From NCBI GenBank assembly GCA_044229975.1, contig JBGARZ010000006.1:128001-192000 (forward strand): 64,000 nucleotides of DNA. Reading direction: 5' to 3'. This stretch comes from Polyangiales bacterium (GTDB lineage: Bacteria > Myxococcota_A > Polyangia > Polyangiales > Ga0077539). The notes under the pieces are model-generated. The model saw nothing but the letters and a program-made list of their open reading frames with translations. It ran no database searches and was not told the origin of the DNA. Numbering within the stretch: position 1 is the first letter of the stretch; each line of letters begins with the position of its first letter. Positions 1-64,000 of the stretch are shown here, piece after piece. Made by a program: the position numbers and the translations under genes.

Positions 1-2857
1 CCCCGTCATCGTCGCCGACGCACTCAACGACCTCGCCGTCGCGTGCTCCGCGACGCCCGCGCTGCACCAGGACGGAACCGACGAGCGCGTCTTCGCCCTC
101 GCCCGCACGGTCGCCGCGCTCGAACCGATGACCTCCCCGCAGGCCGCCCTCGCCCGCCTGCGCCTGCTGCGCGGACTCGGAACGCTCCCGCCGCGATCGC
201 GCACCCGCCGCATCGAGCCCGTCGCCGAACACGCGCGCGAGCAGTGGGCTTCCCTGGCGCAGGACGCGACGTCCATGGTGTCGCTGCACCTCGGCGAGGT
301 GATGCGCGCGGTGGTCACCAGCGCCCACGCCAACTACGCGCGGGCGAAGGCGAAGCGCGCGGCGCTGGACTACGGCGACCTCATGCGAAGGCTGCGCGAC
401 GCCCTGCGCGATCAGCCCTCGCTGCGACGCGAGTGGAAGCAGCGCTACGACGCGGTGCTGGTGGATGAGTTTCAGGACACCAACCGGGTGCAGCGCGACC
501 TGCTGTACCTGTTGCGCGAGCGGCGCGACGTGGAGCACCCGCTCGCCCCCGGACAATCGCTCACGGCCGCAGAGCTCGAACCCACGGGTCTGTTGCTGGT
601 GGGCGACGCGAAGCAGTCCATCTACGCGTTTCGCGGCGCGGAGGTGGCGGTCTTTCTGGAGACCGAGCGCGAGGTGCTGGCGGCGGGCGGCGAGCGCCTC
701 GACCTCACCGAGAGTCATCGTGCGCTGGGCTCGATGCTGGAGGCGATCAACCCGGTGACGTCGGCTCTCCTCGGCGCCGAGGGCAGTCGTCTCGAAGGGC
801 TCTACGACCCGGCGCGCGACGCGCTGCGCGCAGTGGGAACCGCCGCGCCGTCGACCGAGCCGCGGGTCGAGCTGCTGCTGGTCGACGACGGCCGCGCGGA
901 GGAGCAACGAACGTCCGAAGCCGAGGCGATCGCGCGGCGCATCGCGGCGCTGTCACGCACGGCCGATCACCCGCCGGGGTGGCGCGCGCCGCGGATGGAT
1001 GACGTGGCGATCCTGGTACCCACGTGGTCGCATCTGGAGCCCATCAAGCGGGCGCTGCAAGCGCGTGGGATTCCGTATGCGCTGCGCGGTGGACCCGGGT
1101 TCTGGGACCGCCGTGAGGTCGACGACCTGCTCACGCTGCTGCGCTTCGTGGCCGACCCGAGCGATCGCCTCGCGCTCGCGTCGCTCTTGCGCGGTCCGCT
1201 GGTGGGCTTGTCCGACGCGGGTCTCGCCAACCTGTTTTCGCGGGCGTCGGGCCTGGAGGAGATTCTCGATCCGTCGCCGTCGCTGCGCGCGGCGCTCGCG
1301 CCCGAAGACCTCACCCGCCTCGACGAAGCGCGAACGTCGTTGCGGCGGATGGTTCGCTTCGGACCGACGCTCGGTCCCGCGGGGCTGTTGCGACAGGCGC
1401 TGGCGGAGCGGCACTTCGCGGCGGTGATGGCGCAGCTGTCGTTTGGCGCGCAGCGGGTGGCCAACGTCGACAAGCTGCTCGGGCTCGCGTCGTCGGCGGA
1501 GCAGCGCGGCGGCGAGGCGTCCGACCTGCCGGGCTTCGTTCGGTGGGTCGACCGGATGCGCGCGGCGTCGCAGCGCGAGAGCGAGGCCGACGTCGAGGAG
1601 GTGTCGGGCTCGGTGCAGGTGCTGTCCATCCACGCGGCGAAGGGGTTGGAGTGGCCGGTGGTGTTCGTGGCGCAGACGTCGCGCCGGCCGCCGCCGCGTA
1701 CCGAGCGGGTGCTGCTGGATGGCGATCGTCGCTTCGTGGTGATGCCCGGCGGCGAGGAGACGTCGGAGCGCTTCAAGGCGCTGCGCAAGGAGGCGCACGC
1801 GACCGAAGAGGACGACGCGCGGCGCATGCTCTACGTGGCGCTCACGCGGGCGAGAGACCTGCTGGTGGTGAGCGGACCCGCGGCGGAGGGCGACGGCGAC
1901 TGGGCGCGGCTGCGGTCGGCGCTGCGGGCCGAGGCGCCGTTTCGGGTGCGCGTGTGGGAGCCCGGCGAAGACGGCAAGGCCGTGGCGGTGCGGGCGCGCA
2001 AGGAGCCCGACGACGACACGGAGGCGAGCGCAGACGACGTGACGGCGAGGTCGGAGCGGGCGCCGCGGAGGCTCGCGCTCCTGGGCGAAGCGGTGCAGGA
2101 CCTCGCGTGGTGCGGGCGGCGGTTTCACGCGCGGCACGAGCTGGGGCTGCGGGAGCACGGCGCGTCGCACGGCGTGTCGGAAGAGGCGGGCGCGCTGGCG
2201 AGGCGGGTGCTGGTGGAGGTCGCGTGGTCGCGGGTGGTGAGCGACCCGGAGGAGGCGCTGCGGGCGGTGGGCGCGGCGTCGGGCGTTCACGCATCGGGCG
2301 TCGGCGCGGCGGGCGCGCTGGCGATGCTGCGACGCTTCGCGAAGACGGCGGTGGCGCGCGCGGTGGCGGCGGAGGGCGGCGCGGGATTGCTGTTGGGGCG
2401 GGCGATGCCGTGGGGCCTACGGATGACCGACGGCGCGACGGAGCTGAGCGTGACGGGCGAGCTCGACCTCGTACTGAGCGGCGAGGCGGTGGGCCGCGAC
2501 GACGTGCTGGTGGTGCGGGTGGCGACGGGCGTCGACCTCGACGAGAGTGATCTACCGGGCGGCGTGGGCCCGCTGGACGCGGCGCTGGAGCTGGCGCTGG
2601 GCGGCCACGCGCTGGGTCAACGACTGCGCGAGGGTGGCGGCGGGACGGCGGTGCGCGGCGCGGTGCTGGTGCTGAGCGAGGAGGCCGACGCCGAGCTGGT
2701 GGTGCTACCGAAGTGGGACGACGGGGTGATCGAGGCGCGCGCGCTGGAGCTGGCGCGTGGGATGGCGATGGCGCGAGAGAGCGGGCGCTGGGAGGGGAGA
2801 GCGCAGCACGTGTGTCGGGCGCTGCGCTGCGGGTTCATCGGGCGGTGTCATGGGTGA
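1..2857 (+). CDS. UvrD/AddA-like SF1 helicase with C-terminal degenerate nuclease domain (5' truncated)
   Basis: Motifs VDEFQDTN, GDAKQSIYAFRGA, SIHAAKGLEWP, LYVALTRARD; frame open to the window edge. Confidence 0.9.
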   Translation, partial: PVIVADALNDLAVACSATPALHQDGTDERVFALARTVAALEPMTSPQAALARLRLLRGLGTLPPRSRTRRIEPVAEHAREQWASLAQDATSMVSLHLGEVMRAVVTSAHANYARAKAKRAALDYGDLMRRLRDALRDQPSLRREWKQRYDAVLVDEFQDTNRVQRDLLYLLRERRDVEHPLAPGQSLTAAELEPTGLLLVGDAKQSIYAFRGAEVAVFLETEREVLAAGGERLDLTESHRALGSMLEAINPVTSALLGAEGSRLEGLYDPARDALRAVGTAAPSTEPRVELLLVDDGRAEEQRTSEAEAIARRIAALSRTADHPPGWRAPRMDDVAILVPTWSHLEPIKRALQARGIPYALRGGPGFWDRREVDDLLTLLRFVADPSDRLALASLLRGPLVGLSDAGLANLFSRASGLEEILDPSPSLRAALAPEDLTRLDEARTSLRRMVRFGPTLGPAGLLRQALAERHFAAVMAQLSFGAQRVANVDKLLGLASSAEQRGGEASDLPGFVRWVDRMRAASQRESEADVEEVSGSVQVLSIHAAKGLEWPVVFVAQTSRRPPPRTERVLLDGDRRFVVMPGGEETSERFKALRKEAHATEEDDARRMLYVALTRARDLLVVSGPAAEGDGDWARLRSALRAEAPFRVRVWEPGEDGKAVAVRARKEPDDDTEASADDVTARSERAPRRLALLGEAVQDLAWCGRRFHARHELGLREHGASHGVSEEAGALARRVLVEVAWSRVVSDPEEALRAVGAASGVHASGVGAAGALAMLRRFAKTAVARAVAAEGGAGLLLGRAMPWGLRMTDGATELSVTGELDLVLSGEAVGRDDVLVVRVATGVDLDESDLPGGVGPLDAALELALGGHALGQRLREGGGGTAVRGAVLVLSEEADAELVVLPKWDDGVIEARALELARGMAMARESGRWEGRAQHVCRALRCGFIGRCHG

Positions 2858-2899
2858 GGGGCGAGAGATCACTCTCAGCGCGGTAGCCGGACGCGATGA

Positions 2900-3922
2900 C
2901 TACTTCACGTACTTCGCGATGAGCGCATTCGCCGCCGCGGGGTCGGCCTTGCACTCCAGCAGCGCGCTGAGCAGCAGCGGCGCGATGACCGTCGCGTCGG
3001 ACTCGATGACGAACATCGGGGTGTCTTCGGTGAGCTTGTCCCAGGTGATCTTCTCGTTGGGGGTCGCGCCCGAGTAGGAGCCGTACGACGTGGTCGAGTC
3101 GGAGATCTGGCAGAAGTACGCCCAGGGCTTCACCGGCTGCTCCAGGTCGTACTTGATGGACGGAACCACGCAGATGGGGAAGTCCCCCGCGATGCCGCCG
3201 CCGATCTGGAAGAACCCCACCCCAGCGCCCTCCGCGAGCACCTGATACTGCTCGTAGAGCGCGCCCATGTACTCGATGCCCGACTTCGCGATGGAGGCGC
3301 TGCAATCGCCGAACTTCACGTGCGACGCGAAGATGTTGCCGAAGGTCGAGTCCTCGTAGCCCGGGACGACGATGGGGAGGTTGGCCTTCGCCGCGGCGAG
3401 CAGCCAGCACTCGTCGGCGTTGCCCTGCTGAAGCTCCGGGCCGACGGCCTGGATCACCTCGTAGAAGTACTCGTGCCAGAAGCGGCGCGTGCCGGTGGCA
3501 TCGGCGTTCTTCCACATCGGGACGATGATCTTCTCGACCGCGCGAAAGGCCTCGTCCTCGGGGATGCTGGTGTCCGTCACGCGGCGCATCCGGTCTTCGA
3601 GGATCTTCGTGTCGTCCTGCTTGGTGAAGTACCGGTAGTCGGGGAAGTCCTTGTAGTGGTCGTGCGCCACGAGGCGGAAGAGCGACTCCTCCAGGTTGGC
3701 CCCGGTGACCGACAGCCCGTGGATGAGCCCCGCGCGGATGGCCGGCGCCAGCGTGATGCCGAGCTGCGCCGACGACATCGCCCCCGCCACCGCCCAGAAC
3801 ATCTTCCCGCCCGCCTCGATGTGCCGCCAGTACGCGATGAGCGCGTCGCGCGTCGCGCGGGCGTTGAAGTTCTTGTAGTTGCGGAGGACGAACTCGAGGA
3901 TCGGGGTCGCGGAGGTGGTCAT
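2900..3922 (-). CDS. Deoxyhypusine synthase-family protein (probable homospermidine synthase)
   Basis: AGAMSSA, TGANLEE, IGGGIAGDFPIC, YGSYSGATPNEKITWDK, IESDAT. Confidence 0.9.
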   Translation of the reverse strand: MTTSATPILEFVLRNYKNFNARATRDALIAYWRHIEAGGKMFWAVAGAMSSAQLGITLAPAIRAGLIHGLSVTGANLEESLFRLVAHDHYKDFPDYRYFTKQDDTKILEDRMRRVTDTSIPEDEAFRAVEKIIVPMWKNADATGTRRFWHEYFYEVIQAVGPELQQGNADECWLLAAAKANLPIVVPGYEDSTFGNIFASHVKFGDCSASIAKSGIEYMGALYEQYQVLAEGAGVGFFQIGGGIAGDFPICVVPSIKYDLEQPVKPWAYFCQISDSTTSYGSYSGATPNEKITWDKLTEDTPMFVIESDATVIAPLLLSALLECKADPAAANALIAKYVK

Positions 3923-4004
3923 TCCTGGTCCTGTGGGGTTTAGGTCGTTGGGCCGTTGCAGGCGCGCACGCTATCACGACCCCCACGCGGTATTCTCCGG
4001 CGCG

Positions 4005-5525
4005 ATGACCCCGCGCGCCGCCACGCTCCTCGTCGCTCTCGCCGGGGGATGCGCCGTCGAAGAAGCACCCGTCGCCCTCGACGCGGGCGCCATCGAAGAC
4101 ACCGTCGACCCGGTCGACACGCCCTCCGTCGTCGACGTCAGCACCGCCACCGATGTCGTCACTGCGCGCGACGTCCCACGCGCTTCCATGGACGTCCCGA
4201 TGCGCGTCGACGTCGTCGCTGCGCGCGACGTTGCACCCGCGCGCGATGTCCCCGTCGTTGTCGATCGCCCGACTGCCCCGATGGTGGTCACCGCGCGCAA
4301 CCCCGTGCTCACCGGCGACCACCCCGACCCGGCCGTGCTGCGCGTCGAGTCCGGCGGGCGCGTGTCCTACTACCTCGTCGCGACCGTCGATCAGGGCGAC
4401 TTCCCCATCTACCGATCCGACGACCTCGTGCACTGGACGCGCCTCTCCGAAGGCGCCTTCCGTCGACCATTCGCTGCCGGTGGTTCGTACGAGATCAACG
4501 GGCACCACTACTGTCACCTGTGGGCGCCGCAGCTCGTCGCGGTGCGACCTGGAGCGTTCATGCTGGCGTTCACGGCGAGCCGCTACGACCGCGCGCAGCG
4601 ACCGTGCCCCGCGTACGGCGAAGACGGCGGCATCTACCTCGCGTCGTCGGCCAACGTCGAAGGCCCCTACGCCGTCGCCGACCACCCGTGGGAGCCGTTG
4701 CCCGCGGGCGGTCAGATCAGCTCGTGCGCCATCCGCGACTCCCTGCCCCGCAGCCTCGACCGCGTCTCCGGTGACTGCCAGGGGACCTTCTGCCACCACA
4801 TCATCCGCCTCGACGGCGACGTGTTTCGCGACCCCACCACCGGGCGCTGGTGGCTGTCGTACGCGTGGTTCACCAACACCCCGGCGCGCGTCGAGTGGGA
4901 GTACGCCAACCACGGCGAGCACTCCTCGCTCGTCGAGCTCGACGGCGCCGACCCGTGGGCGGTGCGGTGCACCACGTCGGTTCCGCAGGTGATCGTGGCC
5001 AACCCCCATGACGATGCGACGACCAACCGGCTGCGGTCGTCGTGTACGCGCTGCGGCGAGATGCTGTCGTTCACGCGCGGTCGGCAGGGCGAGAACATGG
5101 TGCGCGACGGTCACTCGTGGGGCGTGGCCGAAGGACCGGCGCTCTTCCGTCGCGGCGCGCTGGTGTACGCGCTGTACTCCGGCAGCGCGTGGGACTCGGC
5201 CTACTACCACGTGGCCTGGAGCGCGGCGCCGACGGTGGAGGAGCTCAGCTACGACAACCCGCGACGGCTGGTGGGACGGCTGCTCATTCCGAGCAACGGG
5301 ATGTCCTTTGGACATGGCAGCCCGGTGCTGGGGCCCGACGGGGAGAGCTGGTTCTACGTGTATCACCGGCTGCGCGCGGAGGCGTGCCGGGCGTCGGGCG
5401 ACTGCGCGCGCGACGTGTGGGTGAGCCCGCTGACCTTCGACGATCGGGGTGACGGGCGCGGCGCAGTGTATCTGCGGACGCGCTTCCCGGCGGAGGATGC
5501 GACGGTGACGGTTCCGTTGAGGTGA
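4005..5525 (+). CDS. GH43-like glycoside hydrolase lipoprotein
   Basis: Lipobox LAGGC, D/V/P linker, NPVLTGDHPDP, LWAP, AEGP, FGHGS. Confidence 0.8.
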   Translation: MTPRAATLLVALAGGCAVEEAPVALDAGAIEDTVDPVDTPSVVDVSTATDVVTARDVPRASMDVPMRVDVVAARDVAPARDVPVVVDRPTAPMVVTARNPVLTGDHPDPAVLRVESGGRVSYYLVATVDQGDFPIYRSDDLVHWTRLSEGAFRRPFAAGGSYEINGHHYCHLWAPQLVAVRPGAFMLAFTASRYDRAQRPCPAYGEDGGIYLASSANVEGPYAVADHPWEPLPAGGQISSCAIRDSLPRSLDRVSGDCQGTFCHHIIRLDGDVFRDPTTGRWWLSYAWFTNTPARVEWEYANHGEHSSLVELDGADPWAVRCTTSVPQVIVANPHDDATTNRLRSSCTRCGEMLSFTRGRQGENMVRDGHSWGVAEGPALFRRGALVYALYSGSAWDSAYYHVAWSAAPTVEELSYDNPRRLVGRLLIPSNGMSFGHGSPVLGPDGESWFYVYHRLRAEACRASGDCARDVWVSPLTFDDRGDGRGAVYLRTRFPAEDATVTVPLR

Positions 5526-5596
5526 GCGCGCGGAACCTCTCGCCGCACCCGTTGTCGTGACCTCGTCCGGCGCTTCGCCGGACGGGAGACGCGACC

Positions 5597-6247
5597 ATGA
5601 ACCGGCTGTTGGATGCGTTGAAGGAAGGCGGCTGGGGCATGTACCCGCTGGGCGCGACGCTGTTCGTGGCGCTGAGCGTCGTCGTCGAGCGCGCTCTCTG
5701 GTTTCGCCGCAGCGCCTTCGACGCAGAAGAGTTGCTCGACCTCATCGAGGAGCGCGTGAGCTCGCGCGACCTCGGCGCGGCGGTCACCCAGTGCACGCTC
5801 ATCGCGGCCCCGGTGGCGCGCGTCATCCTCGCGGGGCTGATGCAGTTCGACCGCGGCGCATCGATGGTGACGGCAGCCCTGGAGCAGGCGGTGGCGCGCG
5901 AGGCGCCGCGGGCCGAACGGAGGGTGGCGTGGCTCGCGACGCTCGCCCAGGTGGCGGGATTGCTGGGGCTCTTCGGTACCTTCACGACGTTGCTGTCAGC
6001 GAACAGCAACTGCTTTCCCACAGGCCCCGCGCGGAGCCGGGCCGAGGAGTTGGCTGGCGACATCGGTGAGGCGCTGCGATGCATCCAGCTCGGGTTGCTG
6101 GTCGCGGCGGTCGCGGTGGTGGGCTACGCGCTGCTGCGACATGCGGCCCGTGGGCGCGAGCGGGAGTTGCGGGCGGCCGCAGCGCGCATCGTGGCGCTGG
6201 CGGACACCCATCAAGCGTTGCAGGAGCCGGGCGTTCCGTATCGGTGA
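5597..6247 (+). CDS. MotA/TolQ/ExbB-family proton channel protein
   Basis: EGGWGMYPL start, LATLAQVAGLLGLFGT, GDIGEAL; three hydrophobic segments. Confidence 0.85.
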   Translation: MNRLLDALKEGGWGMYPLGATLFVALSVVVERALWFRRSAFDAEELLDLIEERVSSRDLGAAVTQCTLIAAPVARVILAGLMQFDRGASMVTAALEQAVAREAPRAERRVAWLATLAQVAGLLGLFGTFTTLLSANSNCFPTGPARSRAEELAGDIGEALRCIQLGLLVAAVAVVGYALLRHAARGRERELRAAAARIVALADTHQALQEPGVPYR

Positions 6248-6400
6248 GCGCGGTTCCCCGGGGACTGCGGACGTCGCGGGTGCGCGCCGCGCTGACGCCG
6301 CGGCGTGGGCCCGATGTCAGAGGCAGTGCCCCCCTTGCGCGCGGCGGGTTCGTGCCCGATTCCGTGAGGTGGACGTTCGACTGCCACGGAGGACCGCGCG

Positions 6401-6811
6401 ATGCCGACGAAGCGATACAAAGGGAGCTGCCACTGCGGGACGGTGAAGTACGAGGTCGACGTTGACCTCCTGACCGGCACCGGCCGCTGCAACTGCACCT
6501 ACTGCGCGAAGGTTCGCAACTGGTCCATCGGCGTGAAACCCGAAGCATTCACGTTGCTGTCGGGGGAGGGCGAGCTCGGCGACTACAACTTCCGCACGGA
6601 CAGCACCAACCACCATCACTTCTGCAAGACGTGCGGCGTGCGAACCCACTCGCGCGGCTACGTGAAGGAGATCGGCGGCGACTACGTGAGCGTCATGCTC
6701 ACGACCCTCGACGGCATCGAGCCGCGCGAGCTCATCGAGGCCCCGCTCCGCTACATGGACGGGCTGCACGACAACTGGTTCTCGACGCCGGTGGAGACGC
6801 GACACCTTTGA
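6401..6811 (+). CDS. GFA/CENP-V family Zn-binding protein
   Basis: GSCHCG, CNCTYC, FCKTCG; RBS GGAGG upstream. Confidence 0.92.
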   Translation: MPTKRYKGSCHCGTVKYEVDVDLLTGTGRCNCTYCAKVRNWSIGVKPEAFTLLSGEGELGDYNFRTDSTNHHHFCKTCGVRTHSRGYVKEIGGDYVSVMLTTLDGIEPRELIEAPLRYMDGLHDNWFSTPVETRHL

Positions 6812-6860
6812 GCGAGAGCCAGTGACGTTCGTGGCGCGCTGACCCTATGATCGGCGCGCC

Positions 6861-7820
6861 ATGGAATACCGACGCATGGGCCGCTCTGGCCTCCAGCTCT
6901 CCGTTCTCTCCTTCGGCTCGTGGGTGACCTTCTCCACGCAGCTCGACGAAGACCTCGCCACCGACTGCATGAAGGCCGCCCGCGAAGCCGGCGTGAACTT
7001 CTTCGACAACGCCGAGGTGTACGCCCGCGGCAAGTCCGAAGAGGTCATGGGCCAGTCGCTCCGCAAGCTCGGCTGGCGCCGCGGCTCGTACGTCGTCTCG
7101 ACCAAGCTCTACTGGGGCCTCAACAAGGGCCCCAACGAGCAGAACACCCTCAACCGCAAGTACCTCCTCGAAGCCATGGACGGCTCGTTGGAGCGCTTCG
7201 GACTGCCCCACGTCGACATCACGTTCTGCCACCGGCCCGACTCCGAGACGCCCATCGACGAGACCGTGCTCGCGATGCACGACCTCGTCGCGCGGGGAAA
7301 GACCCACTACTGGGGCACCAGCGAGTGGAGCGCCGAGCAGTTTCGCGAGGCGTGGGACTTCGCCGACCGCTGGCGCCTGCACCGCCCGGTAGTCGAGCAG
7401 CCGCAGTACCACCTGCTCCACCGCGAGCGCGTCGAGGTCGAATACGCGCCCTTGTATAAAGACCTCGGCATGGGCACCACGACGTGGTCGCCGCTCGCCT
7501 CGGGTCTGCTCACGGGGAAGTATCTCGATGGGGTTCCGGAGGGGTCGCGCGCCGCGCTCAAGGGCTATGAGTGGCTGCGCAAGGAGCTGGTCAACCCCGA
7601 CCACGCGCCCAAGGTGCGGCGCCTCATGGCGGTGGCCGAGTCGCTCGGCTGCACCGTCGCGCAGCTCGCCATCGCGTGGTGCGCGAAGAACCCCCGCGTG
7701 AGCACCGTCATCACCGGTGCCAGCCGCCCCTCGCAGGTCACCGAAAACCTCAAGGCCATGGACGTCATCCCGAAGCTCACCCCAGAGGTGATGACCCGCA
7801 TCGACGCCGCGCTCGCGTAG
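6861..7820 (+). CDS. Aldo/keto reductase (Kv-beta-like)
   Basis: [38 protein letters not shown]. Confidence 0.93.
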
Positions 7821-7870
7821 CGAACGACAACCCTCGCGCGCGTCCCCGGCCCTGCGGTACACCGATCGAT

Positions 7871-9118
7871 GTGCCACACGTCGTCTTCATCGCGCCGCGC
7901 TTCCTGGAGAACACCAACCGCTACGTGAGGGCCTTCGCCGCGCTCGACGGCGTCACCCTCAGCGTCATCAGCGCCGACCCCGAGGAGTCCATCCCCGCGG
8001 CGCTGCGCCCCCGCATCGCGGCCCACTACGGCGTCGCCGATGCCCTCGACGGCGCGCAGATCACCGTCGCCACGCGCGCCCTCGCCTCGCACGTCGGGCG
8101 CGTCGACCGGCTCACCGGCGCCCTCGAACAGCTCCAGCTCCCGATGGCCCAGGCGCGCGACGCCCTCGGCATCGAAGGCATCAACGGCGAGGTCGCCCGC
8201 AACTTCCGCGACAAAGACCGCATGAAGGCCGTGCTCCGCGACCACGGTGTTCCGGTCGCGCGCAGCGCTCTCGTGCGCTCGCCCCACGAGCTCGCCCTCT
8301 TCATCGGACACGTCGGTTATCCCGTCATCATCAAGCCGCAGGCGGGCCTCGGGTCGCGCGCCACCTTCCGCGTCGAGACCAACGAAGACCTCGCCGCGCT
8401 GCGCACGAAGGGAGTGATTCCGTCGGAGTCGCAGCCGTTGCAGATCGAGGAGTTCGTCCTCGCGCGAGAGCACACCTGCGAGACGGTGACGGTGAAGGGT
8501 GTTCCGGTGTGGCGCTCGGGCACGCGCTACTTCCCGACGCCGCTCGAAGTGCTGGAGACGCCGTGGGTGCAGTACTGCGTGCTGCTCCCGCGCGAGGCCG
8601 ACGCGGAGCCCTGGGCGAGCTTCCATCCCATCAACACCGCGGCGCTGACTGCCCTCTTCGGCGAGCACGCGGGCACCGCGGCGGGAACGGCGCTCACGCA
8701 CATGGAGTGGTTTCTCCGCGCGGACGGGAGCGCGCTGGTCAACGAGGTCGGGGCGCGTCCGCCGGGCGTGCAGATCATGCCGCTGATGGGGCTCACCCAC
8801 GAGACGGACATGGTCGCAGACTGGGCCGAGCTCATCGCCTTCGATCGCTTCACCCCGAAGGCGCGGAAGTGGGCGGCGGGCGCGGCGTTCTTCCGCGGGC
8901 AGGGACGGGGTGCGCGGGTGGTGTCGGTCACGGGCGTGGAGGAGGCGGTCGAGGCCGCGGGCGACGCGCTGGTGGAGATGCGAACGCCGAAGGTGGGAAT
9001 GCCCCGCGCCGAGGGCTACGAGGGTGAAGGGTGGGCGATCGTGAAGCACGCGACCACCGACGGGGCGAAGCACGCGCTGCGTGCGCTCATCGAGCGCATC
9101 CAGGTGCGATACGGATGA
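7871..9118 (+). CDS. ATP-grasp domain ligase (paralog A)
   Basis: RDKDRMK, GYPVIIKP, IEEF, THMEWF, NEVGARPPG; GTG start inferred. Confidence 0.85.
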   Translation: MPHVVFIAPRFLENTNRYVRAFAALDGVTLSVISADPEESIPAALRPRIAAHYGVADALDGAQITVATRALASHVGRVDRLTGALEQLQLPMAQARDALGIEGINGEVARNFRDKDRMKAVLRDHGVPVARSALVRSPHELALFIGHVGYPVIIKPQAGLGSRATFRVETNEDLAALRTKGVIPSESQPLQIEEFVLAREHTCETVTVKGVPVWRSGTRYFPTPLEVLETPWVQYCVLLPREADAEPWASFHPINTAALTALFGEHAGTAAGTALTHMEWFLRADGSALVNEVGARPPGVQIMPLMGLTHETDMVADWAELIAFDRFTPKARKWAAGAAFFRGQGRGARVVSVTGVEEAVEAAGDALVEMRTPKVGMPRAEGYEGEGWAIVKHATTDGAKHALRALIERIQVRYG

Positions 9119-9138
9119 AAGGCAGACGAGGAGAACCC

Positions 9139-11301
9139 ATGGCGACGACGAACGCACGACGATGGTGGAGGGGAGCGCTCCCCGTGGTGGCGCTGCTGGC
9201 GGTGGGCTGCGGCGACAGCGCGGCGACCACGGACGCAGCGACCACGGAAGACAACGGCGCGGCGACGGACACACCGACGACGACGGACAACGGAACGCCC
9301 AAGGACGTCGCGACCCCCACCGACGCCGGCACCGACGTGGGCACGCCCATGGACACGCCGACGCCGACCGACGTGCAGACGCCCGATGACACGGCGACTC
9401 CCACCGACGTGCCGGCCGACGCGGGTACGCCCGACGCCGGAACGCCCGACACCGGCCCGGTGGACGCAGGCTGCCCCAACGACGACGCGTGCCCGGCGGG
9501 TCAGGTGTGTACGGCTGGAGCTTGTGTACCGGGGTGCAGTCCGACGCACGCGTGCCCGACGGCGCAGTCGTGCTGCTCGGGCTCGTGCGTCGACCCGCAG
9601 ACCAGCCTCACCCACTGCGGCGCCTGCGGCGCGGCGTGTAATGCGAGCAATGGGACGCCCGTGTGCACCGCGGGTCGCTGCACCGTGACGGCCTGCCCGA
9701 CCGGCACGGCCGACTGCGACTCGATGGCGGCCAACGGCTGCGAGGTCAACACCGCCACCACCACGGCCAACTGCGGGAGCTGCGGCAACGTGTGCCCGAC
9801 GCGCGCCAACGCGACCTCGTCGTGCGCGGCGAGCGCCTGCGCCTTCGCGTGCACCACGGGCTTCGCGGACTGCGACACGACGGCCGACACGGGCTGCGAG
9901 GTCGACACCCGCACCAGCGTCGCCAACTGCGGGATGTGCGGGCGCGCGTGCTCCTTCGCCAACGCGGCGACGTCGTGCGCGGCGAGCGCGTGCGTGTTTG
10001 GTGCGTGCAACGACGGCTTCGCCAACTGCGACGCGATGGCGACCAACGGCTGCGAGGTCAACGTTCGCACCGACGTGGCCAACTGCGGGGCGTGCGGGCG
10101 CATGTGCGGCGCGGGGCAGACCTGCGCGGCCGGGGCGTGCGTGTTCGGCAGCGGCGCGGACGGCGCGCTGACGGCGACCGCCGACCGGGTCATCAACGAC
10201 GTTCGCGCGAGCGCGGCGGGCACTGCGGGGATGACCACGGTGACGCTGTCCAACGTGATGGGAACCTTCGCGCCGGGTCAGGCGGTGCTGCTGCACCAGA
10301 CGCAGGCGGCGGTCGGGTCGGTGGGGCACTACGAGTACGCGCGCGTCGCGACGGTGGCGGGCACCACGCTCACGCTGACGGCGGCGCTGCGCAACACGTA
10401 CGCGACGGATGCCACCAACCGCGCGCAGGTGGTTCGGGTGCAGGAGTACACGGCGGTGACGGTGAGCGCGGGCGCGACCGTGAGCGCCGCGGCGTGGGAC
10501 GGAAACTCGGGTGGTGTGATGGCCATCGACGCGCAGGGCGAGGTGCGCGTCGCGGGGACGCTCGACATGGCGGGCCGTGGCTTCCGCGGCAACCGTCGGA
10601 CGTGCGCGTCGACGCCGACGTACCGCTGCATGCGCGGCGTGGCGGGCGAGGGCGAGCGGGGACGCGGCGCGGCCAACATCCTGGCCAACCAGTCGGGCGG
10701 CGGCGGCGGCGGCGCGGGCCAGGACTGCGCGGCCGGCGGCGGCGGCGGACACGCGACGCCCGGCGAAGGCGGCGCGGCGGGCACCAACGGGGTGTGCGCC
10801 GAGGCCAACCCCATCCCGCCGGGCGCGGGCGGAACGACATCGGGCGTGGCCTCGCTGGCAAACGTGGCGCTCTTCGGCGGCGCGGGCGGTGAGGGCGGCG
10901 CGGATGAAGACGGGTCGTACCCGGGCGGCGGCGGCCACGGCGGCGGCATCGTGCTGGTGCGCGCGACGACGGTGGTGCTGACGGGCGTCGGGTCCATCGC
11001 GGTCAACGGCGGCGACGGCGAGGACGGCCACCAGAACGCCTGCGCCGGCGGAACAGGCGCCGGCATGGGCGGCGGCGGCGGCGGCGCGGCGGGCGCGGTG
11101 CGGCTCACGGCGCTCACCAGCGCCACGGTGCTGCGGGCGACGGCGGACCCGAGCCCGGGCGTGCGGGCGCGCGGCGGCGGCGGCGGCTACTGCGGCGCGA
11201 CGTCGCGCGACTACGCAGCGGGCCTCGGCGGCAACGGGCGGGTGAGCATCGTGTCGCCGATGATCACCGGCGCGTCGTACCCGGCGCACGTGGTGGACTG
11301 A
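9139..11301 (+). CDS. Cys-rich repeat lipoprotein with Gly-rich C-terminal domain
   Basis: RBS GAGGAG, lipobox LAVGC, T/D/P linker, repeated CGxCGxxC and NGCEV units, poly-Gly tracts. Confidence 0.8.
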   Translation: MATTNARRWWRGALPVVALLAVGCGDSAATTDAATTEDNGAATDTPTTTDNGTPKDVATPTDAGTDVGTPMDTPTPTDVQTPDDTATPTDVPADAGTPDAGTPDTGPVDAGCPNDDACPAGQVCTAGACVPGCSPTHACPTAQSCCSGSCVDPQTSLTHCGACGAACNASNGTPVCTAGRCTVTACPTGTADCDSMAANGCEVNTATTTANCGSCGNVCPTRANATSSCAASACAFACTTGFADCDTTADTGCEVDTRTSVANCGMCGRACSFANAATSCAASACVFGACNDGFANCDAMATNGCEVNVRTDVANCGACGRMCGAGQTCAAGACVFGSGADGALTATADRVINDVRASAAGTAGMTTVTLSNVMGTFAPGQAVLLHQTQAAVGSVGHYEYARVATVAGTTLTLTAALRNTYATDATNRAQVVRVQEYTAVTVSAGATVSAAAWDGNSGGVMAIDAQGEVRVAGTLDMAGRGFRGNRRTCASTPTYRCMRGVAGEGERGRGAANILANQSGGGGGGAGQDCAAGGGGGHATPGEGGAAGTNGVCAEANPIPPGAGGTTSGVASLANVALFGGAGGEGGADEDGSYPGGGGHGGGIVLVRATTVVLTGVGSIAVNGGDGEDGHQNACAGGTGAGMGGGGGGAAGAVRLTALTSATVLRATADPSPGVRARGGGGGYCGATSRDYAAGLGGNGRVSIVSPMITGASYPAHVVD

Positions 11302-11307
11302 CCGAGC

Positions 11308-11325
11308 GGGGGTGGGGACGGTTTC
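11308..11325. repeat. Partial copy of the terminal motif of the 37573 palindrome
   Basis: GGGGGTGGGGACGGTTTC versus GGGGGTCAGGGACGGTTTC just before and within the 37573 arm. Confidence 0.45.
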
Positions 11326-11405
11326 TGAGTCCCAACCTGGCACACCCCTCTTCTCGCTTCTCTCAACACGCTGCTGCGGTGCGGGAATTGCTCTCACCAT
11401 CGGCC

Positions 11406-11918
11406 ATGGCATCTCGCGCATGGTGGTGGGTGACGGCGGTGGCGTTGGGGTGTTCGTCGACCGTGGCCTCCGTCGATGCGGGCGGTGGTGACGCAGCGTG
11501 GGATGCTGCCGCGGACGTGGCGACCGATCGGGGGAAGCCCATCACGTGCGAGTGCCCGACGGGTCGCTGCGCCGTAGGGGAGAGCTGGCGGGCAAGCGAC
11601 GGCTGCAACACCTGCGGGTGCATGGCCGGTGGACAGGTGGGCTGCACGCTCATCGGGTGCCTGCCTCCCGACGCGGGCCCTCCGCCCGTGGACGTCGCGC
11701 CGACGGTGCGATTGTGCGGCTCCAACGCCGAGTGCGGAGCGGGTCAGGTGTGCGAGTTCGAGCAGGGCTGCGACGTGACCCGCGGGCGCTGCGCCTCCGA
11801 CGACTGCCACAGCCTCCCGGTGGCGCCGCAGTACTGCGGCTGCAACGGCCTGACCCTCCAACAGGTGAGCGCGTGCCTGCCCGATCGACCGTGGCGTTCG
11901 ATGGGCGCGTGCCCCTGA
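11406..11918 (+). CDS. Small Cys-rich lipoprotein with pacifastin-type inhibitor motif
   Basis: Lipobox ALGC; C-x11-CNTCGC-x2-G-x4-CTLIGC. Confidence 0.75.
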   Translation: MASRAWWWVTAVALGCSSTVASVDAGGGDAAWDAAADVATDRGKPITCECPTGRCAVGESWRASDGCNTCGCMAGGQVGCTLIGCLPPDAGPPPVDVAPTVRLCGSNAECGAGQVCEFEQGCDVTRGRCASDDCHSLPVAPQYCGCNGLTLQQVSACLPDRPWRSMGACP

Positions 11919-11921
11919 GCG

Positions 11922-12755
11922 CTACCGCGCGTCGACCGCGGCGATGTGCGCGGCGATGAGCGCATCCACAACGGCCCCATGCGTCAGCGGACCCATGTGC
12001 CCGGCGCCCGCGATCACCTCGCGCCGTGCGTCGGGCAGCGCCGCCGCGAGCACCTCGGTCACCCGCCGCGCGGCCGTCGGTGAGCGCTCGCCGCTGAGGA
12101 GCAGCGCGGGCGCCGTCACCCCCGCGTAGGCCGCCGCGCCGGTGCCGTCGCTCATCAACGACATCACCTCGCGAAACACCTTCCGACCCACGCGCAGAAA
12201 CTGCTCGCGCGACGTGGCGGGGAGGGCGCTCCAGGCGCCGGGGCCGTTCCAGTAGTCGACGAAGGCGGTCATCCACGCTTCGCCGCCACCGAGGGTCTCG
12301 TCGGTGAACACGGGCTGCGACCCGGCGCGCGCGAGGTCGGCGAGGCCATGCTCATCGGGCGGATCGTGCAGCACCCCAAACGCCACCGGGTCGTACACGG
12401 ACAGCGAGCGCACGCGGTGGCCGTGACGACGCGCGACGGTGAGCGCGACGAGCCCGCCGTACGAGTGGCCGACGACGTGCGCGGGGGCATCGAGTCCATC
12501 GAGCACGCGCGTCACCGCAGCGACGTCGAGGTCGAAGTGGAAGGGGACCTCGTCGGGCCACGGCGGGTTCTTCCCCGAGCCGAGGAAGTCGGGCGCGAGC
12601 ACCCGATGCGCGGGAGCGAGGCGCTCGGCGAGCGCGCGCCACTGGCGGGACGACATGCCGCCGCTGTGCAGGAGCAGCACGGGGGTTCCGGTGCCGCGGT
12701 CGTCGACGTGGAGGGCGATGCTGGCGGGGTCGGTCATGGCGCTGGTCGCCAGCAT
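11922..12755 (-). CDS. Alpha/beta hydrolase
   Basis: LLLHSGG, GHSYGG nucleophile elbow, GAGHM. Confidence 0.9.
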   Translation of the reverse strand: MLATSAMTDPASIALHVDDRGTGTPVLLLHSGGMSSRQWRALAERLAPAHRVLAPDFLGSGKNPPWPDEVPFHFDLDVAAVTRVLDGLDAPAHVVGHSYGGLVALTVARRHGHRVRSLSVYDPVAFGVLHDPPDEHGLADLARAGSQPVFTDETLGGGEAWMTAFVDYWNGPGAWSALPATSREQFLRVGRKVFREVMSLMSDGTGAAAYAGVTAPALLLSGERSPTAARRVTEVLAAALPDARREVIAGAGHMGPLTHGAVVDALIAAHIAAVDAR

Positions 12756-12767
12756 AGCGGCACCCGC

Positions 12768-13520
12768 CTACGCGTCGCGCCCGAACTCCACCCACGGCGA
12801 CGACCGCGCCACCTCCGCGCCCGCCGTCACCACTCCCGCCCACTCATCCACTGCGCTGCCCTCCGCGCGCGCCGCCGTCACCCGCAGCGCCGCCGCGTCG
12901 CCCTCCGCCCGCAGCACCCACTCGCGCTCCGCCCCGTCGCTCGCCCACCAGCTCACCGCGCGGCCCGTCGCCTCGGCCCGCTGCCACAGCGCCGTCGCTC
13001 GCGCGCCCTCACGCAACCTCCCCCCGCCCGACCGCGCGTAGCTCCTCCCCCGCGCCGCCCACGCCGTCAGCCGCGCCACCAGCGCCGCCCGATCACGCGC
13101 GTCCGTCACCTCCATCGCGCGCCCGACCCAGCTCCCCTCACCCGCCGCCCCGTCGGTCACGTCGACCGTCAGCTCGCGCGTCGTCTCGTCGCCGTCCACC
13201 GCCAGCGTCACGCGCAGCACGCCGCGTCCCGGTCGCGCCGCCACGCCCAGCAGCTCGCCCACCAACACGCCCGCGAGCCCGTCGCCCGCGCGCCACGCCA
13301 CCGTCGGCGACGCCACCTCCGCGCCCGCGCGAAAGACACCGATGCCCGACCACGGGTCCCACCCCGCCGCGGGCTTCGTCGCCGATCGCAGCCGCGCGCT
13401 CACCAGCGTCACGATCCCACGGTCGAGGGCCTCGCCCGACGCGCGCACCGACACCTCGCGATCGCCGCGCGGGCACTGGCGCCACAGCGAAAGGCCCCGC
13501 AGCGGTTCGCCCGCGATCAC
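12768..13520 (-). CDS. Hypothetical protein, translationally coupled to the dehydratase
   Basis: GTGA overlap with upstream stop at 13517-13520; fills the gap between two minus-strand genes. Confidence 0.55.
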   Translation of the reverse strand: MIAGEPLRGLSLWRQCPRGDREVSVRASGEALDRGIVTLVSARLRSATKPAAGWDPWSGIGVFRAGAEVASPTVAWRAGDGLAGVLVGELLGVAARPGRGVLRVTLAVDGDETTRELTVDVTDGAAGEGSWVGRAMEVTDARDRAALVARLTAWAARGRSYARSGGGRLREGARATALWQRAEATGRAVSWWASDGAEREWVLRAEGDAAALRVTAARAEGSAVDEWAGVVTAGAEVARSSPWVEFGRDA

Positions 13521-15481
13521 ACCGCGTCGGGACCGACGATGCGGCCCGCGATGGCGCTCGCCGCGATGACGTACGGCGACGCGAGGTACACCTTCCCCGG
13601 GCCCGAGCGCCCCGGGAAGTTGCGGTTGATGGCGCTCACGGTCACCTCGTCGGGCCGCTCGCTCACACCGGGGCCGGCCTTGATGCACGCGCCGCACGAC
13701 GGGTTGATGAGCTCCGCGCCCGCGCGCTGAAACACCTCGATGTACCCCTTCGCCTCGGCGTACTCGCGGATGTCCTGCGACCCGAACTGGATGAACAACC
13801 GCACCCCCGGCGCCACCGTCCGCCCCTGCGCCACCGCGCGCGACAGCACCGACGCGTACATGTCCATGTCGGCCTTCTTGCCGCCGGTGCAGCTCCCGCC
13901 GTAGGCCACGTCGATCTTTACATCGTCCGGTAAAGCCGCCAGCGACACCCCGTTGCGCGGATCGCCCGGCGTCGCGACCATCGGCCCGAGCGCGTCGAGG
14001 TCGATGTCGAAGCGATGCGCGTAGCTCGCCCCTTCGTCCGCCGTCACGATGCGCGCGCGGACGTCGTCCTTCGCCATCCCGCGCCTGGCCGCGAGGTAGT
14101 CCACCACCACGTCGTCGGCCTCGATGATGCCCGTGAAGCCGCCCGCCTCGACGCTCATGTTGGTGAGCGTCGCGCGCTCGTCCAGCGCCATCGCCCGCGT
14201 GCCCGGCCCCGCGAACTCCAGCACCTTGCCGATGCCGCGGCCGTCCTTGAAGTACTCCTGCGACAGCAGGTGGAGCATCACGTCCTTGGCCGACACGCCC
14301 GCGCGCAGCGTCCCGGTCAGGTGCACCAGCACGCTCTCCGGCACGCGCACCCGCACGTCGCGCGTAAACCACGCGTTGGCCATGTCGGTGCTCCCGACCC
14401 CGAACGCAAAACATCCCAGCGCGCCGGCCATGCAGGTGTGCGAGTCGGTTCCGCACACGACCTGGCCGGGGAGCGCGATGTCCTCGATGACGGCGTTGTG
14501 GCAGATGGCCTGCGAGCCGCGGCCGACCTTGTTCTGCACCTCGCCGTAGTGCTTCACGCCCTGCGTCCTGGAGAAGTCCTCCTGCACCACCGCGAGGCGG
14601 TGGGCGACCTCCCGCAGGCCCATCTTCTTGTGGGCCTCGCTCATCACATCATCGAGGAAGGTGAGGTGGTCGCGGAACGTGTACACGCTCGCCGGGTCGG
14701 TCACCCGCGCGTCGTCGCCGAAGGCCCCGCGGAAGAGCGCGTCGGCCATCGGCGTCACGTACTCGTGCGAAAACCGCACGTCCGCCCGCACGAAGAACGC
14801 GTCACCCGGCGTCACGGCGGTCACGCCCTGCCGGTCGTTGCGGAGGTCGGTCACGGCGTGCGCGGCGAGGATCTTCTCCGTCAGCGTCATCGGTCGCGCG
14901 GGCGTGGTGATGGCGGGCGGCGTTCGCTCTCCGGCCATGCGGAGCTTGGAGTACTCGAAGAGCCCGCCGCCGCGGACGATGTCCGTCGAGATGGGGTCGA
15001 GGCCCCGCGTGAACTCCTCCAACGGAATGGCTTCGCCGCGCGCGATGCGCTCGACGAGGCCGAAGTCGGTGCTGGTGAGGAGCCCGATGTTCTGGGCGTT
15101 TTGCGAGTAGATCTTCTCGATGTTGCGGGCGATGACGAGCTGCACGCCCGACTTGAGCTCGGAGTACGGCGCCGTCTCGCGCGAGCTGCCGCAGCCCTTC
15201 GAGCGGCCCGAGACGATCACCGAGAACCCGCCGTTCTTGATGTCGTTGCGCTGCACCTTCTGGCCGCGCAGCCCGACGAGGCAGTACTCCGCGAGCGTCT
15301 CGTCGTAGTAGTAGCAAACCCACCCTGGGGTGATCTCGTCGGTGGAGATGTTGTCGATGAGCGGGCGCCCAGCGTCCCACGCGAGCGACGCGCCCTGGTG
15401 GAGCTGTTGCGAGAGCAGCTCCTGGTCTTCGGTGAGAAACAGGGTCCGTCCCGGAAACCGAACGCTCTCTTCGCGTGCCAT
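13517..15481 (-). CDS. Aconitase-family dehydratase, fused small (swivel) and large subunits (LeuD-LeuC type)
   Basis: N-terminal DNISTDEI and GCGSSRE; later GTDSHT, GGSCTGG, SCGACI, NRNFPGRSG. Confidence 0.9.
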   Translation of the reverse strand: MAREESVRFPGRTLFLTEDQELLSQQLHQGASLAWDAGRPLIDNISTDEITPGWVCYYYDETLAEYCLVGLRGQKVQRNDIKNGGFSVIVSGRSKGCGSSRETAPYSELKSGVQLVIARNIEKIYSQNAQNIGLLTSTDFGLVERIARGEAIPLEEFTRGLDPISTDIVRGGGLFEYSKLRMAGERTPPAITTPARPMTLTEKILAAHAVTDLRNDRQGVTAVTPGDAFFVRADVRFSHEYVTPMADALFRGAFGDDARVTDPASVYTFRDHLTFLDDVMSEAHKKMGLREVAHRLAVVQEDFSRTQGVKHYGEVQNKVGRGSQAICHNAVIEDIALPGQVVCGTDSHTCMAGALGCFAFGVGSTDMANAWFTRDVRVRVPESVLVHLTGTLRAGVSAKDVMLHLLSQEYFKDGRGIGKVLEFAGPGTRAMALDERATLTNMSVEAGGFTGIIEADDVVVDYLAARRGMAKDDVRARIVTADEGASYAHRFDIDLDALGPMVATPGDPRNGVSLAALPDDVKIDVAYGGSCTGGKKADMDMYASVLSRAVAQGRTVAPGVRLFIQFGSQDIREYAEAKGYIEVFQRAGAELINPSCGACIKAGPGVSERPDEVTVSAINRNFPGRSGPGKVYLASPYVIAASAIAGRIVGPDAV

Positions 15482-15611
15482 CGCCAACCAGTGCCTTTCG
15501 GAGGGGATGAGACCCCTCCGCTTGCGGGGGGCGCCGAACATAGGCGACGCGCTCCCGGTGGTGCAACGCCGCGATCACCCCTCCGCGGAGCTGTGATAGA
15601 CGTGCGGACCG

Positions 15612-16253
15612 ATGCGCGCACCCGTCACCGAACCGTCGCTCCGCAAGGCGCTCTGCGACGCCGGTCGCGTGCTGTACGAGCGCGGGCTCATCGGCCCCAC
15701 GGACGGCAACCTCTCCGCGCGCGTCGCCGACGGCCGGCTGCTCTGCACCCCGTCGGGCGCCCACAAGGGCGCGATGCGCGAAAACGACCTCGTGCTGATG
15801 GACCTCGAAGGTCGCGTCATCCGCGGCGGCAAGCCCTCCACCGAGCTGAAGATGCACCTCGCGCTCTATCGCCAGAAGCCACGGCTCGCGTGCGTGGTGC
15901 ACGCGCACCCGCCGAGCGCGGTGGGGCTCACGGTGGCGGGTTGGGGCCTCGACCCGCCGGTGGTGCCGGAGATTCTCTTCGCGATGGGGCGGGTGCCGAC
16001 CGTAGCCTACGCGTCACCAACAACTTCGGACGTGCCCGACGCGGTGGCGGCGGTGGTGGCCGCGGGGTGCGAGGCCTTCATGCTGGCGCGGCACGGGAGT
16101 GTGGTGCTGTGCGATGACCCGATGACGGGGGTGCTGCGCACGGAGATCATCGAGCACACGGCGAAGATCACCATCGCGGCGCGCTCGGCGGGTGCGGCGA
16201 TTCCGCTGCCGGAAGACGAGATTCTGCGGCTGCTCGCGCTCGCGGGTCGGTAG
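15612..16253 (+). CDS. Class II aldolase/adducin family (FucA-like)
   Basis: DGNLSAR, TPSG, PSTELKMH, VHAHP, LARHG. Confidence 0.92.
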   Translation: MRAPVTEPSLRKALCDAGRVLYERGLIGPTDGNLSARVADGRLLCTPSGAHKGAMRENDLVLMDLEGRVIRGGKPSTELKMHLALYRQKPRLACVVHAHPPSAVGLTVAGWGLDPPVVPEILFAMGRVPTVAYASPTTSDVPDAVAAVVAAGCEAFMLARHGSVVLCDDPMTGVLRTEIIEHTAKITIAARSAGAAIPLPEDEILRLLALAGR

Positions 16254-16345
16254 CGAGATCGGGCTTTCAACGCGGGTGCGGGGGCGATAGCGTGAGGGGG
16301 CGCGGCGCGACGCGGTGGTGCGGGACGACGCCCGGGAGATGAGCC

Positions 16346-17260
16346 ATGGGACTGTTTGATTCCTTCGGAGTGGGCGGCGGGGATCTCTCCATCGAGATGC
16401 AGTACGCGCAGGCCCAGGCGGGCGGCGGGCTGCAGGGGATGGTGGTGTTCCAGGCGGGGCGGAGGGCGCAGCAGATCACGCACATCACGGTGAAGGTGAC
16501 GTGCACGACGCAGGTGCCGGGGCCCAACGGGATGCAGCAGCAGACGCAGGACGTGGTGGGGCCGTTGCAGGTGGCGGGGGCGTTCGCGACGCAGCCGGGG
16601 CAGCGGTACCAGATGCCCTTCCAGGCGATGCTGCCAGGTGGTCTGTACTCGACGACGCAAAACGCGGTGTCATATCGCGTGGTCGCCAACGCCGACATTG
16701 ACGGCGAGATCGACCCCGGCGCGGGCATGGACCTCTACGTGACGGGCTCGCCCTATCAGGGCCCCGGGATGATGCCGATGGGGGCGCCGCAGTACGGCCA
16801 CGGGGGCATGGACCCGTATGCGAAGGGCGGCGATCCGTATGGGAAGAACGACCCCTACGCGAAGGGCGGCGGCTACCAGAAGGGGCAGAGCGGATCGCAG
16901 TTCCAGAAGGTGGGCGACCCCTACGCGAAGGGCGGTGACCCCTACGCGAAGGGCGCGGGCGGTGACCCCTACGCGAAGGGCGGCGACCCCTACGCGAAGG
17001 GCGGCGACCCCTACGGGAAGAGCGACCCGTATGGGAAGAGTGATCCGTACGCGAAGGGCGGCGCCTACGGGCAGGGCGACGCGTACGGCAAGGGCATGGG
17101 CGGCGGGTACTCGCCGGGGCAGCACTGCCTCGCGCAGTGGACCGACGGTCAGTACTACGGCGTGACCGTGGTGCAGGCGAACAACGGGATGTTCCTGGTG
17201 CAGTGGGACGACGGTACGCCGGCCTCGTGGGTGAGCGGCGACCAGGTGATGCCGGGCTGA
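16346..17260 (+). CDS. Spo0M/arrestin-like N-domain, DPY(A/G)K repeat linker and Tudor-like C-domain
   Basis: N-terminus resembles Spo0M ([24 protein letters not shown]); C-terminal [23 protein letters not shown]. Confidence 0.65.
16811..17092 (+). repeat. Coding tandem repeat, ~18-21 bp unit (GGCGGCGACCCCTACGCGAAG)
   Basis: 10 DPY(A/G)K copies plus one DAYGK, interrupted once by a non-repeat stretch. Confidence 0.9.
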
Positions 17261-18036
17261 TGACCACCGCGCTGATCACGGGTGCGTCGGCGGGGCTGGG
17301 CGCGGAGTTCGCGAAGCTCTTCGCGGCCGACAAGCACGACCTGCTGCTGGTGGCCCGTCGGCGCGACCGACTCGACGCCCTCGCCGCGGAGCTGACGGCG
17401 GCGCACGGCGTGAAGGTCCACGTCGTCGCGGTTGACCTGATGGACCCGGCCGCGCCGAAGGTGATCCTCGACGAGGTCGAGCGCCTCGGGTTGGAGATCG
17501 GGTTTCTGGTCAACAACGCGGGCTTCGGCAGCAACGGCAATTTCTGGGAGCTCGACGCCGACCGCGAGCGCGGGATGATCGAGGTGAACATCACCGCCCT
17601 GGTGGTGCTCACCCGCGCACTTTTACCCGCGATGGTAAAGCGCGGCAGCGGCCGGGTGCTCAACGTGGGGTCGACGGCGGGCTTCCAGCCGGGGCCCTTC
17701 ATGGCCGGGTACTACGCGAGCAAGGCCTTCGTGAACTCCTTCACCGAGGCGCTGGCCTTCGAGCTGAAGGGCACCGGCGTGACGGCGACGGTGAGCTGCC
17801 CGGGGGCGACTGCGACGGAGTTCGCGGGCGTGGCGGGCAACGACAAGACGGCCCTCTTCAAGGCCGGCGCGATGGGCGCGACCGAGGTGGCGACGGACGC
17901 CTACCGCGCGATGCTCAAGGGGCAGGTCGTGGCGGTGCATGGCGCTCGCAACAAGCTGAGCGCGTGGTCGGTGGGCTTCTCGCCGCGCTCGGTGGTGACA
18001 GCCATCGCGGCGTCGCTCAACCGACGGCGGGCCTGA
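17260..18036 (+). CDS. Short-chain dehydrogenase/reductase
   Basis: [17 protein letters not shown]; 1-bp overlap with upstream stop. Confidence 0.92.
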
Positions 18037-18039
18037 CGC

Positions 18040-18378
18040 TCACGGGTCGCCCGCAGGCGGCGGCGATGTCCACTTCAGACCGACGATCGCGACGACCAGC
18101 AGCGCCAGGAAGAGCGCGCGACCGCCCGTCAGTGGCTCCTTGAAGAGGAGCGCGCCGAGGAGGACGGTGCCCGTCGCGCCGATGCCCACCCACGCGGCGT
18201 AGGCGGTGCCGATGGGGAGCGTTCGAACGGCGAGCGCGAGCAGCCAGAAGCTCGCGACGATGGCGCCGATGGTGAGCGCCGACGGCAGCGGCCGCGTGAA
18301 CCCATGGGTGTACTTGAGCCCGATGGCCCAGGCGGTTTCGAGCAACCCGGCGATGAGCAGATAGAACCATGCAGACAT
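18040..18378 (-). CDS. sugE: SMR-family guanidinium exporter (Gdx/SugE)
   Basis: AGLLETAWAIGLKY, LPIGTAYAAWVGIG, four TM segments; RBS AAGGAG; guanidine riboswitch upstream. Confidence 0.93.
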   Translation of the reverse strand: MSAWFYLLIAGLLETAWAIGLKYTHGFTRPLPSALTIGAIVASFWLLALAVRTLPIGTAYAAWVGIGATGTVLLGALLFKEPLTGGRALFLALLVVAIVGLKWTSPPPAGDP

Positions 18379-18396
18379 GACGACTCCTTTGGTGGA

Positions 18397-18438
18397 GCGT
18401 CGTCTTGTCTTCTCCCGGTACGGCGCGTCTCGTCGGGG
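18397..18438 (-). ncRNA. Guanidine-III (ykkC-III) riboswitch
   Basis: Minus strand reads CCCCGACGAGACGCGCCGTACCGGGAGAAGACAAGACGACGC, matching the class pattern (GACGAG, GCGCCGTAC, GACAAGACG); lies 18 nt upstream of sugE. Confidence 0.88.
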
Positions 18439-18482
18439 TCGCTGTTGACGGGCGCACCATAGCACCGTCACTTCCCCGGCCA

Positions 18483-19379
18483 ATGGTGCACAGCCCCTTC
18501 GGCAACGCGTTCAGGCCCGGCACCCGCTTCGTTCAGGAGGCCAGCGGGCTCGTCGAGGTGAGCACGCGCGTGCTCGGTGAGCTCAAGGTGGTGAGCGGAC
18601 GCATCGCCGCGTCGGACCCCTTCGTCACGGCCTTCGACGAGCCCGCTGCGGTCTTCGCGCGGACGGCGCCCGTCGGGGTGTTTCCCGTCGAGGCGTGCGT
18701 CGCCCGCTTCGATAACGCCGACGCCCGCGTGGCCTGCGCGCGCGTGCGCTTCGCCGCGACGGAGGCGGTGCGCTGGGAGATGGCCACCTTCGCCGGGCAG
18801 GAGGCGCTCGCGGACGACGAGGCAGCGGGCTACGGCGTCGACGCGGGCACCGGCTGCTTCTACGACGCGGAGGCGCGCGGCGACGTCGACGAGGCGACCG
18901 GCGCGGTGTGGCTCGCGGCGATGGAAGCGCGCGGCGTCGACACATGGTCGTGGCACGTGGCCGAGCTCAGCGGGGGCAACGTGGTGATGTTCTCGTCGGG
19001 GTGGGGGGATGGGTTCTACACGTCGTACTGGGGCTTCGACGGCGACGGCACCGTGGTGGAGCTGGTGACGGACTTCGCGGTGCTCATCGAGGCGGTGCAC
19101 GAGCGCTTCGAGGTTCCGCTGCCGTTGCCGCGCGGGAAGGTGGAGCACCCGCTGCTGACGAAGGCGGGCGCCACGCTGCGAGGGCCGCTGCTGTCGCGCA
19201 CGACGGCCATCCTCGGCGGCGAAGGGGGCGTGCGGGTCGAGCTGTCGAGCGGCGAGCCCGTGGAGATGAAGTGGGAAGGGAAGGAGCGGCGCTACACCTG
19301 GAAGAAGGCCGCGCCGGGGAGCCGACTGGTGGTCTCGGTGATGGTCGGCGTGAAGGCGATGGAGGCGGTGAGGGGCTAA
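18483..19379 (+). CDS. DUF4241-like protein
   Basis: SGRIAASDP, GYGVDAGTGCF, FSSGWGDGFYTSYWG. Confidence 0.8.
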   Translation: MVHSPFGNAFRPGTRFVQEASGLVEVSTRVLGELKVVSGRIAASDPFVTAFDEPAAVFARTAPVGVFPVEACVARFDNADARVACARVRFAATEAVRWEMATFAGQEALADDEAAGYGVDAGTGCFYDAEARGDVDEATGAVWLAAMEARGVDTWSWHVAELSGGNVVMFSSGWGDGFYTSYWGFDGDGTVVELVTDFAVLIEAVHERFEVPLPLPRGKVEHPLLTKAGATLRGPLLSRTTAILGGEGGVRVELSSGEPVEMKWEGKERRYTWKKAAPGSRLVVSVMVGVKAMEAVRG

Positions 19380-19383
19380 ACCG

Positions 19384-20763
19384 CTACGCGCGTCGCCGTC
19401 GGCGCACCAAGGTCGTCGCCGCGAGCGCGAGCGCACCCCACCACGCCGCGGGACGTCGCGCTCCGCCCGCCGTGTGGCAGCCGCAGCCGGACGTGTCGGG
19501 CGTCGCCCGCGACGCGTCGGGCGCGCTCCCGCTGTCGGCGCCGGCGTCCTTGTCGACCCCGGCGTCGGTGACCTCCACGTCGTCGGTCGGGACGTCGTCG
19601 TCGATGGCCGCGTCGGGCGCTTCTTCGCCGCCGTCGTAGGGCACCGTGGTGACGAGGCGCCCGCGGTTGGCCGTCGCCAGCGCGTAGCCCGACGCGCAGG
19701 AGCTGATGGCGTTGTCGAAGCTCGCGGCGAGCTCGTCGGTCACCTGATCGGGCGTCGCGAGCAGCACCCACATCACGTCGAGGTCACGCTCCGCCGTCGG
19801 GTACGCGGGCACGCGCACGCCGTTGGCGCGCTGGATGTCGGCGATGGTGAGGTCGACGCGACGCCCGCGGATCGTGACGGGACGCCCCGTGTAGTTGGGC
19901 GCGCTGTCGCGGTTGAGGTCACCGGGAACGCCCTGGGGCGAGTCGATGAGGAAGGTGGGCGGCACCTCGGAGGCGGGGATGAGTCCCATCGCGTAGAGGT
20001 CGAGCGGCGAAAAGCGGAAGCTCGGGAAGGCGGCGCGGAACGTCCCCGGCGAGGTCTCCATCCAGTTGTTGCCCTCCATCGGGGAGCCGCCCGTGTTGAA
20101 GAAGTAGCTCCAGTGCGAGCGGTTGACGACCATGCCGCCGGGGAGCTGGTTGCCGCGACCGAGCAGCGCCTCGCGCGCGAGCGGAGCGGGTCCACCATCG
20201 GCCACGCCACCGTCGGGAACACCGCCATCGGCGACGCTGTCGGGGTACGGCGGCACCACCATCGTCGCGCCGTAGCGGTGACCAAACTCCTGCGTGCAGA
20301 TGAGGAAGCGACCGAAGAGCTGCGTGCGCGCGTCGAGGTAGGTCAGGTACGAGTTGAGGAAGACAAACCCGTCGAGGGGGAAGGCCGTCCCGAAGGCGGT
20401 GTTGAGATCGAACAGCTCGGCGCGCGCGTCGAGCGGGCTGTGCTGACCGATGCCGCGCACGTCGTTGCGAATCGGCAGGTAGAACGCCAGCGGGCTCATG
20501 ACCGAAGGCACCTGCATCGCCGCGAGGTATCGCCCCTCGTGGAAGCCTTCGACGTTCTGCAACGCGGCGGTCACCTCCTGGAGGAAGGCGACGGTGCTCT
20601 GCGTGTTGGACACCGGGATGGTGTCGCCCCACTGCTCGTTGTCGTCCGTGACGATGTAGCCGTAGTGGGTGACGCGCGCGACGACGATCGCGTCGGCGGC
20701 GCTCGCCTGCAGCGCGAGCCCGAGGCCGACGATCGGGGCGAACCAACTTCTGTTCGGGTGCAT
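19384..20763 (-). CDS. Secreted zincin-like protein with MYXO-CTERM sorting signal
   Basis: Signal peptide; QEFGH and later SHW; tail SGCGC..hydrophobic..RRRRRA. Confidence 0.75.
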   Translation of the reverse strand: MHPNRSWFAPIVGLGLALQASAADAIVVARVTHYGYIVTDDNEQWGDTIPVSNTQSTVAFLQEVTAALQNVEGFHEGRYLAAMQVPSVMSPLAFYLPIRNDVRGIGQHSPLDARAELFDLNTAFGTAFPLDGFVFLNSYLTYLDARTQLFGRFLICTQEFGHRYGATMVVPPYPDSVADGGVPDGGVADGGPAPLAREALLGRGNQLPGGMVVNRSHWSYFFNTGGSPMEGNNWMETSPGTFRAAFPSFRFSPLDLYAMGLIPASEVPPTFLIDSPQGVPGDLNRDSAPNYTGRPVTIRGRRVDLTIADIQRANGVRVPAYPTAERDLDVMWVLLATPDQVTDELAASFDNAISSCASGYALATANRGRLVTTVPYDGGEEAPDAAIDDDVPTDDVEVTDAGVDKDAGADSGSAPDASRATPDTSGCGCHTAGGARRPAAWWGALALAATTLVRRRRRA

Positions 20764-20878
20764 AGGGGCGCGCAGTCTCTCCGAGTGCGGCCCGAAACGG
20801 AATGCGCTGACGACCCTTCGACGTCGAAGGTCAGTCCACGGCACCGGAGGGGTGAGGCGGACGCGAAACCGCAGCGGT

Positions 20879-21655
20879 TCAGCGCGAGCGGGTGAACGTA
20901 CGCATCGACGACCCGCGGAACATCGTGAACGCCAGCTCGGTGCTCGTCACCGTCACCGGGCCCGTGTAGTCCGCCGCGGTGGAGGTCACGTTCGACTCGG
21001 GGAGCGACATCTGCGCCACGTCGCGGGAGCTGTCGGTGCAGCGCGTGACCTCGGTGGTTCCGACGTCGAAGCGGGCCGTGAAGGTCGAGCCGGTGAGCGC
21101 CCAGCTACCCTGGTACTCGTTGGTGGTCACGCAGCCCGACCCGGAGAGCGTGTTGACCGACTGGTACCGCAGCATGCCCGTGGACGGCCCGCCCATGATG
21201 TCCAGGCGGTACTCGAACATCGGCGCCGTCGTGCTGAACTCCCAGGTCGCAACGATGCTCGCCGGCGTCGCGGTGCCCGTGTCGGTGGGCGTCTCGCCCG
21301 CGTCGGTGGGCGTCTCCCCGGCGTCGGTGGGCGTCTCGCCCGCGTCGGTCGCTCCGCCCGTGACGCAGTCGGTGTACGCCTGGCCCTGGGTCGCGCACGA
21401 CGGGCCGCCGCCCTGGGTAAACCCGCACATCTGACCGCTCGCAGCGGCGCACCGCACGACGGCGTTGTACTGGCTCTGACACCGCGGCACCGCGGTGCCG
21501 CCGGCCTCGCACATCGCCGCGCAGCCCGATGGACACGAGGCAGCGGCGCAGAGCGTGGCGCACGGGGTGGTGGTCGCAGCGCCTGCGTCGGGGGAGGCCG
21601 CGCCGCCGGACGAACAAGCCGCGAGGAGGAAGGCAGAGAGGAAGAGTCGCTTCAT
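20879..21655 (-). CDS. Cys-rich lipoprotein with DAGETPT linker
   Basis: MKRLFLSAFLLAAC lipobox; Cys-rich domain followed by beta-rich domain. Confidence 0.8.
   Translation of the reverse strand: MKRLFLSAFLLAACSSGGAASPDAGAATTTPCATLCAAASCPSGCAAMCEAGGTAVPRCQSQYNAVVRCAAASGQMCGFTQGGGPSCATQGQAYTDCVTGGATDAGETPTDAGETPTDAGETPTDTGTATPASIVATWEFSTTAPMFEYRLDIMGGPSTGMLRYQSVNTLSGSGCVTTNEYQGSWALTGSTFTARFDVGTTEVTRCTDSSRDVAQMSLPESNVTSTAADYTGPVTVTSTELAFTMFRGSSMRTFTRSR
21281..21349 (-). repeat. 21-bp coding tandem repeat, 3 copies (DAGETPT)
   Basis: GTCGGTGGGCGTCTCGCCCGC units on the + strand. Confidence 0.85.
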
Positions 21656-21697
21656 GGGAATTTCGTTCTCCGGTTGAGAGGTCGCGACACGCCCATC

Positions 21698-21712
21698 GCA
21701 ACCGACATGCCG
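21698..21712 (-). promoter_or_regulatory. Putative sigma54 (-24/-12) promoter
   Basis: Minus strand CGGCATGTCGGTTGC has exact GG-N10-GC spacing, ~43 bp upstream of the lipoprotein ATG; bEBP gene is divergent. Confidence 0.65.
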
Positions 21713-21838
21713 CTGCGCCCGGAGGTTGCAACCGACGGCTCTGTCATGAGCCATCCACTCCCCCGCACTCGCGTCGACGCGCGCTCGCTGGTCGCCGCGC
21801 TGGTCCCTCCCGCGCGGCACATCCACTCCCGAGAGCGA

Positions 21839-21850
21839 GACACCGGTGTC
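21839..21850. promoter_or_regulatory. Palindrome, candidate enhancer (UAS)
   Basis: Perfect GACACCGGTGTC ~130 bp upstream of the -24 box. Confidence 0.4.
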
Positions 21851-21894
21851 CCGCCCGGAGGACACGCGCGACCCGCCCTGAGGGCCGGACGTCG

Positions 21895-23271
<1,377 letters not shown>

Positions 23272-24714
23272 CTACGGGCTGAGCACGAAGCGCCGCGGCA
23301 GCGTCAGGTTGCCGGTGGCGCCCAGGGTCGTGATGGCGCCGTCGGTCGGGCTCACGAAGATCGCGGTGGGCGAAAACGGGGTGGGCGAGAGGTCGAGGGT
23401 GGCGGTTCCGCCGACGCCGAAGGACACGTCGAGGCGCCCATCGGGCGTGAGGCGGTGCACCTTGCCGATGATGCCCCGGTCGGTCGCGCCGAGCAGCAGC
23501 CGACCGTCGCACTGCCGCGCGAGCATGTGATTGAGGAGGTAGCTCGGGTGGCGGAGCCACGGGGACACGAACACCCCGCCCGCGCCGAAGGATGCGTCGA
23601 AGCGACCCGCGTGGTCGAAGCGCACCGCGGCGCTCGTGAGCGTGTCGAGCCGCGTGACGTCCCCCCAGCTCCCGGCGACCACGTACCCGCCGCGGCTGTC
23701 GGCGACCGCGGACCGCAGCAGCATGCCTTGAGGGAGCGCGCGCTCTGCCGCCCCGCCGACGCCGAACCATGGCACCCGGGCCCCGCGCGGATCGAGCGCG
23801 AGGAGGTAGGGGGCGGAGCGGCGCGTGGTGCCGACGACCAGCAGGCCCCACGCGGTTCGCAGCAGCGTGCCGATGCCCTGCACCTCCGGGGCGACGACGC
23901 GGCCCGCCTCGCCGAAGGTGCGGTCGACGCTGCCGTCCCAGCGGAGGCGCACGACGACGCCGTAGGTGCCGATCGAGAAGGGGTGGATGTCCTCGCCCGC
24001 GACGGTGATGCCCTCCTCGTCGGCGACGACCGCCGTGAGGTAGCGCAGCGGGAAGTCCCACGACACGGCGTCGGGGAAGGTGAACACACCTCCCTGGGCG
24101 AAGGCCGGGTCGGGCGCACCATCGTCACGCAGGACCACGACGAGGCCCGCCGCGAGCGCGCCGGGTCGCACCGTCTCGCTGCCCACGAGCACCGCGCGCT
24201 CGCCCACGAAGGTCACGTCGCGCAGGTACGCCGCGCTGCCGTCCATGGCCTGCGGAGACGACACGCAGACGCGTCCGCCGACGCCGAAGGAGTCGTCGAC
24301 GGTGCCGTCGGGGAGGAGCCGCACCACCGCGGGCTCCAGCGCGGCGCCCGCGCGCCGACAACCAGACGCCACGCCGACGAGCCAGATGCGACCGCGGCCG
24401 TCCACCACCGCGCCGCTGTGCCCGAAGCCCACGAAGGCTCGAGCGCGCGGGTCGGCGAAGGGCCGCAACGACGGAACGCCCGCCGCGCCCGAAGACCCGG
24501 GGCAGCCCGAGACGTCGTCCACCGCGACGTCGTCGATCGCCGCCACCACGTCGCTCGACCCCACGTCGGACGACGCCACGTCCGGCAATTGTTGGAGGGC
24601 GACGTCCGCGTCCGTGGCGGCGTCGCTGTCGCGCACGCCCACGATGGGTGTGCACGCGACGAGCGCGGTGACGAGGAGCGCGGATCGTACCGGAGACGAG
24701 CAGGTGGGGTTCAT
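23272..24714 (-). CDS. Lipoprotein with delta-60-type beta-propeller repeats
   Basis: LVAC lipobox; repeated RLxxDGxxDxxFGxGG. Confidence 0.8.
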   Translation of the reverse strand: MNPTCSSPVRSALLVTALVACTPIVGVRDSDAATDADVALQQLPDVASSDVGSSDVVAAIDDVAVDDVSGCPGSSGAAGVPSLRPFADPRARAFVGFGHSGAVVDGRGRIWLVGVASGCRRAGAALEPAVVRLLPDGTVDDSFGVGGRVCVSSPQAMDGSAAYLRDVTFVGERAVLVGSETVRPGALAAGLVVVLRDDGAPDPAFAQGGVFTFPDAVSWDFPLRYLTAVVADEEGITVAGEDIHPFSIGTYGVVVRLRWDGSVDRTFGEAGRVVAPEVQGIGTLLRTAWGLLVVGTTRRSAPYLLALDPRGARVPWFGVGGAAERALPQGMLLRSAVADSRGGYVVAGSWGDVTRLDTLTSAAVRFDHAGRFDASFGAGGVFVSPWLRHPSYLLNHMLARQCDGRLLLGATDRGIIGKVHRLTPDGRLDVSFGVGGTATLDLSPTPFSPTAIFVSPTDGAITTLGATGNLTLPRRFVLSP

Positions 24715-24728
24715 CGGTGGTGCGGCGA

Positions 24729-25727
24729 TCAGAATCGCACTTCGCATGCCAGCGAACGCCACCCCGGGCCGCAGCGCCACGTGCTGCGCGGCGTGCTCCG
24801 ACGGTCGAGCAGGAGCGCGGAGAGTCCGCCCACGAGGAGGGCGCCACCCGCCGCGAAGCCGACCCAGCGCGCGGTGCCCCAGGTGGCCTCGGCGTCGAGG
24901 AGATCGCGGCAGTTGGCCGAGAGCCCCTGCATCGAGGCCGGGCAGCGCTCACGCTCGTTGTAGCCCTGCGCGGCGTCTTCCCGCAGGACGACCGCCACGA
25001 CGCCAAACAACACCCCGGCGCCACCGACGACGGTGAGGGTCAGCCCGAGGCCACGCAGCGCCGAGGCGCCCGACGACACGACCGCGCGCGGTGGCGGGGT
25101 CGACACGACCACGGGCGGCGGTGCGACGACGGGCGGTGCGACGATGGGCGGTGCGACGACGGGCGACTCCACGGCGGCGGCCGCGAGGACGATCTCTTCG
25201 CGCAGCGTGGCGCCCGGATCGACGACGAGGCGGCGATGAACAGGGGCGTAGCCGTCGGCGCGGAGCTCGATGTTCACCGTGCCGGCGAGGACGCGGAGCG
25301 GGGCCGCGAGGGGGAGCGTTCCGACAGGGTGACCGTCGACGGAGACCGCGGCGCCCGCGGGCTGGCCCACGAGTTCGACCTCACCGACGTGCTGCTGCAC
25401 CACGCGGAGCGCGGCGTCGAGGGGCGCCCGGTGGAGCCGCACCCAGGCGTCCTGTGGGGTCGTCGCGACGAGGCGGAGGAAGTGGTCGGCCTCGACCCAG
25501 TGACCGAGCGCCTGGTGCGCGAGGCCAACCTGCGCCGCGACCCGGGGCGAGCGATCGAGGGCCCACGCCGCCTCGAACTGCGTGAGCGCGTCGGCCTCTG
25601 CGCCGCGCTGACGAAGCGCGAAGCCCGCGCGAAGGTGCTCCTCGGCGGTCTGGGCTGCTGCCTCACCGATCAGGCCCCACCACCCGGCCGCGATCAGCGC
25701 GATGAACGCAGGTCGAACACGCACCAC
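24729..25727 (-). CDS. TPR-PEGA protein with C-terminal hydrophobic segments
   Basis: Signal peptide, TPR-like helices, PAGAAVSVDG..ADGY, Pro linker, two Gly-rich hydrophobic helices, terminal Phe; start approximate. Confidence 0.8.
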   Translation of the reverse strand: MVRVRPAFIALIAAGWWGLIGEAAAQTAEEHLRAGFALRQRGAEADALTQFEAAWALDRSPRVAAQVGLAHQALGHWVEADHFLRLVATTPQDAWVRLHRAPLDAALRVVQQHVGEVELVGQPAGAAVSVDGHPVGTLPLAAPLRVLAGTVNIELRADGYAPVHRRLVVDPGATLREEIVLAAAAVESPVVAPPIVAPPVVAPPPVVVSTPPPRAVVSSGASALRGLGLTLTVVGGAGVLFGVVAVVLREDAAQGYNERERCPASMQGLSANCRDLLDAEATWGTARWVGFAAGGALLVGGLSALLLDRRSTPRSTWRCGPGWRSLACEVRF

Positions 25728-25767
25728 GGCGAAGGCTACTCCGATCGCAAAGCGCCCGTACAGGGTC

Positions 25768-26991
25768 TCACGGGGGGATGAGCAGGGCGCCGTTGCGAGG
25801 CGACGCCACGGGGACGACGACCGGCAGCACACGGGGCGCGCGGCGCGGCGGTGCAGCGGTCGTGGCGACCGGCGTGGTGGTGGGCGCAGCGACGAGCGCG
25901 ACGACGGACGCGGGCATCGGCGCCGGGGCGGAGGGCGGGGTCACCGTCGCGACCTGCACGCTGACCGGGACAGCGGTGACGGGCGCGCGGGGACGCTCTT
26001 CGCGGCGCGCCCACAGCATGAGCCCGAGGACGAGCAGCACGATCGCCGACGCCGCGACGAACCGACGGGCGGGCGGCCGTGACGCGACGACGACAGGCGC
26101 GAGCAGCGCCGCGGCGAAGGCGCGCATGGTGGGGTGACGTTGCTCGCGGTCGGGTTCGAGGCACCGGTCGATGGCGGCGGCGACGGGGGCGGGCACCTCG
26201 GGCGCGACGTCGGCGAGGCGGGGCGCCCGGCGCGTGAGCACCTGCGCGATGACGTCGTTGTAGTTGACCCCGGCGAAGGGAGGCGCGCCCGCGAGCACCT
26301 CGTACAAGACCACGCCCATCGCCCAGACGTCGGCGCGCGCGTCGAGGTCGGACTGACCGCGGGCCTGCTCCGGGGCCATGTAGCCGGCGGTGCCCAGGAC
26401 GGCACCCGTACGGGTGACGGCGACGCGGGCGCTCTCGGCCTCGTGGATGCGCGCGATGCCGAAGTCGATGAGCCGCGCGAAGGGGCCGTCGGGGCGCTCT
26501 TCCAGGAAGATGTTCTCGGGCTTCACGTCGCGGTGGATGACGCCGACCTCGTGCGCCGCGGCGAGGGCTTCGAGCAGCGGGCCCAGCAGCGCGAGGGCGT
26601 CATCCGTCGGGAGCCTTCCGCGGCGCCGGAGGTGACGGCGGAGGTCTTCCCCGACGAGAAACTCCTGCACCATGAACACCGCCCCGTTCGCCCGGTCGCG
26701 GCCCATGTCGAGCACCTCCACCACGCGCGGGTGATGCGTCCGCGCGGCGGCGCGCGCCTCGGCCTGGAAGCGCTCCATGGTCGCGGGCGCCGGGGTGGCC
26801 ATGGCGTCGCTGTCCGCGAAGCGCCCGGTGCGCAGCACCTTCACGGCGACGCGCCGCTCGGTCCAGGTGTGCACGGCCTCGTAGACGTCGGCCATGCCGC
26901 CGCACCCGACGAGCCGCACGAGGCGGTAGCGACCCGCGAGGGTCTCCCCGGCCATGGCGCCCTGCTCGTCACTGATCTCTTCGGCGGTCAT
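25768..26991 (-). CDS. Ser/Thr protein kinase with TM helix
   Basis: GCGGMADVY, VAVKVL, HRDVKPEN, DFG, GTAGYMAPEQ. Confidence 0.95.
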   Translation of the reverse strand: MTAEEISDEQGAMAGETLAGRYRLVRLVGCGGMADVYEAVHTWTERRVAVKVLRTGRFADSDAMATPAPATMERFQAEARAAARTHHPRVVEVLDMGRDRANGAVFMVQEFLVGEDLRRHLRRRGRLPTDDALALLGPLLEALAAAHEVGVIHRDVKPENIFLEERPDGPFARLIDFGIARIHEAESARVAVTRTGAVLGTAGYMAPEQARGQSDLDARADVWAMGVVLYEVLAGAPPFAGVNYNDVIAQVLTRRAPRLADVAPEVPAPVAAAIDRCLEPDREQRHPTMRAFAAALLAPVVVASRPPARRFVAASAIVLLVLGLMLWARREERPRAPVTAVPVSVQVATVTPPSAPAPMPASVVALVAAPTTTPVATTAAPPRRAPRVLPVVVPVASPRNGALLIPP

Positions 26992-26993
26992 CG

Positions 26994-27020
26994 GATGCCA
27001 ACCCGTCGCGAGTTGGCATC
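26994..27020. promoter_or_regulatory. 9-bp inverted repeat abutting the kinase start codon
   Basis: GATGCCAAC-N9-GTTGGCATC. Confidence 0.35.
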
Positions 27021-27086
27021 GTACACCGCACGCCCGCGACGTCAGCGTCGCACCGACCGCGCCTCGCACTACGGCGTGGTGGTGCC

Positions 27087-30000
27087 CTACGGCGCGGCGC
27101 GCAGCACGCAGGTTCCGTGGTCGAGCACCTGGTCATCACGGCAGGCGCCCAGCGCGGCCCACGCGCGCAGTGCCTCCACCGCGGCGGTGGGGACGAGGTC
27201 GCAGCGCGGCCGCGCGGCCGTGACGGCATCCAGGCCGGGCATGTTGCCCGTCGGGTTGAACCACCGGAGCTTGGACTGCGGACTGAAGAGCCGTGAGGTC
27301 GGCGCCGACGCCCCTGGCGTGATGTGTCCGCCGCTGACCATGTACGCATAGAAACTGTTCGAGGTCGCCGCCCAGGTCGTGTGGCACCCCGCGCAGCGCC
27401 TGAGGCCGGGCGGTGTGTCGGTGTCGAAGTACGCGGTGTAGATCGCGTTCCAGGTGGTGGGCACCGTGCCGGTGTGCGTGGGCGGGCAGTACCCCGGGTC
27501 GCCGCAGTCCTCGGGCGTACCGCCGTCGCGAATCGCGTCGAAGAGCCCATACATCGTCACGCCGTTGCCCGACGAGACAAACGCCCGGCCGCCCGCCACC
27601 GTCGGCGGGACGAAGGTCTCGAAGCCCCCGAGGCCGTCGCGGGTGTCCGAGGTGCTGCGGTAGATGGGCCCGCCGCTGAGGTGCTCGGCGTCGAACGCCA
27701 GCAGCTCGCCCGCGCACGTGGGCACCACGGCCCAGAGCACCCCGGTGCCCGCGGTGGTGCCGCGCGCCGAGAGCGCCAGCGCCGTGCTGCGGTCGTGCAG
27801 CAGGTCGTTGGTCGGCGTGTACCGGTCGCCCACGCAGGTGGGCTGCACCGGCGCTCCTTCGACCCCCAGCTCGCTGCCGCACACGCCGTCGTGCAGGGTC
27901 GTGCTGGTGTACGGCGGCAGTGATCCGGCGCCGCAGCCGACGGTGTCGGTCATCCGATCGTGCGACCAGCTCTGGAGCGCAAGCCGACTGGGCCAGACGT
28001 ACACACGCCCGCCGGTGGCCGTGGGCAGGTACACCGTTCCGCCGAAGACGTGGCCGCCGCCGCGCCACGGGTTGTTGGGACCGTCGCTGCTGGTCAGGCC
28101 CTCGAAGTAGAAGCGCTGCCGCATGCCGGGCTCGATCGCGTCGCGCGCCGCGCGGTGCCCGAGGCTCGACGCGCGCAGCAGGAGCATCTCCGCCGACTTG
28201 CCCGCCGCGAGCAAGAGGTCGGAGCCCGGCACCAGCGTCGGGCCGCCGGAGGCGAGGTCGAGGTCGTTGTTGTCGAGCGCCTCCCAGTTGTTGGGGATGT
28301 AGTAGTCGCGCACGGCGAGGCCCGTCGCGCTCGCCCCGAGGCGCACCACCGCGTCGGTCATGTCGGGGTCGCCCGCGGTGTCCGAGACGTCGGGGTGGTA
28401 GGTGTTGCCCGTGGTGATGAAGACGTCCCCGGTGCCGGTGCTCGCGGGCCCGCGTCCGCCCTGCCAGATGCCACCACCGTTGCCGAGGGGGCAACCCGTC
28501 CCGCCCGCGGTCTCGCTGCCGTGGAGGTAGCGGCACGAGCAGGTCGCCGCGCCGCGCGTCGTGGTGGCGTAGATGCCCGCCCGGACGAGCGTCGCGGCGT
28601 CGTAGGTCATCACCCAGCCGTGGTACGGCGTCTGGTCGCAGGTGCCGCCGAAGGCGATCCAGATGCGCCCGTCCTGGAGCAGCAACGCCGGGCGCTGAAA
28701 CTGGAGCCGCGGCTGGAATTCCACCGTGCGCGGCATGGACATGGTCGCGTCGGCGGCGCTCCCGATCACCGACCCTTCGATGACGCGCGGCGACCCGGCG
28801 CGCTCGGCGCCCGTGATGAGGTCGACGGCGTGCAGCTCGAAGACGGCGTCGCTCCAGAGGTTGGGCGGAGCGCCCGTGCCCGGATCGATGGCCCGCTTGC
28901 TGACGAAGTAGACGGTGCGCGTGCGCAGGTCGACCGCGGGCGTGCTGGTGATGCCCGCCGTCGACCGGATGTTGCTGACGCAGCCCGCGAAGGTGCCGCC
29001 GCCCGGCAGCGGGCGCTCGGTGACGTGGTCGAAGGCCTGCCCGACGTTGCGGTGCCACAGCTCGATGGGCGTCGTCCCCTGCACGTCGTAGGCGTAGAGG
29101 GAGTTGGCCTCCGTCGCGACGAGCAGCGCGTCGTGGCCGTTGACGGCGCCGCCGAGAAACAGCGGCTGCGCGTGCACCTGACCGTCCACGGTGATGCGCG
29201 CGAGGCGGCCAAACCTCCGCTCGCGCACGTTGGCTGGCGTGAGCGCGGACTCGCGCACGTTGGCGCCGGTGCGCCGGGTGTCGTTGGCCTGCTCGATGAC
29301 CAGGCTGTCGTAGCGCCCGAAGCCCACCACCTGCTCGGGCCACGCGACGGTCGCGTCGAGGCGGTGACCCAGCCCGAGCTGCCCGACCTCGTTGCGACCC
29401 GACACCCAGAGGTGCGTGCCCTGCACGACGAAGGTCGTCGCCGCGCCCGCCGCGATCGCCCCGTCCCGCGACGCGTCGGCCGGAATCGTCGACAGCGGCT
29501 GCGGGAAGCCCGCGCCCATGGTGCCCGGGAGCTGCCCGCTGGTGTTGGCGCCGAAGCCCCACGGCGCGCCGTCGAGCGCGCGCACGAGCGTGTGGTTGTC
29601 TCCCGCGCTCACGCGGCGCGCGAGCAGGCCCTCGATGGGCCCGGGCGGCAACCACCGGCTGTCCGTCGTCGGAGCCCCGCGGCCGAGCTGACCCGCGAGG
29701 TTGGCGCCCCAGGTCCAGACGGTGTCGTTCTGTGCGAGGGCGATGACGTGACCTTCGCCCGCGGAGACCGCCGCGATGGGCGGCAGACCCTCCACGCGAA
29801 ACGGCGGCGACGGCGCGCCCGAGGGCGTCACGCCGAGCTGCCCGACGGTGTTGTCACCCCAGGTCCACACCGCGCCATCGGCCGCGACGCCGACGCCGAA
29901 GCCGTGTCCGGCGGCGATGGCCACCAGCGGCGGCAACCCCGGAACGTCATGCATCGACTCACCGTCGTTGGCGACGCCGTGCTGCCCGACGCTGTTGTCC

Positions 30001-31559
30001 CCGAAGGCCACCACCGCGCCCGACGCCGTGCGGAGGTACCCATGAACCCGCCCCGCGGCGACCTCCGCCACGGCCTCGCCAAAGGTCCGCAGCAGGGTCG
30101 GCGTCGCGGCGGTCATCGTGCTCCCGTCGGGCAGCACGAGCGAGCCCCAGAAGAGGGCGTCCTGCCCCCGCGCCGCGAGGCTGAACCCGCGCCCCGCCGC
30201 CACCGACGCGGCGTTGAGACCCGCGACCACGACGGGCACCGAGCGGTCCGTGGTGGTTCCGTCGCCGAGGGCGCGCTGCGCGTTGGAACCCCAGGCGTGC
30301 ACGGCCCCGCTCGCCGCCCGCAGCAGCGTGTGTGTGGCGCTCGCCGAGACCTGCGCGATGGGCCCGGCCGCGAAGCCGCGACAGGCTCCGTCGAAGCAGC
30401 GGTCGCGCACCGTCGCGGCGTCGCCGTCTTCGCAGACGGTGCCGTCGCTCTTGGGCACGCAGCGCCCGTTGCGCGGGTCGCACGTCGCCCCGGCGCAGTC
30501 GGTCTCCGCGCAGGTCACGGCGGCTCCCGCCACGCAGGCTCCGGCCAGGCAGCGATCGCTCGTGGTGCAGGCGTTTCCGTCGTCGCAGGTCGCCCCCTCC
30601 GCGCGCCGCTGGTCGGCGGGGCACGCGGCGGCAGAGCCCACGCAGCGCTCCTCGGCGTCGCAGGCGCCGAGGCTCGCGCGGCACACGGTCGTGGCGGGCA
30701 GGAAGCCGTCGCCCGGACACGCCGCGCTCACGCCCGAGCACACCTCGGCCGCGTCGCAGGGCCCCGCGCTCGGTCGGCAGACGGCGCCGACGTTGCCGGG
30801 CGTGTGGGTGACGCCCGTGGTGGGCGCGCACGCGTCGACGGTGCACGGGCTGCTGTCGTCGAGCGGGGCGCCCGCACAGCGGCACGCGTCGCCGACGCCG
30901 TTGCGGAGGGTGTCGCGCTGGTCGACGTTGGCCGTCGACGGGCAGTTGTCGCGCCAGTCGAGGACGCCATCGGCGTCGCGATCGACGGCGGTTCGGTCGA
31001 TGCGAAACTTGATGCGCAGGGTGTCGTTCTGGATGAGCGGGACGTACTGGGTGCGGTCGGTCGCGCGAAACTCGCGCTGGTCGCGCACGATGTCGACGTC
31101 GGCGAAGCCGAGCTCGCGCCCGCCGGAGACGCGCACCCGCACGCGGTACATCGCCTGCGACGCGGTCGCGCGGTTGTCCGAGTGGCGCCACCGCGCGACG
31201 AAGTAGCCCTCCGGGTCGGTGTCGCCGTCGTCGCCGGGCGCGCCGCGCAGGTGTGTGCGGACGCGCTCGCCCGACGGGCCGGTCGTACGCGTGAAGGTCG
31301 CCACCGTTCGCAGCACGGCGCCGCTCGTGGGGTTGAGCTCGTCGACGACCACCGTCGGATCGGCCTCGGCGATGAGGTCGCCGTTGGGCGCCGGGCGCGG
31401 AACCATCGGCGGCAACCACCAGAACCCCGCGCTGCCCCCGCGAGCGGCGTCGACGATGATCGGGGCGAAGGTCTGTGAGGGGTCCTCGGGCGCGCAGGCT
31501 CCCCAGGCGATGGCCGCGACGAACAGGAAGCCGGGCGCGCGACGGTGGCTCGTGGACAT
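27087..31559 (-). CDS. 1490-aa multidomain lipoprotein: TSP3 motif, Cys-rich repeats, RCC1 repeats, PQQ-like propeller, C-terminal CxxCH
   Basis: WGAC; DRDADGVLDWRDNCP; VCRPSAGPCDAAEVC; WTWGDNTVGQLG; RTGANVRESALTP; GGGIWQGG; CAGCH. Confidence 0.8.
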   Translation of the reverse strand: MSTSHRRAPGFLFVAAIAWGACAPEDPSQTFAPIIVDAARGGSAGFWWLPPMVPRPAPNGDLIAEADPTVVVDELNPTSGAVLRTVATFTRTTGPSGERVRTHLRGAPGDDGDTDPEGYFVARWRHSDNRATASQAMYRVRVRVSGGRELGFADVDIVRDQREFRATDRTQYVPLIQNDTLRIKFRIDRTAVDRDADGVLDWRDNCPSTANVDQRDTLRNGVGDACRCAGAPLDDSSPCTVDACAPTTGVTHTPGNVGAVCRPSAGPCDAAEVCSGVSAACPGDGFLPATTVCRASLGACDAEERCVGSAAACPADQRRAEGATCDDGNACTTSDRCLAGACVAGAAVTCAETDCAGATCDPRNGRCVPKSDGTVCEDGDAATVRDRCFDGACRGFAAGPIAQVSASATHTLLRAASGAVHAWGSNAQRALGDGTTTDRSVPVVVAGLNAASVAAGRGFSLAARGQDALFWGSLVLPDGSTMTAATPTLLRTFGEAVAEVAAGRVHGYLRTASGAVVAFGDNSVGQHGVANDGESMHDVPGLPPLVAIAAGHGFGVGVAADGAVWTWGDNTVGQLGVTPSGAPSPPFRVEGLPPIAAVSAGEGHVIALAQNDTVWTWGANLAGQLGRGAPTTDSRWLPPGPIEGLLARRVSAGDNHTLVRALDGAPWGFGANTSGQLPGTMGAGFPQPLSTIPADASRDGAIAAGAATTFVVQGTHLWVSGRNEVGQLGLGHRLDATVAWPEQVVGFGRYDSLVIEQANDTRRTGANVRESALTPANVRERRFGRLARITVDGQVHAQPLFLGGAVNGHDALLVATEANSLYAYDVQGTTPIELWHRNVGQAFDHVTERPLPGGGTFAGCVSNIRSTAGITSTPAVDLRTRTVYFVSKRAIDPGTGAPPNLWSDAVFELHAVDLITGAERAGSPRVIEGSVIGSAADATMSMPRTVEFQPRLQFQRPALLLQDGRIWIAFGGTCDQTPYHGWVMTYDAATLVRAGIYATTTRGAATCSCRYLHGSETAGGTGCPLGNGGGIWQGGRGPASTGTGDVFITTGNTYHPDVSDTAGDPDMTDAVVRLGASATGLAVRDYYIPNNWEALDNNDLDLASGGPTLVPGSDLLLAAGKSAEMLLLRASSLGHRAARDAIEPGMRQRFYFEGLTSSDGPNNPWRGGGHVFGGTVYLPTATGGRVYVWPSRLALQSWSHDRMTDTVGCGAGSLPPYTSTTLHDGVCGSELGVEGAPVQPTCVGDRYTPTNDLLHDRSTALALSARGTTAGTGVLWAVVPTCAGELLAFDAEHLSGGPIYRSTSDTRDGLGGFETFVPPTVAGGRAFVSSGNGVTMYGLFDAIRDGGTPEDCGDPGYCPPTHTGTVPTTWNAIYTAYFDTDTPPGLRRCAGCHTTWAATSNSFYAYMVSGGHITPGASAPTSRLFSPQSKLRWFNPTGNMPGLDAVTAARPRCDLVPTAAVEALRAWAALGACRDDQVLDHGTCVLRAAP

Positions 31560-31787
31560 TTCGCGGCGGCGAGCAAGACGCGCACCGCCAGTGATGCTGC
31601 GAGAATGAGCGCGCCCGGTTGGCTCGCGGCGCGACGTCGGCGACTCGCCAGCGAGTCGTCGGTGTCCCGCGTCGAGCGACGGCCGGAGACTCCTTACAAA
31701 TTCTTACCGTCCCTGCGTCAGGCGACGGCGGGCGCGTAGCATGCGGGGGCAACGCACTTCCGCCCCATGGAGAGGACCACCCGACAC

Positions 31788-32288
31788 ATGCCCCAGACAT
31801 CCCTGCTTCGCTCCGCCGTCGCGCTCGCGCTCGCGGTGACGCTCTCGCTTCACGGCGCGACCGCGCACGCCGACCCCGTCACGCTGACCGGCGCGAACCT
31901 CCAGTTCACGCCCCCCGCCGGGTGGACCGGGCAGGCGTTTGGCCCCCAGGTCGCGCAGTTCGCCCACGGCGCCGTGGAGGTGGACGTCTTCGCCCCCGTC
32001 GTCGACGCGACGCACTCCGTCGACTCCATCGTGCGCGGCGTGCAGGGCGACCGCGCGCTGCACGCCAGCTGGCAGGGGCGCCCGACCCTGCGCGTGGTGC
32101 GCGAGGTGCGCGGCTCGATGCAGCGAGGCGTCGGCAACCGCGGCGAGGTCCGCCGGTCGCTGGTGATGGTCTGGGTTCCGATGGGCGGACGACTGCTCGT
32201 CGCGGTGATCTACCTGCCGGTCGACGGTTCGCCCGCCGACGAGGCGGCCGCCCAGCAGCTCATCGACAGCGTTCGCACGCTGCCCTGA
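31788..32288 (+). CDS. Secreted hypothetical protein
   Basis: Signal peptide ending AHA-D; RBS-like GGAGAGG upstream. Confidence 0.6.
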   Translation: MPQTSLLRSAVALALAVTLSLHGATAHADPVTLTGANLQFTPPAGWTGQAFGPQVAQFAHGAVEVDVFAPVVDATHSVDSIVRGVQGDRALHASWQGRPTLRVVREVRGSMQRGVGNRGEVRRSLVMVWVPMGGRLLVAVIYLPVDGSPADEAAAQQLIDSVRTLP

Positions 32289-32336
32289 CTCAAGCGACGG
32301 TGACGTCCCGACGCGCGGCACCCACACGGGCCACGC

Positions 32337-33878
32337 TCACCCCCGCTGCCAGCGCCCCTTGCGCAGCGACACGTCCCTCAGCGTCGCGCGCGCCGCCGTA
32401 GGCGCAAACCCCCGCATCGTCACGGCGCCGTCCGTCAGGTGACCCAGCGTGACCCGCGCGAGCGCCAACCGCCCGCCGCCCGCCGCCACGCCGTCCACGC
32501 CGAGGTCGAGCCCGCGCACTTCGATGTGCACCTCCGTCGGCGCGCCCTCCTGCCTCGCGTCGTACACCAGCTCGCCCCTCACCCGCAGCGCCTCCAACGG
32601 AACCGCATCCGCCGCCCCCAGCCGCACCGTCCCGCCGCCCACCGGCAGCGTCGACGCGTCCGAGAGCCCGACGTCCACCACCAGCCCGTGCACCTCTACC
32701 CGCTGCAACGCCACCGACTTCTCGCGCTCGCCGTCGCCCTCGTCGTCGTCACTGCCACCCCTCGGTAGCGCCAGCGTCGGTTGGATCAACGTCCGCAACC
32801 GCACCTGCTCACGATGCGCGCGCGCGAGCCCCGCCGCGTCGAGCGGCCACGAAAGCAGCGTCTTCTTCGCCAGCAGCGCGTCGAGCTCGAAGACCAGCGC
32901 GTCGTGCGTCACCTCGAAATCGAAGATCGCGTCTTCGAGCGACGACAGCCCATGCTCCAGCTCCTTGAAGTTGATGCAGCCGTCGTTGACCGCCAGCCGC
33001 GCGCGGTGCTTCGCCACCCGGTGGTGGATCACCGGCAGCTTCACCTCCACGCTCGTGTCCGCCTCGATGCGGCCGTGCAACCCGTCGAGCAGGGCCAGGT
33101 CCATCCCCAGCTTCGACGACGGCTTCTCTACCACCGCCACCGCAGCGGTCGTCTCTTCGCTCGCCGGCTCGTCGAGACCATCGAGGGCGACCGAGAGTTC
33201 GCCCGCGTCGACGCGGTCGAAGCTCACCCCGTCGGGCGCGTACCGCAGCGCCGTCACCCGCGCATCCACCACGCGAATCGTGCGCCGCGCGTCGACCACT
33301 TCGAGGCCCGCGAGCGTCACCTCGTCGGCCATCAGCACCACGCCCTCGGCCGAGCGCGTGAGGCGCAACCCGACGAGGTTCACCGTGCTGGCCTGCACCG
33401 TGAGCCCGCCCATCGTCAGCGAGAGACCCTGCGCGCCTAGCGTCGAAGCCACGACGGTCCAGACGTCGGTGGCCGGGTCGTGCCGCGCGTGCAGGGCCGT
33501 GACGTCGAGGGCGCCGCGCACCTTCACGCCGTCGAGGGTGACGCGCAGGTCTGGAACAGCCAGCGCCGCGCAGCGGGCGTCACCGGTGAGCGCGGGCGTG
33601 CGGTCGTCGAGGGCGATGTCGAGGTCGAGGCTGGTGCTGCCCAGGCGCATCGGGCCCGCGAGGTGGAGCGCGCCGTGGGCGAGCAGCCACGCGACCTCGC
33701 CGATGATCTCGTCGGCCTCCACCGGGTCGAGGCGGATGGTCTTGTCGTCCTGCGCGTAGACCCCGCGCAGGCGTCGCGTGGTGTGGAGCGCGATGACCTG
33801 CTCACCGCCGCCGTCGGCGGCGCGCGGGAGGCGGAGCGTGAACTGCTGACCGTCGATGGATTCGAGCGTGATCCTCAT
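32337..33878 (-). CDS. Beta-rich hypothetical protein downstream of glgA
   Basis: Strong RBS GAAGGAGG; 13-bp gap from glgA. Confidence 0.7.
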   Translation of the reverse strand: MRITLESIDGQQFTLRLPRAADGGGEQVIALHTTRRLRGVYAQDDKTIRLDPVEADEIIGEVAWLLAHGALHLAGPMRLGSTSLDLDIALDDRTPALTGDARCAALAVPDLRVTLDGVKVRGALDVTALHARHDPATDVWTVVASTLGAQGLSLTMGGLTVQASTVNLVGLRLTRSAEGVVLMADEVTLAGLEVVDARRTIRVVDARVTALRYAPDGVSFDRVDAGELSVALDGLDEPASEETTAAVAVVEKPSSKLGMDLALLDGLHGRIEADTSVEVKLPVIHHRVAKHRARLAVNDGCINFKELEHGLSSLEDAIFDFEVTHDALVFELDALLAKKTLLSWPLDAAGLARAHREQVRLRTLIQPTLALPRGGSDDDEGDGEREKSVALQRVEVHGLVVDVGLSDASTLPVGGGTVRLGAADAVPLEALRVRGELVYDARQEGAPTEVHIEVRGLDLGVDGVAAGGGRLALARVTLGHLTDGAVTMRGFAPTAARATLRDVSLRKGRWQRG

Positions 33879-33891
33879 GGCGTGCCCTCCT

Positions 33892-35355
33892 TCATGCGTC
33901 CGGCGCGATGAGGCGGTAGAGGCTTTCGTACTCGCCGATGCGATGCGACCACCCGAGCGGCAGGCGCATGCCGTTGCGTTGCAGCTTGCGCCAGCGCTCG
34001 CGGTCGTTGCCCGCGCCGGAGCCCCACACGTCGAGCGCGCGACCGAGCGCCCACGCGAGACCGGAGTCATCGAAGTGCTCGAAGACGAAGCCGGTGCCGC
34101 GGCCGGTGCTGGGGTCGAAGTTCCAGACGGTGTCGGCGAGGCCGCCGGTGCGGTGCACGATGGGGACGGTTCCGTACCGCAGGCTGTACATCTGGTTGAG
34201 GCCGCAGGGCTCGTAGCGCGACGGCATCAGGAACATGTCCGCCCCCGCCTCGATGCCGTGCGCCAGCTTCTCGCTGAACCTCGGCTGAAACACCACCTGC
34301 CGCGGAAACGCCTGCGCGAGTCGACGGAAGAAGTCTTCGTAGCGGGGCTCACCCGTGCCGAGCACCGCGAGCTGAAACCGACGATGGGCGAGCATCGGGG
34401 GAAGGACGGACTCGCAGAGGTCGAAGCCCTTCTGCCAGGCGAGGCGCGAGACGATGCCCACCAGCGGGACGTCGGAGCGATACGGGAGACCGGCGGCGGC
34501 GAGGAGGTGGGCTTTGCAGCGCTCTTTCCCGTCGAGGTCTTCGATGGAGAAGGGGGCGACGATGTGGGGGTCGGCGGAGGGGTTCCACTCCGTCTCGTCG
34601 ATGCCGTTGAGGATGCCGCGGAGCACGTCCGAGCGGCCGCGGAGGAAGCCGTCGAGGCCGACGCCGTGCTCGGGCGTCTGGATCTCGCGCGCGTAGGTGG
34701 GGCTCACCGTGGTGATGGCGTTGGCGTAGAGGATCCCGGTGAGCATGAAGCCGAAGCGCCCGGCGTGGAGCTCGTCCTGGTGGAGGCGATCGGCGATGGG
34801 GCCGAGGCCCACTTGATGGAGGCGGTCGGCGGGGAAGGTTCCCTGGTGGCCGAGGTTGTGGATGGTGAGCACGGTGCGGGTGCGCGCGAAGAGCTGGTCC
34901 CACGCGAAGAGGGTGCGCAGGAGCAGCGGGATGAGGCCGGTCTGCCAGTCGTTGCAGTGGATGATGTCGGGCGCGAAGCCGAGGTGCTGGCAGAGCTTGA
35001 GCGCGGCCCAATTGAGAACGCCGAAGCGGAGGTGTTCGTCGCCGGCGGAGTCGTAGATGGACGCGCGGTCGTAGAGCGACGGGCAGCGCACGAAGTAGAC
35101 GGGGACGTCGGTTCCGGGCAGCGGCGCGGTGTGGATGGAGACGTGGACTTCGAGGTCGCCCAGACGGAACGCGATGTCGGGGATGACCTCGGTGAAGGTT
35201 CGGCCGGGCGCGTGGACGCGGGCGTACATGGGGACGACGACGCGCACGTCGTGGCCGAGCTCATGGAGCTGCCGGGGGAGCGCGGCGCCGACGTCGCCGA
35301 GGCCGCCGGTCTTGGCGAAGGGTGCGACCTCCGACGACGCGAAGAGGATCTTCAT
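33892..35355 (-). CDS. glgA: Glycogen synthase
   Basis: KTGGLGDV, HCNDWQT, SRLAWQKG, MPSRYEPCGLNQ. Confidence 0.97.
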   Translation of the reverse strand: MKILFASSEVAPFAKTGGLGDVGAALPRQLHELGHDVRVVVPMYARVHAPGRTFTEVIPDIAFRLGDLEVHVSIHTAPLPGTDVPVYFVRCPSLYDRASIYDSAGDEHLRFGVLNWAALKLCQHLGFAPDIIHCNDWQTGLIPLLLRTLFAWDQLFARTRTVLTIHNLGHQGTFPADRLHQVGLGPIADRLHQDELHAGRFGFMLTGILYANAITTVSPTYAREIQTPEHGVGLDGFLRGRSDVLRGILNGIDETEWNPSADPHIVAPFSIEDLDGKERCKAHLLAAAGLPYRSDVPLVGIVSRLAWQKGFDLCESVLPPMLAHRRFQLAVLGTGEPRYEDFFRRLAQAFPRQVVFQPRFSEKLAHGIEAGADMFLMPSRYEPCGLNQMYSLRYGTVPIVHRTGGLADTVWNFDPSTGRGTGFVFEHFDDSGLAWALGRALDVWGSGAGNDRERWRKLQRNGMRLPLGWSHRIGEYESLYRLIAPDA

Positions 35356-35414
35356 GGGCTCGGCAGGGTATCAGGAGGTCACGAGCGCGCGGGTGTCTGA
35401 TAGCTTCGGCCGCG

Positions 35415-36641
35415 ATGAGCTTCGACGTCGTCTTCCTGGAGCCGTGTTTCCCTGCCAACCAGCGGGAGTTTGTTCGGGCGTTGCACGCGGTGGGGGCTCG
35501 CGTGACGGGCATCGGCGAGCGCCCGAAGGAGTCGCTCGACCCCGAGCTGCGGTCGTGGCTCTTCCACTACGAGCAGATCGGCAACGTGACCGACGAGTCG
35601 CAGGTGGAGAAGGCCGTGCGCTGGATCCAGGGGCGCGTGACGGTCGACCGGCTCGAAGCGACCATCGAGTCGCACGTGATGGCGGCGGCGCGGGTGCGCG
35701 AGCGCTGCGGCATCGAGGGGACGAGCGTGCAGACGACGTTTCTGTGTCGCGACAAGCCGGCGATGAAGGACGCGCTGCGCGAGGCGGGCGTGGCGTGCGC
35801 GCAGTCCATCGGGTCGAGCGACCTCAACGAGCTGCGGGCCTTCGCGGCGAGGGTGGGTTACCCGCTGGTGGTGAAGCCGCGCGACGCGGCGGGGGCGTCG
35901 GGGACGGTGCGCGTGGAGGACGACGACGAGTTCGTCGCGGCGCTGGCGTCGTTTGGCGTGGCGAAGGGGCGGAGCGTGGCCGTCGAGGAGTTCATCGAGG
36001 GGCACGAGGGCTTCTACGACACCATCACCATGGGCGGTGAGGTGGTGCACGAGTTCGTGACGCACTACTACCCCAACGTGCTGGAGGCGATGCGCACGCG
36101 GTGGATCTCGCCGCAGTTCATTGCGACCAACCGCGTCGACGCGCCGGGCTACGACGAGCTGAAGGCGATGGGTCACAAGGTCGTCGACGCGCTGGGGCTG
36201 GAGACGTCGGCGACGCACATGGAGTGGTTCTTCGGCCCGAAGGGGCTGAAGTTCAGCGAGATCGGGTGCCGGCCGCCGGGCGTGCGCGCGTGGGATCTGT
36301 ACGCCGCGGGCAACGACATCGACATCTACAAGGAGTGGGCGATGGCGGTGGTGCACGGGCGGCCGAGCCAGCGGCTGTCGCGGCGGTACTCGGCGGGCAT
36401 CATCGCGCTGCGGCCGGACTGCGACGGGCGCATCGTCGGGTACGAGGGGGTGGAGGAGATCCACCATCGGTTCGGGCGGTGGATCATCGACGAGTATTGG
36501 CCCGCACCGGGTACGCCGACGCAGCCGGTGGAGGCGGGGTACATGGCCAACGCATGGCTGCGGATGAAGCACCCGGACTACGACGAGCTCAGGGGGATGC
36601 TCGATGTGGTCGGGCGCACGGTGAAGGTGCGGGCTCGGTAG
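35415..36641 (+). CDS. ATP-grasp domain ligase (paralog B)
   Basis: RDKPAMK, GYPLVVKP, VEEF, THMEWF, SEIGCRPPG. Confidence 0.88.
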   Translation: MSFDVVFLEPCFPANQREFVRALHAVGARVTGIGERPKESLDPELRSWLFHYEQIGNVTDESQVEKAVRWIQGRVTVDRLEATIESHVMAAARVRERCGIEGTSVQTTFLCRDKPAMKDALREAGVACAQSIGSSDLNELRAFAARVGYPLVVKPRDAAGASGTVRVEDDDEFVAALASFGVAKGRSVAVEEFIEGHEGFYDTITMGGEVVHEFVTHYYPNVLEAMRTRWISPQFIATNRVDAPGYDELKAMGHKVVDALGLETSATHMEWFFGPKGLKFSEIGCRPPGVRAWDLYAAGNDIDIYKEWAMAVVHGRPSQRLSRRYSAGIIALRPDCDGRIVGYEGVEEIHHRFGRWIIDEYWPAPGTPTQPVEAGYMANAWLRMKHPDYDELRGMLDVVGRTVKVRAR

Positions 36642-36645
36642 GACG

Positions 36646-37536
36646 TCAGCGCATCCACGCAACGAGTCGATCGGCCAGCTCGGCGCCGACGTCTTCCTGC
36701 AGGAAGTGACCGGCCCCACGGAGCACGTCGTGGGGCTGCCCGCTCGCCCCGGGGATGCGCGCTTGGAGCCGCTTCTCGGCGCCGCGGGTGATTGGGTCGT
36801 TCTTACCAAATAGGGTAAGAAACGGCTTCTTCCACTCGCGCAACGCCTCCCACGCGCGCCGGTTGGCCGGGCTCGCCGGGTCATCGGGTCGCGTCGGAAC
36901 CAGCGTCGGAAACACCCGCGCGCCGGCCTTGTGGCGCTCGGTGGGGAAGGGCGCGTCGTAGGCCGCGCGGGCTTCGGGGGACATGCCGCGCACGCACCCG
37001 GAGGCGACGATGCGCCCGACGGGAAGCACCGGCGTCCATCGCGCGAAGGCACGCCACACATGGAACGCCGGCGGCACCCGCTCATCGCCCGTCGGGAGGT
37101 AGGTGTTGCCGGCGCAGACGCGAGCGAAGCGGCCGCCCTCCTCGGCGGCGAGGCGCAGGCCGATGAGGCCGCCCCAGTCCTGGCAGAAGAGCGTGGCGTC
37201 GCGGAGGTCGAGGGTGGTGAGCACCGCGCGCATCCAGTCGACGTGAGCCTGGTAGGAGTAGGCGCGTGGGTCGGCGGGCTTGTCGCTGCGGCCGAAGCCA
37301 ACGAGGTCGGGTGCGACGACGCGATGCCCGGCGGCGAGCAGGCCAGGGATCATCTTGCGGTACAGGAACGACCAGCTCGGCTCGCCGTGGAGGAGCAGCA
37401 CGGGCGCGGCGTCGCGAGGGCCTTCGTCGAGATAGGCGACGCGCAGACCGCCGACGTCGAGGGTGTGGGGCTTCCAGGGGAAGTCGGGCAGCGCGGCGAA
37501 GCGCTCATCGGGTGTGCGGAGGATGGGGTCGCTCAT
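36646..37536 (-). CDS. Haloalkane dehalogenase
   Basis: LRTPDERF, HGEPSWS, QDWGG, GHFLQED. Confidence 0.92.
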   Translation of the reverse strand: MSDPILRTPDERFAALPDFPWKPHTLDVGGLRVAYLDEGPRDAAPVLLLHGEPSWSFLYRKMIPGLLAAGHRVVAPDLVGFGRSDKPADPRAYSYQAHVDWMRAVLTTLDLRDATLFCQDWGGLIGLRLAAEEGGRFARVCAGNTYLPTGDERVPPAFHVWRAFARWTPVLPVGRIVASGCVRGMSPEARAAYDAPFPTERHKAGARVFPTLVPTRPDDPASPANRRAWEALREWKKPFLTLFGKNDPITRGAEKRLQARIPGASGQPHDVLRGAGHFLQEDVGAELADRLVAWMR

Positions 37537-37572
37537 CGACGAGGAGGAAAACACGGAGGCGAGAGGGGGTCA

Positions 37573-37652
37573 GGGACGGTTTCAGCTTTTCACCTTGTCA
37601 CAGAGCAACGAGCCCGGCGGACTGTGACAAGGTGAAAAGCTGAAACCGTCCC
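37573..37652. repeat. Perfect 31-bp inverted repeat, REP/MITE-like
   Basis: GGGACGGTTTCAGCTTTTCACCTTGTCACAG, 18-nt loop, exact reverse complement. Confidence 0.9.
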
Positions 37653-37682
37653 CGTCCCCGTCCCCGACGCTGAACGCTCCCC

Positions 37683-37979
37683 CTACACCTTGGCGGCCAG
37701 CAGCTCGACCTTCTCGATCGAGGGCGGCTGGCTGAGCAGCTCGCTCGCCTTGGCCATCAGGGCGGCGGCGATGGGGCCTTCGAGGTGGGCGGTGCGGGCC
37801 GCCTCGGTCTCGAAGGTGTCGAAGATTCCGAAGGTGGTCGGCCCCAGCCTGAGCGCGAACCACTGGACGGTCCCCGGCTCGGCCTGCGCGAGCGGGAGCG
37901 CGGACGCGAGAAACGCCGCGACCTCGTCGGCCTTCTCGGGTCGGGCTTCGAGGCGTGCAAACAATGCGAGCTTCACCAT
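37683..37979 (-). CDS. ABM-family (putative quinol) monooxygenase
   Basis: LFARLEARP, EPGT..WFA, FGIFDTF..R.AHL. Confidence 0.88.
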   Translation of the reverse strand: MVKLALFARLEARPEKADEVAAFLASALPLAQAEPGTVQWFALRLGPTTFGIFDTFETEAARTAHLEGPIAAALMAKASELLSQPPSIEKVELLAAKV

Positions 37980-38054
37980 GACGCGGACTCCTTCGTGACG
38001 CCCAGCGACGCGCTGAGGACGCCGAACGTAGGCGACCGCGCCGGGAATCGTGAG

Positions 38055-38089
38055 TGGCAGAAGCGACATCGATGCTATCGATTCCGCCA
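38055..38089. promoter_or_regulatory. Imperfect inverted repeat, probable operator of the divergent regulator
   Basis: TGGCAGAA...TTCCGCCA enclosing ATCGAT-GCT-ATCGAT. Confidence 0.4.
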
Positions 38090-39072
38090 TGCGCATCTCC
38101 GTGCTCGCGCTCGACGGCGTGTTTGACACCGGCCTCGCCAGCCTGCTCGACACCTTCGCCTTCGCCGGCACCCTCGGCCCGGGGCTCGGGCCCGGCGCGC
38201 CGCGCTTCGACGTTCGCGTCGTGGGGATGCGCCGGCGCGTCAAGACCCACCACGGCCTCCGCCTCGACGCCGCGCCGATCGACGGCCGCGCGCCCGCCTA
38301 CCTGGTGGTGCCCGCGCTGTTCGCCGCCGCGCCGGGGGAGGTGGTCGACCTGCTCGCCCGCCGCGACGTGCGCGACGCCTGCGACGCCCTCGCGGGCCAC
38401 AAGCGCGTCACCCTCGCCGCCGCCTGCACCAGCACCTTCGTGCTCGCCGAGGCGGGCGTCCTCGACGACCGGCGCGCGACCACGACGTGGTGGCTGGCGC
38501 CGACGTTCCGCGATCGCTTTCCCGCGGTGGAGCTCGACGCGACCCGCATGGTGATCGACGCCCCGGGCCGGCTGACCGCCGGCGCGGCCATGGCGCACGT
38601 CGACCTCGCGCTGTGGATCATCCGCCAGGCCAGCCCCACCCTCGCGGGCCTCGTCGCGCGCTACCTCGTCCTGGAGCCACGCCCGTCGCAGGCGCCGTTC
38701 ATCATCCCCGACCACCTCGCCCACGCCGACCCACTGGTCGAGCGCTTCGAGCGCTGGGTGCGCGAACACCTCGACGGCCGCATCTCGATGGAGGCCGCGG
38801 CGCGGGCGGTAGGGGCGAGCCAGCGCTCGCTGGAGCGGAGGGTGCGCGCCGTCATCGGCAAGACGCCCGTGGCCTTCGTGCAGGACATCCGCGTGGAGGT
38901 CGCCGCCCACCTGCTGCGCTCGACCGAGGACGACCTCGACGCCATCGCCGCGAGGGTGGGCTACGCCGACGCCACCACCCTCCGCACCCTGCTACGTCGC
39001 AAGCTCGGTCGCGGCGTCCGCGAGCTGCGCGCGAAGGGTGCGGCGCCGTTCGATGAGCGTCGCGTCGACTGA
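38089..39072 (+). CDS. GlxA-family AraC regulator (DJ-1/PfpI plus HTH)
   Basis: AAACT..LAEAGVLD.RRATTTWW; SQRSLERR; IAARVGYAD. Confidence 0.92.
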   Translation: MRISVLALDGVFDTGLASLLDTFAFAGTLGPGLGPGAPRFDVRVVGMRRRVKTHHGLRLDAAPIDGRAPAYLVVPALFAAAPGEVVDLLARRDVRDACDALAGHKRVTLAAACTSTFVLAEAGVLDDRRATTTWWLAPTFRDRFPAVELDATRMVIDAPGRLTAGAAMAHVDLALWIIRQASPTLAGLVARYLVLEPRPSQAPFIIPDHLAHADPLVERFERWVREHLDGRISMEAAARAVGASQRSLERRVRAVIGKTPVAFVQDIRVEVAAHLLRSTEDDLDAIAARVGYADATTLRTLLRRKLGRGVRELRAKGAAPFDERRVD

Positions 39073-39534
39073 AGGCGGGAGAGCGTCGAGAGCGGCGATC
39101 ACCCGCGCGCGATCCCAGGGACGTGACGTCTCGCGCGCGACGCGCAGCAGTGCGAGGCAGTCGTCGAGGTCGACCTCGCTGAGGCGCCCCAGCTTCAGCA
39201 GGATGAACAACGTCACCGTCGGCCGATGGATGCGCGCCCCGCGCCCCTGACGAAGCAGCTCCATCTCCTCTGTCCAGCCAGGGATGCGGTGCACGAAGAA
39301 GTCGGCGGCCGAGTTGAACGCCTCGGGGCTCAGCCCAAGACGCTCGGCCAGCGCCAACAGCGCGAGACGGTCTTCCCGGGAGCCGCGCAGGCTGACCAGG
39401 TCGACGTCCTCGGTCACGCGCTCGGAGAGGAACCACACGGCCGCAGCAGCCCCGCCCACGAGCAACCAGTCGCCCTCAAGCGAGTCGGTCGCTGCGTCGA
39501 TGATCGCGTCGATGCGCCCGCGGTCGAGGGACAT
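38992..39534 (-). CDS. Minimal nucleotidyltransferase (DUF6036/AbiEii-like)
   Basis: LLVGGAA, RVTEDVD, LLKL.R..E.DL.D. Confidence 0.75.
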   Translation of the reverse strand: MSLDRGRIDAIIDAATDSLEGDWLLVGGAAAAVWFLSERVTEDVDLVSLRGSREDRLALLALAERLGLSPEAFNSAADFFVHRIPGWTEEMELLRQGRGARIHRPTVTLFILLKLGRLSEVDLDDCLALLRVARETSRPWDRARVIAALDALPPSVDATLIERRRTLRAQLADAATELAT

Positions 39535-39552
39535 GCGATACGCTTAGGCGCG

Positions 39553-39867
39553 ATGCGCGACCCGTGGCAAATCCTTCACCGCGCGGGCCTTCCTCTCGCG
39601 GGCGAACGCGACGGCACGCCGCCATCCGAGTGGGAGATCGCCGACGCAACGCGCGCGATCATCGCTACCGAGCCCGCGGGGCGCGAACGAGACGCACTCG
39701 TGGCGTTCATCGACGCGTGGCGCCAGCACTGGCCGACGTCGTTTGCGCGCTCACTTCGCGACGACGCGGCGATGGTCGCGCGCTGGTCGGACTCGCATCG
39801 CGGCGACGAAGGCCGACGGCTGAAGCTGCGCCGCATCGCCCTCGCGAACCTCGCGACGACCCTGTGA
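39553..39867 (+). CDS. Small helical hypothetical protein
   Basis: 104-aa ORF filling the gap between the NTase and the ATPase. Confidence 0.55.
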   Translation: MRDPWQILHRAGLPLAGERDGTPPSEWEIADATRAIIATEPAGRERDALVAFIDAWRQHWPTSFARSLRDDAAMVARWSDSHRGDEGRRLKLRRIALANLATTL

Positions 39868-39925
39868 ACGGGCGCATCACGCATCGGGTTGACGCCCATC
39901 GCAAGTTGGCGCTCCATCCGCTCCC

Positions 39926-41251
39926 ATGCGCGTAGACCGCCTGTACCTGAAGGACACGGGACCCTTTCGCGAGCTCGACGTCGTCTTTCAGCCGAAGGTC
40001 GCGCAAGACAAAGCCGACCTGCACCTCTTCGTCGGCCCCAACGGCAGCGGCAAGACCACCCTGCTCTACGCGATCGCGGAGATGTTCTCGCTGGGACAGC
40101 TCGGCCCGTCTCGTCTCCAAAGACGGATGACGACCGGGCAGGCAAAGGTCGCCACCAGGATCGACGGGAGCACGGCCCTCCTCTTGGCCCAATCGGAGAC
40201 GGTCGGTCTTCGTTCTGGAACTGATCCGTGGAGCGACGTTCGGGTCGGCTGGGTCGGTGGAATCAACGGGGCGATCCTCTTTTCCGATGTCAGCGGGCAT
40301 TTGCGAAGTGTCCAGCTCACGTCCACCACCCCCTTGGATGCCAGCCACCGCTTCGCCTTCGCCGCATTCGCCTACGCCGGGCAGCGCGTGCTCACCGACT
40401 ACAGCCTCACCGCCATCGTCGAGCCATCACTCAGCCCCTTCGCCAACGCCCTCTCGTTCACGCACACCGTCGACACCAGCCAGCTCGCGCAGTGGATTGC
40501 CAACTCCCACGCGAAGGAAGCCTTCGCCCTCCGCGACGGCAACGAACTCGCGGCTCGCCGCTATGCCGAGGCCCGGAGCCACATCGAGAACGCCGCGCGC
40601 GAAGTAGTCGGCGAGGACGTGCGCTTCGAGTTCCGCTACGAGCCCCTCGGCGTCACCCTCCGCCGCGGGCCCACGACGCTCCCTTTCGACCTCCTCCCCG
40701 ACGGAGTGAAGTCCATCCTGAGCTGGCTCGCCGACCTCCTGATGCGCCTCGACCGCATCCCCTGGGTCGACGACACCCCGCTGCTCCAGCGGCGGTTTCT
40801 CCTCCTCCTCGACGAGGTCGACATCCACCTGCACCCCGCGTGGCAGCGCAAGGTGCTGCCGATGGTGCAGCACCTCTTCCCGAACGCGCAGGTCTTCGTC
40901 ACCACACACTCGCCCTTCGTCGTCGCCTCCGTCTCCGACGCCTGGGTCTACCCGCTATCTGTGCGCGATGGCGTCGCCACCATGGGCGCCGCAGTCCCTA
41001 CGCAGGCCGGCACCAGCTATGCGGCTGTCACGAAGTCGATCTTCGGCGTCGAGGAGGACTTCGACGTCGAGACCGAAGCCGGGCTCTCGAATTTCTACGC
41101 GCTCCGCAACGCCGTACTCGGCGGCGACCGCTCGCGGTACGCCGAGCTTCGGTCGGCCGCCAGCGCTCTTGCCGCGCGCGGCGTTGAGGTCGAGGACATC
41201 GTCGCCAGCGAGGTCGCGCAGGTCGACGCTCAGCTCCGGGCCATGCCGTGA
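39926..41251 (+). CDS. ABC-type AAA ATPase (PtuA/Septu-like)
   Basis: GPNGSGKT, LPDG signature, LLLDEVDIHLHPAWQ, TTHSP. Confidence 0.9.
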   Translation: MRVDRLYLKDTGPFRELDVVFQPKVAQDKADLHLFVGPNGSGKTTLLYAIAEMFSLGQLGPSRLQRRMTTGQAKVATRIDGSTALLLAQSETVGLRSGTDPWSDVRVGWVGGINGAILFSDVSGHLRSVQLTSTTPLDASHRFAFAAFAYAGQRVLTDYSLTAIVEPSLSPFANALSFTHTVDTSQLAQWIANSHAKEAFALRDGNELAARRYAEARSHIENAAREVVGEDVRFEFRYEPLGVTLRRGPTTLPFDLLPDGVKSILSWLADLLMRLDRIPWVDDTPLLQRRFLLLLDEVDIHLHPAWQRKVLPMVQHLFPNAQVFVTTHSPFVVASVSDAWVYPLSVRDGVATMGAAVPTQAGTSYAAVTKSIFGVEEDFDVETEAGLSNFYALRNAVLGGDRSRYAELRSAASALAARGVEVEDIVASEVAQVDAQLRAMP

Positions 41252-41874
41252 CCCCGCTGCATCGACCCGCACCGCCCGGTTTTCTCTCCGGGAAGGCGGC
41301 TGACTGGGGACGGGAGTTTGCTGCGCGGCGAGCGGCCCAACCCGGGTATGCCTTCCAATGGCGCGAGCACGAGGGCGTCGCGGTGAACCACCTGCTCTTG
41401 CGTGTACTGCTCGCGATGACTCGCGGTCACTGCGCTTACTGCGACCACTTCCAGCTCGGCGAAGGGTCCCGCGAGACCATCGACCACTTCCGACCGAAGG
41501 GCGGAGCCCGCGGGGCGCCGGAGCTCGCCTACGACTGGGAGAACCTCTATCCCGCATGCGACCTGTGCCAGCAGATCAAGGGCGACCACTTCGACGATGC
41601 GCTCCCGAGGCCCGACTCCGTAGGCTACGAGTTCCGGCGCTACTTCCTCTTCAACAGCCGCAACGGCGACATCGAGGTCAACCCGACGGCCTCCGACGCG
41701 GACCGGCGAAGCGCGTCGCTCGCGATCTCCATCTTCGGGTTCAACGAAGGCGTCAGACCCAGCGCACGCAAGCGTTGGTTCGCGAGCCACTTCGCGCCTC
41801 GTCGATGGTCTGCCCGCCGTGCGTCAGCGCTGGACACGCTGCCGTACCGCTTCCTTGCGCCGACGACCCTCTGA
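41248..41874 (+). CDS. HNH endonuclease (PtuB/TIGR02646-like)
   Basis: CAYC, IDHFRPK, AYDWENL..AC..C...K; GTGA overlap with the ATPase. Confidence 0.9.
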   Translation: MTPLHRPAPPGFLSGKAADWGREFAARRAAQPGYAFQWREHEGVAVNHLLLRVLLAMTRGHCAYCDHFQLGEGSRETIDHFRPKGGARGAPELAYDWENLYPACDLCQQIKGDHFDDALPRPDSVGYEFRRYFLFNSRNGDIEVNPTASDADRRSASLAISIFGFNEGVRPSARKRWFASHFAPRRWSARRASALDTLPYRFLAPTTL

Positions 41875-43179
41875 TCACCCGCCCCCTCGACCCCGCCGCG
41901 CAAACACCACCGCCCCCACGGCCAGCACCACTCCGAACCCCGCGAGCACCTTCGGCGAGCCCACTCCCACGCTCACCAGCGACACCGCCGACAGCACCAT
42001 CGCCACGCGCGCCATCCACTCTCCACCCGGCGCCCTGAACGGCCGCTCCAGCTCCGGCTCACTCCGCCGCAGCTTCAGCACCGCGGCCATGCTCACCAGG
42101 TACACCCCGAGCGCGCCCAGCACCGCCACCGTGATGAGCTCATCCGTCTTCCCCGAAAGCGTCGCCGCCACGCCCACCAGCGCCGACGCCCCGATGGCCC
42201 ACACCGGCGTCTGCCACCGCGGGTGCAACCCCGCCAACCCTTTGGGCAACAGCCCTTCCCGCGCCAGCGCGTACACCTGCCGTGAGCAGCCCATCACGAT
42301 GCCGTGGAAGCTCGCGACCAAGCCCAGCAGCCCCAGGTACACCATCAGGTGCGTCATCGGGTGGCCCGGCGAGAGCACCCGTCCGAGCGCGCGCGGCAGC
42401 GGCGAGTCGTCCTCCTGCAACGCCTGCCATGGCATCACGCCGCAGGTACAGATGAGCGTCCCGAGCGCCAGCGCCACCAGCGTCACGATGCCCGCGATGT
42501 AGCCGCGAGGGATGTCCCGCTTCGGGTCGACCACCTCCTCGGCGCTCATCGCCACGCCCTCCAACCCCAGATAGAACCAGATCGCGAACGGCAGCGCCGC
42601 GAACACACCCGCCACGCCCTGCGGAAACCACGGCGTCGCCAGCAGCCGCGACGCCTCCACGTGCGGCGCCGTCAGCCCACAGAACAACACCAGCTCGAAG
42701 GTCGCCAGCACCGTCACCACCAGCTCGATGGTCGCCGCGAGCGACACGCCCACCGCGTTGACGATGCCAAACACCACGAAGGCTCCCACCGCCACCGCGT
42801 TGACCGGCAACGACGGCGCTCGGAGGTGCACGTACGACCCGATGGCCCGCGCGATGGCCGGTGGTGCGAAGAGAAACTCCAGCAGCGTCGCCGCCCCCGC
42901 GAGGTACGCGCCCCACGAACCAAACGCCCGCCGCGCATACGCAAAGGGCCCGCCCGCGTGGGGAATCGCCGCGGACAGTTCGGTGTACGGGAAGATGAAG
43001 CACACGTAGAGCACGGTGATCGCGAGCGTGGCGATGCCCATGCCGACGACGCCGCCGCGGGCGAGGCCGTAGTTCCATCCGAAGTAGTCGCCGGAGATGA
43101 CCAGGCCCACCGCGATGGACCACAGGTGCAACGGCCGCAGCACCCGCTTGAGCGCAGGCGCCTCTGCCTCGCTCGTCAC
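41875..43179 (-). CDS. eat: Ethanolamine permease (APC family)
   Basis: LWSIAVGLVISGDYFGWNYG, IPHAGGPFAYARRAFG, PFAIWF; coupled to eutL. Confidence 0.9.
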   Translation of the reverse strand: MTSEAEAPALKRVLRPLHLWSIAVGLVISGDYFGWNYGLARGGVVGMGIATLAITVLYVCFIFPYTELSAAIPHAGGPFAYARRAFGSWGAYLAGAATLLEFLFAPPAIARAIGSYVHLRAPSLPVNAVAVGAFVVFGIVNAVGVSLAATIELVVTVLATFELVLFCGLTAPHVEASRLLATPWFPQGVAGVFAALPFAIWFYLGLEGVAMSAEEVVDPKRDIPRGYIAGIVTLVALALGTLICTCGVMPWQALQEDDSPLPRALGRVLSPGHPMTHLMVYLGLLGLVASFHGIVMGCSRQVYALAREGLLPKGLAGLHPRWQTPVWAIGASALVGVAATLSGKTDELITVAVLGALGVYLVSMAAVLKLRRSEPELERPFRAPGGEWMARVAMVLSAVSLVSVGVGSPKVLAGFGVVLAVGAVVFARRGRGGG

Positions 43180-43835
43180 GTGCTGCTCGGCCTCGCCGCC
43201 ACGTCCACCACGGCGCCCTCGAAGGCGTGCGCCGCTGCCTCCACGGCGTCGAGCGTCCCGGTCACCCACGCGCCCGCGAAGTTGGTCTCCGTCGGCGGTC
43301 CGAAGAACTTCACCAGCGCCACGTTGGACGCCTTCAGCGCCGCATCGACGCCCACCAGCGCCTCGACCGGCGGCGCGATGAGATATCCGAAGGGCACGCC
43401 GGGAGACACGCCCGCTTGCGCTGCGAGGTAGCGCCCGACGCTCCCGATCACCGTCGGAAACACCGTCACGCCCTCTTCGTTGACCGAATAGAACGCGAAC
43501 AGATGCTCCAGCGCGAAGCGCACCGCCGCGACACCCTGCGTGATGCTCTCCGGGTCGTCCGCCGCGAGCACGCCGAGAATCTCTCCCGACAACGGCCCCG
43601 AGGCGTGCGCGCTCCCCGCATAGAACGACCGCGCGTAGATCACCTCCACGTCGGCCATCTTCGTCGCGTGGTCGAGCGCCGCGTAGAGCGAGTCGTCCTG
43701 GTCGCAGGTCATCAGCGCCAGCGAGCGACCGCCCGCCACCGCCGGCAAGCCCAGCGCCGTGCACAGCCGCGGGTCGGCGTGCGGCAACACGCGACACGAC
43801 AACAGCCGCGCCGGGAGTCGCTTGAGGCCGCTCAC
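43176..43835 (-). CDS. eutL: BMC tandem-domain shell protein EutL
   Basis: AALDHATKMADVEV, SFYAG, GEILG, YLIAPP, FFGPPTETNF. Confidence 0.92.
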   Translation of the reverse strand: MSGLKRLPARLLSCRVLPHADPRLCTALGLPAVAGGRSLALMTCDQDDSLYAALDHATKMADVEVIYARSFYAGSAHASGPLSGEILGVLAADDPESITQGVAAVRFALEHLFAFYSVNEEGVTVFPTVIGSVGRYLAAQAGVSPGVPFGYLIAPPVEALVGVDAALKASNVALVKFFGPPTETNFAGAWVTGTLDAVEAAAHAFEGAVVDVAARPSST

Positions 43836-44713
43836 GCGCGCCCCCAGCCGATGCCCAGCGACACGCCGCCGCGGCCCGTCACGAAGGCCCGCTTGAGAAT
43901 CGCCACGCTGTCGTTGGCCGCCTCGTGCGCCGCGATGCCGATGGGGCGAACGTTGGAGATGCAGTTCTTCTCGGCGTTGTCCTGGGAGAGCTTCGGGTTG
44001 ACCGCGAGGTACACCGACAGCGAATCGCCCGTCCCCAACCCCGGCCGCTCGCCCACCAGGATCACCGTCGAGCGCGCCTTCGTCAGCACGCCGATCTCGT
44101 CGGCCACCGCGATGCGCGCGTACTTCACATAGAACCCCAAGCCCATCCGCCAGCCCGCCGCCGCGAAGGCCGAGCGCAGCGCCGCGAGGGTGCCCGCGCC
44201 GTTCTGCACGATGGCGTTGGGGGAGAGCCCGTCGCCCACGATGATCTGCACGTCGGGCGCGGTGCCCGCGTGGGCCTCGACGGCCGCGCGCGACACGTCG
44301 TCGAGCCGCCGTCCCTCGTTGGGGAAGAGCAGGTAGTGGTTGCGGTCGGTGCAGCGCGTTCGTAGTGAGATGAGCTCGTTGCGCGCGGCCCAGTCGTCGG
44401 GCACCTCGCTGTGCACGGCGTCGCGCGCGTCGGCCTGACCTTCGCGCGCGCGGAGGTAGTCGTCGGTGCGCAGCCGGTTGCCCGCGCGGCCCATGGCGAT
44501 CTGCGACGAGGTGAGCGCCACCAGCCGTGGGAGCATCGCCTCGTAGATGGGCCGCTCGACCGCGTGGACGGGCCGCGGATCAGCCGTGCACGAGTGGCCC
44601 TCGTCGCCACCGCACGGAGCCGAGCGCGCGACGACGGCGGCCGCGTCCTCCTCCGCCAGCCGACGCACCACGGCGTCGACGATGGACTGGAGCGTGGACT
44701 CGTCGAGCTTCAC
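43832..44713 (-). CDS. eutC: Ethanolamine ammonia-lyase light chain
   Basis: ARDAV, DVQIIVGDGLS, VGERPGL, NCISN; N-terminal encapsulation peptide; GTG start inferred. Confidence 0.92.
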   Translation of the reverse strand: MKLDESTLQSIVDAVVRRLAEEDAAAVVARSAPCGGDEGHSCTADPRPVHAVERPIYEAMLPRLVALTSSQIAMGRAGNRLRTDDYLRAREGQADARDAVHSEVPDDWAARNELISLRTRCTDRNHYLLFPNEGRRLDDVSRAAVEAHAGTAPDVQIIVGDGLSPNAIVQNGAGTLAALRSAFAAAGWRMGLGFYVKYARIAVADEIGVLTKARSTVILVGERPGLGTGDSLSVYLAVNPKLSQDNAEKNCISNVRPIGIAAHEAANDSVAILKRAFVTGRGGVSLGIGWGRA

Positions 44714-44792
44714 GGCACCGATTGGTACGACAGCCGACGCCCCGTGGAAAGCACGCTTGCGCCGTAGGGCGCCCGACCCGACACTGGCGGCA

Positions 44793-46421
44793 ATGGCACC
44801 GGGCATCGACCTCTCGCCGGGCGCGATCATCGGTCGTGACTTCCGCGTGGTGCGCCCGCTGGCCGAAGGCGGCATGGGCGCCGTGTACGTGGTCGAGCAG
44901 ATCAGCACCGCCAAGCCGCGCGCGCTCAAGGTGATGCATGCCCACTTCGCGGCCGACCCGCGCAGCCGCGAGCGCTTCGTGCAGGAGGCGCGCGCGGGCG
45001 GACAGGTCGCCAGCGACCACGTCGTCGAGGTGGTCACCGCGGGCGTCGACGAGGCCACCGGAACGCCATGGATGGTCATGGAGTTTCTCGACGGCGAGAC
45101 GCTCGACGCGGCCATCACCCGGCGCGGCGGACTGCCGATGGATGAGGCGTGGGAGGTGTTCTCGCAGTTCGGGCACGCGCTCGCGGCGGCGCATGCGGTG
45201 GGCATCGTTCATCGCGACCTGAAGCCCGAGAACATCGTGCTCGCGACACCCCGCCGCGCGGGCGCGTTGTTCACGGTGAAGGTGCTGGATTTCGGCATCG
45301 CCAAGCTGCTCACCGAGCGCGCGGGCACCAACACGCAGGCCATCGGATCGCCCCACTGGATGGCCCCCGAGCAGACCATGGAGGGGACGCCCATCGGGCC
45401 CCCGACGGACGTCTGGGCGCTCGGCCTCATCGCGTACCACACCCTCACCGGAACCGAGTTCTGGAAGCACGCCAACGACACCGACGGAAACATCGTTCCG
45501 TTGATGGTGGAGATCGGCGCGAAGCCCATTCCACCAGCATCGGTACGCGCCACGGAGCAGGGCCGCGCGCACCTCCTGCCGACGGGTTTCGACGCGTGGT
45601 TCGGGCGCTGCGTGACCCGCGACATCGACGCTCGCTTCGTCGACGGCGCGGAGGCTACGGCGGCGCTGCTCCCCATGCTGCGCGCCCCGAAGCCGCAGCC
45701 CCAACCCCACGCAGTCACCGAGGCGGCGATCGCCTTCGCGCCGACGGTGGGTCAGCCGGTGTACTCGCCGACCGCCGTGACGCCGCCCGAATCCACGGGG
45801 CCGGTGCTCACCGCTGCGATGCCCGCGGCGCCGCCTCCCGTGGTGCCGTGGAGCGCGCCACCACCGCCACCACCACCTCCTCCTCCTACTTCGCTGATCA
45901 TCGCGCCGAGCCCGCAGTTGGTGCTCAAGCGACGATCGAGCGGTCGATGGTGGGTGCTCGCGGTGTTCGTCCTGGTGCTGGGCGCGGGGCTCGCGTGGGC
46001 CTTCACGATGTACGAGCCCGACTTCGGACCGGCGACCCCTGCCGTGACGCAACCCCTGGTGACACCACCGGCCGCGGAGATCGTTCCCTTCGTGGCGGGG
46101 CAGCGGTGGGCGGGGAGCTACACCTGCGGCCAGGAGACGACCCCGCTGGTGCTGCGCATCATCAGCGTCACGGGGCTGCGCGTCGACGGGCTCTTCGAGT
46201 TCACGCACGCGTCGGACGGCGAGGGCGCGTACCGCGTGAGCGGGTCGTACATCGCGGCGCAGCGACGCCTGCCGCTGGAGCCGGGCGAGTGGGTGCGCCA
46301 GCCGTCGGACTACGTCGCCGTCGCCGTGGACGGAACCGTCTCCCCCGACGGCAGCACCTACGCCGGTCGCATGGTGCACGCGTCGTGTTCGGGGTTCTCG
46401 GTGCGCCTCGGCCCCAACTGA
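44793..46421 (+). CDS. Membrane Ser/Thr kinase with extracytoplasmic domain
   Basis: EGGMGAVY, HRDLKPEN, DFG, WMAPEQ, Pro linker, TM helix. Confidence 0.95.
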   Translation: MAPGIDLSPGAIIGRDFRVVRPLAEGGMGAVYVVEQISTAKPRALKVMHAHFAADPRSRERFVQEARAGGQVASDHVVEVVTAGVDEATGTPWMVMEFLDGETLDAAITRRGGLPMDEAWEVFSQFGHALAAAHAVGIVHRDLKPENIVLATPRRAGALFTVKVLDFGIAKLLTERAGTNTQAIGSPHWMAPEQTMEGTPIGPPTDVWALGLIAYHTLTGTEFWKHANDTDGNIVPLMVEIGAKPIPPASVRATEQGRAHLLPTGFDAWFGRCVTRDIDARFVDGAEATAALLPMLRAPKPQPQPHAVTEAAIAFAPTVGQPVYSPTAVTPPESTGPVLTAAMPAAPPPVVPWSAPPPPPPPPPPTSLIIAPSPQLVLKRRSSGRWWVLAVFVLVLGAGLAWAFTMYEPDFGPATPAVTQPLVTPPAAEIVPFVAGQRWAGSYTCGQETTPLVLRIISVTGLRVDGLFEFTHASDGEGAYRVSGSYIAAQRRLPLEPGEWVRQPSDYVAVAVDGTVSPDGSTYAGRMVHASCSGFSVRLGPN

Positions 46422-46425
46422 GACG

Positions 46426-47253
46426 TCAGCGCTGGTCGACGGCGGGCGCGCACAGCTCGATCACGGCGCCGTCGAGCTTCGTCGCGTAGTAGCCGGTCGA
46501 CCACAGCTCGACGAGCGCCTCGAAGGGCGACGGCATCTCCGCGTAGGGGCGGCCCTTGATCTTCTCGGGCGCGCCGCGCGGCGTCTTGCCCACCGCGATG
46601 TCGCGCTCGACGAGCATGCGCCACACCTGACAGGCAGAGAGGTTGTGAAGGAAACCGTCACCGGGGGAGTTGCGGTCCCACATCCTCGCGCGCCACGGCG
46701 GGTCGTCTTCGCTCACGACGGGTGAACCCTGGCTGTGGTCGTCGCTCTTGCGCCCGGACACCCCGCGAGCGGCGCGCTCGACGGAGCGGATGATGCGCCG
46801 CCGGTCATCCTCGATCCATCGATTGAACACCTCCTCGGCGATGCGTCCCTCGATGTTGGCGGGCAGCGTCCCGGCGGTTGGTGCCCGCTTCGCCCGCGCG
46901 TCGATGACCTGCCAGCGCACGGCCTTCACGGGCTTCGCGCCCCACGGGCGGCACCGCGTCGCACACTCCAGGGCCATCGCCTCGGCGCGCAGGACACCCG
47001 TCGGATCGCTCGCGAGTGCCACCACAAGGTCGCGCTCGATCGGGTCACCGAAGCGCGCGGCGGGCGCGTCGAGCCACGCGCTCGGGACGAGATCACGCGA
47101 GGCCAGCGCTTCGAGGAGGCCAGCGTCGTCGTCGCGATAGGCGTCGGCAACGACGAGCACATCGGCCAGTTGAGGACGCTCGGGGTTGAGCACGCGGCGG
47201 GTGAGCGCGAGCCACTCCTGCTCCTGCGAATCGAGCGCGCGTGAGACTCCCAT
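46426..47253 (-). CDS. Hypothetical protein
   Basis: 275-aa ORF with normal composition filling the gap. Confidence 0.6.
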   Translation of the reverse strand: MGVSRALDSQEQEWLALTRRVLNPERPQLADVLVVADAYRDDDAGLLEALASRDLVPSAWLDAPAARFGDPIERDLVVALASDPTGVLRAEAMALECATRCRPWGAKPVKAVRWQVIDARAKRAPTAGTLPANIEGRIAEEVFNRWIEDDRRRIIRSVERAARGVSGRKSDDHSQGSPVVSEDDPPWRARMWDRNSPGDGFLHNLSACQVWRMLVERDIAVGKTPRGAPEKIKGRPYAEMPSPFEALVELWSTGYYATKLDGAVIELCAPAVDQR

Positions 47254-47347
47254 CGGGCGACCGACGGTACCACCCGCGCACAAACACCGGTTGACCCTGT
47301 CCCCGCGTCGCGCCGACGATCACGCCCCGAAGAGGAGCACTCCCATC

Positions 47348-48136
47348 ATGACGAGCATCTTTCGGAGCGACCTGCTGGCGGGCCGCGTGGCGCTGGTAAC
47401 CGGCGGCGGTTCGGGCATCGGCCGCGGCATCGCGGAGGCGTTGGTGGCGCACGGGGCGCGCGTGGGCATCGTGGGCCGCAACGCCGAGCGCCTCCAGGCG
47501 GCCGCGGCGGCGATGGGCGAGCGCTGCGTGGCGGCACCCGCGGACGTGCGCGACCCGAAGGCCATCGAGGCCGCGCTCGACGCGGTGACGGCCGCGCATG
47601 GGGCCATCGACATCGTGGTCAACAGCGCCGCGGGCAACTTCCTCGCGCCCGCGTCGCAGCTCTCGCCCAACGGGTTTCGCACCGTGATGGACATCGACGC
47701 CAACGGGACCTTCAACGTGTGCCGCGCGGTGTTCGATCGCTCGCTGCGCGACCGCGGCGGCGTGGTGCTCAACATCTCCGCGACGCTGCACTACGCGGCG
47801 ACGCCGTTGCAGATCCACGCGTCGGCGGCGAAGGCCGCGGTCGACGCCATCACCCGCACGCTCGCGGTGGAGTGGGGCCCTCTCGGCGTGCGCGTGGTGG
47901 GCCTCGCGCCGGGCCCCATCGACGGAACCGAAGGCATGAACAAGCTGGCGCCCGGCGACGCGAAGCAGCGGGCGATCGGGGCCATTCCGCTGCGTCGCTT
48001 CGGGAGCATCGCGGAGATGGCGACGATGGCGGTGTTCCTGGTGAGCGAGGGCGCGAGCTACGTGAGCGGCGAGACCGTGGTGGCCGACGGCGGCGCCTGG
48101 CTGGGCAGCTCGGCGGCGCTCTGGACCGGTGGGTGA
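47348..48136 (+). CDS. SDR, 2,4-dienoyl-CoA reductase (DECR2/SPS19-like)
   Basis: TGGGSGIG, AAGNFLAP, HASAAKA, PGPIDGTEG. Confidence 0.9.
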   Translation: MTSIFRSDLLAGRVALVTGGGSGIGRGIAEALVAHGARVGIVGRNAERLQAAAAAMGERCVAAPADVRDPKAIEAALDAVTAAHGAIDIVVNSAAGNFLAPASQLSPNGFRTVMDIDANGTFNVCRAVFDRSLRDRGGVVLNISATLHYAATPLQIHASAAKAAVDAITRTLAVEWGPLGVRVVGLAPGPIDGTEGMNKLAPGDAKQRAIGAIPLRRFGSIAEMATMAVFLVSEGASYVSGETVVADGGAWLGSSAALWTGG

Positions 48137-49031
48137 CTACTGGTTGAAGACTTCGGCCGCGGTCGTGGCGGTTGCCGCGCGATCGAGCCAGGTGTCGAGC
48201 GTCGCGACGTCGGTGCAGGAGAGCACCCGGACGCGCGTCTCTTCATCGACGACGATGCCGCGCCGCTCGATGACCCGCAGCAGCGCACGCGCCTCGCCTT
48301 CGAGCTCGCCTTCGAGCTTGCCTTTGACGGTCCCCCTTCGCTCGAATTCCTCGCGCAGGTCGCGCATGAGCGGTCCTTCGGTCACCTTGCTGAAATCCAT
48401 GAGCATCTCCCGTAGCTTCACGCGAAGCTCGTCACTGACCATGTTGATCATCCCGCGGACCAGTGAGTCCCGCAACGCAGCATCGGGCAACGCACGAGTG
48501 CTCACGATGGCCCGCCGCACGAGCCTCGCCGCCGCGTCGCTGCGCTGAGCGTGCACCGCCCACGCGGCGAACAACGCCAGCTCCGGTCTGCCCGTCGCGA
48601 GCAGCGCTTCAGCGTCCGCGCGGCGGAGGCACACCACCCTTGGCACGAGCGAGAGGCGCGTCCCGTGTGGTCCCTCGACGGTGGCAACCGTTCGGGCCCA
48701 ACGGGCGACGGCGCGCGAGTGCGTCACCACGAAGACGTCTCCCATCACCCCGCGTCGGTCGTACAGCACCGCCGCCACCAGCGGCCAGCGACGCCCTTTC
48801 GTCGCGTCGTCGTCGCGCTGTAGCTCCACCACCGCCCATGGCCCCGCGTCGTCGGGCGAGAGAAGCGTGTCGACCTGCACTGTATCCTGGGTCGACGACC
48901 CGCGCCGAGGTGTCGACTGCACGAGCCCCAGCCGGGAGAGCCCCCACGCCCATCTCGCGCAACAGCGCATCAAACCATTCCGGGTGCGACCGGATGAACT
49001 CCACCATCGTCTCGTGTGCGGCACTCGGCAT
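48137..49031 (-). pseudogene. Frameshifted Rpn/YhgA-like PD-(D/E)XK-type gene
   Basis: MPSAAHE..VVDP in one frame, VQVDTLL..VVELQ..RW in another (shift near 48880-48892); typical EG-repeat C-terminus. Confidence 0.65.
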
Positions 49032-49263
49032 CGTCGCCGCGGCGTAGCCCGACATCGCCGCCAAGCAACCCGACCGCGCACAGCTTGTGACATAGCCTGA
49101 CCCGCCACCGCGCACCATCCGACGCACCCGCTGCGTGATCCGCTGCGCTGGCCCCGCCACCCGCCATCGCGCGGCGCCATTGACCACCGCGCTCGCCATT
49201 CCTGTCCCCCCGCTTTCTCCCGCGCGTCCGCTCGCGGCACGCCCCTCGCTCTCATCGCTCCCG

Positions 49264-49677
49264 ATGTCCTCGCGAGCCACTTCGTCGCCGTCCGTCGTCG
49301 TCACCCGCGGCGCCCTCGTGGGCCTCGCCGCCACGCTCGTCGACCTCTCGCTCCTCGCCCTGCTCTTCGACGTCGCCCGTCTCCCGCTGCGCGTCGCCAG
49401 TCCTCTCGCGCTGCTCGCCGGCGTCGCGGTGCAGTTCGTCGGCAGCCGCGCTGTCACCTTCCGCGCATCGCGTGCCCGCTGGCTTCCGCAGGCGCTCGGC
49501 TTCGTCGCCGTCGAGGCCCTCTCCTTCGCGGCCAACGTCGCGCTCACCGAGGTCGCCTCCCGCGCGCTGCACCTCCCGCCCACGGTGGTGCGCGTCCCGG
49601 TCACGTCGCTCGTCTACTTCGGCGTCTCGCTCCCGCTGTGGTCGAAGGTGTTTCGCCCCTCGGAGGTTCCCTCATGA
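49264..49677 (+). CDS. GtrA-family membrane protein
   Basis: VGLAATLVD, F...R.VTF, four TM segments. Confidence 0.8.
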   Translation: MSSRATSSPSVVVTRGALVGLAATLVDLSLLALLFDVARLPLRVASPLALLAGVAVQFVGSRAVTFRASRARWLPQALGFVAVEALSFAANVALTEVASRALHLPPTVVRVPVTSLVYFGVSLPLWSKVFRPSEVPS

Positions 49678-50798
49678 ACGCCCTCCACACCCACCTCGCC
49701 ATCGCCTCCGCCACGCTCACTGCCTCGTGGATCACCCTCGGCCTCGTCGCCCTCCACCGCGTCACCCACGCACGCCCCGTCACCACCACGGCACCTCCGC
49801 CCGTCACGGTGCTCAAGCCGCTCGCGGGTGCCGACGCCCGCCTCGCCGACAACCTCCTCAGCTTCTTCGAGCAGGACCATCCCGACTACGAGCTCCTCTT
49901 CGGCTGCGAAGACCCCGACGACCCGGCAGTCGCCGTCGTCCGCGCGCTCATCGCCCAACACCCCGGCGTGCGCGCCCGCCTCGTCATCCACCAGGGCCCG
50001 CGCGGCAGCAACCCCAAGGTGCGCAACCTCCGCGGCATCGTCGACCTCGCCGCCCACGACCTCGTGCTGGTGAGCGACAGCAACGTGCGCGCGCCCGCCC
50101 ACTACCTCCGCGAGACGGCGTCCGCGTGGGGCGGCGACGTCGGCCTGGTGACCAACCTGTTCGCGGGTGTTCCGGGTCCGCGCTCACCGCTCGCGGCGTG
50201 GGTCGAGGCCGTGCTGCTCGCCGACTTCTGCGCGCCCGGCGCCGCGCTGCCGACGGCCCTCGGTCACGCCGCCGTCATCGGCAAGTCGATGCTCTTTTCC
50301 CGCCGCGAGCTCGCCTCCTTCGGCGCTCTTGAACGCGTCGCCGACGTCATGGCCGAAGACTATGTGCTGGGTCGCATGCTCCAGGCGCGCGGTCGTCGCG
50401 TTCACATGGCGCCGACGGTCATCGACAACTCCCTCGGCGACGTGACGTGGCGCGCTCTCTTCGACCGCCACCTGCGCTGGTCGATGCTGCGTCTGCGGCT
50501 GCACCCGCACCTGTGGTTCGTCGAGCCGTGGACGAGCCCGCTGGTCGCTGCTCTCGCGCTGGGCATGACCTTCGGCGCGCCGGGCGTGGCCGCGGCCTTC
50601 GCGCTGATGGTGGTGCGCGACGTGGTGTCGTGGTGGCTGCTGCGCGGGCCGGGATCACTCTGGGCGCCGCTCTCGCTGGGGCTGCTACGCGAGCTGGTGA
50701 TGGTCGCCGTGTGGGTGGTCACGCCGTGGAGGCGCCACGTGAGCTGGCGCGGCCACCGGATGCGCCTGGAGAGCGGGACGCTGCTCTACGACGAGTGA
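49674..50798 (+). CDS. GT21 ceramide glucosyltransferase/HpnI-like glycosyltransferase
   Basis: LKPL.G, NPKV.NL, SDSNV, AEDY, RHLRW, V.WRG. Confidence 0.88.
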   Translation: MNALHTHLAIASATLTASWITLGLVALHRVTHARPVTTTAPPPVTVLKPLAGADARLADNLLSFFEQDHPDYELLFGCEDPDDPAVAVVRALIAQHPGVRARLVIHQGPRGSNPKVRNLRGIVDLAAHDLVLVSDSNVRAPAHYLRETASAWGGDVGLVTNLFAGVPGPRSPLAAWVEAVLLADFCAPGAALPTALGHAAVIGKSMLFSRRELASFGALERVADVMAEDYVLGRMLQARGRRVHMAPTVIDNSLGDVTWRALFDRHLRWSMLRLRLHPHLWFVEPWTSPLVAALALGMTFGAPGVAAAFALMVVRDVVSWWLLRGPGSLWAPLSLGLLRELVMVAVWVVTPWRRHVSWRGHRMRLESGTLLYDE

Positions 50799-50940
50799 CC
50801 TGCACTTCCGGTCCACGCCGCAGCGTCAGCGCGGCGCGCACCCGCGACCTCTCCAGCGCGGATAGACCTGGAACTGGCGGCGTGATCGGTCGCGCGCCGC
50901 GCCGACGCTGCTGCGTGGGCCCAGAGGAGCGGTCATCCCC

Positions 50941-50988
50941 GGCGACGTACGTCATTTCCGACGTACGTCAGAAGTGACGTGCGTCGCC
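50941..50988. repeat. 48-bp near-perfect palindrome built from three GACGT(A/G)CGTC units
   Basis: Units start at 50944, 50960 and 50976; lies between convergent genes. Confidence 0.8.
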
Positions 50989-50992
50989 CACT

Positions 50993-52435
50993 TCACACGA
51001 TCCGGAAGGCGTCCTTCAGCGTGCACCGTCGCTCGCGCGTGAACGTCCGCGCCGTCGTGAGCCCCTCGCCCGTCGGCGACGCGATGGTCCACGACGTCCA
51101 CCCCTCGCCGCCCACGCCGATGCCGTTGTAGTTGGGCCCGTTCTTCACGAAGATCGACGTGTTGATGGCCCTCGCCATGCGCGAGAGGTTCTCGATGTTG
51201 GTGCTCCACATCGTCGCCGTGTGCCCGTAGCCGTGCTCGACGCGCTTGGCCGTCGCGATGGCCTCGTCCACATCCTTCACGCGCACCAGCCCCAACACCG
51301 GCATCAGGAGTTCGTGCTGCACGAAGGGGTGCTTCTCGTCGACCTCGGCCCACAAGAGCCGCAGGTCGTCCGGCGCGCTCTTCCCGATGGCCCGCAGGAT
51401 CACGTTGGCGTTGCGACCCACGAACTCCCGGTTGACGTGCCCGTCGCTCGTCAGGATCACCTTCTCCAGCGCCCGCACCTCGCCCGGACTGAGCTCGTGC
51501 GTCCCGCTCTCCTTCAGCGCCTTCTTGAACTTGTCCGCGACCGACCCGACGACGATGATCTCCTTCTCACACGTGCAGATCACGTTGTTGTCGAAGCTCG
51601 CGCCCGCCACAATTCCGCGCGCCGCCGCTTCGAGATGCGCCGTCTCGTCGACCACCGCCGGGGGGTTGCCCGGCCCCGCGCTGATGGCCCGCTTGCCCGA
51701 CTTCATGGCCTCGGTCACCACCGCGCCGCCGCCCGTCACCACCACGATGCGAACGCCCGGGTGACGCATCAGCGCCTGCGCGCTCGCCACCGTCGGCTCG
51801 GCGATGCAGCACAGCAGGTCTTCCGGCCCGCCCGCCGCGACGATGGCGTCGGAGAGCAGCGACACGTACCAGGCCGACGTCTCCCTCGCGAGCGGGTGCG
51901 TGTTGAACACCACCGCGTTGCCGCCGGCCACCATCCCGATGCCATTGTTGATGATGGTCTCGGTGGGGTTGGTGCAGGGCGTGATCGCCGCGATGACCCC
52001 GTAGGGCGCCCGCTCGGTGATCATCAACCCCTCGTCACCGCTCGCCGCGATGGGCTCAAGAATCTCCGGCCCCGGCGTCTTGGTGATGGCCGCGCGGTTC
52101 TTCATCCGCTTGTCTTCAATGCGGCCGAGGGACGTCTCCTTCACGGCGCGCTGGCACATCTCCTCCAGCACCCCGAGCGCCGCCTGCCGCATCGAGCGAA
52201 CCACCGCCCGCCGCGTCTCCATCGGCATCTGCTCGTAGCGCTCGTACGCCCGCCGGGCCGCCGCCACCGCCGTGTCGACGTCGTCGAACACCCCGCGCCG
52301 CTTCACCCGCACCGTCGGCGCACCGCCGCCCATCGCCCGCTCGATGGCCCCCGGTGAGGCCGTCACGCCCTGCTTTCGCAGCCGCTCGACCACCATCGCC
52401 ACGATCTGATCCACCGTCGGGTCGTTGCTCTTCAT
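50993..52435 (-). CDS. eutE: CoA-acylating aldehyde dehydrogenase (EutE/PduP type)
   Basis: TPCTNPT, VTGG, AGPGNPP, SFDNNVICTCEK, ELLMP, TIASPTGEG; N-terminal encapsulation peptide. Confidence 0.92.
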   Translation of the reverse strand: MKSNDPTVDQIVAMVVERLRKQGVTASPGAIERAMGGGAPTVRVKRRGVFDDVDTAVAAARRAYERYEQMPMETRRAVVRSMRQAALGVLEEMCQRAVKETSLGRIEDKRMKNRAAITKTPGPEILEPIAASGDEGLMITERAPYGVIAAITPCTNPTETIINNGIGMVAGGNAVVFNTHPLARETSAWYVSLLSDAIVAAGGPEDLLCCIAEPTVASAQALMRHPGVRIVVVTGGGAVVTEAMKSGKRAISAGPGNPPAVVDETAHLEAAARGIVAGASFDNNVICTCEKEIIVVGSVADKFKKALKESGTHELSPGEVRALEKVILTSDGHVNREFVGRNANVILRAIGKSAPDDLRLLWAEVDEKHPFVQHELLMPVLGLVRVKDVDEAIATAKRVEHGYGHTATMWSTNIENLSRMARAINTSIFVKNGPNYNGIGVGGEGWTSWTIASPTGEGLTTARTFTRERRCTLKDAFRIV

Positions 52436-52514
52436 ACGGGCGCGGACCGTAGCCCACCGGCCGACGGGCCCACAACCCCGCCGCGCCAACGGTGATACCG
52501 TCAGCGCCCTCCCG

Positions 52515-53258
52515 ATGCGTCGTCGCCCCATCGCGCTCCTCGCCCTCGCATTCACCGCCGCCGCCTGCCGCTCGCGCGCGCCCCGCCCCGCGCTTGGCGT
52601 GGTGGTTCCGCTCGTGCCCGACGCCGGTCCACCACCGGGAGCCCGCGCCGCCAACCGCCCCGACGCCTCGACCTTCACCCTCATCCGCGACCGACCCCCG
52701 CCCGTCGGTGCGCTTGGCGTTCGCTTCGGGCAGACCCGCGCCGAGGTCACCGCCCTGCACACCGCGGCCGCCATCCCGTGCCGCCCGTCGGGCGAGTACC
52801 TCTTCTGCAACGCGCCGCTCGAAGCCCTGCCGGTGCGCGTGATGGTCACCTACGAGTTCTGCGGCGAGGCCCTCTGCTCCATCGCCGTCGACGGGACGCG
52901 CACCGAAGACGAAGACGTCCTCCTGCGCGAGTACGACGCCCTGCTCGAAGCCTCCCGCCGCGCGCTCGGAACGCCCATCGCCGAGGCCCGCCGCGTCGGC
53001 CCCGGCTGCCGCGGTCACCTCCCGCTCTGCCTCACGTCGCGCCAGTCGCAGCTCAACGCCCGCTGGTCGTGGCCCGACGGCCCGCAGGTCGAGCTCTCCG
53101 TCGACCAGCTCGAAGACGACGCCCTCCAGGCCCAGGCCGCCATCACCTGGCTCTCCGCCGATCGTGTGCACCGCCCCGCGCCCGACCCCGTGCGCGCCAC
53201 CGACGCCGCCGTCACCGACGCGACCGCCGCCGCCACGGACGACGCCGCCCGTCCATGA
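52515..53258 (+). CDS. Hypothetical lipoprotein
   Basis: MRRRPIALLALAFTAAAC; 4-bp overlap with the next gene. Confidence 0.7.
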   Translation: MRRRPIALLALAFTAAACRSRAPRPALGVVVPLVPDAGPPPGARAANRPDASTFTLIRDRPPPVGALGVRFGQTRAEVTALHTAAAIPCRPSGEYLFCNAPLEALPVRVMVTYEFCGEALCSIAVDGTRTEDEDVLLREYDALLEASRRALGTPIAEARRVGPGCRGHLPLCLTSRQSQLNARWSWPDGPQVELSVDQLEDDALQAQAAITWLSADRVHRPAPDPVRATDAAVTDATAAATDDAARP

Positions 53259-56212
53259 TCCGCGCGTCGGCCGTCGCCCTCGCCCTCGTCCTCGCGAGCG
53301 CCACCGCCCACGCCCAGCAAGACCCTCGCCTCCAGTGGCGCACCCTGGAGACGCCCCATTTCCGCATCCATTTCTATCAGGACATGGAGCGCATCGCGCG
53401 CCGCGTCGCGGTCATCGCCGAGCACACCGTCGAGCGCCTCGCCGTCCCCCTCGGTTGGCGACAGAGCCAGATTACCCAGATCGTCCTGCGCGACAGCACC
53501 GACGACGCCAACGGCAGCGCCACGGCCATTCCCGTCAACACCCTCCAGCTCTTCGTCACCGCCCCCGACGACCTCTCCGTGCTGGAGCAATACGACGACT
53601 GGCTGGAGACCCTCGTCACGCACGAGTACGCCCACATCCTGCACACCGATCACATCTCGGGATTGCCCGCGATCATCAACGCCATCATCGGCAAGCAGTG
53701 GGCGCCCAACCAGGTTCAGCCGCGCTTCATCCTCGAAGGGCTCGCGACCTTCGAGGAGAGCCTCCACACCCGCGGCGGACGACTCCGCTCCGCCACCTGG
53801 GACTCGTACCTCCGCGCCGACGCCCTCGCGGGAAACTTCCAGACCCTCGACCAGCTCGTCGTCGGCCCCAACCGCTGGCCGCACGGCAACCTCTGGTACC
53901 TCTACGGCTCCTATCTCATGCGCTACGTGGCCGACCGCTACGGCGCGCAATCCATGGCCGACCTCAGCCGCGAGTACGGCTCCATGGCGGCACCATGGCA
54001 GCTCAACCGCGCCATCCGACGCGTGACGGGTCACACCTGGGAGGAGATCTATGAAGACTTCCAGCGCGACACCGTCGCCCGCTACACGCGACAGCGCGAC
54101 ACCCTCGTCGCCAACCGCCTCGAAGAAGGCACGCGCCTCACCAACCAGGGTGAGTTCGTCCGCAACGCGCGCTTCCTCCCCGACGGAACCATCGTCTACG
54201 AAAGCTCCGACGGACAATCCCCCGCGCGCCTGCGCTCACTCCCCGCCTCCGCGGTGACCACCACGGCCCTCAGCACGCCGACGGACCTCCCGCGCGTCGC
54301 CGGTCCATCGGGCTTCGCGCCGTGGGGCGACCACGCCCTGCTCGTCTCCGACGCCGACCTCCACCGCTTCGTCTACAACTATCACGACCTCCGACGCTGG
54401 AGCCTCACGCGCGACGACGACGGCGCCCTCGACGTCACCGAAGACGAACGCCTCACCGACGGCTGGCGCGCCCAGCAGCCCGACGTTCATCCCGACGCCG
54501 ACCACGCGGTCTTCACGGTCAATCACCGCGGGACAACCCGCTTGATGGAGATGTCCCTCACCGACCGCCACCCGGTCGCCCTCTTCGCGCCTCGCCCCTT
54601 CGAGCAGGTCTTCGCACCTCGCTACAGCCCCGACGGTCGAACCATCGCGTTCTCGTTCTGGCGTCGCGGCGGCTACCGCGACCTCTGGACCCTCGATCGC
54701 GCCACGCACGCGCTCACCCGACACACCCACGACCGCGCGCTCGACACATCACCCTCGTACAGCCCCGACGGTCGTTGGCTGCTGTGGTCGTCCGACCGTA
54801 CCGGCATCGCCAACCTCTACGCGCTGGAGGTAGCCACCGGCCGCATCCGACAGGTGACCAACACCGTGCTGGGTGCGTGGCAGCCCAACGTCAGCCCCGA
54901 CGGACGAACGCTCGTCTACCTGGGTTATTCGCACCGCGGATACGACCTCTTCCGACTCCCCTTCGACCCCGCGCGATGGCGCGATCCCGAGGTCGTCACC
55001 GAAGACCCCTTCGGCCGCGACGAGCCCCGCGACCCGCACCCCGCCGAAGACGCCGCGCCCGATTTCCCCACGCGGCTCACGGCCTACAACCCGTGGTCCA
55101 CCCTGTACCCGCGAACGTGGTCGGCCGAGCTCACCAGCGACGGCTTCGGCCCGCAGATCGCCGTCCGCACCGAAGGCACCGACATCGTCGGCCGCCACTC
55201 ATGGAGCGCGCGGCTCGGCGTCGGCCTCGTGCGCGGCGACCCCTGGGTCGACCTCGGCTACGTCTATCGCGGCATGCGACCGACCATCCGGCTGCGGCTC
55301 TACCGCTCCGTCGACGCGGGCGGCGGATATCGCATCGGGCGGCTCAACCCCACCTGGGCGGCCGAGCGCATCGGCGGCGAGAGCGAGATCTCCATCGGGT
55401 TCCCGAGCCGCTTCGATACGCACTTCCTCTCCATGACCTATGACGCGCAGTGGGTGCGCGCCTTCGGGGGACTGCCCAACTTCGATCGCAACATCGACCC
55501 GAGCGGAACAGCCCCGTCATTCCCCTTCGAGGGCTGGGTCGCGGGGCTGCGCCTGTCGTGGTCGTGGTCCAACGCGCAGCGCTTCACGTACTCCATCAGC
55601 AACCAGCAGGGCGTGTCGGTGTTTGCGACGGTGCGCGTGCTCGACGCCGTTCTCGGGAGCAGCGTCGGCGGCATCGACGCCTCCGCCGCGGTGTCGGGAT
55701 ACATCCCCATGCCGTGGGGACAGAACCGCCGAAGGCACATCCTCGCGCTCCACGCCGGCGCGGGCATCGGCGCCAACGACCGCGGCGAGCGCGGGGTGTT
55801 CTCCGTCGGCGGCTTCCCGAGCTTCTCCGCCCAGAACTGGCTCGACGCCTTCCGTTACGGCGTGCAGGCGGGCGGCGTGGCGCTGCGGGGTTATCCGCCC
55901 TTCGTGCGCGGCGGCAGCCAGTTTCAGATCGCCAACGCGGAGTACCGCTTTCCCATCTGGCAGACGCAGCGGGGCCTCTCGACGCTGCCGCTCTTCTTCC
56001 AGCGCATCTCGGGTGACGTCTTCGTCGACGCGGGCAACGCCAACTTCGGACGCTTCAACCCCGACGGCATCCTGGTGGGCGCCGGGGCCGAGGTGCTCAT
56101 CGATTTCGTGGCGGGATACTTCCTCCCGTTCACCGCGCGCATCGGGTACGCGCGCGGCTTCATGGAGGGCGGGGACGATCAGGTGTACGGGCTCTTCAGC
56201 TCGCCGTTTTAG
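53255..56212 (+). CDS. Outer-membrane protein: HExxH peptidase-like domain, TolB/PD40 propeller, Omp85-like barrel
   Basis: AHA-Q signal, HEYAH..EGLA, SPDG repeats, LRGY, AEYRFP, terminal F. Confidence 0.8.
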   Translation: MIRASAVALALVLASATAHAQQDPRLQWRTLETPHFRIHFYQDMERIARRVAVIAEHTVERLAVPLGWRQSQITQIVLRDSTDDANGSATAIPVNTLQLFVTAPDDLSVLEQYDDWLETLVTHEYAHILHTDHISGLPAIINAIIGKQWAPNQVQPRFILEGLATFEESLHTRGGRLRSATWDSYLRADALAGNFQTLDQLVVGPNRWPHGNLWYLYGSYLMRYVADRYGAQSMADLSREYGSMAAPWQLNRAIRRVTGHTWEEIYEDFQRDTVARYTRQRDTLVANRLEEGTRLTNQGEFVRNARFLPDGTIVYESSDGQSPARLRSLPASAVTTTALSTPTDLPRVAGPSGFAPWGDHALLVSDADLHRFVYNYHDLRRWSLTRDDDGALDVTEDERLTDGWRAQQPDVHPDADHAVFTVNHRGTTRLMEMSLTDRHPVALFAPRPFEQVFAPRYSPDGRTIAFSFWRRGGYRDLWTLDRATHALTRHTHDRALDTSPSYSPDGRWLLWSSDRTGIANLYALEVATGRIRQVTNTVLGAWQPNVSPDGRTLVYLGYSHRGYDLFRLPFDPARWRDPEVVTEDPFGRDEPRDPHPAEDAAPDFPTRLTAYNPWSTLYPRTWSAELTSDGFGPQIAVRTEGTDIVGRHSWSARLGVGLVRGDPWVDLGYVYRGMRPTIRLRLYRSVDAGGGYRIGRLNPTWAAERIGGESEISIGFPSRFDTHFLSMTYDAQWVRAFGGLPNFDRNIDPSGTAPSFPFEGWVAGLRLSWSWSNAQRFTYSISNQQGVSVFATVRVLDAVLGSSVGGIDASAAVSGYIPMPWGQNRRRHILALHAGAGIGANDRGERGVFSVGGFPSFSAQNWLDAFRYGVQAGGVALRGYPPFVRGGSQFQIANAEYRFPIWQTQRGLSTLPLFFQRISGDVFVDAGNANFGRFNPDGILVGAGAEVLIDFVAGYFLPFTARIGYARGFMEGGDDQVYGLFSSPF

Positions 56213-56826
56213 GGCGCCGCGATTTCGAGGTTGCGAAACGCGAACACCGTCGCGCTCTCGCTCTCCGCGCTGCCGCCCTGCGCCTGGAGGGCGACGTGGC
56301 CCGCGGCGAAGGTGTCGTCCTTCACCGTCGTGAGCCGCACGTCGTTGGCGTACACGATGATCTCCGACCCGGTCGCGACGATGCGAAGGCGGTTCTCCTC
56401 GCCGACGCCCGCCTTGAGGGCCTCGTGGCGCGTCCAGTCGATGAGCGCGGTGCTGCTGTTGGCCACGCGGCGCGTGAGCCGGTAGTACCCCTCGCCGTCG
56501 ATGAAGACCCGGTAGTTGTCCTTGTCGCTCTTCGCGCGGAAGCTGATGCCCGCGTAGCTCTGCGTGGGCTCCTGCGCGCTCAGCAGCGCGATGGTGACGC
56601 TGACCGAGAAGTCGCCAAACTGCTGCTTCTCAAACCAGTAGGCCGCGACCGAGGTCTCGCCGCCGGGCAGCGTGACCACCAGACCCGGCGCGTCGAAGCG
56701 CAGCGGCGGCGTGCGGGAGGTCGCCGCGAAGGACCACCCCGCGGGCTCGGCCTTGAACGCCTCCTCCAGCACCGTGGGCCACGCGACCGCGTCGCTCGTC
56801 GCCCCGTTCTCCACCGAATCGCTCAT
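56209..56826 (-). CDS. DUF1080-like beta-sandwich protein
   Basis: FGDFSVSV, GISFR, NRLRIVA.G..I.VYAND, GHVAL. Confidence 0.65.
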   Translation of the reverse strand: MSDSVENGATSDAVAWPTVLEEAFKAEPAGWSFAATSRTPPLRFDAPGLVVTLPGGETSVAAYWFEKQQFGDFSVSVTIALLSAQEPTQSYAGISFRAKSDKDNYRVFIDGEGYYRLTRRVANSSTALIDWTRHEALKAGVGEENRLRIVATGSEIIVYANDVRLTTVKDDTFAAGHVALQAQGGSAESESATVFAFRNLEIAAP

Positions 56827-57185
56827 GCGTCCCGCTTCCTTTCGTGCGTCTGCTCGCCGGCGTCGTCGCCGTCGGTCCGGGCACGATACTCCAACCCCGT
56901 GCCTCGTTGAAGCGTCGGTCGCGGCCCCCGGAAAAACTTCTCTGGAGCTCTTAGGGGGAGCGTCTTCGGGGCCGCGGGGGTTGCGGGAGGGCGCCGGAGG
57001 GGGGCGGAGGGGTCGCCGGGCCATCCATCAACGCTGAAAAGACACCGTTCCGTGCATAGCGACCTATGCCCTCAGGGCACCCGAGAAGGGTATGTGCCGC
57101 GATGGGTTTTCAGGTCACTCCTCAAGAGTCCCTTGACTTGAATGTTCGATGCGTGGAAGGTCGCCTATCGAGAGGTGACCATCCC

Positions 57186-57683
57186 ATGACCGATATGAAT
57201 TCCGACATCAACCGCGTCCTCAATGACTTCGCCGCCCAGCTGCTCAAGATCTTCCGCGAGGCGATCGTGTCCAGCCTCGGCGGTGGCGGCACGGTGACCC
57301 GCTCGCTCCCCTCCGCGCCGAAGCGCCGCGGCCGTCCCCCGAAGTCGGCCGCCGCCGCCGCTCCCGCCCCGAAGGCCAGCGCCAGCAGCAAGAAGTCCAG
57401 CAAGCGCGGCCCGAAGAGCACCCCCAAGGAGGTCGAAGCGCTTCAGGTGCAGATCCTCGACGCCCTCAAGGGTGGCGCGAAGCTCTCCGCTTCGGAGATG
57501 GTCAAGAGCCTCAAGGTCGACCCCGGCCCCTTCCAGTATGCCCTCGGCAAGCTGAAGACCGCTGGTCAGGTGTCGCAGATCGGCGAGCGCCGCATGGCGA
57601 AGTACTCGCTCGGCGGCAAGCCCAAGGGCAAGCCCGGTCGCAAGAAGGCCGTCAAGGCCGAAGCGGCCGCCGACGCCGGCTGA
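57186..57683 (+). CDS. Basic nucleoid-associated-like protein with AT-hook and winged-helix-like domain
   Basis: KRRGRPPK, K/A/S-rich linker, ILDALK..LSASEM..ALGKLK..G; RBS GAGGTG. Confidence 0.7.
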   Translation: MTDMNSDINRVLNDFAAQLLKIFREAIVSSLGGGGTVTRSLPSAPKRRGRPPKSAAAAAPAPKASASSKKSSKRGPKSTPKEVEALQVQILDALKGGAKLSASEMVKSLKVDPGPFQYALGKLKTAGQVSQIGERRMAKYSLGGKPKGKPGRKKAVKAEAAADAG

Positions 57684-57719
57684 TTCAGCCCCACCCCTCT
57701 CCGCCTCAATCCCTCTTCG

Positions 57720-58571
57720 CTATCCCTTCACGCTCCCCGCCGTCAGCCCGCCCACCAGGTGGCGCTGCGCCGCGTAGAACACCGCCATCACCGGAACGCT
57801 CACCACCACGGCGCCCGCCGCGAAGCGCCCCCACGCGGCGTCGTGCTCGCCCACGTAACGCTGGAGCGCCACCGGCAGCGTGAAGGCTTCCTCATGGGAG
57901 AGGAAGGTCGCCGCGAGGATGAATTCGTTCCATGCGGACATGAAGGCGAAGAGGGCGGTGACGGCGATGGCGGGTCGCGCCGCGGGCAGCACCACCTTGG
58001 TGAATGCCTGCCAGCGGGTGGCGCCGTCGACCATGGCGGCCTCCTCCAGCTCGCGCGGAATCGCCTCGAAGGCCCCGCGCAATTGGAACATCGCAAAGGG
58101 CAGGGCCGTGGTCGCGTAGACGAGCACCAGCCCCGCGCGCGTGTCGAGCAGCCCGAGCTGATCGAGGATGACGTACAGCGGTACGGCCGTCGCCACGCCC
58201 GGAAACATCTGCGTCGCGAGCAGCACGCGCATGCCACCGCTCGCCCCGACGAAGCGCAGTCGCGCCATGGCGTAGGCCGCGGGTGTGGCGAGCGCGACGG
58301 AGGCCGCGGCGGTGGCGAGCGCGACGGTCACCGAGTTGAGGAGCTGTCGGCCGAAGAGCCAACGACCGGCGGCGTCGCGCTGGAGGGTGACCGCGCGGAA
58401 GTTGTCGAGAGACACCGCCTCGGGCCACGGGAGGGCGTGCGGGGAGGGCGTTCCGCTCGGGGAGAGCGCGAGGGTGACCACCCAGAGAACGGGGTAGAGC
58501 GCGAAGGCCACCGCGATGACCAGCGCGACGTGGACCAGGAGCTCGGTGAACCAGGGTGGGCGACGGTTCAT
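57720..58571 (-). CDS. Carbohydrate ABC permease (MalG-like)
   Basis: QMFPG, IPRELEEAAMVDGA, WNEF, TLPVAL. Confidence 0.93.
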   Translation of the reverse strand: MNRRPPWFTELLVHVALVIAVAFALYPVLWVVTLALSPSGTPSPHALPWPEAVSLDNFRAVTLQRDAAGRWLFGRQLLNSVTVALATAAASVALATPAAYAMARLRFVGASGGMRVLLATQMFPGVATAVPLYVILDQLGLLDTRAGLVLVYATTALPFAMFQLRGAFEAIPRELEEAAMVDGATRWQAFTKVVLPAARPAIAVTALFAFMSAWNEFILAATFLSHEEAFTLPVALQRYVGEHDAAWGRFAAGAVVVSVPVMAVFYAAQRHLVGGLTAGSVKG

Positions 58572-60739
58572 GGCAGTGGCTCCGGGCTGCGTCGCCGGGT
58601 CACCAACAAGAGAATCAGGAATATGAGCACGGCATAGGCCGCGGCGTAGCCGTACTGGGCTTGTCGGGTGAAGGCCCAGCGGTAGGCCTCGCTCACGAGG
58701 ATGTCGGTCTCGCCGTCGGGCTCTCCACCCGAGACGAGAAACACCACGTTGAACTGGTTGAAGGTCCAGACGGCGCCCATCGCGACGGAGGGGCCCATCG
58801 CGGGGCGCAGCATCGGGACGGTGATCTTCCAGAACTGTTGCCATGGTGAAGCGCCGTCGACGGCGGCGGCTTCGTAGAGGTCCTTCGGGATGCCCGCGAG
58901 GGCGCCGATGGTCACCACCATCATGAAGGGAAAGCCGAGCCAGACGTTGGTCGCGACGTTGGCCGCAAACGCGGTGGAGAAGCGCGCGAACCAGCTCACG
59001 GGCTCTCCGCCGAGGGCGGTGAGCACGGCGTTTACGGCGCCGAACTGGCGATGGAACATCCCCTTCCACGCGAGCGCGGTCACGTACGAGGGCACCGCCC
59101 ACGGGATGATGAGAAGCACCCGGTAGAGGGCCTTCATTCGCAAGAGCGGTCGGGAGAGCAGGAGCGCCAGCGCGACGCCGATGGAGACGTGCAGCGTGAT
59201 GTTGACCGCCGTCCAGAGCACGGTGACCAGCAGCACCCGATAGAACGACCCCGTGGCCAGCAGCGGTCCGCCGCGGGCGACGAGGATGTCGACATAGTTG
59301 GCGAGACCGACGTAGTAGGCGTGTCCGTCGCGGGTCGCGTAGAGGGAGGTGACGGCGCCGAGGACGAGCGGGACGACCACGAGCAGCGCGAGGGTGACGG
59401 CCGCGTGGGTGACCCACGCATAGGCGGGGAGCGATCGTCGGAGGTCGCGGCGGAAGATCGGGTCGCGCAGCCCGCGGACGGCGTTGAAACACAGCGCGAG
59501 CGCGAGGGCGCCGAGGGCGAGCAGGGCGAGGGTGGCGTCGCGACGCGCAGGCAGCGGGCGGGTCACGTCGGTGAAGCGATGGAGGCCCTCGTCGAGGGCC
59601 GTGCGGGGCGATCGGTCGCCGCGCAACGCCTTCAAGATGCTCTGCCGCGCGGGCTCGAACACCGCGCGCATGTGCGGGTGCACAGGCATCGGGCGGGCGT
59701 GCGCGGCGGCCTCACGAAACACCGAGAGGACAGGGTCGCGGGCGAGGTCGGGGTCGGCGGTCCAGGCGTCGCGGGTGGCGACGACCTGGCGGCCGACGCG
59801 GGCGCGGAGCACGGCGGCGGGGACGGCGGTGAGCGCGTCGGCGAGGGAGATGGCAGCGGCGCGGTCGGCGGTGCGCGCGGAGACGAAGGCGCCCTCGACG
59901 GTGGCGTAGGGCTCCATGCGGCGACCGTCGGCGTCGAGCACGACGGGCAATGGCGCGACGCGGAAGGGGACGCGGCCGGCGAGGTCGGCGGCGAGCCAGG
60001 GGCCCGAGATGGCGGTGGCGGCGCGGCCGGTGACGAAGAGCTGGGAGACGAGGGCGCCGGAGGGTTCTTCGGGGATGACGCGGGCGCGGGTGAGGGCGAT
60101 GACGCGGGCGAGCGAGCGCTCGGCGGCGGGGCCGACGAAGGTGTAACGACCGGCGTCGTCGAGCATGGCGCCGCCGTAGGCGTGCAGGAGCGGCGCGTGG
60201 AAGTAGGCGCCGGTGGACTCATACACGAGCGGGTAAGAGTCGGCGGGGAGGCGCGGGCGGAGGGCCTCGATGGACTCCAGTGAGGGAGGGGGCTCGGCGG
60301 AGGGCCAGAGCGCGGGGTTGATGAAGAGCGCGACGCACTTCACAGAGAGGGGGAAGGCGTAGAGGTCGCCCGCGGCCGTGAGGGCGCGCACGGCGGTGTC
60401 GTCGAAGCGCGCGGCGGTGAGGGGGAAGGCGGGGTCGGAGGCGCGGGCGACGGGCGTGACGAGGCCGAGGGAGCGGTAGCTGGCGAGGCGCTCGTGGGCG
60501 TCGAGGAAGACATCGGGACCGTGGCCGTGGGGGATGGCCGACTCCAGCTTGGAGGCGTAGGCCTCGAAGGGAACAGCGAGCACATCGAGGGTCGCGGCGG
60601 GGTGGGCGCGGCGCCAGTCGTCGAGGACGCGGTCGAGGGCGGTCTGCTCGGCGCCACGATAGGCGTGCCAGAGCGTGAGGTGCTGCGCCGAGAGAGAGGG
60701 CGTGAGGAGAAGGAGGGAGAGGAGGGTCGCTGCGCCCAC
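58568..60739 (-). CDS. Fused sugar-binding protein and MalF-like permease
   Basis: LTLWHAY, GPDVF, ISGPW then IPWAVP, WLGFPFMM, LYEAAAVDGA; start uncertain (GTG 60739 or ATG 60850). Confidence 0.85.
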   Translation of the reverse strand: MGAATLLSLLLLTPSLSAQHLTLWHAYRGAEQTALDRVLDDWRRAHPAATLDVLAVPFEAYASKLESAIPHGHGPDVFLDAHERLASYRSLGLVTPVARASDPAFPLTAARFDDTAVRALTAAGDLYAFPLSVKCVALFINPALWPSAEPPPSLESIEALRPRLPADSYPLVYESTGAYFHAPLLHAYGGAMLDDAGRYTFVGPAAERSLARVIALTRARVIPEEPSGALVSQLFVTGRAATAISGPWLAADLAGRVPFRVAPLPVVLDADGRRMEPYATVEGAFVSARTADRAAAISLADALTAVPAAVLRARVGRQVVATRDAWTADPDLARDPVLSVFREAAAHARPMPVHPHMRAVFEPARQSILKALRGDRSPRTALDEGLHRFTDVTRPLPARRDATLALLALGALALALCFNAVRGLRDPIFRRDLRRSLPAYAWVTHAAVTLALLVVVPLVLGAVTSLYATRDGHAYYVGLANYVDILVARGGPLLATGSFYRVLLVTVLWTAVNITLHVSIGVALALLLSRPLLRMKALYRVLLIIPWAVPSYVTALAWKGMFHRQFGAVNAVLTALGGEPVSWFARFSTAFAANVATNVWLGFPFMMVVTIGALAGIPKDLYEAAAVDGASPWQQFWKITVPMLRPAMGPSVAMGAVWTFNQFNVVFLVSGGEPDGETDILVSEAYRWAFTRQAQYGYAAAYAVLIFLILLLVTRRRSPEPLP

Positions 60740-60972
60740 TTGGAGGCCGGGGTTGGTCGCGTCCCGCGCCTGCACCCCGGGCAAGCGAAAGCCGGCGCCC
60801 CTCCGGGGCTTTCGGAAGGTCGTCACGACGCTCACTGAGCTGCCCGACATTCGCCGATCGGCTGAGATCGATGTCGGTGATCGCTTCTGGAAGCCCCGGA
60901 GGGGCGCCTGCTTTCGCTTGCCCGGGGTGCAGGCGCGGGACGCGACCAACCCCGGCCCCCAAGCGGGCGCAG
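60730..60972. mobile_element. 243-bp palindromic non-autonomous element (REPIN/MITE-like)
   Basis: 89-bp inverted arms 60730-60818 and 60884-60972 with 5 mismatches; 65-bp spacer; each arm contains a GCCCCTCCGGGGC hairpin. Confidence 0.8.
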
Positions 60973-60992
60973 AGGTTGTGAGAGTAGCAGGC

Positions 60993-62075
60993 TCACGTCC
61001 CCTCCGCGTCGAAGGCGCGCTCGGTCTCCGGGTCAAACAAATGCACCGCCTCCGCGGCGACCCGCAGCCGCAGCACGTCGCCCGCCTTCGGCAACACCGC
61101 GCCGCCTTCGAGGCGCGCCACGAAGGCCACGTCACCCACCTTGCCGTGCGCGTACGCCTCGAAGCCCATCGGCTCGACCACCTCGACGCGCAGATGCACC
61201 TCTCCCTCCGGGTCGGGGACCACGTCGTGCGGACGCACCCCGATGACCACCGGGCGCTTCGGCGTCGCGCGGGCGAAGCGCGCCGGGTCGACCGCCACGC
61301 GCAGGCCCGGCGCCTCGGCGGAGCGACCGGCGTCGTCGATGAGGCCGGTGAGGAAGTTCATGGAGGGTGAGCCCATGAAGGCCGCGACGAAGCGCGACAC
61401 CGGGCGCTGGTAGACCTCCAACGGCGGCCCTTGCTGCTCGACGGCGCCCGCACGCAACACCACCAGACGATCGGCCAGGGTCATGGCCTCCACCTGGTCG
61501 TGGGTCACGTAGATCATCGTGGCGCCGAGGCTCGCGTGCAGGCGCTTGATCTCGACGCGCACCTGCGCCCGCAGCGCCGCGTCGAGGTTGCTCAGCGGCT
61601 CATCAAACAGAAACACCTGCGGCCGACGAACCACCGCCCGCCCCATCGCCACGCGCTGCCGCTGGCCACCGGACATCTCCCGGGGGAAGCGGTCGAGCAG
61701 GGCTTCGATGGTGAGCATGCGCGCGACCTCGGCCACGCGGGCGGCGATCTCCTTCGGGTCGACGCCGCGGAGCTTCAGCCCGAAGGCGAGGTTGTCCCGC
61801 ACGGTGAGGTGCGGATAGAGCGCGTAGCTCTGAAACACCATCGCGATGTCGCGGTCGCGCGGGGGCGCGCGGGTGACGTCGCGGTCGCCGAGGCGGATGG
61901 TCCCCTCGTCGGGCTCTTCGAGGCCCGCGATGGTGCGGAGCAGCGTGCTCTTGCCGCAGCCCGACGGCCCCACCAGCACCGCGAACTCCCCGTCGGTCAG
62001 CGACAGGTCGATGCCGCGCAAGATCAGGTTGGGCCCGAGCGACTTGCGGATCCCTCGCAAACTGACGGCGGCCAC
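60993..62075 (-). CDS. Sugar ABC ATP-binding protein (MalK/UgpC-like)
   Basis: GPSGCGKST, MSGGQRQR, FDEPLSNLD, HDQVEAMT. Confidence 0.95.
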   Translation of the reverse strand: MAAVSLRGIRKSLGPNLILRGIDLSLTDGEFAVLVGPSGCGKSTLLRTIAGLEEPDEGTIRLGDRDVTRAPPRDRDIAMVFQSYALYPHLTVRDNLAFGLKLRGVDPKEIAARVAEVARMLTIEALLDRFPREMSGGQRQRVAMGRAVVRRPQVFLFDEPLSNLDAALRAQVRVEIKRLHASLGATMIYVTHDQVEAMTLADRLVVLRAGAVEQQGPPLEVYQRPVSRFVAAFMGSPSMNFLTGLIDDAGRSAEAPGLRVAVDPARFARATPKRPVVIGVRPHDVVPDPEGEVHLRVEVVEPMGFEAYAHGKVGDVAFVARLEGGAVLPKAGDVLRLRVAAEAVHLFDPETERAFDAEGT

Positions 62076-62159
62076 GAGCGCGAGTGTTTCAGAACTACCC
62101 CCTCGTTGGAACCTCCATATCTCCCCTCCCGCCCGCGCGCTTCGGGATAGGGTCCGCCC

Positions 62160-63461
62160 GTGCGTCGCCCCCTGCTCCTGCTTTTGCTCTGCGCCGCGGC
62201 GACGCTGTGCGCCTGGGCCGCGGTGACGGGCGACCCCCTCCTCGACGACATGCGCCTCGTCCCGCTGCGTCGGCCCTTCCCCGCCGCCGACATCTTCGCG
62301 CAGCCGCCGCGCTGGCAGCCCGCGGTGACCCTCTCCTTCCGCGCCGTCGCCGCCCTCTCGCCGCGCCGCTTCGCCACCGCCGTCTCGCTCCACCACCTCT
62401 TCTCGCTGGCGCTGTTTCTCGTCGCCGTCGGGCTGCTCCTCGGCCTCGCGCCCACCCGTCCGCCCGGCGCCACCGTCCGCCCGTGGCACGCGCTCGTCCT
62501 CGCCGCCTTCGCGCTGCACCCCACCCTCGTCGAGGCCTACGGCCACCTCTCGGGTCGCGGCGAGGCCATCGCCCTCGCCGCCCTCGCCGCCCTCGCGCTC
62601 ACCCTCCAGCGCGGCCACCGCGCGCTCCCGCTCGGTTTTACCCTCCTCGGTATGGCCGCCTCGCCCGTCGCGGGCCCCGCCGCTGTCGCCCTCGCCGCGG
62701 GCGCCGCGCTCGATGACCCGTCCGCCCGCTCGCGACGCACGGCCCTCGCCGTCGCGCTCACCGCCGTCGTCACGGCGCTCGTCACCTGGGGGCCCGCTCC
62801 GACCTTCGCGACCGTGCTCCGCTGGGCCGCGCGCATCCCGCGCGCCGTGTCCGTCGTCGCGCGCACCCTGCTCGTCCCCACCGAGACCGCCCTCCGCCTC
62901 CCCCACTGGGAACTCTCCCGTCCCCTCACCCTCGTCGGATGGTTCCTGGCGGCGCTGCCTTTACTCGTCAGCGTATTCCTCTGGCGTCGCGGGGCCCGCG
63001 GCTCGGCCGTCAGGGTGCTGGGCGTCGCGGCGTGCGCGCTCCCGCTGGTGATGCGGGCCGACTCCCTCGCCTTCGGGCTCGACCGCTACCTCGTGGGCCC
63101 GCTGGTGCTGGTGGGCGTGTCCGCGCTCGCCGCTCCGCCGCCCGCCTGGATCGCCGCGCTCTCCATCCCCGCCCGCCGCCTGGTGGGCGCTTCGGCGGTG
63201 GCGCTGTTGGCGTTGCTGGGCTTCATGACGCAACAGACGGCGGGCGGCTTCGTGTCCGACGCGCACCAGCTCGACGCCATGACCCAGATGCGCCCGCGCG
63301 ACCCGTCGGGTCACCTCCGCAACGCGTGGTTCGCCGTGCGCACCGGCGACCAGAACACCACCCAGCGCGGGCTGCGCGGCGCCACGCGTCAACCGCTGAC
63401 GCCGCTGATGGCCCGGGTCGCGCGCGCCATCAGGACGGCCGCGGCGGGGCGGCGCCCGTAG
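62160..63461 (+). CDS. Polytopic membrane protein, possible GT-C glycosyltransferase
   Basis: LLDD loop after TM1, FALHP..VEA...LSGR.E, DRYL. Confidence 0.6.
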   Translation: MRRPLLLLLLCAAATLCAWAAVTGDPLLDDMRLVPLRRPFPAADIFAQPPRWQPAVTLSFRAVAALSPRRFATAVSLHHLFSLALFLVAVGLLLGLAPTRPPGATVRPWHALVLAAFALHPTLVEAYGHLSGRGEAIALAALAALALTLQRGHRALPLGFTLLGMAASPVAGPAAVALAAGAALDDPSARSRRTALAVALTAVVTALVTWGPAPTFATVLRWAARIPRAVSVVARTLLVPTETALRLPHWELSRPLTLVGWFLAALPLLVSVFLWRRGARGSAVRVLGVAACALPLVMRADSLAFGLDRYLVGPLVLVGVSALAAPPPAWIAALSIPARRLVGASAVALLALLGFMTQQTAGGFVSDAHQLDAMTQMRPRDPSGHLRNAWFAVRTGDQNTTQRGLRGATRQPLTPLMARVARAIRTAAAGRRP

Positions 63462-64000
63462 GGCGGAGAAAACGTCGGCGCAGGTAGCGCTGGGCCGGGT
63501 CTTCGAGGCCGTGGTGCAGCGCCGCGGCGATGATGCTGTGGAGGACATAGAGCACCAGCAGGGCGATCCACTCGCGGTGGATGAAGCGCTGGACGTAGCG
63601 CGCGAGCCACATGGAGAGGAGGGCGCTGCCGATGACGGCGTCCTGCGAGAGATAGAGGGAAAAGGAGATGCGCCCCGCGTACACGACGGGGCGCGCGGCG
63701 AAGAGGGGAGTCAACCACGAGCGGCCGTAGAGCCCGAGGATGGTCAGCGCGCCGCCGGCGGAGAAGAGCCGGACGACGACGCGGTAGGCAGGGTTGGCCC
63801 CGGCTCCGACGGCGCCGCCACGGGACTCCATCCACCACGCCGACCACCACCAGACGGCGGCGCCGAGGAGGACGAGGGCGGTCGATCGGGCGCGCGAGCG
63901 CAGCCACGGGCTGTCGGGGAAGCGCAGCGCGACGAGGCCCGCGAGGATGCCGCAGGCGAAGTCCGAGAAGCGGCTGAGGAGGGTCATGCCCCACAGGCCG
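63430..64000 (-). CDS. Acyltransferase-3 (OafA-like) membrane protein (5' truncated)
   Basis: F..GIL, YAGRISFSLYL, HHGLEDP; frame open to the window edge. Confidence 0.75.
   Translation of the reverse strand, partial: GLWGMTLLSRFSDFACGILAGLVALRFPDSPWLRSRARSTALVLLGAAVWWWSAWWMESRGGAVGAGANPAYRVVVRLFSAGGALTILGLYGRSWLTPLFAARPVVYAGRISFSLYLSQDAVIGSALLSMWLARYVQRFIHREWIALLVLYVLHSIIAAALHHGLEDPAQRYLRRRFLRPTGAAPPRPS

Follow-up and report, generated by a model that had tools for sequence, protein, structure and literature searches.

Does a gene block that sets a nucleotidyltransferase (NTase) and a small protein beside an ATPase and a nuclease make up one defence system, or do two modules simply adjoin? 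The question is raised by a locus in the window, the whole 64,000-nucleotide stretch of DNA from a Polyangiales bacterium that was analysed. A sequence-only reading of the locus had proposed that the four genes form one system, with nucleotidylation gating the nuclease, or else that a toxin-antitoxin pair is stacked on Septu. The first proposal was not supported, the two halves being independent of each other in nearly all loci examined, and the second gained support from co-occurrence, HTH-fused operonic relatives, an asymmetry of gene loss, and fold. With a probability of roughly three in four, the locus consists of two independent modules: a standalone Septu, and a likely toxin-antitoxin pair (NTase toxin, 104-aa antitoxin) whose mRNAs would be leaderless and start from one bidirectional 18-bp promoter.

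The locus and its surroundings

All four open reading frames lie where they had been placed. The NTase gene (38992..39534, minus strand, 180 aa) stands head-to-head with the small gene (39553..39867, plus strand, 104 aa) across 18 bp, and a further 58 bp separate the small gene from ptuA, the ATPase gene (39926..41251, plus strand, 441 aa). The latter is coupled by a 4-bp overlap (GTGA) to ptuB, the HNH gene (41248..41874, plus strand, 208 aa). At the outer edges, the NTase 3' end overlaps the GlxA gene by 81 bp, and the ptuB stop codon abuts that of eat (TGATCA). Each of these junctions, as first described, was found in the sequence. The NTase exceeds its 8 closest homologues (171 aa) by nine residues, which lie inside the GlxA overlap. 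The earlier remark that no RT is present extends to the whole contig, on which RVT_1 has 0 matches; all 7 matches in the genome fall on five other contigs.

The outer junctions had also been taken to suggest an inserted block, which holds in part. All 8 genus relatives have the eat-eut cluster, and of the 7 relatives compared past eat, 6 have another gene in common there. However, there is no clean empty site, because the left-hand neighbours are on other contigs in the relatives, and a search around the block found neither a target-site duplication nor a terminal repeat.

The Septu pair

A PADLOC run identifies the ATPase and HNH genes as a Septu pair. PtuA matches PDLC00281 over residues 1-434 (E 2.2e-129) as well as PF13304, and has the motifs GPNGSGKT (Walker A), LLLDE (Walker B) and TTHSP; PtuB matches PDLC00351 (E 4.1e-53) and PF01844. 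The HNH motif of PtuB, CxxC...DH...N...CxxCQ, ends in a CQ variant that is common to its subclade. The possibility that CQ is a lesion was rejected, as five homologues have it too.

As in Septu type I, an ABC ATPase is followed by a coupled HNH nuclease, and no RT is on the contig. Homologous pairs in other genomes stand alone. The pair differs in belonging to a Myxococcota subfamily, in having Gln at the last HNH position and in showing no -10 of its own. With retron type I-A (Ec78/Eco7) it shares the PtuAB effector pair, but the locus differs from that system in several respects: no RT is on the contig, the small gene occupies the DNA upstream of ptuA, and the Ec78 equivalog models score far under their cut-offs (for PtuA, 108 bits vs 500). 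By profile and gene order the pair is most likely an ordinary, standalone Septu. In E. coli, a Septu cleaves tRNA-Tyr on infection, according to portions of PMC13096335.

In the 13 other ptuA genes whose upstream DNA was inspected, a TAnnnT (read by eye) lies no more than 17 nt from the likely start, and among these genes the ptuA of the window alone is without a -10 of its own. The 58-bp gap upstream of it (39868..39925, plus strand) has TTGACG at 39889-39894 and contains neither a TA dinucleotide nor a terminator-like site, so ptuAB may need read-through from the promoter of the small gene. In this genome, such read-through would be an accident of position. In the one run used for an expression look-up, reads cover only scraps of ptuA.

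The two pairs occur apart

The absence of a -10 and of a terminator-like site, together with the shared orientation of the small gene and ptuAB across 58 bp, would fit a system in which the NTase and small protein gate PtuAB in the place of a retron. Co-occurrence, one of the checks proposed at the outset, speaks against such a four-gene system. This Septu subfamily occurs at 16 further loci, 12 of them with at least 3 kb of upstream sequence available, and none has the small gene; these loci belong to 14 genomes, and the two genomes that do have the small gene carry it on other contigs. Conversely, among 105 distinct small-gene loci for which 1.5 kb or more of downstream sequence was available, only 2 have PtuA nearby. 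DNA similarity to the two genus relatives stops at the stop codon of the small gene. These two, L099 and L121, come from one other lineage and lie beside the eut operon. They provide some support for the gating hypothesis, since the small gene there neighbours this very Septu subfamily, but both are degenerate, with the NTase broken or missing and MFS DNA in between. Furthermore, the PtuA of the window does not form a clade with theirs (AU test p 3e-19, on a quick tree), and its small gene groups instead with that of a genus relative in which the 1.47 kb downstream has no PtuA match. Septu is also described as working with two genes in PMC13096335. A four-gene system is therefore very improbable, and a false defence candidate can be removed. 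At a further locus of the Septu subfamily (L221), a different AbiEii-type NTase lies beside ptuA, and no ptuB match was seen.

The two genes upstream, on the other hand, are nearly always together: they are adjacent in 164 of 189 loci, and the pair spans several phyla. With the queries used, no NTase relatives were found in viral contigs or in PLSDB plasmids. There were also no fusions of the NTase with the small domain, the long matches being opposite-strand upstream read-through or unrelated sequence.

An AbiEii/MenT-type NTase

The NTase had been called minimal on the strength of GG...TxDxD. The GG (G27, G28) and the R39-x-T41-x-D43-x-D45 motif (RVTEDVD, 39-45) are indeed present, but it is not a minimal MNT, since its C-terminal part adds K114 and R117-D122-D125, which resemble motifs of AbiEii/MenT proteins. 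Among 120 distinct homologues, R39, T41, K114, R117, D122 and D125 are invariant (120/120), and G27 (120), G28 (118), D43 (118) and D45 (117) nearly or entirely so. The fold comparison gives Z of 8.5-8.7 to 5uvd, MenT3/TglT (8.6) and MenT1 (8.5), and a profile search of solved-structure sequences found only 5uvd, over motifs I-II (E 0.002). The Atlas score is 0.98 to clusters whose members are annotated as DUF6036 in 15-22% of cases and as AbiEii in 10-15%. PF08843 is matched marginally (22.6 bits, cut-off 22.5), and PF19502 under its cut-off. The NTase is likely a toxin of the AbiEii/MenT type (DUF1814-like, DUF6036-related).

The closest known systems are MenAT1/MenAT3 and AbiEi-AbiEii, which share the fold, GG, RxTxDxD, a conserved Thr at the phospho-acceptor position and, apparently, the Lys and DxxD. 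MenT1 uses R37, T39, D41xD43, K137, D149 and D152, as given in sections of PMC11375011. R39, T41, D43 and D45 are spaced as R37, T39, D41 and D43 of MenT1, and the DxxD matches D149/D152; however, K114 and R117 are 3 residues apart vs 9 for K137 and R146, in a comparison made without residue-level superposition. From fold and motifs, the NTase probably extends tRNA 3' ends with nucleotides, like MenT and AbiEii.

Antibiotic adenylyltransferases score only slightly lower in the same fold comparison (LnuA Z 8.3, ANT(2'')-Ia 7.9, less than one Z unit from the MenT structures). This closeness, the marginal Pfam score for AbiEii, and the position of NTase/small-gene loci among scattered housekeeping genes instead of defence islands would suit a non-toxic enzyme that modifies a small molecule, an antibiotic or a protein by adenylylation, with the small protein as its regulator, cofactor or substrate. 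RxTxDxD with K and DxxD, on the other side, matches the toxin family. The arrangement of the relatives and the pattern of gene loss, described below, also disfavor a non-toxic modifier, which we consider unlikely.

The small protein

A lack of homologues for the 104-aa frame had been named as something that would count against the earlier reading. It has 484 homologue representatives at E<=0.001, third codon positions are the most variable (identity 0.65/0.67/0.49 at the three positions in 41 ungapped homologues), and the predicted structure is all-helical with pLDDT 95, all of which show that the gene is real. The small domain matches no profile in Pfam, PADLOC or NCBIfam, and the model has no match in Foldseek at E<=0.001. 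The best VIA Z is 6.1, among unrelated helical chains, and the Atlas gave no usable match, which does not by itself establish a new fold. The protein is likely an antitoxin of no catalogued family, which would make the pair, likely, a new NTase toxin-antitoxin system. What is exposed here is a widespread, uncatalogued family whose partner domain is named by no library.

No AbiEi or MenA model is matched by the partner, which, unlike in MenAT and AbiE, occurs on its own or with an XRE HTH fused to it. Parts of PMC7450476 describe MenA1 as a small partner without a DNA-binding domain, and MenT genes as lying downstream of their antitoxins. The partner in the window resembles MenA1 in being small and free of a DNA-binding domain; its gene differs in being head-to-head with that of the NTase. 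The small protein probably neutralizes the NTase by binding, perhaps through induced auto-phosphorylation of the invariant T41, which is at the position of T39, the phospho-acceptor of MenT1. The pair offers a test of whether antitoxin-induced auto-phosphorylation reaches to another, unrelated antitoxin. Complex prediction for the two proteins returned 0.71, 0.00 and 0.00 in three runs without folded controls, and was used neither way.

Operonic relatives and the asymmetry of loss

In co-oriented relatives, the antitoxin-side gene is directly upstream in the NTase operon (11 + 25 relatives), and not head-to-head as in the window. In 33 of them an XRE HTH is joined to the small domain, which in 32 of those lies upstream of the NTase, in overlapping operons. 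Pfam HTH_3 shows the fusion in 8 of 11 co-oriented loci; in a second phylum, 25 of 28 small-gene frames have it. The best NCBIfam match of these proteins is the HipB-like Y4mF antitoxin model, under its cut-off. Judged by domains and gene order, the HTH-fused form is a typical antitoxin-toxin operon. The head-to-head form has no HTH, and probably derives from the operon form by rearrangement, the domain tree (a quick tree of 151 domains over 108 columns) being unrooted. The family thus exists both as an operon autoregulated through its HTH and as a head-to-head pair that shares about 18 bp and has no repressor, which makes it a natural experiment in toxin-antitoxin balance without operon or repressor.

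Gene loss has the same polarity. Where the NTase is intact, the partner is broken in only 1 of 65 loci; where the small gene is intact, 10 of 44 loci have a broken NTase or none, and 6 more such cases were found from the NTase side. The counts leave out 25 rows too short to hold the partner, 14 with co-oriented genes and 14 with a broken anchor gene. The difference has a Fisher p of 4e-4, which overstates the case because the loci are related; the NTase also has 1.7 times the length of the small gene, and assembly errors may account for some of the breaks. The sole locus with an intact NTase frame and a broken partner has lost a DxD aspartate (D45A). In three loci (L101, L111, L153), the NTase is deleted and the spacer and first NTase codons are still there. 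D43 or D45 is altered in 4 loci despite an intact partner.

These results also bear on the reverse polarity. MNT-HEPN (type VII) systems combine a minimal NTase with a HEPN RNase that has RX4-6H, and by analogy the small helical protein could be the toxin, which the NTase would neutralize by adenylylation. NTases of HEPN-MNT pairs do act as antitoxins, as excerpts of PMC7157771 report, and the small protein has a conserved basic patch, RxxKLRR. However, intact small genes persist without a working NTase, as counted above, and it is the small domain that bears the HTH and comes first in operons. In addition, an alignment of 133 partners shows no conserved His after the conserved arginines, no HEPN profile is matched, and the NTase has the extra C-terminal motifs. 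Reversed polarity is thus hardly to be expected, and we retain the NTase as the likely toxin and the small protein as the likely antitoxin.

The spacer as a predicted bidirectional promoter

The 18 bp between the two genes (GCGATACGCTTAGGCGCG, 39535..39552, assigned to neither strand) form the predicted core of a bidirectional promoter. Toward the small gene, TACGCT (39539..39544, plus strand) is a predicted -10, 8 nt before the ATG. Toward the NTase, TAAGCG (39541..39546, minus strand), which misses the last T, is a predicted weak -10, 6 nt before the ATG. The predicted NTase -35, TTGCCA (39565..39570, minus strand), 18 nt from that -10, is the reverse complement of the Trp5-Gln6 codons of the small gene. 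A strict promoter scan of 38900-42000, which demands 9 of 12 consensus matches, gave no match.

The arrangement recurs in more than 100 related loci, a conservation of the gap that the sequence-only reading had missed. Of 127 distinct loci, 13 had no callable starts; in the remaining 114, the gap is 17-19 bp in 88 and 17 or 18 bp in 75. Exclusion of 10 that were duplicates or outside 14-24 bp left 104 spacers, and in 73 of these TAnnnT points toward each of the two start codons, against a mean of 1.3 and at most 6 in shuffles; SD-like cores are found in only 8 and 4 in the two directions. A genome-wide control gave 5823 head-to-head candidates, 5 with TAnnnT both ways and 0 of these at 17-19 bp, but is weak because the crude gene caller overlooked the pair of the window itself. 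These motifs predict that the gap is one shared two-way promoter and that both genes are leaderless.

Bidirectional sigma-70 promoters have overlapping -10 elements, with divergent start sites 18-19 bp apart (Warman, Forrest, Wade, Grainger; bioRxiv 10.1101/2020.01.31.928960; PMC12825309). Here too the predicted opposite -10s overlap, and in 75 of the 114 callable loci the start codons (start sites being only predicted) are at the published distance. The differences are that both mRNAs are predicted to be leaderless, that a single gene pair retains the geometry in several phyla, and that one predicted -35 is encoded in codons of the partner. The word toxin is absent from PMC12825309. The pair offers a compact test case for promoters of this kind.

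The two directions are not equivalent. The TG extension is found in 58 of 88 cases toward the small gene vs 2 of 82 toward the NTase, and TTG at -35 spacing in 31 of 82 toward the NTase vs 2 of 88 toward the small gene. Both genes of the head-to-head form would be served by a single symmetric -10 region, usually as an extended -10 toward the antitoxin, and the toxin -35 would be inside the first codons of the antitoxin. More tentatively, and with the odds somewhat against it, this may be a toxin-antitoxin family that has lost its repressor domain and is balanced by promoter geometry alone: RNA polymerase would compete for the two directions at one symmetric -10 that drives both leaderless genes, antitoxin damage at the toxin's -35 would also silence the toxin, and an antitoxin with a new helical fold would switch the NTase off through auto-phosphorylation of T41. 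Codon usage after the Trp is consistent with a -35 at that place: a Q/K/E codon there ends in A in 52 of 76 cases vs 63 of 256 for other N-terminal Q/K/E codons, and in 48 of the 52 it is 16-18 nt from the TA.

Two probably separate modules

The first description holds for all four open reading frames, for the gaps of 18 and 58 bp, for the 81 bp shared with the GlxA-family gene and for the HNH and eat stop codons, which abut; a contig-wide profile check found no reverse transcriptase (RT) on the window's contig, C23. The genome is 10.0 Mb with roughly 71% GC, and the GC and GC3 of the block are only slightly below those of its neighbours (GC3 0.82-0.87 vs 0.87-0.95).

The sequence-only reading left a choice between one four-gene defence system and a toxin-antitoxin pair stacked on Septu. 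Searches with the nucleotidyltransferase (NTase; 38992..39534, minus strand) and the small gene (39553..39867, plus strand) gathered 189 loci, duplicates included: 150 head-to-head, 11 small-gene-first, 3 NTase-first, 20 with the small gene only and 5 with the NTase only. Contig ends cut many of the loci that show just one gene. Labelled hosts include Myxococcota, Acidobacteriota, Planctomycetota, Spirochaetota, Methylomirabilota and Oligoflexia. The gene after the small gene's stop (73 loci, crude gene caller) has scattered housekeeping functions, including FtsA, MukF, adenylosuccinate synthetase, HrcA and transporters. The NTase and small gene are a module of their own, apart from Septu.

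The proposed co-occurrence of small-gene homologues with ATPase/HNH pairs is rare or absent in both directions. Among 105 distinct small-gene loci with 1.5 kb or more of downstream sequence, 2 have PtuA, and a small-gene homologue is present in none of 16 Septu-subfamily loci (14 genomes), 12 of them with at least 3 kb upstream of ptuA. Whole-genome searches place the small gene in 2 of these 14 genomes, on other contigs, one copy with an internal stop. In L099, one of the two PtuA-bearing loci, a frameshift breaks the NTase and the remains of an MFS gene separate small gene and PtuA; the other, L121, has lost its NTase, carries a truncated small gene and has three unrelated genes in between. 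A quick tree puts their small genes in one 8-row clade within a larger clade that lacks the window's copy, and a single clade of their PtuA with the window's is rejected (p-AU 3e-19). In the two genus relatives with the pair, DNA similarity to the window ends at the small gene's stop codon.

Some features of the window do fit a single system. The 58-bp gap upstream of its ptuA (39926..41251) holds no TA, TAnnnT is found no more than 17 nt from the likely start in the 13 other ptuA genes whose upstream DNA was read (by eye), and no terminator-like site lies between small gene and ptuA; ptuAB may therefore be co-transcribed with the antitoxin in this genome. That the four genes form one system is nonetheless very improbable, both pairs being separate in nearly all loci examined. 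The stacked arrangement is upheld by this separate distribution, HTH-fused operons, lopsided gene loss and the MenT-like fold of the NTase. The NTase and small gene likely make up a variant NTase toxin-antitoxin system in which the partner domain is uncatalogued and the promoter architecture is unusual and strongly conserved.

A probable toxin and antitoxin

Profile matches of the NTase are marginal (22.6 bits to PF08843 against a cut-off of 22.5). Its model (pLDDT 95) matches 5uvd (Z 8.7), MenT3/TglT (8.6) and MenT1 (8.5), with rmsd 3.8-5.0 over 157-164 residues. An antibiotic-type NTase would be the alternative, and LnuA (Z 8.3) and ANT(2'') (7.9) follow close behind the MenT structures; Foldseek ranks similarly, with E-values that are not significant. 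R39, T41, E71, N74, K114, R117, D122 and D125 are invariant in 120/120 distinct homologues, D43 is kept in 118/120 and D45 in 117/120. According to published accounts, MenT1 uses R37, T39, D41xD43, K137, D149 and D152, lengthens tRNAs at the 3' end and undergoes auto-phosphorylation at T39 upon MenA1 binding (PMC11375011; PMC7450476); AbiEii is reported to behave like MenT1 (bioRxiv 10.64898/2026.01.19.700257). The correspondence of MenT1 and NTase residues is drawn from motif spacing of published residue numbers and may shift. From sequence and model, the NTase looks like an AbiEii/MenT-type toxin. No paper on DUF6036 was found in the literature searched, most subscription journals lying outside it.

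The small protein matches nothing in Pfam, PADLOC or NCBIfam profiles; it gives a confident five-helix model and has 484 representatives. Pfam HTH_3 occupies its N-terminus in 8/11 small-gene-first loci. A second sample is the phylum to which the Oligoflexia genome with locus L080 belongs, where 31/201 genomes have the NTase. The 30 loci returned there are 25 small-gene-first operons, 1 NTase-first locus, 2 head-to-head loci and 2 with the NTase alone, of which one sits at a contig start and the other is partial; the HTH is present on 25/28 small-gene frames. Head-to-head loci all lack it. The best NCBIfam match of this HTH is the HipB-like Y4mF antitoxin model, under cut-off. Several HTH-fused operons have inverted repeats over their promoters (by eye), which fits autorepression. 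In L229-L256 and L178-L186, repeats such as ACATATTAT...ATAATATGT or CCTA-N-TAGG lie over the promoter upstream of the HTH-fused gene, and ATG follows directly after the -10; these are likely operators on leaderless promoters.

The two genes are lost unequally. Of 65 loci with an intact NTase and enough room for a partner, 64 keep the small gene intact; of 44 with an intact small gene, 6 have a broken NTase and 4 have none, counts to be read with related loci, a longer NTase gene and possible assembly errors among the breaks. The sole intact NTase without an intact partner, in a genus relative, has its second DxD aspartate changed to alanine. The small protein is thus predicted to behave like an antitoxin. 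A third architecture is seen in L083-L085 (Spirochaete-type), where a shortened NTase (about 130 aa) precedes an HTH-less partner.

The gap as a predicted bidirectional promoter

The 18-bp gap (39535..39552) is a conserved feature, 17-19 bp long in 88/114 loci when start codons are assigned independently of motifs; its promoter function is predicted. TAnnnT was sought 4-8 nt before the start in 104 distinct spacers of 14-24 bp and in 1000 shuffles. It faces the small gene in 88/104 (shuffle mean 5.3, maximum 12), the NTase in 82/104 (mean 6.3, maximum 14) and both in 73/104 (mean 1.3, maximum 6), while few spacers have SD-like cores (8 and 4 of 104). Bidirectional promoters are described as having overlapping -10 elements and start sites that are mostly 18 or 19 bp from each other (bioRxiv 10.1101/2020.01.31.928960; PMC12825309), and these spacers have the same geometry, here from sequence motifs. 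If so, both mRNAs would be leaderless, starting at, or one or two bases from, the start codon. Leaderless-type motifs are apparently common in this genome (834 ORFs, an uncontrolled count), which makes leaderless expression by itself unremarkable.

The two sides are not alike. Toward the small gene there is a TG extension in 58/88, toward the NTase in 2/82, and a TTG -35 faces the NTase in 31/82 and the small gene in 2/88. The predicted NTase -35 arises as the reverse complement of Trp-Gln/Lys/Glu codons in the small gene. The codon after Trp ends in A in 52/76, against 175/872 elsewhere in the gene and 63/256 other N-terminal codons; it lies 16-18 nt from the TA in 48/52, and the pattern occurs in 0/11 co-oriented loci. 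The window's own predicted promoters read TACGCT-8 nt-ATG toward the small gene (plus strand) and TTGCCA-18 nt-TAAGCG-6 nt-ATG, with a weak -10, toward the NTase (minus strand). In the literature searched, with few subscription journals, no paper was found on a type II toxin-antitoxin system with head-to-head genes and a divergent promoter.

Septu and the surrounding genes

PADLOC bears out the Septu assignment over nearly full length for both PtuA (PDLC00281, E 2.2e-129) and PtuB (41248..41874; PDLC00351, E 4.1e-53), and retron Ec78 models score far under cut-off. By sequence, the pair is an ordinary Septu, a member of a known system, which cleaves tRNA according to one report (PMC13096335). 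The subfamily is patchy: 2/200 genomes of the order besides its own, 3/400 of the phylum and 10/147 in a sister order. The same genome has at least four more ATPase and HNH-like pairs, distant PtuAB relatives (C26:67146-68851; C32:840465-841447; C23:205288-206747; C34:289721-291255). At C39:336471-340455, weak matches to an RT and to a PtuA-like gene lie 3.4 kb from each other; the genome also has a single-copy RT (C38:259913-260548) and, elsewhere, five identical RT copies that look like a group II intron.

Two separate Myxococcota lineages have the 3' end of an eut operon next to Septu, the NTase/small-gene pair or both (window:41875-44767; L096:8372-9313, L115:4266-5896 and L121:13640-15280). 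This recurrence counts against the two-module reading; the trees argue against shared transfer. A further point against it is L221:6778-7802, where another NTase of AbiEii type, preceded by a small and presumably DUF6922-like partner gene, is convergent with ptuA, and ptuB has no match there. In the genus relatives L195-L201, the gene after eat ends in a Fis-type HTH and is, from its motif, probably a sigma-54 activator; one relative has a 2.4-kb insertion there.

The ABM and GlxA-family genes (37683-39072) have no close DNA match among the listed hits from 8 genus relatives, so this patch seems to include them as a third accessory module. An inverted repeat of 41 bp (37563-37662), 93% complementary around a loop of 18 nt, lies between the ABM gene and the hydrolase gene and may be a REP-like element or a terminator acting in both directions; similar DNA is present in a genus relative.
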